From Hypanus sabinus (lineage: Eukaryota): a stretch of DNA of 64,000 bases. The stretch lies in the NCBI RefSeq assembly GCF_030144855.1, contig NC_082728.1:32798001-32862000 (forward strand), read 5' to 3'. A program made the position numbers and the translations under genes. Below the pieces are notes generated by a model, which was not told the origin of the DNA, did no database searches, and worked only from the letters and a program-made list of their open reading frames with translations. How positions within the stretch are numbered: the first letter of the stretch is position 1; each line of letters opens with the position of its first letter. Shown here piece by piece: positions 1-64,000 of this stretch.

Positions 1-66
1 ATGGCAATATCGTGTCCTCGTTCAATATTCCCGTCACCGTCTCCTCGCACTTCAAAGTCACGAACG
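1..66 (-). CDS. B7-family Ig gene B (paralog of gene A): 5' part of IgV exon, truncated by the window edge
   Basis: Acceptor tgtattgttttgcag|CG at 67/66, phase 1. Reads (A)FVTLKCEETVTGILNEDTILP-, which aligns residue for residue with gene A IgV (P)FVKLDCVESVIGICNKDAELPC. Not in the ORF track. Confidence 0.88.
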
Positions 67-150
67 CTGCAAAACAATACATCCCATCATCTTCCATTAC
101 TATCGTCAGTGTTGAATGAGCTAGTGACTGAAAAACGATTTACTACTTAC

Positions 151-232
151 CTTTTACAGAGTAAACGTTTGCACACAGCACCAAGTAACAATATATCTGT
201 AGGTTTAAATCCATTTCCAGTATTCCCTTCAT
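151..232 (-). CDS. B7-family Ig gene B: signal-peptide exon
   Basis: Acceptor gcag|ATG at 233/232 and donor AAAAG|gtaagt at 151/150 (phase 1). Reads MKGILEMDLNLQIYCYLVLCANVYSVK; second ATG at 214. The 84-nt intron to the IgV exon mirrors the 89-nt intron of gene A, and both exons have 18 nt before the internal ATG. Confidence 0.82.
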
Positions 233-559
233 CTGCCTGCCGATTTAAACACAATATACAATAAATGTTTAAAGATCAGAAATCGGATGTTTGCCAGGAA
301 TTTCATATAATGTAAATTCCAAGTAGGTTACAAAAAGGTAGATTGCATCAACTACATTCGATTGCTATATATGTTTGATCAATCAGAAAACCTCGTATAA
401 GTAACCCACTGGGTTTCTAGTTTGTTCTACGTTCAGCAGACTCTCCGCGACTGCGGACATTCGCTGCCTGGATCAAAGTGTTAATGCAAACACAGAAAAC
501 CAGTAGAGCTAAAGCAACAACCAAGTGTTGGAACCTACAGCGGGCAACCGGATTTGCCA

Positions 560-1120
560 TTTCGATCCACTTGAGAAAGCTGCAAGAGTCTGCAATCACC
601 TGTGGAGGGACCGCGGAGCCGAGTTTACCAACGCGCCTCACGCTGTCCCCCCGACAGCCTGCGAAATTCGTATTCGATTCGGCGGTCTGGGGACTTGTGT
701 TTCCTGGACTTTCAACTTCCTTGCTTTCTGTTTCAATCTGAATGGCGAGGACGATGGTGGCGATACCGAGTTTCAATTCCAAAAATAACTACTGTACCGA
801 AGATTTATGCCTGACATGCAACTTTTTAAAGTTGTACGGCTGTTAAACTTGCAGGTAACCCGCGGCCTCTTCACCACCAGCTCACTCGGAAAAGTGTCTT
901 ACGAAATGGAGGTCAATGGTGTGCTGCGAAAACCGAAACTAATGCGGGAAATACCCGGGAATGTGATTTCAGCAAACCCAACCCTTTCTTGTAAGAAGTA
1001 TACTGTCCCCAGCCGGACTTGCTCCGGCATTTGTTCCAGGGACATTGTCTAAAGTCCATCTTCCAGTTTTTATTTTAGTTTTCTTCGTCAACGTCAATTA
1101 ATATTGTGGACGGACATCGC
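560..1120 (-). promoter_or_regulatory. CpG-rich putative promoter / non-coding exon 1 of gene B; candidate donor CAG|GTGATT at 600/599
   Basis: CpG enrichment visible against a CpG-depleted background, immediately upstream of the signal exon. The donor context cctccacag|gtgatt resembles cctctccag|gtgacc upstream of gene A. Confidence 0.55.
928..956. promoter_or_regulatory. IRF-E (GAAAACCGAAACT, 928-940) with adjacent NF-kB-like site (GGGAAATACCC, 946-956)
   Basis: Exact match to the IRF-E consensus G(A)AAA(G/C)(T/C)GAAA(G/C)(T/C). The kB-like site has one mismatch to GGGRNWYYCC. Confidence 0.55.
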
Positions 1121-1527
1121 AAATATTTGAATTCATAACGATCACAAAATAATCATTTCCACATTCTGAGCGTTGTTTTGGATTGCACCGATGATCTGTA
1201 CTGGCAAGGAAACTTGTTTGAGAGGCCAGAAATAGGAAGATTGTGCAGCTAAATACGTGGCTAAGGAGTTGGTGTAGGAGGGAGGGCTTCATGTTGCTGG
1301 ACAATTGGGAAGGTGGGACCTGTTCCGACGGGATGGTTTGCACCTGAACTGGAGGGGGACTAACAGCCTTACGGGAAGGTTTGCTAGTGCTGCTACAGGG
1401 GGGGTTAAACTAGATTTGTCGGGGGAGGGGAGCCAGAGTGTTAGAGCAGATAGTGAGGTGGAGGAGGATAAAGGTCATGCGAGATCTGGAAGTATAGTGC
1501 ATGGAGTAAAGCCGGATCTGGCATATA

Positions 1528-1650
1528 ATGAGGAAATCTGCAGATGCTGGAAATTCAAACAACACACACAAAATGCTGGTGGAATGCAACACTCCAGGCA
1601 GCATCTATAGGAAGATGTCCACGTTTCAGGCCGAGACCCTTCGTCAGGAT
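1528..1650 (-). mobile_element. Penelope-like terminal repeat fragment with a decayed minimal hammerhead motif (1617-1649)
   Basis: Minus strand reads CTGACGA-agggtctcggcct-GAAAC-GTG-GAC. Same family as 11336-11680, 40567-40742 and 44130-44226. Confidence 0.7.
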
Positions 1651-2529
1651 TAAGGTGCATGTACTTCAATGCAAGAAGCATTAGGAACAAAGGTGATGAA
1701 CTGAGAGCTTGGATACATACTTGGAATTATGATATAGTGGCCATTATAGACTTCGCTGGCACCAGGGCAGGAATGGATTCTCAATATTCCTGGATTTCAG
1801 TGATTTTAAAGGGATAGAGAGGGAGAAAATGGGAGGAGTGGGATTACTGTTCATGGATACTATTACAGCTACAAAAGGGTGGGTAAGGTAGCAGGATCCT
1901 CTTTTCAGTCAGTATGGGTGGAAGTCAGGAACAGGAAGGGAGCAGTTACTCTGTTGGGAGTATTCTGTAGGCCCCCTGGTAGCAGCAGGGATACCAAGGA
2001 GCAGATTGGGGTGCAGATTTTGGAAAGATGCAAAAATAACAGGGTTGTTATCATGGGTGACTTTAACTTCCCTAATAATGATTCGCACCTGATCAGTTCC
2101 AATGGTTTGGACATTGTCAAGTGCATCCAGCATGGATTCCTGCCACAGTATGCCTGGAGTGTGTTGATATTAAGGGAGAAGATGTGTTGGAGTTGTTAAA
2201 ATACATTAGGACGGATAAGTCCACAGGGCCTGACGGAATCTTCCCCAGGCTGCTCCATGAGGTGAGGGAAGAGATTGCTGAGCCTCTGGCTAGGATCTTT
2301 ATGTCCTCGTTGTTCACAGGAATGGTACCGGAGGAATGAAGGGAGGCGAATGTTGTCCCCTTGTTCAAAAAGGTAGTAGGGATAGTCCGGGTAATTATAG
2401 ACCAGTGAGCCTTACATCTGTGGTGGGAAAGCTGTTGGAAAAGATTCTTAGAGATAGAATCTATGGGCTTTTAGAGAACATGGACTGATCAAGGACAGTC
2501 AGCATGGCTTTGTGAAGGGCAGATCATGT

Positions 2530-3633
2530 TGTCAGGAACGGAGGCAGGATTGGACCCAAATGCAGGATGCAGATATGGAAGTACTAGGGGTAGGACAGGA
2601 TGGGGATGCCATGGCATGCAAGGGTTAAGACAGGCGGTGCTGGATCCCAGAGGTCAGGTGAGGCAGGGGGATCCCAGAATTCGGATGAGGCAGGAGGGTC
2701 CCAGAGTTCATGGCAGGCAGGAGGGTTCCAGAGTTCGGACGAGGCGGGAGGGTCCCAGAGTTCATGGCAGGCAGGAGGATCCTAGTGTTCAGGCAGGGCA
2801 GGACGGTCCCTCATGGCAGGCTGCATGGATCCTGAGCCGGGCTGCCTCCCAAGCGGAAACGCGGCAGCCTGGGCAAGGCGAGGACACCTGGGCAGGTGTG
2901 GGGCACAACCCATGGGAAACGAGGGGAGGAAAGGGTAGGAGTCCTTAGGGCGGGCCGCATGGATCCTGGGCAGGGCCCCCTCCCAGGCGGAAACACGGAG
3001 GCCTGGGCAAGTCACAGACACTTGGGCAGGTGCGGGGCACAAGCCTTAGGGAGCAATAGGTAGAAAGGGCAGAACCCCCAGCGGGCAGCAGCAGTCCAGC
3101 CAGACCTGCTCGAGAAAGGCAATGGGTAGGAAGGTGCAGAACCCCTGCCAGGCAGCGGCAGTCCGGCTGGACCTGCCCGACGGAGGCAAGGGATCAGAAG
3201 GAAGCTGGGTCCACAGTGAGCAGCAGGACTACCGTGATACACCGGGTACATTGGTAAAGGCAACCGACAGTGCGGGCAAGGCGAATAAGGCAGAACAGCG
3301 GGACCAGTGCACAGGAGAGAAGCAGGGGAACAAGACTAACCAGATAGAACATATACAGAACTGGCCAACAACCAGGGCAGAACAGGATTCAGAGCCAGCA
3401 GTCCAGGTATAGAGCAGGTTAAACCGGCTTCAGAGCAGGACGACCCCACAACTAGGCTCAGTCCCCAAGCCCCTTATAAACACCTGCCCCCTTATAGGCA
3501 ACAGGTGTACCTCCTTAAGCCAAGGTGATCCAATGGGTCCGTGTGACAGGAGGGCTGGCTGCAAGGCCTCGAGTCCAGAGTCCACGGACCGGAGCAAGAC
3601 CTGGAAGACGGCTCCGGACCGGACCCCAAGACA
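2530..3633 (-). mobile_element. Solo LTR (Gypsy/sushi-like) inserted in CR1, with an internal 27-bp (54-bp higher-order) tandem repeat at ~2640-2810
   Basis: TG...CA termini; CR1 sequence resumes on both sides (agatcatg / tgcctaacaagcc); imperfect CATGY TSD. The motif ccaaatgcagga is shared with the LTRs at 30703 and 35219. TATA-like tttataa on the minus strand near 3475. Confidence 0.75.
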
Positions 3634-5084
3634 TGCCTAACAAGCCTGCTAGAGTTCTTTGAGGAGGTGACCAGGCATATAGATGAGGGTAGTGCAGTGG
3701 ATGTGATTTACATGGATTTTAGTAAGGCATTTGACAAGGTACTACACGGTAGGCTTATTCAGAAAGTCAGAAGGCATGGGATCCAGGGAAGTTTGGCCAG
3801 GTGGATTCAGAATTGGCCTGCCTGCAGAAAGCAGAAGGCCGTGGTGGAGGGAGTACATTTGGATTAGAGGGTTGTGACTAGTAGTATCCCACAAGGATCG
3901 GTTCTGGACTTCTACTTTTCGTGATTTTTATTAACAACCTGGATATAAGGGTAGAAGGGTGGGTTGGCAAGTTTGCAGATGACACAAGAGTTGGTGGTGC
4001 TGTGGATAATGGTGAGGATTGTCTAAGATTGCAGAGACATTGATAGGATGCAGAAGTGGGCTGAGAAGTGGCAGATGGAGTGCAACCCGGAGAAGTGTGA
4101 GGTGGTACACTTTGGAAGAACAAACTCCAAGGCAGAGTACAAAGTAAATGGCAGGATACTTGGGTGTGGAGGAGCAGAGGGATCTGGGGTTACATGTCCA
4201 CAGATCCCTGAAGGTTGCCTCACAGGTAGATAGGGTAGTTAAGAAAGCTTATGGAGTGTTAGCTTTCATAAATTGAGGTAAAGAGTTTAAGAGTCTCAGG
4301 GTAATGATGCAACTCTATGAAACTCTGGTTAGGCCACACTTGGAATACTGTGTCCAGTTCTGGTCACCTCATTATAGGAAGGATGTGGAAGCATTGGAAA
4401 GGGTAGAGAGGAGACTTAACAGGATGCTGCCTGGTTTAGAGAGTATGCAACATGATCATAGATTAAGGGAGCTAGGGCTTTACTCTCTGGAGCGAAGGAG
4501 GGTGAGAGGAGACATGAAAGAGGTATACAAGATATTAAGAGAAATAGATTGAGTGGACAGCCAGCGCCCCTTCCCCAGGGCAACACTGCTGAGTACAAGA
4601 GGACATGGCTTTAAGGTAAGGGAAGGAAAGTTCAGGGGGGATTTTAGAGGAAGGTTTTTTACTCAGAGAGTGGTTGATGCGTGGAATGCACTGCCTGAGT
4701 CAGTGGTGGAGGTAGATACATTAGTGAAATTTAAGAGACTACTAGACAGGTATATGGAGGAATTTAAGGTGGTGGGTTATATGGGAGGCAGGGTTTGAGG
4801 GTCGGCACAACATTGTGGGCTGAATGGCCTGTACTGTGTTGTATTGTTCCTTGTTCTTTGTTGTTCTTTGGTTCAGTGAGCCACACACAAACAAACAAAG
4901 CTGTAGACTGAACAGGCCTTATATTCACTTCTAGCAAACATTAAGGGAGGGGGCTGGTGGGAGAATCTCTCAAAACTCAAAAGAATAAGATTTTAATTTT
5001 AAGTTAGTACAATGAAAGCAGTTGATCAATATCAACAATCAATATACAAGATTAACTCCCCGTTGCTTCTTTATAAGGTATCTC

Positions 5085-5577
5085 CGGTACCTGATGAAGT
5101 GACCACTGAGTGTATTTTTGTGGTCTTTTGCTGCTCCAGCCCATCAGCTTCAAGGTTTGATGTGTTGTGGGATCAGTAGTTCTGTGAACCACTGTTGGAA
5201 CACATTGTTTATTTGATGTACTGTCGCTTTCCTGTCAGCTTGAACCAGTCTGGCCATTCTCCTCTGACCTCTCTCATTAACAAAGCATTTTCACCCACTA
5301 AACTTCTGCTCACTGGATTTTTTTTAGTCAAATTATTTTCTATAAAGTTTTGATGTACATGAAAATCCCAGGGGATCAGCAGTTTCTGAGATACCCAAAG
5401 CCACTCCGTCTAGCACCAACAATCATTCCACGCTCAAAGGCACCTAGATCACATCTCTTCTCCATTTTAACGTTCGGTCTGAACAGGACTTTGTATTGCA
5501 TTGCAGTCACACGATTGGCTGATAAAATATGTACATTAATTAGCGGGTGTACCTAATAAAGGGGTCATTAAGTGTAC
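5085..5577. mobile_element. Non-autonomous Tc1/mariner-like element (second copy in opposite orientation at ~17394-17800)
   Basis: Terminal motif gtacctaataaagtggccactgagtgta (degenerate) ending in TA; internal sequence is the reverse complement of 17394-17800. Confidence 0.65.
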
Positions 5578-6034
5578 ATCACTGTATTGGGCGTGAACAG
5601 ATAGTTCAGTATAGTTATATGTTTACGCATCAAAATTGATATCTAGTTTTGTAAATTCAAACACCTTCGTCAAGACAAAGTCAACTGCACCGTATGTGTA
5701 CCCCTGCATTCTCACATGCTACATCTCAGCAATGTAGGGGATGGACGATGGGGACAGGTCAAGAGAAGTTCTGACCCTTCCTAAATGCTGACATGAACTG
5801 CATTTTTTCTTCATTCATTCATTCATTCATTGTTCAGGGCACTCTGTTTTTGTGGATGTTTGCAAAGAAAAAGAATTTCAGGGTATATATTGTATACATA
5901 TCACTGACATTCAATGTACCTTTTGAAACATATTGAATGAATGTTTCTGTGCCCAGACTTTTAAGAGCATGGAAGCCTATCCCTCCCTAAATCCATCACT
6001 ATAATATTGGGTACTCCCATGGTTACAATAGAAA

Positions 6035-6420
6035 AACATGGAAACATTAGACAACCAGCACAATACAGGCTCTTCAGCCCACAAGGCTGTGCTGAACATG
6101 TACTTACTTTAGAAACTACCTAGGGTTACCCATAGCGCTCTATTTTTCTAAGCTGCATGTACCTATCCAGGAGTCTCTTAAAAGACTCTATCGTATCCAC
6201 CTCCACCGCCGTTTCCGGCTGCCCATTCCATGCACTCACCACTCTCTGCGTAAAAAACTTACCCCTGACATCTTCACTGTACCAACTTCCAAGCACCTTT
6301 AAACTGTGCCCTTTCATGCTAGTCATTTCAGCCTTGGGATAAAGCCTCTGACTATCCACATGATCAATGCCTCTCATCATCTTATACACCTCTATCAGGT
6401 CACTTCTCATCCTCTCTCAT
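6035..6420 (-). mobile_element. CR1 3' fragment
   Basis: RSDLIEVYKMMRG...KFFTQRVVSAWN motif plus CR1 3' UTR. Confidence 0.9.
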
Positions 6421-6519
6421 TCCAAAGGAGTAAAGCAAAACAGTGGCTTGCCCTAATCAATGATATATGTCAACAAATAAAGTAAGAGAAGGGCACATAA
6501 GAAGTCAAATACACGATAA

Positions 6520-7700
6520 AGCAGAAATACAGTTGACTGAGAGAGCTAGAAAAAGTACTAATAGGGTAAAAAATGAATTTGAAAGAGAGTATAAGGTTAT
6601 AAAAAAGGGATTTAGCAGAGATGTTAAAACTGCAGGTTTAATGTAAACATAACAAGAGAAAATGATTGGTGAAGGGGAAGTGACATGTATTGGAGACTCG
6701 TGAGAAATAATTTGCTTAATAGCCAACAGAAGGTAGAGGAACAGATATGTAGGCAGATTATGGAAATACCTAAAAACAACACGGTTGTTGTAGAGGGTAA
6801 TTTTAACTTCCTCAATATTGACGGACTTCCTCAGCATAAAAAGTCTTGAACAGAGGAGAAATAGTAAGTTTCATCTAGGACGATTTCTTGAAACATTATG
6901 TGGATAGTTTAACTACAGGAGGGGATTTATATTGGGAAGCTAGCATGACCAGGTGACTGACATTTAAGTGGGAAAGCTTAATGTATTTGTTTGTTTGTCT
7001 GTTTGTTTGTTTATTTATTCATTGAGGTACAGCATGAAGAAGATTGGCTACCAGCCAGGAGGCAAAAAGGGGGATAAAAAAGAAGCCTTTTCTGATTGGC
7101 TGCCATTGATTAGTGGTGGTCTGCAATATTTGGTTTTGGGACTGCTTTTTATCACAATATATGTCAATGATGTAGATGATGGACTCGATGGGTTTGTGGC
7201 CAAGTGATGATACAAAGGTAGGTGGAGGGGAAGGGTATGTTGAGGAAGTAGGGAGTCTGCAGATGAACTTGTACAGGTTAGGAGAATGGGTGAAGAAGTG
7301 GCAAATGGAGTACAGTGTAGGGAATGGTATTTTCGTACATTTTAGTGGAAGGAATAAAGCTGTAGACTATTTTCTAAACAGAAAAAATTCAGAAAGCTGA
7401 GGTGCAAAGAGACTTGGGAGTCCTTGTGCAGGATTCCCTAAAGGTTAACCTGTTGCTCAAGTTGGTAGTAAGGAAGGCAAATTAAATTTCAGGAGGATGA
7501 GAATAAAAACAAGGATATAATGCTGAAACCGTTTAAGGCATTGGTCAGACTGCATTTGGAGCATTGTGAGCAGTTTTGTGTCTCTTACCTAAGAAAGGAT
7601 AAGCTGGTATTGGAGAGGGTTCATGAGAATGCTCCTGGAATGAAAGGGTTAATGGCTCTGGCCACCAGGGAGAATCTTTCTTCTCCCCCTTCCATCAGGC
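6520..7700 (+). mobile_element. Degenerate CR1 ORF2 fragments
   Basis: Remnants of GDFNFP, DDTKVGG, LVRLHLEHCEQF motifs. Confidence 0.75.
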
Positions 7701-7990
7701 AAAAGATTTTTAAAAAAGCCTGAAAGCACTTACTACCAGGCTCAAGGACAACTTCCATCCTGCTGTTACAAGGCATGTTTCCCCAGTATGATAAGATGGA
7801 CCCTTGACCTCACAGTCTGCCTCATTATGACTTTGCATCTTGTAGTCTACCAGCACTGCACTGTCTCTGTAACACTTTTAAGCATGCTGTTACTGTTTTA
7901 CATTGTAAAACCTTGATGCACTTCTGTAATCAACTGATCTGTATGAATTTTGTGGAAGGCAAATTTTTCACTGTACCTTGGTACACATGA
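7700..7990 (+). mobile_element. Rex1/Babar-type LINE 3' fragment
   Basis: accaggctcaaggacaacttccatcctgct (TRLKDSFxP-like) followed by a typical 3' UTR. Confidence 0.5.
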
Positions 7991-8936
7991 TAATAGTAAA
8001 CTGATTCCAATTCTAATTCTTCTCTATCGTATGCTAACCAGACCTTCAAACAAAATTCCAGGTGCTGACTTACCCGCCATTCTATACCAGTGTACACATC
8101 ATTAACCTTACATGACACATATTATGGTAGATGACTATTGCCCGGATTGTCTGTGTACCTACTTGCCCACTTTCTATACTGTATACCTGAACTGCTGCCT
8201 TAATCATCAACCCCTAACAGCCCTAACACACTGTAAGCATTGAATGAGACAATTCTTGGTATTGTGCCCTGGGCTTCCACATCTGTTAAGAGTCTAAGCT
8301 TATATGGATTGTAGGATGGGTCTGAACATGGATTTTGGAATCATGAAATAGCTTTCACATTAATTTTCTAACTGAAAAACCTGCCATTACAATAAAATCA
8401 TTCTGAATACAGTCTGAAATTTGGAGTTTTTTTATTTTAAAAGTTAATTATTAAAGATTTATTACATTTCCACAATGTTAAGTAATCAAACAGAAAGGTT
8501 TTATTTTTCTTATTGACTTAAGCTGTTCTGTGCCTTGATTATAATCTTCAGAAAGTCAGGCTTCATCTTGTCTGCATCTTGGAAAATTCTCTTAAATTTT
8601 TCAGTTGATAACTTTCAGTTCAGATTCCAGTTCTTTTATTTGGATGCAGAAAGTATAGCATGATTAGCTCATTAAACTGTGAGTTATCGACATAGGAATC
8701 TGGTGAAAATATATTGACAATACTGATTTTGCTAATTCACATGAATAATTATGTTGATTGACAAGAGTAGATTGATGACAGAATCTGGCTCTTTTTTTGG
8801 AGAATTAACTTGATACACATATTCAATTTTCTTTGTCATCTGTTGGAGAAAAAATAACTCATCAGTTGAAGGATGGAGCTAAAGTAACCTCAGAGGAAAC
8901 TAATACTTTGCATTTAAAGAGTACATGAAAGAGAGA

Positions 8937-9185
8937 CAATAGACAATAGGTGCAGGAGTAGGCCATTCAGCCCTTTGAGCCAGAACCGCCATTCAATGTG
9001 ATCATGGCTGATCATCCACAATCAGTACCCCATTCCTGCCTTCTCCCCATATCCCTTCACTCTGCAATCTTTAAGAGCTCTATCTAACTCTTTCTTGAAA
9101 GCATCCAGAGAATTGGCATCCACTGCCTTCTGAGGCAGAGCATTCCATAGAACCACAACTCTGGGTGAAAAAGTTTTTCCTCAAG
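8937..9185 (-). mobile_element. CR1 3' end fragment
   Basis: Reverse-complemented CR1 3' UTR (ggtgcaggagtaggccattcagcc). Confidence 0.8.
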
Positions 9186-9228
9186 TGTGGTTAGTGAGAT
9201 CAGAGAGTGGTACGCAAATATTCTAGAT

Positions 9229-10008
9229 CAGGGATGGCCAACCTATGGAGCCTCTGCCAAAAGTGGCGCATTGGCTGATTAGAAGTGCCGCAATGAACAG
9301 TGGGAAAATAAGTTCTTATTTATAGCGTGTCCATCAGGAAAACCGTTGTGCATTGTTTGTGAAAACATTTTCTCACACCATAGAATACATGATCTTAATA
9401 GACACAATAAAACACAACATCAGACTGAAATAGAAGGGAAACTGAAGCTACTACTTGAGTTTGAGTTACGGAAAGTATATGTGATTAAGAAAAAGAAAGA
9501 AATCAAAAGAAGATAAAATATATTAAAAGTCTCATTAAGGTAAGTAATGTTTATCTTGTTTTTTATACTAAATGAATACATCATGTAAAAATGCTAAGTA
9601 TGTCTATATTAACATATTTTTACAAGAATTGAATGGGGGTATAAGAGTTGTATAGTGTGTGTGGCCAAATGGTTAAGGCATTGGACTAGCGATCTGAAGG
9701 TCATGAGTTTGAGCCCCACCAAAGCGATATGTTGTGTCCTTGAGCAAGGCACTTAACCACACATTGCTCCAGTCCACCCAGCTGAAAATGGGTACCGGCA
9801 AAATGCTGGGGGTTAACCTCGTGATAGACTGGCGTCCCCCCCTGGGGGGGGGGAGGAATTCTCGTACTCTCAGTCACCTCATGCCATGGAAACCGGCATA
9901 AGCACTGGCTTGATGAGCATATAAGTCTCAGTACAAGAGTTGTATGGCAAATCAGAACTCGTGCATGAAAAAATAAACGCATGGAATGTAAAAGGTTGGC
10001 CACCCCTG
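9229..10008. mobile_element. hAT-Charlie non-autonomous element (MITE)
   Basis: TIRs CAGGGATGGCCAACCT / AGGTTGGCCACCCCTG; perfect 8-bp TSD TTCTAGAT (9221-9228, 10009-10016), which fits the Charlie NTCTAGAN preference. Confidence 0.92.
9654..9934 (+). mobile_element. tRNA-derived SINE nested in the Charlie MITE
   Basis: A-box TGGCCAAATGG and decayed B-box GAGTTTGAGCCC; perfect 11-bp TSD AAGAGTTGTAT (9643-9653, 9935-9945). Confidence 0.88.
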
Positions 10009-10039
10009 TTCTAGATCATGTTGATACTAAACAGCAGGA

Positions 10040-11330
10040 GGAATTGGAGAAGCTGAAGAATATTATGCTGAATAAATCCTCAGAGCTTGATGTGATCTAT
10101 CCCAAGTTACCGGGAGAGGCAAGACAGGAAATTGCTGATTGACAGAGATCTTTATATCCTCTATATTGACAGGCCCCTGGGGAATGGAGAATAGTCAATA
10201 CTGTTCCTCTAGTTCTGAGACAAACCAGCAAATTAGAGACCTGTGAGCCTTACACAAAATTATTGGAGAGAATTGTTATGGATAGGATCAAATCGCATCT
10301 GGAAAGACCATAAAGCACAGGAGCAGAATTAGGCCAATTAGCACATCGAGTCTTCTCCATCATTCCATCCTTTGGAGGAGGACATATATCACAAACTTTA
10401 TTGTGCTTTTTGAAGTAATTGATAATGGCAAGGCAGTAAATGCTATAGTAAAGCTGTGGATAAGATTACTTGTGGTAGGTTAATCCAGAATACTAAGGCC
10501 CAGCAGATCCATGGAGACTTGATAGGTTGGATGCAAAATTGGATGTGCCGTAATTATGCAGGGGAGTTACTCTGGCTGGAGGTCTGTGGCCAGTGACGCT
10601 CCACAAGGGTCAATGCTGGGACCTCTATTATTTGTGATTTATATAAATGATTTGGATGGAAATAAGTGGTTGATGAATAAGTTTGTATGCAATGCAGAAA
10701 CTGGGGGAGTTGTGAATAATGCGGAAGGAATCAATAGGATATACACCAATTGGAAATACGGGCAGAGAAATTGCAGATGGATTTTAATCTGAATACGTTT
10801 GAGGTGTTGTACTTTGGGAGGTCAAATGCACGGGATTTGATCAGTAAATAGCAGGAAGTGAGGAGCATTATTGTACTTAGGGATATTGAGGAAGAAGTCA
10901 ATAGCTCATTGAAAGTAGCAACACAAGTTACTAAGGTGGTAAGGATGGGATTTGGCAGACATGTTTTCAGCTTTTGGGCTGCTGAGTATAAGCACTGGGA
11001 AGTCATGTTGCAGTTGTATTATACTTTGGTAAGGCCACATTTCGAGTACTGTTAGCAGTTCATGTTGCTGTATTATAGAAAGGACGTGAAGGCTTTGAAG
11101 AAGGTCTGCTAATATATTTCCTGAATTAAAGAGTATTCACTGTAAGGAGAAGTTGGACAAACATGGATTATTTTGCCTAAGCACAAGAGGCTGAGGGGTG
11201 ACCAGATAGAAGCATCGTACATTATGAGAGGCACAGATATATTGGATAGAATCTTGTTGCAGGTGGAAATATCAAATACGAAACGGCGTATCTTTAAGGT
11301 GAGACAGAAAAATTTAAAGGAGATTTTCAA
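10040..11330 (+). mobile_element. Degenerate CR1 ORF2
   Basis: PQGSMLGPLLFVIYINDLD and TLVRPHFEYC motifs. Confidence 0.85.
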
Positions 11331-11335
11331 AGAAT

Positions 11336-11680
11336 ACACACAAAATGCTGGTAGATCGCAGCAGGCCAGGCTGCATCTATAGGAAGAAGTATAGTCGACA
11401 TTTCAGGCCGAGACCCTTTGTCAGGACTAACTGAAAGAAAAGATAGTAAAATATTTGAGAGGGGGAGGGGGGAAATCCGAAGTGATAGGAGAAGACAGGA
11501 GGGGGAGGGATGAAGCTAAGTGCTGGAAAGTTGATTGGCAAAAGGGATACACAGCTGGAGAAGGGAGAGGATCATGGGATGGGAGGCCTAGGGAGAAAGA
11601 AAGGGGGAGGGGAGCACTAGGGCGAGATGGAGAGCAGGCAAGGAGTGATTGTGAGAGGGACAGAGAGAGAGAAAAATAAG
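11336..11680 (-). mobile_element. Penelope-like 3' UTR / terminal repeat with decayed hammerhead (11393-11428)
   Basis: Minus strand AGTC-CTGACAA-agggtctcggcct-GAAAT-GTC-GACT; purine-rich flank on the + strand. Confidence 0.75.
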
Positions 11681-12224
11681 GCTTTTTTAAGCACTGTGTG
11701 TGAAGGAACTTGGTACAAACAGAATGTCAATGTTCAAGAGGCATTTATACAGTCACATAAACAGACAGGAACTGGAGGGGTATAGCCCATGTGCAGGCTG
11801 ATTGAAATACTTTGTTCTCATTATGACCATTGTAGGACAAAGTGCCTGATCCCACACTATATGCTTCTATGCTCTAATTAAAGGTAAAATAACTCTTCCT
11901 TTTAGAAATTGTAAAGATATTCTTAAAAGTTACATACCTACAAAATTTACCAGCATTGATGCAGATTGTTTCCTGATGTATGCTTTTAAGAAAATGGCAA
12001 CATTAATATTTCAAGTTAAAATAGTATTATATTCAATCTGAAAAGATGTTTCTTGAAACAACTTTACATGATTTAATACTTAACCATGAACCATATCACA
12101 CTTTGTTTGCTGCTGAACTTCTCTTTCTTTTTTAACCCTAAAATGTTCTCAGTGGGCAAATTCAAGGCTAATGCACTTTGATATGAATAAAGTTTCTGAA
12201 AACTGACAGGCAGATTATTGCTTA

Positions 12225-24280: not shown

Positions 24281-26000
24281 GAAACATAGAAAACCTACAG
24301 CACAATACAGGCCCTTCGCCCACAAAGTTGTGCCGAACATATCCCTACTTTAGAAATTATTCAGCTTACCTACAGCCCTCTATTTTACTCAGCTCCATGC
24401 ACTTAACTAAAAGTCTCTCAAAAGACCCTATTGTATCTACTTCCACCACCATTGCTGGCAGCCCATTCCACTCACTCACCATTCTCTGAGTAAAAAAAAC
24501 TTACCCCTGACATCATCTCTGTACCTACTCCCCAGCACCTTAAACCTGGGTACTCTTTGTGACAACTATTTCAGCCCTGGGAAAAAGCCTTTGAGTATTT
24601 ACATGATCAATGCCTCTCATTATCTTGTACACCTGTATCAGGTCACTTCTCATCCTCCATCACTCCAAGGAGAAAAGGCCAAGTTCACTCAACCTTTTCT
24701 CATAAGGCATGCTCCCCAATCCAGGCAACACCCTGGTATATCTCCGCTGTACCATTTCTATGTTTTCCATATCCTCCCTGTAGTGAGGCGACCAGAACTG
24801 AGCACAGTACTCCAAGTGGGGTCTGACCAGGGTCCTATATAGCTGCAACATTACCTCTCGGCAACTAAATTCAATTACACGATTGATGAAGGCCAATACA
24901 CCATACGCCTTCTTCACCATAGATTTAACATGTGCAGCTTCTTTGAGCGTCCTATGGACTCGGACCCCAAGATCCCCCTGATCCTCCACACACCAAGAGT
25001 CCTACCATTAATACTATATTCTGACATCATATTTGATCTACCAAAATGATCCACTTCACACTTATCTGGGCTGAGCTCTATCTGCCACTTCTCAGCCAAG
25101 TTTTGCATCCTATCAGTGTCCTGTTGTAACCTCTGACAGCCTTCCACACTATCCACAACACCTCCAACCTTTGTGTCATCAGCAAACTTACTAACCCATC
25201 ACTCCACTTCCTCATCCAGGTAATTTATAAAAATCATGAAGAGTTGGCGTCCCGGAACAGATCCCCGAGGCTCTCCACAGGTGACCGACCTCCATGCAGA
25301 ATATGACTGGTCTACAACCACTGTTTTCCTTCTGTGGACAAACCAGTTCTGGATCCACAAAACAATGTCCCCTTCAATCCGATGCCTCCTTACTTTCTCA
25401 TTAGCCTTTCATGGGGTACCTTATGAAATGTCTTGCTGAAATTCATATACACTACATCTACGGCTCTTCCTTCATCAGTGTGTTTAGTCACATCCTCAAA
25501 AAAATTCAATCAGGCTCATAAGGCTCCACCTGCCCTTGACAAAGCCATGTTGAGTATTCCTAATTATATTATACCTCCCAAATGTTCACAAATCCTGCCT
25601 CTCAGGATCGTCTCCAAATACTTACCAACCACTGAGGTAAGAATCACTGGTTTATAATTTCCTGGGCTATCTCTACTCCCTTTCTTGAAAAAATTGAACA
25701 ACATCTGCAACCCTCCAGAACCTCTCCCGTCCCCATTGCTGATGCAAAGATCATCACCAGATGCTCAGCAGTCTCCTCCCTTGCCTCCCAAAGTAGCCTG
25801 GGGTAAATTTCATCCAGTCCCGGTGACTTATCCAACTTGATGCTTTCCAAAATCTCCAGCACGTCCTCTTTCTTAATATCTACATGCTCAAGCTTTTCAG
25901 TCTGCTGCAAGTCATCACTACAATCACTAAGATCCTTTTCCATAGTGAATACTGAAGTAAGTTATTCATTAAATACCTCTGCTATTTCCTCTGGTTCCAT
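24280..26000 (-). mobile_element. CR1 3' half (RT and 3' UTR)
   Basis: KLDKSPGLDEIYPRLLWE, KCEVDHFGRSN, TLVRPHLEYCAQFWSPHY. Confidence 0.92.
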
Positions 26001-26389
26001 TCACACTTTCCCACTTAATTTTGTATTTGCACGGTTTGTTGTATTCTGCACATCAGCTGACTCTCAGTTGGTGCTGTCTTTCATTGATTCTATTATGGTT
26101 ATTATTCTATTATGGATTTATTGAGATTGCCCTCTAAATGCAAGTCAGGGTTGTATGGGGACATATTTGTGGATAATCAGATTCCTCCGAACATCAACAG
26201 CTTTCCATTTTCCTCAATTTACAAAATGTTTCGCTTTCAACTTCTTGTTCTACCTGTGGATGCCACCCCACCGTTAATTTCTACCTCGCATTCCTCTTGT
26301 CCTTTCATTCCCAGTTCAGTGAGCAGGTTTCTCCTTGAAGTTCCTATGCCTTTCTTATTGTTCACACACAAACAATTTGGTAAAATTAG

Positions 26390-27060
26390 ATAAGCGGCGT
26401 GAGAGAGGAGTCCCTTTAAATCACACACCCGGACTGAAAGTACACACAGCAGCCGGGATCTTGCCTGAAAAGAAAAGCTCCGCAGAGTAGCGATAAAGAA
26501 TAGAAAGAAAGCGTCACTTTTCTGTTGCGCTCTCCGTTCCCCCGAGCGCTGGGTCACCTGGAGAGGGGTCCCAAAAGCTGTCAAAAGGGCTGATTTCAGA
26601 GAGGGCACCAAGCACCATTAGGTGTATTGCAGCTGCTACGCGCTTCATTTAAGTCTGTTATGAACCCTGTCCCAAGTCCAACAAGTTAATCTCGATCTGA
26701 CACGTTGACAATTCCTTCCCCTCCGAACCGACCCCCGAAGTTCCTCCAGCAGTTCGCTTGTTGCTTAAGCGCTCAGCATTAACACTTTCTTGTGCATGAA
26801 ACAAGCAGTTTATTTTGTCGAAGCGTTGCCGAGAGAGAAATGACCACTAACCGTCAACAAGGAGATGGTGTGTCCCGTAATCCTGCAGACTTCACGCTGT
26901 TAATGCTCGTAGACAATATCCATTCTGACTGATGCCGATGGGACTTCACATTCCCATTAAAACCAGGGCGGGGAAGACCGCTTCAACTCTTCTGTACCAC
27001 TCGCTAAACTAGCGCCCTGGTAGTTTCTCTTTCACTCCAGAGAATCCGGAACAATTTGTA
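26390..27060 (-). promoter_or_regulatory. CpG-rich putative promoter / non-coding exon 1 of gene A; candidate donor CAG|GTGACC at 26558/26557
   Basis: Dense CpGs in non-repeat sequence; GC box GGGCGGGG at 26966-26973; kB-like GGGACTTCACATTCCC at 26940-26955. Confidence 0.55.
27022..27033. promoter_or_regulatory. ISRE (AGTTTCTCTTTC)
   Basis: Perfect match to AGTTTCNNTTTC; reverse strand reads GTGAAAGAGAAACT. Confidence 0.6.
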
Positions 27061-27073
27061 ATTATAAATTCTT

Positions 27074-29663
27074 CTTTCTTTCTTTTTCAATCTTTTTATT
27101 GATTTTCACATATACACAAAAAAAATAACATAGTAATAAGTAAATTATAAATACAATAGACTTGAAATCACATTGATAATAAGATAATAATATCCTACTA
27201 AACATCAACAAAAGAAAATACTTTAATCAAGTCCACATGATTATATGAAAAAAAAACAAAAATAACCATTAAAATAGAAAAAAAAAATTTAAAAAATATG
27301 TGAGAAAAAAAATATATATAAAAAAAATAAAACACTAAACTAAACTAACATAGGCAATAATAACAGTTTACAAGTATAAGATAGTGTCAAAGAACTCCGG
27401 AACTCCATACCTGAACATGAATAAGCAGAAAGGTCTGGAGAAGGCCAAATTAATTCATATGAAAATGTCGAATAAACGGTCTCCAAGTTTCTTCAAATTT
27501 AATTGATGAGTCAAAAATCGTGCTTCTAATTTTTTCCAAACTCAGATAAGAAATAGTTTGAGAAAGCCATTGAAATGTAGTAGGAGGATTTACTTCTTTC
27601 CAATTTTGTAGTATAGACCTTCTGGCCATTAATGTTACAAAAGCAATCATTCGTCTGATTGAGGGGGAAAACTGATTACCATCTTCATTTGGTATGCCAA
27701 AAATTGCAGTAATAAAATGAGGTTGTAAATCTATATTCCACATTGAAGAAATAGTAGTAAATATATCCTTCCAATAATTATGTAAAGTGGGACATGACCA
27801 AAACATATGGGTCAATGAGGCCACTGCTAAATGACATCTGTCACATAGAGGGTTAATATGAGAATAGAATCGAGCAAGTTTATCTTTAGACATATGAGCT
27901 CTATGTACAATTTTAAATTGTATTAAAGCATGTTTAGCACATATAGAAGAAGAATTAACCATTTGCAAAATTTTTTCCCATTTATCTGTTGATATGTTGT
28001 ATTGAAGTTCTTTTTCCCATTCTTGTTTAATTCTAACTGATATTTCTGGTTGTATCTTCATAATCATATTATAAATAAAAGCTACTAATCCCTTCTGACA
28101 AGGATTTAAGGTAAAGATCAAATCTGTAGTGTCCATCAAAGTTGAATTAGGAAAAGATGGTAAAACTTTATGTAAAAAATTTCTAATTTGTAAATATCTG
28201 AAAAAATTAGATTTAGGTAATTCAAATTTATTAGAAAGTTGATCAAATGACATCAAAGTATCTTCAAAAAAGAGATCACGAAAACATTTTATACCTTTCC
28301 TTTTCCATATGTTAAAAGCTTGATCTGTCCAGGAGGGTTTGAAAAAGAAATTAAATAAGATAGGGCTATCAAGAACAAAGTTTTTCAAAATAAAAAACTT
28401 ACGAAATTGAAACCAAATTCGTAATGTATGTTTAATAACAGGATTAAATATTTGTTTATTAAATTTAACTAAATCCGCAGGAAGACAAGAACCAAGAACA
28501 GAGAATAGAGAATATCCCTTTACCTCATTACATTCCAAATTTACCCACTGTGGGCACAGTGGTGAATCCAAATCTAATTTCCAATACAATAAATTACGAA
28601 TATTATTTGCCCAATAATAAAATCTAAAATTAGGTAAAGCTAAACCACCATCTTTTTTTGATTTTTGTAATTGCTTTTTACTTAACCTAGGGTTTTTATT
28701 TTGCCACACAAATGAAGAAATTTTTGAATCAATGTTATCAAAAAAAGATTTAGGAATAAAAACTGGTAGGGCTTGAAATAAATATAAAAATTTCGGTAAA
28801 ATCATCATTTTGACAGCATTAATCCGACCAATTAATGATAAAAACAAGGGAGACCATCTTGTAGTAAGTTGATGAATTTGATGAAGCATAGGTAAAAAAT
28901 TCAGTCTAAATAAATCTTTATATTTCTTGGTAATTTTTATACCTAGATAAGTGAAGTTATCAGTAACAACTTTAAATGGTATCCTATCAGTCAATAAAGT
29001 TTGTGCATTTAAAGGAAATAATTCACTCTTATCTAAATTTAGTTTATAACCAGAAAAAGTACCAAATTGAACCAACAAGGATAAAATAGCAGGAATAGAC
29101 CTATCAGGGTCAGAAATATATAACAGCAAATCATCAGCATAAAGAGATAATTTATATAACTTCTCATTACGGGTAATACCAAAAATATTAGGAGATTCAC
29201 GAATAGCAATAGCTAAAGGTTCTAATACAATATTAAATAATAAAGGACTTAAGGGACAACCTTGTCTCGTACCACGAGATAATTGAAAAAAAGAGGATCT
29301 GTGGTTATTCGTAAAAACAGAAGCAACAGGTTTATGATATATTAATTTAATCCATGATGTAAAATTAGAACTAAAATTAAAATTTCTCAATGTATTAAAT
29401 AAATATATCCATTCAACTCTATCAAAAGCTTTTTCAGCATCTAATGAAATAACACATTCTGGGATTGTGGGTGGTGAAGTATGAATTATATTAATCAATT
29501 TTCTAACATTAAAAAAGGAATACCGATTCCTCATAAAACCAGTTTGATCTTCTGAAATAATCTGAGACAGTACTTTTCTAATCTAATAGCTAAAATTTTT
29601 GTAAGAATCTTAGAATCTACATTTAATAATGATATAGGGCGATAAGATGTACATAAAGTAGGA
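27074..29663 (-). mobile_element. L1-clade LINE, 5'-truncated, young
   Basis: 694-aa open ORF2 segment 27450-29534 (RGTRQGCPLSPLLF, LYADD, C-terminal CDRC...H...C zinc knuckle); PTLCTSYRPISLLN upstream after a 1-nt frameshift; AATAAA and GAAA-rich tail; perfect 11-bp TSD TATAAATTCTT (27063-27073, 29664-29674). Confidence 0.95.
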
Positions 29664-30702
29664 TATAAATTCTTGCAAAGAAAAACAAATCACCCTCGGC
29701 GCAATCTGTAATCCGCCACTCAGAGACTTGATAATCTATCTTGTCGAAAGTATAAGTTATTGTAATAGTATTAAATGAGAATAATTTCAAAGAAGCATAC
29801 CTACTTCTAACTTATTAAATATGAAGTAATCTAATCAAACATGAAGTTCTCAGCAGCCTATTAATCACATTGCATTAGGGCTCAGCAATCACTTATTGGG
29901 TTGGGGAGCTTGGGTAACCCCCGCTACACCAGCTACTTCACACAGTGCGGACCAGCACAGCTCAGCAGTCCTAACGCCTGTAGTTAAACAGGAGAAAGAT
30001 GTGTCTCTGCTCTCAGAAATAGCGCAATATTCCTTTCACAGGAACTGCTCAGACAGATGGTATGACCACATTAATGGGACATTATTATAGAACACTCAAC
30101 AGTCCGCGGGATTTCGAGGAAGGAGTTTGTAGAGAGGTCGCAGACAGTTGCGAGTAACAAGGTTGTGATAATAGGTAATTTAAACTTTCCACATATTTAA
30201 TGGGTACATCAAAGTCCCAACTGTGCGTTACTACATCAGCTATTAGGGAGTGAACAGTGCAGGTGACAGAAATTTGTGCAGGGAGACACATATTTAGTGT
30301 TCATAGTGACATCAGTTTCAAGGTAATTAGTGGAAAAGGATCGGGTTGAGATTACAAACTGGAGAAAGACCAATTTTGACGGTATCAGAAAGAATCTGGC
30401 AAGTGTGGTAGGGACAGGCTGTTTTCTGACAAATTGTATACTTGGTAAGTGAGTGGCCTTCAAAAGTGAAATTTTGAGAGTAAAGAGTTTGTATGTTCCT
30501 GTCAGAATAAAAGGCAAGGATAACAGTTTTAGGGAACCTTGATTTTCTTGAGATACTGAGCCCCTGGTAAAGAAAAACAAGGAGGTACATAACAGACATA
30601 GGCAGGCAGGAACAAGGGAGATACTTGAGGAATAAAAGAAATGTAGGAGAACACAAGGAGGAAATCGGAGGGCTAAAAATGACATGAGATTGCTCTAACA
30701 TA

Positions 30703-31077
30703 TGTTACACGGGGACGACGGAGGAGAATCCAAGTGCAGGACACCGACATGTCCACTCAGTTGGGGAGGCTGGCATAGACCAGAACGTAGAGGAGGAAAC
30801 CAGAGCGATCTTGACAAGGAGACAGGATTCACAGGGACTCTCTAGAAACTAGAGCAGAACTTGGAACTAACGGTTCTAAACGGAACAGGGAACAAAGTAT
30901 CACACAAGAATTAACCAACGAACAAGCAACCTGTGAAAGAGTCGTCCTCGTATTTATTTCCAGTCTCTGATGAAAGCCAGGTGTATGATTATTGGGTAAC
31001 TAGCAGCAATTGACTGAAATTGGGGCATGATCAGGGAGAAAAGTGTTAAAGGGGAACGGCCAACGGGAACCATGACA
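30703..31077 (-). repeat. 3' LTR
   Basis: Direct repeat of 35219-35580; preceded on the minus strand by the PPT GGGGGGAGGGGGG. Confidence 0.95.
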
Positions 31078-31099
31078 ATACCCCCCTCCCCCCATGGGA

Positions 31100-34000
31100 G
31101 CCTCCCAGCATTCCTCCAGGCCTGTCCGGATGGTCCTGATGGAAGTCCTGAATGAGGAAAGGGTCTAGGATAAAGGAGCGGGGGACCCAGGAACGTTCTT
31201 CAGGATCGTACCCCTCCCAGTCCACCAGGTATTGGAGGCCACTGCCCCGACGGCACACATCTAGCAGTCGTCGGACAGTGTATGCCGGATGGTTGGCGAT
31301 GAGCCGGGCAGGGGGAGGAGTCTCAGCTGGGGGACACAAAGTGCTGACGAAGACTGGTTTTATCTGGGACACATGAAAGGTTGGGTAAATACGCATGGAC
31401 TTGTGCAGCGTGAGGAGAACCGTTGTGTGGTTGATAATCCTTTCGATCTTGAATGGTCCCAGGAAGTGGGGGGTGGGTTTCCTAGGTACTAGGGCGCATC
31501 TGAGCGGGATGTCCTTGGCGGAAAGCCACATCATCCGCCCCGGTTGGTACTCTGGTGCTGCAGTCCGGTGTCGGTCGGCCGTTTTTGTCGATCTGAGTAG
31601 GGCCGTGCGGGTCTCCTCCCAAACCTTCCGGCACCGATCAACATGGTCCCGAACCGACGGTACCGCGATCTCTTCTACCTGACCGGGGAGCAGCAGCGGT
31701 TGATACCCAAGGGAGCACTCGAACGGGGTCCTCCCAATGTTAGAGTTGTGGGCGTACTCAATCCAGGGTCGCTCCAGGTTGACGGGCGGTTTGCTGTTAC
31801 GCAGCGTAATGTTGCCTCCAGGTCCTGGGTGACCCGTTCCGTCTGCCCGTTTGTCTGGGGGTGGAAGCCGGATGACAGTCTGGCCGTTGCTCCTGGGGCT
31901 CGACAGAAGGCTCTGCATACCTGCGAAACGAACTGGGGACCCTGATCGGAGAGGATGTCCGCGGGGATTCCGTGGAAGCGGGAAATGTGATGGACTAGAA
32001 GATCTGCGATTTCTTGCGAGGGTGGGAGCTTAGGGAGGGCCACAAAATGCACCGCCTTGGAGAATCGGTCTACTACGGTGAGGACAGTTGTGTTTCCGCG
32101 GGAAGGGGATAGACCGGTGACGAAGTCTAGAGCGACGTGGGACCAGGGACGACCAGGTACAGGAAGGGAACGGAGTAATCCCGCAGGTAGCCGATGGGAG
32201 GCTTTTCCACGGGCGCAGACGGAACATGCGGAAACATAGGAACGGGTGTCAGGGTCCATGGAGGGCCACCAGAAATGCCTCTTCAGGAGGGTCAGGGTCC
32301 GATCGATTCCGGGATGGCAGGCGAAGTGAGAAGTGTGCCCCCACTGTAGGACCTGTGATCGAACAGCATCGGGTACAAAGAGGAGATTGCGAGGTCCGGT
32401 GCCTGGGTAGGGATGCGTCCTTTGGGCCCCTGACTTTGGACCCGATCTCCCAGGTGAGGGCAGCCATTACACAGAAATCCGGAAGAATGGACTCGGGATT
32501 GGGAAGATCCTCCTCGGCAACGTATTGGCGGGAGAGGGCATCGGGCTTCCCGTTCTTGGACCCCGGACGATAGGTGAGGGAGAACCTGAACCGGCCAAAA
32601 AATAATGCCCAACGGGCCTGGCGGGAATTCAGGTGTTTGGCGGTCTGGATATATTCATGGTTCTTGTGGTCTGTCCAGACGATAAATGGGTGTTCTGCCC
32701 CCCTCCAACCAATGCCTCCACTCTTCCAACGCCAGTTTGACCGCTAGTAGCTCCCGGTTCCCCACGTCGTAGTTTCGTTCAGCGGGAGACAGTCGGCGAG
32801 AGAAGGCGGCACGGGGATGTAGTCTCTGATCCGGGCCAGAATGTTGGGACAGTACCGCTCCCGCCCCGGAGTCAGAGGCATCAAACTCCACAATGAACTG
32901 ACAGGAGGGGTTCGGTTGAATCAGAACAGGGGCAGACGTGAAACGCCTCTTCAGTTCGGCGAATGCGGAGTCCGCCCCGGAGTTCTAAAGGAAAGGGGTA
33001 GCAGGTGAGTTAAATCGGGTAAGGGGGCCGCCACCTGACTGTAGTTTCTGATGAACCGGCGGTAGAAGTGCGCAAACTCCAGGAACCGTTGGAATTGCTT
33101 GCGGTCCGTGGGTTTGGGCCACTCTGCCACAGCCTGGATCTACTCGGGATCTTCTCACCGGTCCACTCTCGATTATATACCCTAGGAAGCTGACCGAGGG
33201 GACGTGGAATTCGCATTTCTCTGCCTTTATGAATAATTCATTCTTCCCCAGCCTCTGCAGGACTTGATGGACGTGTTGCTGGGGACTGTTGGAAAAGATC
33301 GGGTGTCATCCAGGTAGACAAACACACAGCGGTTAAGGAAGTCTTTTAGTACATCGTTAATCAAGGCTTGAAAAACTGCGGGGGTATTGGTGAGGCCGAA
33401 AGGCATGACTAAGTACTCGAAGTGGCCTAACGGGGTATTGAAAGCCGTCTTCCACTCGTCCCCCTCCCTTATCCAGACCGAATGGTAGGCGTTTCGGAGA
33501 TCCAACTTCAAGAAGATGGCGGCTCCATGAAGTGGCTCGAACGCAGAACATAAGGGGCAGTGGGTACTTGTTCTTAATGGTGATATGATTTAGGCCTCGG
33601 TAACCGATGCAGGGACGGAGAGAGCCATCCTTCTTCCCCACAAAGAATCCAGCACCCACTGGGGAGGATGAGGGTCGAATAATGCCCGCCACCAGAGACT
33701 CACTAATATATTTCTCCATGGCTTCTTTCTCAGGCCGGGACAAGTTATACAGGTGACTGGTGGGTAACGAAGCCCTGGGAAGAAGGTGGATAGCGCAGTC
33801 ATACGGGCGGTGTGGAGGCAGGGAAAGAGCACGTTGCTTGCTGAATACCTGTCCCAGGTCATGATATTCTGTGGGAACACTGGACGAGTCGAGAGTTTCA
33901 AAGACGGGCGAGGTCACTGTATCCGCCCTAGGGGATAGGGCCGACTGCAGACGGGTGGCGTGGCAAAACGGGCTCCAGCTGTCTATCCTCCCGGTAGACC

Positions 34001-35202
34001 GATCAATGCAAGGATTATGGCGGCGTAACCAGGGGTGTCTAAGTACTATCGGGGCTTGAGGTGAGGAGATCAGGTTAAATTGTACCTGCTCCCGATGATT
34101 CCCAGAGAGGATCAAAGACAGTGGTGGAGTACGGTGAGTGACTCGAGCCAGTACCCGCCCTTCCAGAGGGGTAGACAACGGCTCCCCAGGGATTCCGGCC
34201 TGGGCAGCTATGTCTTCATCCAACAGATTCCACTCAGTACTGGAATCTATCAAGGTAGACAAGGACAAGGACTGTCGATTGTAGGTTACAGTAGCTTGGA
34301 TCTGCATCCAGGCTTGGGGAACCGAAGGGAGATTCACCAGAACAGTTGGAGTGGGGGCTACACTAGGAGAGGACGGGGAAGAGAGGCTGGCTGAAGATGT
34401 TAAGGTGGGCTGTAGGATGACCCGCGGAGCGGGGTGACTGGTCTTTTCTCTCAGATGTTCTCGCAGTCGATTATCTACCCTGGTGGCTAGAGAGACCAGA
34501 GTCCAGGCTGTTCGCGTCATCCCTGGCCACTAATTCATCTTTTATCAGTGAGACCCCGTCGAAACACTTCATGTAGTGCTTCGTCATTCCACCCAGAGTC
34601 GGCCGCTAATGTTCGGAACTCTACAGAGTATTTCGCTACGCTTCGCGAGCCCTGACCGAGAGTCAGAAGGCGCCTAGTGGCGCCCTTCCCGCGAATGGGA
34701 TGTTCCAAAACTTTCCTCATCTCCGAGATGAAGGTGGAGAAGGAGGAACAGACCTCTGGCTGGTTGTCTCAGATCGCGGTGGCCCATGATAAGGCATCCC
34801 TTCGTAACAGCCCCATGATGTACGCAATTTTGATCTGTCCGAACTGTATGTACGTGGCTGTTGCTCAAAAACCAGAGAGCACTGCAGTAAGAAAGCCCAG
34901 CACTTCCCTAGGTCCCCAGCGTCGGGTTCTGGTTCAGGTATGCAAGGCTCTCGAGGTGATTGGGTTGCCGAGCCAAGGGCTGTACCCATCCTAGGCTGTG
35001 CGGTTTGGTCAGACTGGGTTCTTGGAAAGGACAGAGTAAGGGGAGCGGATACCCGGACAAGCTGTTCACAGACCTTCTTTACATCCATGGGTAGGGCATG
35101 AAGATCTTTCAGGACTTCTCTGAGTAGTTGATCATGTATACCCAGTAGGGAGCCCTGGCTAACGAGGGCTTGTTTCACCGGGTCCGTGTCCACTGGGTTC
35201 AT
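31100..35202 (-). pseudogene. Disrupted gag-pol: gag ~34535-35202, protease ~34150-34300, RT ~33010-33900, RNase H ~32655-32890, integrase ~31675-32260, chromodomain ~31130-31290
   Basis: CWAFLLQCSLVFEQQP (Peg10/Rtl1-like gag), [82 protein letters not shown]. Confidence 0.93.
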
Positions 35203-35206
35203 TCTG

Positions 35207-35217
35207 GCTAGTTCGTT
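35207..35217 (-). other. Self-priming PBS (AACGAACTAGC), complementary to the predicted transcript 5' end in the LTR (35417-35427)
   Basis: No tRNA-type TGG after the LTR. 11-nt complementarity, with one G.U pair, to an LTR segment starting ~30 nt downstream of an ATAAATA box. Confidence 0.75.
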
Positions 35218-35218
35218 C

Positions 35219-35580
35219 TGTTACACGGGGCCAACGGAGGAGAACCCAAGTGCAGGACACAGATATGCCGACTCAGTTGGGGAGGCTGGCATGTACCTGA
35301 ACATAGAGCAGGAAACCAGAGGAATCTTGACAAGGAGACGGGATTCACATGGACTCTCCAGAAACTAGCAGAAATTAGAACTACCGGTTCTAATCAGAAA
35401 AGGGAAGAAAGTATCCAACAAACTAGCAACCTGTGATAGAGTCCTCCTTGTATTTATTGACCAGTCTCTGATGAAAGCCAGGTGTATGATTATTGGGTAA
35501 CTAGCAGCAATTGACTGAAATTGGGGCATGATCAGGGAGAAAGAAGTGTTAAAAGGGAACAGCCAACCAGAACCATTACA
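35219..35580 (-). repeat. 5' LTR
   Basis: Direct repeat of 30703-31077, visibly diverged from it. Confidence 0.95.
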
Positions 35581-37619
35581 GCATACAAGGTGAAGGAGAA
35601 TCCTGAGGGTGACTATAGATATATTAAGGGCAAAAGGATCGCAAGGAACAACATTGGTCTTCTGGAAGATTAGAGTGGTAATCTATGTATGGAGCTGAAA
35701 GAGATGTGGGAGAATGTAAATGGGGTTTTTGTGTCTGTATTTACTCAGGAGAGGGACACAAGGTCTATATAAGTTCATCAATGCAGCTGTGAGGCTATGC
35801 ACTCTATACAGATAACAGAGGAGGAGGTGTCATGAGGCAAATTAAGGTGGATGAATCCCCAGGGCCTGACAAGGCAGGCCAGTGCAGAAATTTCAAGGGC
35901 CGTAGCTGAGATATTTAAACATCCTTAGTGTCAGGTGAGGGGCCATAGGATTGGATAATAGCTGATATTATTCTGTTGTTTAAGAAAATCTCTAAGAATA
36001 AGATAGGAAATTGGAGGCTGGCGAACCTTATGTCAGTAGTAGGAAAGTTATTGGAAGGTATTCTGACGGATACCCTCAATATAACTATTTGGATAGACAA
36101 GGACCGATTAGGGATAGTCAGCATGGCTTTGTGCATGGCAGGTCATGTCTAACCAATCTTACTTAAAGAGTTTTTTTGAGGAAGTTACCAGGAAGGTTGA
36201 TGAAGGCAAAGCAGTGGATGTTGGCTGCATGGACTTTAGCAAAGCCTTTGACAAGGTCCTACATGGGAGGTTGGTCAAGAAGGTTGAATCACTTGCCGTT
36301 CAAGATGAGGCAGTAAATTGGATTCAACATTGTCTTCGGAGGAGAAGTCAGAGAGTGGTGGTAGATGGTTACCTCTGACTCGAGGCCTGTGACCAGTGGA
36401 CTGGAGCTGGGTCCTTTGTTGTTTGTCATCTATATCAATGAACTGAATGATACTGTGGCAAATTGGATCATAAAAGTTACGATGACACCAAAATTGCAGG
36501 TGTAGTGGAAAGCAAGGAATACCATCAAAGTTTGGAGTGGGACCAGGACCAGCTGGAAAAGTGAGTTGCAAAACGGCAGATGGAATTTAATGCAGACAAG
36601 TGTGAGGTGTTGAAGTTTGGGAAGTTCAAGCAGTGTTGGTCTTACACAGTGGGTGGTAGGACAGTGAGGAGTATAATAAAACAGTGAGATTTGGGAATAT
36701 AGATTCATAATTCCTTGAATTCCTTTTCAAAGGTTGATAAGGTCATAAAGATTTTGGAATGTTGCCCTTCATAAATCAACGTATTAGTGCAGGAGTTGAG
36801 ATGTAATGTTGAAATTGTATAAGATGTTGGTGACACCTAATTTGGTGTAATGTGTGTTGATTTGGTCACCTACCCAAAGGAATGCTGTAAATAAGGCTGA
36901 AAGAGTACAGAGAAAATTTACATAGATGTTACGGGGACTTGAGGATCTGGGTTATATGGAAAGGTTGAATAGGTTAGGATGTTATTCCTTAGAACACAGA
37001 AGGTTGAGAGGAGATTTGATAGAGGTGTACAAAATTATGAGGAGTATAGCTAGGGTAAATGCAAGCAGGCTTTTTCAACTGAGGTTGGGTGAGATGGGAA
37101 CTAAAGAAAATGGGCTAAGGGTGAAAGGTTTAAGGGGAACATGAGAGGGAGCCGCTTCACTCAGAGGGTGGTGAGATTGTGGAGTGAGCTGCCAATGCAA
37201 GTGATGGATGGGGCATTGATTACACCATTTTACATAAATTTGGATAAGTACATGGATGGAAGGCGTATGGAGGACTGTAGGTCAATGGGACTAGGGAGAC
37301 TAATAGTTCAGCATGGACTAGATGGACTCAAGGGCCTGTTTCTGTGCTGTCATGTTCTTTGTTTCTATGCTCCATGTAGATCACAGGAAATGAAATGCAT
37401 CAGTCAAGGCTGTGTTGTGGAAGACATTGGGATGTCATAAATTCATCTGTGATCTAACTGACTACGAGAGCACACTGGAGGAACATCCAGCCAGTTATTT
37501 TTTGTAAGCTTTTCCTGTATTCGCACTGGTTCATGTGTTTGTTGGTGAGGACTCCTAAAAGGAGATCAAAAATTTACTTTAAAATAATTTTTAAAAAATA
37601 GTTCGTTTCAAAATAAATT

Positions 37620-39050
37620 TATTATCAAATTACTTTATGTCACCATATACTGCCTTGAGATTCATTTTCTTGAAGGCATTTACTTTAAAACAAAAACTGC
37701 TATATAATAGAATCAGTGAAAAACTACACAAAGATTTACAAATAATGAATGTACAAAGGAAGACAAATGGCAAAAATAAAAAAGATATAGTGAATAAATA
37801 ATACTGAGAACAGGAATTGGAGAGTTCTTGAAAGTGTGCCCATAGGTTGAGAGAAGTCATCCACACAGATTCAGGAGCCTGATGGTTGTAGGGTAATCCC
37901 TATTCCTGAACCTGTTGCTGCTGGACCTATAGCTCTTGTACCACCTTCCCACTGTCAACATAAAGAAGTGAGCATAGGCTGGACAGTGCAGATGATTAAT
38001 GATGGCTGCGACTTTTTTGTGGCAGTGCTACTTGTCGATGTGCTCAGTGGTGGGGAGAGCTTAGCCTGTGATGGATTAAGTTGTATCCAACACTTTTTGC
38101 AGACATCTCCATTCTTGTAAGTGATCTTGTCATCCTTGTTACTTCGTCAATAGGGTCTGAGTTAATATCAGCACCCAGGATGAAAAGCCAAATGTGGCAT
38201 TTACATCAGATGACCTCCCGCAGAGATCCTTGCAATAATTCCAAGTGCTCTACTGTCAACACTGATCAGAACATCAGAGATTTAAGACATAGCAAGTGTT
38301 GGAATCTTAAGCAAAAACAAACCTCTGGAGGAAGTCAGTGAGTGAAGCTGCTTGACCCCATGAGTTCATCGGCAGATTATATTCTGATCAGCACCTCGTC
38401 TGGATCAATCACTGGAGAGATGACGATCAAAGCAGGTCAAAGAACAGAGGGCTTAGTATTTAATGTAAAGCTGGTAAATTTTTGAGAGCAGTAATTGGGA
38501 ACAGATGTACTCTGGGAAATTTATATTGGAAATATGGAGCTTGCTTAGGTATTAATTGCATGGGGTTCTGGATTAGTTCTCTTGTTGAGACAGGGAAAGA
38601 TTGGAAGGGAGAAGGAACTATAATTGACATGAGAGGTGGAGCACCTAGTCAAGAATTTTAGCAAGCAACGATCAGATTTGGACACCCTTTATTCAGACAA
38701 GAGTCTTGAGAGTTACAAGGTAACAAGAAAAGAACATAATAAAAATAAGAGAGTTAAAAAGGGATGTGAGAAAGCCTTGATGAATAGGATTAAGAAAAAC
38801 CCCAAGGCTTCTACACATATATGCAGAACAGGAAGGTGACTACCTTGTTATAGGTCTTCAGAGATCTGTAGCTCCTCCCTGATGTTCATGAGGAGAAAAT
38901 GACATGCCCTGATGGTGAATGATGGATGCCACCTTCTCAAATAACCGCCTTTTGAAGATGTCCTCGATAGCTGGGAGGGTTGTGCCTCCATCTGGAAATT
39001 TGTTCAAGAGGGAGCAGTGTACATGAGAACAGTTTCTGTGGTGCCACAGA
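37620..39050 (-). mobile_element. Rex1/Babar 3' fragments (~37620-38090, ~38840-39050) with an intervening CR1 remnant (~38520-38840, + strand)
   Basis: IINHLHCPAYAHFFMLTVGRWYKS-like and VASIIHHQG remnants; LMNRIKKNPKA (CR1). Confidence 0.6.
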
Positions 39051-40566
39051 GAACAAGTGGCAGCTGTGAAAAGAGAGAATGAGCAGCCAAAATACCTAAC
39101 CACAAACCACAGCCACCATTTATTTTTGCCCACATTGCACCAGAATATGTGGTTCCTTTATCAGCCTCTACAGCCATCTGATGACCCAACAATAGGCAAC
39201 CCCTTAGAGAACATCATATTCAACTCAAGTGATTGCACTACTACTATGGATATTGATGACAATAAAATCAACTTCGACTTGACTTTAGTGTCGGTAACAG
39301 GAGGCAAATGATTGGAAATAAATTAGATTTGGATCCCCTTTATCCATAGATTTAAAACAAATAGAGAATATGTTACCTGTAGTTTTTGATGGGAATAAAT
39401 GCAGAACTTATTGCTAAAATCTTTACCAGCATGTCAACTGTTTGACCTGTTTACTTGTTATACATTCTATGTTTTATGTCTTTAGTGTTTGTAGTTTTAT
39501 TTACAGATCAGTTTCATTCAACAGTATCTACCATTCCTTTCTGAAATTGTGAACATGTATATGCTTAAGATGCATAAGATACTATTGCTAAAAAAAAGTC
39601 TAGGCACTTAGCTTATGGAAATTCAATCCTTCTTTCCATAGATCTGATCTGATGTTTCTCTTGTACATTCCTCTAATAAATTCATGTAATGCCGGTTACA
39701 AAATATTGCTATCATTCTCTGAGTGGGTATGAATATCAAAATGAATTTACTGATAGTCATTCCTATTGATCATTAATACAGATTGCAAGCACAAATTCAG
39801 TTTTGCTACATGGCGAATAAAAAAGCTTATCGAAAAGGCATAACATTTTGGAGTTTTACTCCACTTCATGGAACAACAGAATTTCAGACAATATGTTAAT
39901 TTCTTTGAAATCCACTAATGTTAGGAAAATTATTATTTAACAATAGTCGATGCATACATATGCAAACTATCACTACAGAAATGAACAGATTAAATAACTT
40001 AAAAATGAGTTTTGTTTTCATGACATTTTGAACCAGATTGTTCATAGCCTTGCATCACATTTAATTCTGCATGTTGCAGATCAAATGTTAACTGCATCAT
40101 TACCTTCACCTCCTTTGCCATGCCTGCTTCTGGTCTGCTTAAACCACGTGTTGAAATTTCCAACTTTATTACTTTTACACTGTGTTTCTTGGTTGATATT
40201 CCTAATGCCACCTAATAGGCAAACATGTCTTTGTCTCAAATACTGCCAACATATTTTAAAATCTCTACTCAGTCTGGACTTACTTAAATTCTATAAATCC
40301 TTCAGTACAATGACCTTTTAAGATTCTCCAATTCCAGATTATTACACACTCCACTTTTAATTGCCTCAGTAGTTCTTGAATTCCCTCCTTTATCTTTCCT
40401 TTTTTGTCTTCATGAAAAGTCTGTTGCAAACCTGCATATTTGCAAAAACAATTAGTCTGCTGCTGTAAAATGTTTTTGTATGTAAGGGTGTTAATTTTTG
40501 TTGTAGGGGAAGTTAGAGTCACTTAAATATGTTAAAAGATGAAGATAGTTAAAAGTAACAAAGACA

Positions 40567-40742
40567 AATGCTGGAAGAACTCAGCAAGTCAGGCAGCATC
40601 TATGGAGGGAAATAAACTGTTGATGTTTCAATTTAAAAGACACTATATCAGGAGTCCTGATGAACGGTCTTTGCCCAAAACGTTGACTATTTATGTCCCT
40701 CTATAGATGCTGCTTGACTTGCTGAGTTCCTCCAGCATATTA
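40567..40742. mobile_element. Inverted pair of Penelope-like terminal repeats (palindrome centred at ~40654), with a hammerhead remnant on each strand
   Basis: Left arm aaatgctggaagaactcagcaagtcaggcagcatcta pairs with right arm tagatgctgcttgacttgctgagttcctccagcat. The + strand reads AGTC-CTGATGA-acggtctttgccc-AAAAC-GTT-GACT at 40653-40688. Confidence 0.75.
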
Positions 40743-41009
40743 TGCATGTTGCTCAAAATTTCCACCATCTGATGGATCTCTTGTGTCTATACTATACTGT
40801 GCATCTTATTGAATGGTGGAGCAGGCTCGATGGGCCAGATGGCCTACTCCTGCTCCTATTTCTTATGTTCCTATGTCCTTATGACATAGTGGTCACTCCT
40901 GGACCATTTTGGGACTCTGTGGTTTGATTATTAATATTCTGTGTGTTATTTGCTTGTTTTTTGCTGTTTGCGTGATTTGTTGTTTCTTTGGAAGTTAAGA
41001 ATAGGGACG

Positions 41010-42000
41010 TCATATATAAGAGCATAAGAAATAGGAGCAGGAGTAGTCCATCTGGTCCAATGAGCCATGATTCAATGGCTCCACCATTAAATCAGATGAT
41101 GGCTGATCTGGCTGTGGACTCAGCTTTCCCCCATAACCATTAATTCCCCTGCTATGCAAACATCTAGCTAACTCTGTCTTAAGTATATTTAATAAGGTAA
41201 TTTCTACTGCTTCCCTGAGCAGGGAAGCCACAGAATCACAACTCTCAGGTAAAGCAAGTTTTTCCTCATGTCTGTCTTAAGTCTATTCCCCTAAATCTTG
41301 AGCCTATGTCTCCTAGTTCTGGTCTCACTTACCTCTATCCTACCACTAATCATTTCATACCTACATGTTTCTATCAGGCCCTCTCTAATTCTTCTGAATT
41401 CCAGTAAATGTAGTCCCAAGCAACTCAATTTCTCCTCACAGTCTAACCCCTTTATCTCCGGAACAAAGCTTGTGAAACTTCTCTTCACCGGCTCCAAAGT
41501 CAGTACACCTTTCTTCATAGAAGGTCAGAACTGCACACAGTACTCCAAGTGCGACCTCACCAGAAAACTGTATGTTTGCAGCGTAAACTCACTGCTCTTA
41601 AATTTAGTCCCTCTAGCACTGAATGCCAACATTCCATTTGACTTCTTGAAACCTGTTGCTCCCTCAAACAAACTTTTTGTGATTCATTCACAAGAACACC
41701 CAAGTCCCTCTGCACAACATAATTGTAAAACCTTTTAGCATTTAAATAATCTAATTAGATTCATGGATTCATAGAAAAGAACACCTCAGAAACAGGCCCG
41801 TCAGCTCATCTAGTCCATGCTGAAACATTTAAACTGCCAACGCCCATTGACCGTCCAAACTCCTGATATTCCAGTTGAAATTGAGCTGGCATGCTCCACA
41901 TCAAAAACCTCTGAGTGAAGAAGTTTCCCTTAATATTCCCCTTAAACTTTTCACCTTACACCCTTAACCCATGACCTCTGAGTGTAGTTCCACCTAATCT
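41010..42000 (-). mobile_element. Two CR1 3' fragments
   Basis: EFRRIREGLIET motif and CR1 3' UTRs on the minus strand. Confidence 0.82.
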
Positions 42001-44092
42001 CAGTGGGAAAAGTTCCAGGAGTCTCCTGCATACCCACATATTGATAGCAGCTTTGTTATGTACCTCTAGGGTTTATTTTTTTCTGAGGACTGTCACTTTG
42101 AAACGTTGAGAGAAAGAGACTGACTTTTGGACAGTCGGATTTCTGCTGACTGCAGAGTTGCTTGGTTACTGTGGTGGAGAGAGGTGGAGTTATTTGATGG
42201 ACAATCAATGTCATGGTTTTTCTGCAGCTTGTTTACTTTTTACAAGGACAGTCACAGACACACACAGTTAGAGTCAAGATGGATTCCGTCAATGAAAGAC
42301 ACCAGTTAGTCGGTTGCTGGTTTAAACTTTCAGTAGCCCAAAAAGGGGTGAGTTGAGATCAATCCAGAGTATCGATAAATGACTCTCACAATTTTGCTGC
42401 AACTAGAAGAAGTTTGCAGAGAGAGAAGTGGAGAGGAAGGTTTGAAACAGAAGATACTTTGTGACAAAGAGATCACTGTTTGGACTCTCTCCAAGTAGAC
42501 CGTGAGGGTGAGTTTTTTTCCATTCGGCTACGAAAGTGTTATTGTCACTTAGTTAATCCACAGGAATGGTTCTCTGGTGAGGGGAGAACCTTTCTGAATA
42601 CCGCATGTGTGTTTACCCTTTCTCTACCCTTTTTCTGTAACACTGAAGATAGTTACTCCTGTGGCAAATCACTGTTAGAGTTATTTCGTATTTTATGGAA
42701 CTGGACAAGTGGCGATCATGTTGTGTGTGATTGGGGTAACATTGTGGAATCTACTGGTGTGTCAACCCTTGCCTGGGTGGTGGTTCCCTTAAAGATGGTC
42801 CCTGTTGTGATAAGCTACTGTTGGTGATAACCCATATGTGGATTCGGTTTGAGTGTCGTGTGGCCAGCACTTTGAGTGTCCCGTAGCTGAACTCGGGTGT
42901 GGTACCCCTCGTGTTGAAAGGATATTCGTTGAAGATTACTGTCGGTGATACTTTGTGTGTGGAGTGGAACAACTGCGGCGATAAAACCTATGGCTGTTGT
43001 TATTCTGTATTGCTGTTGTGGAATCTGTGGAATATCGATGTAATTGCCTTCTCACAACAGTCGCCTTTGGATTACAAATTATCTCGCATTAATTAACCTG
43101 CGCATTTGAACTGAACTTTTCTTACACACCATCATAAGACTGTATCACTTACCACCTACGCTTGAAGAAGTTTGGGGATTTATATATCAACACCTATATA
43201 TGCATAACACCATTAACTCTTGATTTACCCGGTTTAAGCTACTAAATGATGTTGTTACTAATAAAGTAGTGTTTTGTTAACAGCAAAACCAGACTCCAGG
43301 TGTGTTCTATCGCTGCAGATACTTCTACAGGGTTACGTAAAAGTATAGATTACAGGCTCCCTGACGCCCGCAAATATTATCCAATATCCTGGAAATCAAT
43401 TTTTTTTGAGAGGGTGAGGGAGGGGGGGGGAGGAGCGAGAGCGAGAGGAAGCATCCTGATTGGTCTCTAAGTAGACCTATCAGTTTCCTGTGGGCGGGCT
43501 TTACAGTTGACCTCCCTCTCTCATTGCCCATCAGTTCAGTTTAATGTCCTGCTGCGCCATGGCAGAGTGTTCCAAAAAAAGAAAATATAAAACGTAGTTC
43601 ACCCCAGACACCACTAAAGTGCACTCCTGCTTAATCCGGGTCAAAAGTAATGACAGTGTTGCTCACTGCACTGTTTGCAACAGTGACCTCTCTATTGCCC
43701 ATGGTGGGTTAAATGACTGTAAAAGACATGTTGAAGTGAGTTTGAGATGTCATTCGTTCATTAGCATAGCTAACGGTATTTAAACTAGCTGGCTAGCGAC
43801 TGAGGAGTTACTCTATTGACGTCCTACGTGATAAGGCTAAATTCCCTGTAGACTTGCTTAAAGTTGTAATAGAACAAAAAAATGACTCCATGATAATATA
43901 ATACAAATACATATTTTAATGTCACATTTTCTGCATATACCCAACTTGGTTTACAGATTAGACAAAATCACTAAACAAAGTATTACATACACTCTTGGAG
44001 GTCGACTGGAGGTGGGGGGATATGGAGTTGTGGGGGGCTGGGGTGTTACCTCCCTGAAATCAGATTTTGCAGGGTGGGGTGTCTGCTATCAT
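42001..44092 (+). mobile_element. Non-autonomous hAT-type element with BED-finger remnant, interrupted by a solo LTR
   Basis: MAECSKKRKYK...AHCTVCNSDLSIAHGGLNDCKRHVE (43559-43735, BED zinc-finger pattern, one stop codon); flanks rejoin around the LTR; ends near ggtggggtgtctg. Confidence 0.6.
42054..43354. mobile_element. Solo LTR (~1.3 kb)
   Basis: TGTTATG...TTACA termini; degenerate 5-bp TSD AGCTT/GGCTC; no coding capacity. Confidence 0.6.
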
Positions 44093-44129
44093 ATCTCCTC
44101 TCAATCCTATGTTCGAAGGAATAAAGTGT

Positions 44130-44226
44130 AACCTATTCAAGCAACACACATCAGATGCTGGAGGAAATCAGCATCGATGGAAAAAAGGACAGTTGACGTT
44201 TCGGGCCGAGACCCTTCGGCAGAACA
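44130..44226 (-). mobile_element. Penelope-like terminal repeat fragment with decayed hammerhead (44191-44226)
   Basis: GTT-CTGCCGA-agggtctcggccc-GAAAC-GTC-AAC: stem I GUU/AAC and GUC site intact, core A6 changed to C. Confidence 0.7.
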
Positions 44227-45054
44227 CTAACCTTTTCCGACCTATTCAACCTTTCCTTATACTCAGATCCTCCAGTCCCATCAACATCCTTGTGAATATT
44301 TTTGAACTCTTTCAACCTTATTTACGTCTTTCCAGTAAATAGGTGATCAAAACTGCACATGACACTCAAGGTTCAAATTCATCCTCTTGACAGAAGTCCA
44401 CGAAACAAGGAAACCCCAGAGAACAACAGAAACATCGAAGCCCCCCTCCCTTCACACAAACAGCAGCAAAAGCACTGATCCCCTCACCCCTCCACCTGCG
44501 CAAGCAGAAATACCGACTCCCCCACCCCACCACCATGCGGGCAGCAGCAGAAGTAGCAAGGAGCCCATTGATCCAGAGTCCATCAGGCTACAGTTCACAA
44601 AGCTGCAATTCGGTATCTCAGACAGGCTCTCTCTCTTCACCAAAGGAGCGAGAGGTCTCTCTTGCAACAAGGGCGGAGAAGCGCGACTTGCTGTTCCGGT
44701 GTCACTTTCTTCTGCGTCGTTACCAAGGCTTCCGTCTTATGGACCAACAGGCTGTGGCTCCATCGAGAGCCACAGAGACGGATCACTCTAGTACAGGGGT
44801 TTCCTTCGACAGCAGCCAGCAATTAGCAAACATGGCACCTGCTGTCTCGGTGTCCCAGTCTTGCTGTTTCCGTCTCCAATGATGCCTGGCCGGCAAAATC
44901 GGCGACCAGCTGGCTGCTCCCCGACTTCCGACCTCCCAGCCCGAGGGCGCGAGAAAATGAACATATCTGGAGGTAATGAAGCTCTTGGACTAACAGTAGA
45001 GATAGCGGAGATATCGGGAGATGACGAAGCACTGGGACACAGTTCATCTGAAAA

Positions 45055-46260
45055 CCCACTGCTGTCCTCGTTATATGCATATTCAGACTATGCGGATACA
45101 ATTATGCGAGGAACCGGGTTCTACCGTGTCTCATTATATGCGTCCAAAACCCACAGTTATACGGGGAGCCCCCGCTTTCCCGTCAATACAAGTCAGCTGC
45201 GGGCTCCTCACAGTCTCACTCCCGCCAGCTGCGCATTCGTTTTGGCAAGCAATGGATGTGCGATCTTGCGCTCTTAAACTTTTGTTGGTTTTACCTATGG
45301 GGTAATGATTTTGTGCTTGAAATATTTAACTGTGCCTCCTAAGCGTCCAATGTCATTTCCTGGGCCATCAGAACTGCTTTAACATTTGGAAAGAAAGTTG
45401 GAAATTATAAGCAGCGCGGCATCAGGTAAAGGTTACACGGCTCTTGGACGCTCCTGCCGGGAACAGAACCTTGCCTGTAAAGTTCTTCTGTTGCTTGAGA
45501 ATGCGCCAGCCCAGCCTAAACATTTGGGCAGCATTCATCGTAATATAATAGTGCGTTTCCTGCCGCCTAACACAACATCGCTGATTCAACCACTCGACCA
45601 AGGTGAGATCCACATTCAAGTTTTTTTTACGGCGAACTATCTCTCAGATGCTGCAAGCAACAGACGACTTTGAAAATCCCGGGAGGTTACCAACGGAGAG
45701 GGAATGGTGGAAATTGGAACATTTGGCACAAATGGCGATGACATGGACCCAAGTTTAGAACGGAGTCACATTTCAGTTGTTCCCTGCCATCAACCCTTCT
45801 CCCCACAAGCAAATTTATACTGAAAAACAAAATGCTGCCAAGCAAACAACCCACACTACATTCTTCAATCCGGTGTCGTCACCTATCGTTCTGTGAGTCT
45901 CCTTCACCCCTTGCTGTGCTCGATGTCCACCTTTTCCATGTAATGCTGCCCGACACCACAACAACCACTCATCTCCCGGAGCGAACACACCTGCCACTGT
46001 TGGTGAGTACTGTACACCCTAGTATGTTAACTTTCTATGATTTATTACTTTGAATATTACCTTAAATTGATGAAATATAATATAAATGTTGCCCTGTGGT
46101 ACTGCTTTTGTGTCGTATTGGTATGAAAATGTGAATAGATTACAGATATTTGGCAAACCCTCTGGAACACATCCCTGTTTTCTCCATTTAAATAATTATT
46201 CACATTATGCGTCGACTGCGAGGAAGTTATCCCCCGCATATAACGACGATGGAAATTTTC
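45055..46260 (+). mobile_element. pogo/Tigger DNA transposon remnant
   Basis: KVLLLLENAPAQP...FLPPNTTSLIQPLDQG (pogo DDD domain) at 45480-45605; loose inverted termini TCCTCGTTATATGC / GCATATAACGACGA. Confidence 0.7.
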
Positions 46261-46515
46261 ACTACACTATGGACAGAAGAATATGAATTCTGGTTTTACT
46301 TACAATGCCTATAGAAGATATTCACTCCCTTGGAGGTTTTCATATTTTATTGTTTTACAACATTGAATCACAAAGGTTTTAATTTGACTTTTTTGACACT
46401 GATCAATAGAAAAATTCTGGTGTCAAAGAGAAAACAGATTTTTACAAAGTGATCGAACTTAATCACAAATATAAAATACTAATATTTGAGTGCAAAAGTA
46501 TTCACCCCTTTAATG

Positions 46516-47697
46516 TGATATGTGGAATGGAGCCAGGATATTATCAGCAAGCCACAGAATTTATTATCACCGAAGTAGAACATAGAAAATTAAAGTACAG
46601 TCAAGAATGTCAGTTCAGAAAGTTTCAGTTATTCACAAGGGTCATTGAGAGGAGAGACTTTTAGATTTGAAGTGTAGCAAAGAGACTATCTTGAAGACAG
46701 AGATTCAAAATACAGTGGAGGAGCGAGTCTCACAGAGGTATGTCAGAAACAGCCACCGTACCTTTCTGAAGGTGATTCGGCAGGCACCCAGTAGACAAAA
46801 AGTGAGAATTTCTGACATAACTGACAGGAGAAGTCCCTTTTCCAGAACTGGTCACCACACACCTGAGACTTTGCAGGGGTCACCAAAGTGAGGGCCAAAA
46901 ATCCACATTTGGATTACCCAGTTCCACAACATACGAAGTAACTCCAACAATGATTTGCCACAGGGTTGCCTCTTCAGTAAACTACCACACCCAGTCAAGG
47001 GTTAAACACACACGTGGTATTCACAAAGGTTTTCCCTCACCAGAGAATCCACTCCCATGGATTAACTATGTGACAACCACACTTTTGTATCCAAATAGAA
47101 TCAGACTCATCCCTACAGGCTACTTGGAGAGAGTCCAAATAGTGATCTCTTTGTCACTAGGTTTCTTCTGTTTCAAACCTTTTCTCTCCCCTCTTCTCTG
47201 CAACTGCCTTCAGCTGCAGCAACTGTGAGAGTCATTTATCAATACTCTGGATTGATCTCAACTCACCACTTTGGGCTACTGAAAGTTTAAACCAGCGACC
47301 CACTCACTGGTGTCTTTCCTTGACCGAAACCATACTCGACTCTGTGGAGCACCCTGTGCTGCTCCTTTTATACTGTTGGGGTAGGTCATCGCGTGACACT
47401 CACAGAAACAAAGTCACAGATTTCCACTACATCACGTACCGTCCCAAGAATTGAGACTGGGGTACATAACACACAGATTTCCAGTACATCACGAACCGTC
47501 CCAAGAATTGAGACTGGGCTACATAACACACAGATTTCCAGTATATCACGAACCGTCCCAAGAATTGAGACTGGGGTACATAACACACAGATTTCCAGTA
47601 TATCACGAACCGTCCCAAGAATTGAGACTGGGCTACATAACACACAGATTCCCAGTACATCACATACCGTCCTAGATGTTGAAACGGGTTCATAACA
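46516..47697 (-). mobile_element. Solo LTR nested in Tc1
   Basis: TGATATG...CATAACA termini; perfect 4-bp TSD AATG; TATAAAA on the minus strand near 47370. Confidence 0.82.
47419..47672. repeat. 57-bp tandem repeat, ~4.5 units, inside the solo LTR
   Basis: Unit starts at 47419, 47476, 47533, 47590 and 47647; alternating GGGGT/GGGCT variants. Confidence 0.95.
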
Positions 47698-49749
47698 AAT
47701 GTGAAACACTAAATCATCTGTCGTGCAGTCAATTGGTTTTAGAAGTCACATAATTGGCCAAATGGAGATCACCTACATGCAGTCCAGGTGTTTCAATTGA
47801 TTGTAGTAAAAATACACCTGTATCTGGATGGTCCAATTGATGTTTGAGTTTTGAGGGGCTGCAACCACTGGAGAGGGCTGGGTAGATAGTGGTACTGGCC
47901 ATGAATGGTGTGGGGATGTTGGGAAATGGTGTAGCTTAAGGTGGAGGGGAGGATCTGGAAGAGGAACTGGAAATGAAGGGCTCGGGTGAGGGCAGGTTGG
48001 TGGGAGGAGGTTGGAAGGAAGTTGAATTCAGATCTGGAAAACAGAAAGAGAAACATAATATTAGAATGAATTCAAGTGATGGAGAGGAAGGGATGAATAT
48101 TTTGGAAAAAAGAGGAAAGAAGACTTCAAGGTATTGTTTAAATTTCAACCAGGACAGCTGCCCTCCATCAATCCCATTAAATTAACTACAGAGCTAAAAG
48201 CAGCCATAGGGAATATAAATTGTGCTGGTACTTTAAGTGGAGGGAAGGTGTTAATTTTTTGAAAGGATAAAAAGCAGTCTGGTAAGGCATTATGATTGAA
48301 GACTTGGTAAAAAGATATTACGTATTTTGTCTGTGGAAAATAGAGATGTTAGGGATGTTGCACTAGGTGTTCCATTGGAGATTTTGATAGAAGAGGTTAA
48401 ATCTCATTTATTGTGAAGCAAGTTTAAGGAGGTAAAGAGATTGCAAGTAGTCAGAAATGGGGAAAGGATAGATAGCTTGTCTATATCGATATGTATTGAT
48501 GAGGTGAAGCTCCCTGATAAAGTTAGTTTGGGGCATGTTAGTTATAATATTTGAGCTTGTATTACTCCCCTGATTATATGTTCCAAATCTCAGAGGTTTG
48601 GGCATGTTGCAGCAGTATGTCATGGGAAACCAAGATGATGTAACATAAATATGAAAATTGTGAACATGTAAAATTTAATTGTTGTAATAGCAGAGGAGAA
48701 CATAGTGCAGCTTATAGAGGTTGTGAAATGCTTAAGGCAGCTGAAGTCAAAAGGTTAAAGTATAGTTTGGTGTGTCTTATGCAGAGGCTGTGCAAAAAGT
48801 AAAAGCAAACATTGATAAGTTATTCCTGGCCAGAGAACAGACTGTGAAGTCAAAGGATATATGTTGGCATCATGCTTCACCCACTAAAGATAATTTACTA
48901 GTTGATAAACTTAAGTTTGTGATGTTCATAATGAGTGTGGTGAATTGTACTGCGCAGACATCTACTCGTACAGAGAAGGTTAAAATTATTGTACAAGCAG
49001 CAAGAAAAGTATCTGAATGTAACAGGTGTTATGTGGGAAGCTGTAAATGATGAAGCTCTAATGGGTGGGGTATCTGTATTTCAGTGTCCTTGTGAAATAC
49101 ATAATTGGCATAATAATATTACAATGGAATGCAAAAACCTTGATTTCTAATTGTCAAGACTTTAAGAAGTTTGTTTCTGATTTATCAACTCCACCTGATA
49201 TTATATGTATTCAGAAAACCTGGTTGTTACCACATTTAAGTTTTTCCTTGCTGGATTATATTATAATTGGGTGTGATAGATTATTTGGTAGAGGGGGTGG
49301 TGTTGAAAGTTGTGTAAGGAAAGGGATAGGACATAGATTTGTGGATGTAAATGAAGTATGTGAGGCACTTGTAATGGAAGTATTTGATCCAACAGGTAGC
49401 GATGTTAAAGTGGTAAATTTTTACAACTCCGGTGCAATGTTCCCTCTAATTTTTAGCAGTCAGTGTGTGCAAAAATCTTATGTTGTGCAAATTTTTTTCC
49501 TGTAATAGAAGTATATGCGCACTGAATGCTCATGTGGCACAATTTATTTAGGTTTGCAAAATATTTGACATAAAACTGCACATGATAACAACAAAATAAT
49601 ATACAGATTTAAGTCACTTAGTTATTTTTTCTCTCTCCTCTCTTTGGCATTTACCCATTCTTTGTAAACTTTATCTAGACTAATGGAACTTCCATTCAAT
49701 TGATTGTTTTTGATTCTCATTATCATATCCAAATGACATTCACCTAAAC

Positions 49750-50944
49750 TAGTGGTCACCAACCTTTTTAAGGCCAAGATCCCCTACCTGGGCCTTAGTA
49801 AAAGGCAAGATTTACCCCAGAGCAATTAGTTACACGCATGCGCACCAGGGCAGAAAAGACCGGAAGTAAAACCCTGCAACCCAGATGTAGAAATAATGTA
49901 TAAACACCAGGGGTACCCACACTTCTTTTGCAATGCGGACCAATTTAATATTGACAATATTCTTGCAGGCTGGCTGACGGGTGTGGGGGGTGTTAAACAT
50001 GATGGGAATACAGCGATACTAAAAGCAGGTTCCTTATGTCCAGTCTATTCCGCAATTTAGTTTTTGCGGCTCTCGTCACTGAGCTTCTGTCCCGTGCTGC
50101 TCACGTTTTTTTCTGCTGAATAATCTCAACGTGTTTGTCATTAAGTGCTGGGTGCTTAGACTCAGGGTACTGAAGCAGCCTTGAGGGCTTCATTGCCTCA
50201 TTGGACAGCTCCCCGGGTCTGAGCTCCAGCCCCTCGCCCGCCCGCTGCCAGATGCCTTGGCCATTTGCAGCTGGTTATGGATCGGGTGAGAGGACAAGGT
50301 TAGGGCTGGAGGTCCCCGTGCCAGGGCTACGCCGCTCGCAGTCCGGAAAGAGCGACCGACCGAGCGAGGAGTGCGACAGGACGCACGCCCGCCCCCCTTG
50401 TAGGATCTAATGGCCGATAAAAGTTTGCTTCAGTAGAGCGCAGCAAAGTAGTTGCACTGATACTTAAGAAACGATGAGCCTGAATTAGGCCATTTGCAAA
50501 TATTTTCGCACCGGATTCCCCATGAACGTACGGTGTGGTAAACAGGTTCAGAGACAGTGCTCCAGGCCAGTAGCGATCGCACTTCCCGCCAGCCGCCCAA
50601 GGCCAGCCAATGATCCCTGGTGCGAGGGTATCACTATGTTTAGGCAACTGATGCCCTTGCGTCGGTTCAAGTTCAACAGTGGCTGTTACAGGGAATGAGG
50701 TAAGGTGCAGCTGAATCCTATCACTTCCTCACGGCCCACTGGTTGGGGAACACTGAAGTACACTGTGTAATGTGGAGGAGCTACACGCTTGCGCACTGGG
50801 CAGAAAGAACGGAACTAAAACCCCGCAACCCGGAAACAATCTATCAACAGTATTTGTGTGTGTATTTTTCATTTTTTTTGGGATCTACTCAGAAAGTCTC
50901 AAAGATAAACTAGTGGATCGTGATCAATGGCTTGGCGAACACTA
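49750..50944. mobile_element. hAT-Charlie non-autonomous element nested in the hAT, with CpG-rich interior
   Basis: TIRs TAGTGGTCACCAACC / GCTTGGCGAACACTA; perfect 8-bp TSD ACCTAAAC (49742-49749, 50945-50952). Confidence 0.88.
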
Positions 50945-51777
50945 ACCTAAACAGTTTCTCAGCTTGCTTTTGTGTTGATTCATTAGGCTAGAACCTCGCT
51001 CACAGTCTGCACTAGATGCAAGAAAGGTTTCCCCATCAACTGTGCAAGATTGCAAAACTCTTCATTTTGAAGTACAAATGGCAGCATTTGGGCAAAGTTT
51101 GAAATCAGTTTGAATTTAATTTTTTCTTGCATGGGAAATTTGAAATCATTAAACTGTCTAACTATTACAGTATTTTCAGCTAGAAAATCATGATATTTTG
51201 GACATAAGGCATTAACTTGTTCATCATCACGTGAAGAAACAATCTGCAATTGCTCAGAAATCAGAAGCTGACCATTCTTGTACCTCAACTTCAGGAAACC
51301 TTTCTTCTAAATGAACACAAAGAATATTTATAAAGTCAACAGCGAACTTGTATCTACTGTGACATTTTCTTCAAGTTGTTGGCTTAGCAAAGCTTTAACT
51401 TTGTCACTCCAGGAAACATTGTCTCCCAGGTACTGCTTTCTTACCTTGTTAATTTTGTCTGGTACAAAATGAAGTGAATGAATCGGTGTCAGGCCACTCT
51501 TTGCAGAATCTTGCACGGTGCAGCCAGTTCATCAAAGACATCACTTAAAAGCTGTAAATCTACTTTGCATGTGATGTTTATCAATTTCTTGTGACAGTAT
51601 TTAGCCACAGGTCATTTGACTGATCTTCTTCAAAGTATGTGATCAGTGCCTCATAATTTTTTACTATTGCCTGCAATGCAAAGTTTCTAGATAACCATCT
51701 GACTTCATAAAGTGATCTGAAAGCAACAGCTTCATTTTCATAGGCCTCTGCAATTTCTTTAAATTTGCATCTTTTTT

Positions 51778-52301
51778 GTGTTCATCCATCGTCGGCGTCG
51801 ATGAGACTAGCGTGTGATTTGGATTTAAGTGAGGGAGAGTTGCACAGCGTCAGCCTCACTCTCTCCTCCCAATTCCCATCTGGATCCAGTGGCAAGACAA
51901 GAGTCGAGACAGGCGGAGCTGGGTCTAGGCACAGTGGATGACCAGGACGTCTTCTGTGTCTTGTTCTGCGCTACACAATCCATGATGCTTGCAGAGACCG
52001 CCATCTTGACCGTTGGACCTTCCAATGGTCTCATCTGTTCAATCTGCCAGAGTCTGTCTTCACATGCTGGGATAGACAACTCCCTATCTCACCGAGGGTT
52101 TGGGACCTGTCAGCTACCCTCACCTGGTTAGCCGGCTGGTCGAAGCTGTTGCCCGGGGTGTGGCCACTGTCACTTGCAAACAGCTACGGGGAGCCACAGG
52201 TGAGAGCTGAGTGCCAGGTGGGGACCAAAGGTGGACAAACCACCTTGAAAAGGACGTGACATGTTCCCCCACCAGAGGTGCTACCCCTCCCTGACACCCC
52301 A
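51778..52301 (-). mobile_element. ~520-bp non-coding retroposon (probably an RTE-derived internally deleted element) inserted in the hAT transposase ORF
   Basis: The transposase frame ...RPAVKRC / KRCKFKEIAE is duplicated across the insert (TSD AAAAGGTGTA / AAAAGATGCA). The 3' end is GATGGATGA microsatellite-like; the 5' end is an HDV-like ribozyme fold. RTE affinity is from memory, not from a search. Confidence 0.75.
52119..52300 (-). ncRNA. HDV-like self-cleaving ribozyme (predicted)
   Basis: P1 GGGGUGU/ACACCCC (7/7); P2 CUCACCUG/CAGGUGAG (8/8); P3 GGC/GCC; L3 UCCCCGUA; P1.1 CC/GG; GCAAC after P1.1 as in genomic HDV; P4 CAGCU/AGCCG; J4/2 GGCUAA with C75 equivalent at 52131. Confidence 0.78.
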
Positions 52302-54445
52302 TACACCTTTTAACTGCAGGTCGAGAAAGCACTGTATAGACTGTTCTCATCAAGGTTTCAATGTCTCCAACTTGACTTCTTTCCAAGCATCACAAATCCC
52401 CAGATCTTCACGGTGTGCTAGACAGTGTTGCTCAACTAAATGTGGAATGTCCTGTTTAAGTCTTGCTGCAACATCATTAACTCTGCCCAACATTACTGAT
52501 GCTCCATCAGATGTAAACATCACCATTTTATGGACGTCAAGTCTCTTCTCTTCATAAAACAGCTTGATCACTGAAACAAACGAAAAAGCATCACGCGCCT
52601 ACAGCTGAACGATTCTGTCAAAAAACGTTTTATAAACAGTACAATCTTTAGATCTGAATTTGAAGTACAGAATGAGACATTTGTTGAAAGAAAGGCCTGT
52701 GTTTTCATCAATTGCTAACGTGTGAAAATCTGCTGATGCTATTTCTTCAAACATGTCTTTCTGAACAATGTAGTTGATAGTCTCCAGGAATTTGAATGCA
52801 TAATTTATGCTTCGCCAGCTGTCTGGGAGTTGAACATACTTTTCTATATGTTCATTAATGTGTTGAACTGAATGTAAAGAGTTATTCATTTTAACAGCTA
52901 ACAACACACTGTCGATAAGAAATTTGATCTCTGGGTTTGATCATTTTTGCTCTTTGCTCATCTGCACTCAACCGTAACATGCGCAGCACTCCTGTGATGG
53001 GGGATAATGGGTTCTGTTGCCTGAGCTTTTGTACATCGTCCAAGTGTGATTTACTTGCCAAATGACGCTTGAAAAAGTCAAGTGTCCAAATATCATCCCG
53101 CCTCTTTCCACCAGCAAATTCTTCAGCAACTTTCACATCATGACAATACAAACAGATAACTCCAGTTTCCGAATCATACGTAAAATTTCTCACAGCTGAC
53201 GTTCATGACCACATGAGCTTTCAGTGTAGCAGTTTCTACTATTAAGCCATTCAACTTTAAACAAATTTGCAGTTCTTTTGCACTTCAAGCCTTTTGTTTC
53301 TTTTGAATTCAACATAGTGAATCAATATTGTTTTCAATTAAAACTTAGTAAGCTATCTACAGGATTTGAGACATATCTTTGTAAACTTTACGATATGAAC
53401 ACTGCCCACCAAAGGCGGCTGTCATCTGGATACATCTGTACAAACCGGAAGAGGAAAGGTGAGGTGACATAAATGCGTGACGTGCATTGTGGTATTTGAA
53501 AAACCGACTAACTAGTTAACAGAAACATTTAGCTATAAGATTCTTTTCAATAAGTATAATTATTAATTACTACATTATATTAGGAAACTAACCTTTTGTG
53601 CGCACATTGATTTCCTTTGTGTGCTGATTGAAAAACGTGCATGCGTGCATACACAAGCACAGATTAGAGGGAACATAGCCCTTGTGGAAAGCTCTTGATT
53701 CATTTGCTGGAGAGCATATGTAGCTCTAGCTCACTAAGAGTTGTATGGTGTAGGAATTTTAACACACATTGTTCTCTGTGGGGTTTTTCCACAGAATGAT
53801 GGTAATGGTTTGATTGTAGAAGAATTTTTAGGTATTTCACATCTTCTGTGTCTTAATGATGGGAAGGGCAAAAGACTTCATGTTCATTATAGTTCTGAAA
53901 CTGCTACAGATTTAACCTTAGTTTCGAACATTCTGGCTGGAGTGAGTGAGTGGGATGTCATGGGAGATGAAACATTGGGCAGTGATTATTTTCCGATATT
54001 TATAAGTTTGGGTGTGGATTTCTATAGGGGACAGGAGGTCACTTTTAGGAAGTGGAATTTTGGAAAAGCAAATTGGGAGAGGTTTAAGGTTTTATGTGAT
54101 GAACATCTGTCAGGGCTGAATGTTGTAGGTGATGTGGATTTCTGCAATGAAAGGTTTTGTCACATTATTCATCAATATGCTGTGGAAGTGATGCCTATTA
54201 AAAAGGGCATTAATAGTAGAAGAGCTGTACCATGATGGACTTGGGAATGTGCAGAGGCAATGAGGGAGAGAAATGAGGCATTTAGGAAAATTAAGTATCA
54301 CTCTTTGAGTGATGTTATTAAATATAAAAGGGCACAGGCCGTGGTAAGCAAAGTAGTGAAGGTGCTAAAAAGGTTTACTGCAGGTCATACTGTGATAGTA
54401 TTGGAAGGGATATTAAACTTGGAGATATTTGGAGAATATTTAAAA

Positions 54446-55217
54446 TGTTATGCCTGCAGCCCCCTCCTTTGTGAGAATCGCAAGATCACTGTTGGGTTGG
54501 GTCAGGGGGCCCAGGAGAATGAGAGAGAGACATGCGGAATGTCTCGTTCCCCCGGCGATGTAAAGCTACGGGACATGGCCATTGTCTCCGGAAGGTGAAT
54601 TTTGTGGATTGGAGACTGTACTATGTGGACGCCCTCAGGCAAAGTGGGCTGGTTGAGGGAGAGATTGCATCACCCCCAACCTGATTGATATCTACGACCC
54701 TGCGAGTCAGGATAAAAGAGGGTCTGGGGGAACAGCCCCTTGGACACACCAGAAGAAACGCTAACACTCCTGTGATAACAGGAAGCCATTTGAAGGAGGC
54801 CACATGCGTACAGATCCGTTGCCTGGGACTGGTGGCTTGTAACACGGAAAACGGCTTTTAGCTAACAACTGGGAAACCAACTCCCCGACTCAAAGGATTG
54901 GCATCCTAAAAACCTGGGCAAGTTAAATTGTCTCTGTCTTAAACCCAAAACGCTGCAGCTTGAACGAACTAACAGTGACTTTTATATTTCCATCGGACAA
55001 AACATTAACCCCTAGACAACCATAGAGCTATTTCTTATTGGTTATTATTATACCCGCGCTTTAGATTTCGTATTGACGATGCACATTATCTGTATGTTTG
55101 CATTAATCTTATTTTTGTGCCCCTTTATCAATAAATACTGTTAAAAATAGTGCCATCAGACTTCAACGGACCTCTCTATCTTTGCTGGTAAGAGACCCAG
55201 TTATGGGGCTTCGTAAA
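54446..55217 (+). mobile_element. Solo LTR nested in the I/Nimb-like LINE
   Basis: TGTTATG start; ends ttatggggcttcgtaa(a) in an A-run TSD context; gataaaa TATA-like site and AATAAA present; LINE ORF2 resumes afterwards. Confidence 0.65.
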
Positions 55218-55419
55218 AAAAACAAATGTGGGGGTGCGGGGATTCATAGGTCTAATAACATTCCAGTATTGATTAAAGAAGGTAATATGGTTATTACTGA
55301 GACAGAGAAGGTTGAGTTACTGGCTTGGTCATTTATTGTAATTCATAATCAAAATAATTTGAATGAAGAGGCTAAACAATGTAGGAATAAGGCTCTAAGT
55401 GAATACCCTGATGTGTTTT

Positions 55420-56800
55420 AGACCAGTGAGTCTTACTTCAGTGGTGGGCAAGTTGTTTGAGAACATCCTGAGAGGCAGGATTTAAAAGCATTTGGAGAGA
55501 CACTCTGACTAGGGATAAGCGGCATGGCTTTGTCAAGGGCAGGTCATGCCTCAGGAACCTGACTGAATTCTTTGAGGATGTAATAAAACACATTGATGAA
55601 GGTAGAGCAGTGGATGTAGTGAATATGGATTTCAATAAGGCATTTAATAATGTTCCCCATGTGATGCTCATTCAGAAAGTAATGAGGCATGGGATACAAG
55701 GAGACATTGCTTTCTGGATCCAGAGCTGGCTTGACCACAGAAGGCAAAGGGTGGTCGTGGATGGTTCATGTTCTGCATGGAGGACGGTGACCAGTAGTGT
55801 TCTGCAGAGATCTGTTCTGGATTGACTCCTTTGATTTTTGTTTTATAAAAGATCTGGCTGAGGAAGTAGAAGGGTGGGTTAGTATGTTTCCTGATGATGC
55901 CAAAGTTGGAGGTGTTGTGAATAGTCTGGAGGGTTGTCAGAGATTACAGTTGGACATCGATAGGATGTAGAAATGGGCTGAGAAGTGGCAGATAGAGTTC
56001 AACCCAAATAAGTGTGAAGTGGTTCATTTTGTTAGGTCAAATTTGAGGACAGAATATAGTATTAATGGTAAGACTCTTGGCAGTGTGGAGGATCTGGGGG
56101 ATTTTGAGCTCCATGTCTGTAGGACACTCAAAGCTGCTGCACAGTGCACAGATTGACAGTGTTGTTAAGAAGGCATATGGTGTGTTGGCTTTCATCAACC
56201 ATCAGATTAAGTTCAAGAGCTGGGAGGTAACGTTACAACTATGTAAGACCTTAGTTACTCCCCACTTGGGTTCTGTGTTCAGTTCTGGTCACCTCAGTAC
56301 AGGAAGTATGTGGATACTATAGAGAGAGTGCAGAGGAGATTTACAAGGACGTTGCCTGGATTGGAGAGTATACCTTATGAAGATAGGTTGAGTGAACTTG
56401 GCCTTTTCTCCTTGGAGCAATGGAGGATGAGAGGTGACCTGCTTGAGGTGTATAAGATGATGAGAGGCATTGATAGTGTGGAAAGCCAGAGGATTCTTCC
56501 CAGGGTCAAAATGGCTAACTAAAAGGGACGTAGTTTTAAGATGCTTGGGAGTTGGAACAAGGGAGATGTCAGAGGTAAGTTTTTCACACGTGGTGGGTGC
56601 ATGGGATGCACTGCCGGCGATGATGGTAGAGGCAGATACAACAGGGTCTTTTAAGAGACCCAGAGACAGGTACATGGAACTTAGAAAAATAGAGGGCTAT
56701 GTGGTAGGGAAATTCTGGGCCGCTTTTAGACTAGGTTACATTGTCGGCACAACACTGTGGGCCAAAGGGCCTGTAATGTGCTATAGGTTTTCAATGTTCT
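55420..56800 (+). mobile_element. CR1 3' fragment (RT to 3' UTR) nested in the I/Nimb-like LINE
   Basis: MDFNKAFNNVPH, KCEVVHF, RGDLLEVYKMMRG motifs; CR1 3' UTR. Confidence 0.92.
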
Positions 56801-59699
56801 ATGTCTGTGTTGCAAGTTTGCTATAGCAATGATAGTATTAGTGATGTAGAGTTTTCTTCATGTGGATTTATGAAAACTATTAATAGTACAGATCAGACAG
56901 CTCCAGGAAAGGATGTTATATTATGTTTTAAACATATGGCTCACAACTCTTTTAAGATAATATTAATATTTATGAATTTTGGAATTTAGGCCAGCTTCCC
57001 TCCTTATGGAATGTTTCAGTAGTAGTGCCTATTCTGAAACTTGGAAATCCATACTATATGTTATGTAGGGAGGAAATTAGGAGTGGGAGGACGGCTATAT
57101 AAATTTTTTTTCTGAGTTCCTAGTTTGGACGGTCAATGCAGGTAAGGGTAGGTATGTATACTCAGGCTTCTATGAGCTAAAGAATGGGAATCCACAAGGC
57201 AGTATTTGCAGCTCTTTATTGTTTAATAGTAGGATTGATATTATTTTCTCCGAGATGGGCACTGGGGTGGGTGAATTCCTCTTTGCAGATGATGGAGCTT
57301 TATGGATCAGAGGAAATAAATGCAATTATCAATTAATAAGGCTGAACAATGGGCAATAAGCTTTCAGTAGCTAAAACACAAGTTATATGATCTACAAAGA
57401 AGATCAATAGATCTGCACTCAATTTGATACTGTATAGTCAAACTTTTGAAGAAGTCAGTGGCAAGATTTCTTGGCATGTGGTGGGACAATATGCTGACAT
57501 GGAAGCACCATATCAGTAAGATAACTGACAAATGTAAAGAGGCATTAAATATCCCTGGGTGTCTGTGTGGGTCAGAATCCAGATCTCAATCCAATTGAAA
57601 ATTTGTGGCTGGACTTGAAAAGGGCTGTTCATTCACGATCCCCATGTAATCTGACCTAGCTTGAATAGTTTTGAAAAAAAGAATGGGGAGAAGTTGCAGT
57701 TCGCAGATGTGCAAAGGTGTTAGAGATCTATCCACACAGACTGAAACAAGGCTGTAATTGCTGCCAAAGTTGCACTTACTCAATACCGTCTTGAAGGAAG
57801 TTGAATACTTATGCAACCAATTATTTTGTGTTTATTTGTAATTAATTTAGATCACTTTGTCGAAATCTGTTTGACACAAAAGAGTTTTTTTTCTGTTAAT
57901 CAGTATCAAAAAAAGACAACTTAAACTCACTGTGATACAATGTTGTAAAACAATAAAACATAAAAATGTCCAGTGGGCGGGTGGTGTAGTTTTTATCACC
58001 ACTGTACATAGAAATGAAAGGTGCATTTTTGATAAAGTATCATACTACACATATGAATAGAGCAGTTTCCAAAGAAAATCTCTTAAATGGCCTTCTGCTT
58101 TGAGCTGACAGCCTGAGATTGCTGCAGCAATATCAATGGAAGGGACGGTCAAGTTAGTTTACAGAACAAATACTTTAAATGGCCTGTCATTGTTTATAAA
58201 TATTTTGTAATCTGGAAATGTTTTTAGAAATCAGAGATCCTCTGTGTTTTAAAGGTGTTGATAACACATATCTAATTTTAAATGTATATCATTATAAATA
58301 AAATAAACAGTTTTAAACTCTATTGTCAGCAGGAAGTAACACTTCCTTCTTTAAGTGTCCTTGTGGTGTGAGCTCTAAGCCTGCAATTGCCCTTAGTAAA
58401 CTAGTTCCATTCGCTGTATACATTGTGTGTTTATTTTTTACTTGCACATAAATTCCCTAAGAGTGAATTTTTATTCCACATTCCACATCGCAGAATTTTT
58501 GATGATGATTTGTAAAATTTGTAAGGATGAACTTTCATTACCCCAACTGCTAAAATGCTGGGTACACGGTTCTTTTATAGACCAGAAATGTGAGCAATTA
58601 ATTTCCCCCTCAGACACAAACTTGTAAGCTTTTTGATTTGGCCTCAATTACGGCATTATAAAAAGAAAGTTAAGATCCTCTAAAAATCAAATGCTAAGTT
58701 GTTTTTCACTTAAAACAATGTTTCCCAAACTGTTTTGGTTTTCCAACCCCTTGGTTCCCACACCACAGTGCCCCCTTCTCCTTTTCCTGACATTATTTAA
58801 AATCTATAAAGCATTTTGATTTATGATGCACAGCTAAAGAACTTAGGAACTGCAAATTCAAAGTAGTGACAAATCATTGGGAAAATATTTAAATCTATTT
58901 GAAGCTGCAAACAAAATTATTTCTTTACTTAGTTATAGAGAAAACTTTTTTCATCAACAATTTTGGAGTGTACACTAATAGTTCAAATATTCATTGCTCT
59001 TTCACCATTCAATGGGATGGATAAGCTTTGTGCAGTGATATCAGCTTTACAGGCTAAATGTCACTCAGCAGGAATCTCAGATCCCATGTTCAGTAACTTG
59101 GAGTCTGTTACATTACTTTGAAAGAATTTGGGTGACTGCACTGAAACCATACTCCACAAAATATGATGTTGGAAAGGCATTAAAGAACAACTTGTCCTTT
59201 TTCCACAGTGCAGGATAAGATAGGGAAATTTCTTTCTGGAATCAAAAATCTTTATGATTTCTTTTTGAAACTTGGCTTCAGCTCAGTCATTTTGGAGTCA
59301 GATCAGTTCTTCCTCCATTCTTCCTGTTGATTTCACATTAAAGTGTCCAGGAATGAATTTATTAACCAATCTGGAAATTGGATCGAGAGAAGATGTTAAA
59401 ATTTCTGAGGCATGTCTTTATGTAGCTCATCCAAGAGGGTACAGTTTACTTGAAGGTGATCATCTGGTATTTTTTCTCACCCCTTGTTTTCGGCGGTGGA
59501 AAAAAGAGGTGCTTAATGTGTTTTTAACAGAAAAGCTAGCTGATAATTAGATATTGGTGAAATTGTAGGTTTAACATGGTGGGTCCAAAAGCCACTTTGT
59601 GGTATAGCTTACCAGCAGAAATAGCAAATTGATCAGGAACTCAAGTCCACGGAAGGTCCAAGCACACGTTAGGCATTTGGCATTATCTGGTACATAAGG

Positions 59700-62600
59700 A
59701 GCAAAGTAGGAATAATAGTATGAACATTTGTTTCCTTTTAAGAATTTACATAAACGCAATCACTTAATCTTCGCTGGTTCTCTCCCCCCCCCCCCCGAAA
59801 GATTACGAATGCAGCCTCTGCAATGTCAGTCTTGCTTTATGTTCAGATTCATGGAAACCTGCTCCCCCGGAGCATACACGTGCAAGAAATTTCAGCTAAT
59901 CCAACACTTTGGGATAAAGTTAGCTGAACTTGAGGAAAAGGTAGCTGACCTGCGATGTTGTACAGAATTGGCATTGTGCTCCAGCTGTCCTTCAGGAAGA
60001 TGGTGTGCACCTCAAGATAGCCGCAGGTTGAGACTCCAGACCAGAAAGAAAAAGGCAGCGTTAGAAGCATCCAACCATTTTGAACAATTAGCAATGCTCA
60101 ATGACTACCATGAGGTGGTAGGAGGACAGAAGAGCCCCACAGGTCCTCCAATGCTAAACCTAAGCCCTGGAGAAAGGAAGTAGTTGTAGTAGGGAACTCA
60201 ATTTAACGGGGGTGGCTGTTGAGAATCAGGTGTGTACTGACAAGGAGTCTTGTACAGTCTGTTCCCTACTAGGAACACAACTGGGAGACCTCCCTGGATG
60301 AGCAGATAGATTCTGGCCAGAGCTGGGCTGGATCCAGCAGTAATTGCCCACATTGCAATAAATAGCTTACTGTAGGTAAGGGCAGGCTGACAGTTCTGGA
60401 AGACAAATCTAAAGAGTTAGGTCGGAATGTTAGGGGCAGAACTGATTTGGTGGTCCTTTCAGAAATTCTGCCTGTGCCACGTGTCAGTCCAGGTAAGATG
60501 GAGGAGTTTATAGAATTTAATGTGTGACTTAAATCGTGGTGTGGGTTGGAGGGAATATGGTTGTGGGACATTGGGGTGCCATTTGGGGCAGATAGAACCT
60601 AAACCACTGTGATGGGTTGCATATGAACCGGAGGGGCACTAATGTACTGGGCAGGTGAATGCTTGAGTTAGCTGAGGACTGTTTAAACTAGGGAATGGGG
60701 AGCAGGGAACTTGGAACAGGCCAGGCTCAACTGTTTAAACATCTTAGTGGATAATAACATATTAGGGCATAAACCAATTATAGGTTTCAAAAATATGAAA
60801 ATGGGTCGGAATAGGATAAAAACAAAATCAATAATAGACCAAGGATGGCCTGTACAAATGCAAGAAATATTAAGAATAAAATAAGTGAGCTGGAATTGTG
60901 TGCAAGAGCCATTAAGTATGATATAATAGCAATAACTGAAACCTGGCTGACTTCAAAAAGATGGTGATGAATATAATATTAAAGAATATACTTAGGAAAG
61001 ATAGGCAAGATCATAAAGGTGGAGAAGAAGCTATTTACATGGAACAGAAGTTAAACATGAGGCTGCTTATGATAAGAAATGAATCGAGACTTAGTGAAGG
61101 TATCTGGGTGAGAATTGAAAGCTGTAAGGATACAAGAATAACATTGGGTCTATGGTTATGTATAGACCCCCTAATGCCGATAGTGATTTTAATAAAAAAA
61201 ACTATCAGAATATTAAAAAAGAAAGTTCTGAGGGTGATGGTATAGTTATAGGTATAGACTTTAATTTGCCAAATATTGAATGGGAGAACCCAGTGTCAAA
61301 TGTATTACAGAAAAGTGAATTCATTGAGTTATTCAATGATTTTTTTTAACCCAGTGTGTTAATGCTCCAGCAAGAGGAGAGATCTGCCTCGATTTGATAT
61401 TCTGTAACAATCAGGATAGGATTTTGATTACTAAGTTGATTTTTTAGGAACGACAGGTCATAACATTGTAGGTCTCAAAGTTTTTTGGGAGAGTATATCA
61501 GTACAAACCAAAGCCATTAAATTGAATTTCAGAAAGGCAAAGTTTATGCAGATGCACCAAAGACTTCAGACAGTAAACTGGAAGGAAATGCTTGACATTG
61601 AGTCAGTCGAGGAACAACACAATCGATTTTAGAGGTAATACACTCAGTGCAGGAAGTGTTCACAACCAAGGTTGGGAGAAACAATATAAACAATAGGTCA
61701 ACGTCAAGGATGAATAAGGATATACATAAAATATTGAAGAAAGGACAGCTATATAAGGAATACCGAAAAATAGTTATGATGTTAACCAGAGGGCATATGA
61801 AAATATGAAAGCTATAGTCAAGAGGGAAAATTGAATTACCAGAGGGCAGGTTGCAAAGTATATTGCTGATAATGCTAAGATTGATCCTAAGAGGTTTTTT
61901 CAATACTTGAGTAGTAAAAGAAATGTCAAGCATGAAATTAAGTGTATTAGGAATAATAAAGGTGTGTTAAGTTATGGAGGGAAGGATATAATGTATACTC
62001 TTAACTCATATTTTGCTGAAGTATTCACCTGTGAAGATGTTAGCAATATGCCAGTAAGTGCAGAGAAAAATAAGATTATTTTAAGTGACTTTGAGATCGT
62101 AGAAAGTGAAGCCCTGCTTCAGCTGAAAAGACTCGGTTGCTAAATCTCCAGGGCCAGACAACACATATCCCTGGGAATTTAAAGAGGTTGGTGATGAAAT
62201 GTGCAAACATGTATTTTACAAAAGTTATTAAAGACTGGTGAAATTCCCATGGACTGGAATGGGCTAATGTTGTTCCAGTATATAAGATGGGTGACCACAC
62301 TGACACTGGTCACTATAGTCCAGCAAGCTTGATGTTTATAGTAGGCAAGATAATGGAAACAATAATAACAAATGAGATGGAAAAGTAGCTGATTAGAACA
62401 GGTGTTCTATAGACCAGAATGCCAGCATGGGTTCAGAAAGGGAAACCATGTTTTACTAATATGCTGGAGTTCTATGAAGAGGCAACTAAAGTTTATGATA
62501 ATAACAGAGAGGTTGATATCATTTGCATGGACTTTCAGAAGCCTTGACATAAGAGGTTAATAATCAAGTTTAAGAAGGTAGGGATTCAGAGTAAGGTGTT

Positions 62601-63480
62601 TGAATGGATGAGAATTGGCCGATGATACAAAATTAGCTGGGTGGGCTGTTAACATTCAGGCAACAGAATCAATACAGTTAGAGCTAAACAAAATCTAGAT
62701 GTGGGCAGATGAGTGACAGATGAATTTTAATGTAAGTAAATGTAAAATATTACATAAGGGAGGTGGAAATATTAGATACAAGTATACAATGGGGGGATCT
62801 TGAGCTGGAAGGTACATGGTATGAGAAGGATTTAGGTGGATTGGTAGACTCATCACTATCAACATCTAGACAATGAACAGAAGAGATTAGGAAGGTTACT
62901 AGAGCATTGGTCTATATAATATGCTCAGTGGAGTTCAAGTCAAGATACATTCTCCTTAAGCTGTTTAATGCTCCGGTGAGGTCACACCTTGAATTCTGTG
63001 TACAATTTTGGTCTCCATTTTGTGTGAGGAATGTGAAGTCACTGAAGAGAGTTCAGAGAAGGGTGACTAGATTCATTCACGGTCTGCAGGGTTTGAGCTC
63101 TGAAGAAAGATTGAAAGAATTAAATCTTTTTAGCCCAAGTAAATGTAGAATGAAAGGAGACATGATGTAGGTGTTCAAAATCATTAAGGGTTATTATTAA
63201 AATCAATAAAGTGGGTGCCAGCTATTAATTCAAAATTAATCCATCATCAAGGACACGAGGCCATAAGTGTTGACTGGTTAAAGGGAGATTTCAGGCTAAC
63301 ATCAGGAAGCATTTCTTTACACAGCAAGTGGATACATGGAACAAACTACCTAGTTGTGGAATTGAGAGTGGCACCTTAGAGACTTCTAAATCTAAGCTCG
63401 GTAGTTACTTCAACACACTATGAATAGGAATTTATCAAGCATAATTGAACCGAATGGCCTGTTGTCAAAATTTTTTAAAT
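59700..63480 (+). mobile_element. Near full-length degenerate CR1 of a different subfamily: ORF1 (zinc finger/leucine zipper plus SGNH esterase) from ~59809, then APE-RT ORF2
   Basis: QCQSC...YTCKK...LAELEEKVADL; SNHFEQL; VVVVGNS; DGLHMNRRGT; YRPP; DFNLP; SPGPDN; RSHLEFCVQFWSP; RKHFFTQ. Confidence 0.9.
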
Positions 63481-63519
63481 GCTCTCATGCCCAACTGAGG
63501 GAGGCTTGGAAATTGGAAA

Positions 63520-63900
63520 AGGTTGCAATGACCAATGTTGTACTTCAATAGAGATAACAGGGACAAAAATGTGGAGACCACTGATTTGACTTTGATAAGA
63601 TTCATATTATTTCATTGCAATTGAAGATTTATTTCATAAAACTTAGCAAATAATTTTGTCAAATAAGCAATGTCATGACTAATATTCTTATGTTTTTCAC
63701 TAAATGAAGCATTCGAGTGTTCAAAGAGTTTTATCACAATTTCAAAAAGCCCATAAAAGTGTCTCTGGCAGGTTCCTTTTGAGAGCCATCTGACTTCTGT
63801 GTGCAACAGCAGGCATTCAAACTGTTCATTATTCTCAATACAAAGCTCTCTAAATTTCTAGAACTAAAATATGGGACATTATTTTATTTACTGCCAAAAT
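63520..63900 (-). mobile_element. hAT (Charlie/Buster-type) transposase fragment
   Basis: LLLHTEVRWLSKG...DIAYLTKLF...INLQLQ. Confidence 0.85.
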
Positions 63901-64000
63901 AACAGTATTTAATGATTTCTCTGGCTAGTCACTTAGATATTTTGTTACAAGATCTTGTCTATAAATTACACAGTGAATGGTAAATACGTTAGGTAAATAT

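Follow-up and report, generated by a model that had tools for sequence, protein, structure and literature searches.

A family of HDV-like ribozymes with predicted catalysis, a duplicated P1 strand and a conserved hairpin added beside L3

The retroposon, its target site and its parent LINE

The window (the whole 64-kb stretch of DNA that was analysed) carries on its minus strand a short element that is flanked by target-site duplications (TSDs) and lies in a relic of a hAT transposase; its features are collected in Table 1, and no second copy was found within the 64-kb window. Inspection of the sequence recovered, each in its place on the minus strand, all of the sequence elements from which the first-pass annotation had assembled an HDV-like ribozyme. 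The ends of the element are given by a contig from run X5 that carries the empty site: it follows the upstream flank to 52303, skips 536 nt and continues at 51766, and its depth is single-copy-like (58.8). Without the insert the flanks form one continuous hAT-transposase frame (...LSRPAVKRC followed by KFKEIAEAYENEAVAFRSLYEVRWLSRNF...; across the joint, ...VKRC/KFKEIAEAY...EVRWLSR). From the empty-site contig and the continuous frame it follows that the insertion, with one TSD copy counted, spans 52302-51767, and the element proper measures 527 nt. The two TSD copies (consensus AAAAGRTGY) take the place of the duplication proposed earlier, which held G52300 and put the cleavage G 1 nt inside it. 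A different reading of the flank (...VKRCMDEHKKD...) with a 4-bp or 'ATG' TSD was ruled out by the same empty-site contig. A phmmer search with a 41-aa ORF downstream of the element returned no match; this ORF is in the wrong frame.

Table 1. Features of the window copy, in 5' to 3' order along the minus strand.
Feature	Position	Strand	Remark
5' TSD copy AAAAGGTGT	52311-52303	minus	empty-site contig joins 52303 to 51766
J1/2, 98 nt, single long rod	52302-52205	minus	same rod predicted in five lineages
J1/2 base helix, GGGUGUCAGG with CCUGGCACUC	52299-52290 with 52218-52209	minus	four double compensatory changes in L009
P2 5' strand CUCACCUG	52204-52197	minus	double-sided changes at 8/8 P2 pairs, 12 sequences
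P3 5' strand GGC	52195-52193	minus	partner 52164-52162; 2/3 pairs covary with canonical relatives included
L3 core UCCCCGUA, 8 nt	52192-52185	minus	letters checked in sequence
20-nt insert	52184-52165	minus	between L3 core and P3 3' strand
Hairpin P3.1	52184-52166	minus	stem 52184-52179 with 52171-52166, loop 52178-52172
P3 3' strand GCC	52164-52162	minus	partner of GGC 52195-52193
P1 3' strand ACACCCC	52161-52155	minus	covaries with upstream 7-mer in L004 (U-A) and L009 (A-U)
GG of P1.1 (52154-52153) and start of J1.1/4	52154-52149	minus	no variant of 8% or more in family
GCAAC	52152-52148	minus	C52148 is the first base of P4
P4	52148-52133	minus	4/5 pairs covary across lineages
J4/2 GGCUAAC with catalytic-C equivalent C52131	within 52132-52119	minus	no variant of 8% or more at 52131
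P2 3' strand CAGGUGAG	52126-52119	minus	pairs with CUCACCUG
Element body	52118-51805	minus	homologous to LINE 5' UTR downstream of ribozyme
3' tail	51804-51776	minus	homologous to last ~28 nt of LINE before (AAC)n
3' TSD copy AAAAGATGC	51775-51767	minus	sequence, empty-site contig, hAT frame

The parent of the element was found by translation of the reading frame that crosses the ribozyme, which led to four proteins, three of them on long contigs of one assembly. In the LINE copies L001-L003, which are ~99.3% identical over ~4.05 kb, the ribozyme head lies ~800 nt upstream of an ORF of 1069-1076 aa with Exo_endo_phos and RVT_1 domains (at 14-240 and 562-829, respectively, in the 1076-aa ORF; the ORF of L002 is split in two), and the ORF stops ~40 nt before a tail ending in (AAC)n. 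The window element is 74-75% identical over ~500 nt to the 5' UTR of L001-L003 (blastn), and its tail (51804-51776) matches the last ~28 nt of L001, L003 and L084 at 21/26 positions (local alignment); since both the 5' UTR and the tail align, the element is a non-autonomous internal-deletion derivative of the LINE. The homologues and the LINE parent agree with the earlier proposal that a small non-LTR retroposon is headed here by an HDV-like ribozyme. Two features of RTE elements were found in the LINE, namely a single ORF with an N-terminal APE, an RT and no ORF1, and a very short 3' UTR that closes with short tandem repeats, the latter reportedly described as an RTE hallmark by Malik and Eickbush in 1998. 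This architecture suggests that the LINE is RTE-like and belongs to that clade. A scan of viral contigs with the LINE protein gave no match, and an 18-letter pattern with 15 fixed bases found only chance matches in viral and prokaryotic collections.

HDV-like ribozymes process the RNAs of R2, RTE, baggins and L1Tc (PMC6765202, PMC3774820), and such ribozyme-headed elements, together with their non-autonomous derivatives, are established (PMC6765202, PMC3774820, PMC3414825, PMC3185411). The SIDEs of R2 and the NARTc of L1Tc have kept the parental 5' ribozyme and 3' end and lost the ORF (PMC3414825, PMC3383444). The element described here is likewise a deletion derivative that retains the 5' ribozyme and 3' end of its parent without the ORF. 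Unlike R2 SIDEs and NARTc, it derives from an RTE-like, non-site-specific LINE, keeps the whole ~500-nt proximal UTR and occurs in several organisms, with thousands of contigs in each run.

The ribozyme core in the family and its relatives

Logan contigs of four runs (four organisms) were aligned to 51700-52400 and again to 52100-52345. Between 3,619 and 9,444 contigs matched per run, and contig depth was high only from ~51803 to 52307, in agreement with the second alignment. Among the family contigs no variant of 8% or more was seen in the 3' strand of P1, the GG, GCAAC, both strands of P2, P3, the UCC and GUA within L3, the insert's 5' strand or C52131; the middle two bases of L3 were AA, not CC, in 12-85% of the depth. 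The family majority has C at 52166 and 52172, U at 52174, G at 52147 and A at 52138, the last two of which give it a perfect 6-bp P4 (CGGCUU-CGAC-AAGCCG), and the two mismatches in P4 of the window copy (A52147 and C52138) are private to that copy. That most family copies have G at 52147 bears out an earlier guess that P4 of the window copy had suffered CpG decay.

A very tight core is what defines HDV-like ribozymes. The U, the CC (partners in P1.1) and the G of UCCCCGUA correspond to HDV U20, C21, C22 and G25, and 52154-52149 together with C52148 read GGGCAAC, as does the HDV ribozyme. The genomic HDV ribozyme presumably shares with the present family the U-C-C-x-x-G of L3, GGGCAAC after P1 and a J4/2 of G-C-x-A-A with the catalytic C; it closes P1 with a G.U pair, where most lineages here have G-C, and has a J1/2 of 3 nt, compared with ~100 nt here. 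Our own descriptor recovered the nested double pseudoknot order P1, P2, P3, P3', P1', P4, P2' in the window, L001-3, L009 and L084. P1.1, formed by two L3 cytosines with the GG after P1, is present and invariant in all sequences and so yields no covariation signal, and G-C-N-A-A was found at J4/2 in 12/12 sequences. In place of a closed 7-8-nt L3 over a 3-bp P3, the letters U, CC and G are kept and a hairpin intervenes.

A protein search with the LINE ORF found 1,801 relatives; an alignment of 27 relatives, scanned against metagenome contigs, led to 80 loci, and further look-ups added L084-L088 and L245-L249. A covariance model was built from four insert-type cores and comprised P2, P3, the insert helix and P4. 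Searches with this model found heads with the insert in the window, L001-3, L004, L009, L084 and L245, heads without it in L006, L015, L027, L074/L078, L080 and L046, and no match in most metagenome loci or in L085-L088 and L246-L249. Where the insert is absent, the head is an ordinary HDV-like ribozyme (in L027, GCC-UCCUCGU-GGC-CACACAU-GG...GGCUAAA). Our own descriptor added L008 and L030 as canonical heads, and a canonical P3 with a closed L3 is seen in L006, L027, L046, L008 and L030.

In a 12-sequence alignment fitted to the structure of the model, a procedure that favours pairing, standard pairs filled 96.3% of the cells, compared with 73% in shuffles and 20-42% with slid partners. Double-sided changes occurred at 15/21 pairs in this alignment, a value reached by 0/500 shuffles, and the covarying pairs were distributed over P2 (8/8), P3 (2/3), P4 (4/5) and the insert helix (1/5). 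The size of the effect, together with hand checks on MAFFT alignments, makes the fold secure. The covariation across copies that had been looked for in P1 and P2 was found, P1 covarying with the upstream 7-mer described below and P2 along its whole length. As to P3 and the insert helix, for which the same check had been proposed, P3 is invariant among the insert-type sequences and its covariation comes with the canonical relatives, and the insert helix covaries at one pair only.

Rfam returned no HDV-type match for 50000-54000 of the window (E up to 10), for 20 loci (gathering score) or for L027, L080, L046, L006 and L084 (E up to 10); since the canonical relatives fail too, the HDV-type models of Rfam are too narrow for a decision. 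A plain minimum-energy fold of the sequence is unremarkable for its composition (z = -1.6), and such folds cannot represent pseudoknots. The structure could conceivably be a non-catalytic fold that serves translation or protein binding, with an internal promoter setting the element's 5' end, as would be in line with the lack of an Rfam match and with L1Tc, in which promoter and ribozyme occupy the same 77 nt (PMC3383444). However, the hallmarks of the active site (the U..CC..G of L3, the GG, the G-C-N-A-A of J4/2 and the G at +1) are invariant and the four helices all covary, and we regard a non-catalytic role as highly improbable. The compared sequences point instead to a genuine family of HDV-like ribozymes with a conserved extra hairpin at L3, a duplicated P1 strand and predicted catalysis.

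Register of P1 and the J1/2 rod

The first-pass annotation had taken GGGGUGU at 52300-52294 as the 5' strand of P1 and had let the family start exactly at G52300, and both assignments had to be given up. Contigs of all four runs extend to 52307 plus 'GG' (loose ends on the plus strand at 52307 and then 'CC' occur in 75-186 contigs per DNA run), so that the 5' end of the family is GGGGTGT-AT-GGGGTGT. Two tandem 7-mers were found in every lineage that reaches the 5' end: besides the window family, these are L084 (GGGGTGT-AC-GGGGTGT), L003 (GGGGTGT-CA-GGGGTGT), L245 (GGGGTGT-A-GGGGTGT), L004 (GTGGTGT-AT-GGGTATT) and L009 (AGGGTGT-AGGGTGG). In L004 and L009, the P1 3' strand of which reads ACACCAC and ACACCCT, respectively, full pairing with this strand is achieved only by the upstream 7-mer, via compensatory changes, and the downstream 7-mer is mispaired at 4/7 positions in L004 and at 1/7 in L009. 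The downstream 7-mer plus CAGG pairs with CCUGGCACUC, immediately 5' of P2, and the GGGGUGU at 52300-52294 really belongs to the J1/2 base helix, as its 5' strand. Judged by these pairings, the true 5' strand of P1 in the family is the duplicate 7-mer 9 nt upstream of the strand first assigned; this upstream GGGGUGU is the 5' end of the family, and the first base of P1 is the first base of the element. Since the upstream 7-mer pairs as P1 and the downstream one in the J1/2 base helix, the predicted cleavage site of the family lies 5' of the upstream G, the base with which the family begins.

The structured J1/2 that had been proposed from the window sequence was supported, in the form of a single long rod, which was predicted in all five sequences folded. 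Its base helix resembles the P1.2 'pinch' clamp of large HDV-like ribozymes, which are activated by 'P1.2'-type clamps or J1/2 helices (PMC4908430).

An alternative assignment makes the downstream 7-mer (52300-52294) the working P1, with the cut 5' of G52300 and the upstream 7-mer as integration junk. The downstream 7-mer indeed pairs perfectly with the P1 3' strand in the window copy, L084, L003 and L245, and the J1/2 end with which it pairs (ACACCC in L001) nearly copies the P1 3' strand. Moreover, L001 and L002 start exactly at the downstream 7-mer, and in L001 an 11-bp TSD (ATGTGTCATGT) adjoins the first G of this GGGGTGT; the upstream register is therefore not universal. Against this assignment stand the mispairing in L004 and L009, in which the upstream 7-mer is perfect and covarying, the pairing of the downstream 7-mer with the 3' end of J1/2 instead, with four double changes, and the fact that most family copies in the four runs reach the upstream 7-mer. 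We thus consider it unlikely that the downstream 7-mer is the working P1 of the family, for which it may provide a minor alternative register. L001 and L002 are either 9-nt truncations, or the downstream register is sometimes used.

With P1 formed by the upstream 7-mer, the structure of the junction in the window can be read. The 5' TSD copy ends in GGTGT, the same letters as bases 3-7 at the family 5' end, which indicates that the junction is a 5-nt microhomology and that the window copy lacks the family's first two bases at least. Joining at chance microhomologies has been proposed for the 5' junctions of R2 (PMC3774820). In the family register, the P1 strand of the window copy reads aaGGUGU (52309-52303), with 5/7 pairs remaining. 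The window copy, inserted in a hAT relic, is decayed and slightly short at its 5' end, and, as the first two bases of P1 are missing, cutting in the family register is not expected of it.

An active master copy, by comparison, would be transcribed within a longer RNA. In this RNA the double pseudoknot would fold with the upstream 7-mer as P1 and the downstream copy as the base helix of the ~100-nt J1/2 rod, a putative 'P1.2'-type clamp, and the equivalent of C75 (C52131 in the window) would cut immediately 5' of P1's first G. The cut RNA would start exactly at the first base of the element, and target-primed reverse transcription by the LINE protein would then copy this RNA, beginning at the shared 3' tail.

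The extra hairpin beside L3

The insert is 19-20 nt long and forms the hairpin P3.1, which in the window is joined to the 3' strand of P3 by G52165. The hairpin was seen in the window, in the family majority and in L001-3, L084, L004, L009 and L245, that is, in six lineages with LINE proteins as little as 53% identical. Family contigs and relatives thus show the helix at the 3' side of L3, pointed out in the window copy, to be a family feature rather than a private one or a product of decay. As the hairpin, of 6-8 bp, follows the eighth nucleotide of L3, L3 is an internal loop (8 nt versus 1 nt) and not a closed loop. The insert alone folds into a 6-bp hairpin in all six lineages (-4.6 to -5.7 kcal/mol), and the minimum-energy fold predicted for the P3-L3 segment consists of the hairpin together with GGC/GCC. 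P3.1 is 100% paired: pair 1 is G-C or G.U, pair 3 U-A or U.G, pair 5 U-A in four sequences, U.G in L004 and C-G in L245, and pair 6 U.G, U-A or A-U, the change from U-A to C-G in L245 being the single double compensatory change. The 5' strand GCUG is invariant, the loop varies in sequence and by 2 nt in length, and no pair is broken by any change. The variation consists mostly of transitions opposite G or U, and, since these cannot break pairs, the covariation evidence for the hairpin is thinner than that for the other helices.

The presence of two possible partners for the 5' strand of P3 raises the question of whether P3 switches registers in a regulated ribozyme, using either GGC/GCC with the hairpin folded or GGC/GCU with 20 nt looped out between P3 and P1. 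Both partners exist, GCU being the first three bases of the hairpin, a 20-nt deletion in either frame leaves a canonical P3-L3, and L006 uses AGC/GCU for P3. However, GCU and GCC are both invariant and do not discriminate between the registers, and the hairpin that excludes the GGC/GCU register is kept in six lineages and forms part of the minimum-energy fold of P3-L3. Moreover, a ligand or partner for the switch is not evident, and we find such a mechanism very improbable. With P3 formed by GGC/GCC, the 19-20-nt hairpin occupies the place of C26-U27 in the genomic HDV ribozyme, of which U27 can presumably be deleted without loss. On account of this dispensable position we read P3.1 as tolerated, and as a selected peripheral element that would prop up the 3-bp P3.

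On the LINE protein tree the insert-type heads fall in both halves of a well-supported 27-member clade, in which they are mixed with canonical and unrelated heads. L009 and L001 have 53% protein identity, and of their UTRs only the ribozyme core and the part next to the ORF start can be aligned. L085-L088 share the UTR but not the head, showing that heads were exchanged among close LINE relatives. Two explanations fit: an old insert-type head that is under selection, or movement of heads from lineage to lineage. Both the scatter of insert-type heads on the tree and the swapping of heads in L085-L088 would suit a neutral passenger, i.e., a one-off insertion at a solvent-exposed site of L3 that was carried along by block inheritance or exchange, as would the invariant GCUG strand and the prevalence of transitions. 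Against neutrality, pairing is retained at all variable positions, including the one that changed from U-A to C-G, and the hairpin is retained despite the 2-nt change in loop length and persists at 53% protein identity while most of the other UTR sequence is unalignable. A neutral passenger is possible in our view, if doubtful, and the prop for P3 is the reading that we follow.

The order of strands (P1-J1/2-P2-P3-L3-P3'-P1'-P1.1-P4-J4/2-P2'), the active-site letters, the position at nucleotide 1 of the element and the large J1/2 are common to the present family and the HDV-like ribozymes of non-LTR elements (R2, RTE, baggins and L1Tc; drz-Agam-2 type). Unlike these ribozymes, which have a closed L3 of 7-8 nt, the present family carries a hairpin between L3 and the 3' strand of P3, and it duplicates the 5' strand of P1 for the base helix of J1/2. 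The variable parts described in the literature searched are J1/2, P4 and J1/4, plus the spacing of L3 in one wasp R2. In a partial check of the literature we found no description of a helix in L3 and no paper linking HDV-like ribozymes to shark retroposons. That a ribozyme defines the 5' end of a LINE is already known, and the structural variant with the L3 hairpin is rated as new on the basis of this partial check.

Considering the insertion, the parent and the fold jointly, we think it likely that the window holds the head of a decayed 527-nt non-autonomous retroposon derived from an RTE-like LINE of ~4.05 kb, and that this head is an HDV-like ribozyme with the hairpin P3.1, a duplicated P1 strand and predicted cleavage. 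Genome searches assume that variation is confined to J1/2 and P4. A conserved L3 helix in an active-looking LINE (copies 99% alike) and in its abundant derivative would mean that the catalytic loop can accommodate, or makes use of, an extra domain. The family provides a natural test case for the stabilisation of P3 and L3 and argues for broader search descriptors, and its duplicated P1 strand offers a simple system for alternative registers and for the choice of the 5' end in retrotransposition. Tentatively, one may go further and suppose that P3.1 is a new functional peripheral domain, acting in folding, speed or binding of the LINE protein, and that the tandem P1 strands add a choice between two registers. 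If this were true, two cleavage registers would explain why copies start at either 7-mer, and in animal genomes an entire, very abundant branch of HDV-like ribozymes would have escaped descriptor and covariance-model searches that fix L3 at 7-8 nt.

Inspection by eye for loop-loop contacts of the hairpin with the J1/2 tip gave a pairing that fits L084 and not L003 or L004 and was dropped. In most lineages the loop of P3.1 has a self-complementary CAUG core, which could also permit loop-loop dimers.

The hAT relic hosting the retroposon

The host of the retroposon is a decayed hAT-type transposase gene on the minus strand, whose frame is continuous once the 536-nt insertion is taken out (...LSRPAVKRC/KFKEIAEAY...EVRWLSRNFALQAIVKNYEAL), with stop codons lying farther out on both sides of the joined frame. 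Judged by depth in sequencing run X5, the upstream part of the relic has a single-copy appearance, while the downstream part is repetitive in its own right, at depths of 900-1,800.

Ribozyme hairpin and a deeper family

In the loop of the extra hairpin, a self-complementary core was kept in the family majority and at the homologous positions of four loci with insert-type ribozyme heads, its outer pair changing from G...C to A...U; the hairpin loop of L009 showed no fit to this pattern. The outer pair may close a CAUG tetraloop, or the core may let two loops pair and the RNA dimerise. The loose ends of contigs from organisms A and C revealed a second family, approximately 10 times deeper, common to the window only over a 44-nt piece. 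This family goes on with L3 UCCAAGUA and then a similar putative hairpin (GCUGUUUGCAUGGGACAG), with differing flanks and low consensus agreement (0.5).

Coordinates of the features in the window and in related loci
Feature	Location	Content
hAT relic	window 52303-52571 and 51560-51766, minus strand	
44-nt common piece	window 52190-52233	J1/2 end, P2, P3, L3 start
Hairpin loop	window 52178-52172	
Loop core GCAUGC	L001, L084, L245, family majority	
Loop core ACAUGU	L004	
5' regions of LINE relatives	L085:1-290, L086:1-310, L087:1-350, L088:1-290	no likeness to parent LINE head
LINE ORF end	L001:13960-14046	C-x2-C-x3-F-x5-L-x2-H-x3-H
LINE copy end	L002:14099-14120	(TGT)n-GTCGAC
Piece before LINE copy	L009:100-113	AAACAACA
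Other reverse-transcriptase fragments	L001:1-9600, L002:1-8400, L003:1-9400 and 14000-20288	crowded
Second full-length APE+RT ORF	L002:5391-8390	opposite strand

The parent LINE and its relatives

Four LINE relatives (L085-L088), with proteins 69-79% identical, have the 5' UTR of the parent LINE in common from approximately position 215 on, while their first 200-350 nt are unrelated to it and gave no match to the insert-type covariance model or to Rfam. The head module has been swapped in these elements. At its C-terminus the LINE ORF carries a C2H2-type zinc-finger pattern of the classical form, which was kept across the 27 aligned relatives and for which Pfam made no call. The L002 copy finishes with its own family's tail sequence in reverse-complement form, and LINEs of the L002 and L009 kind may insert into each other's (AAC)n tails. 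The contigs carrying the parent LINE are crowded with other reverse-transcriptase fragments, and one also holds a second full-length APE+RT ORF.
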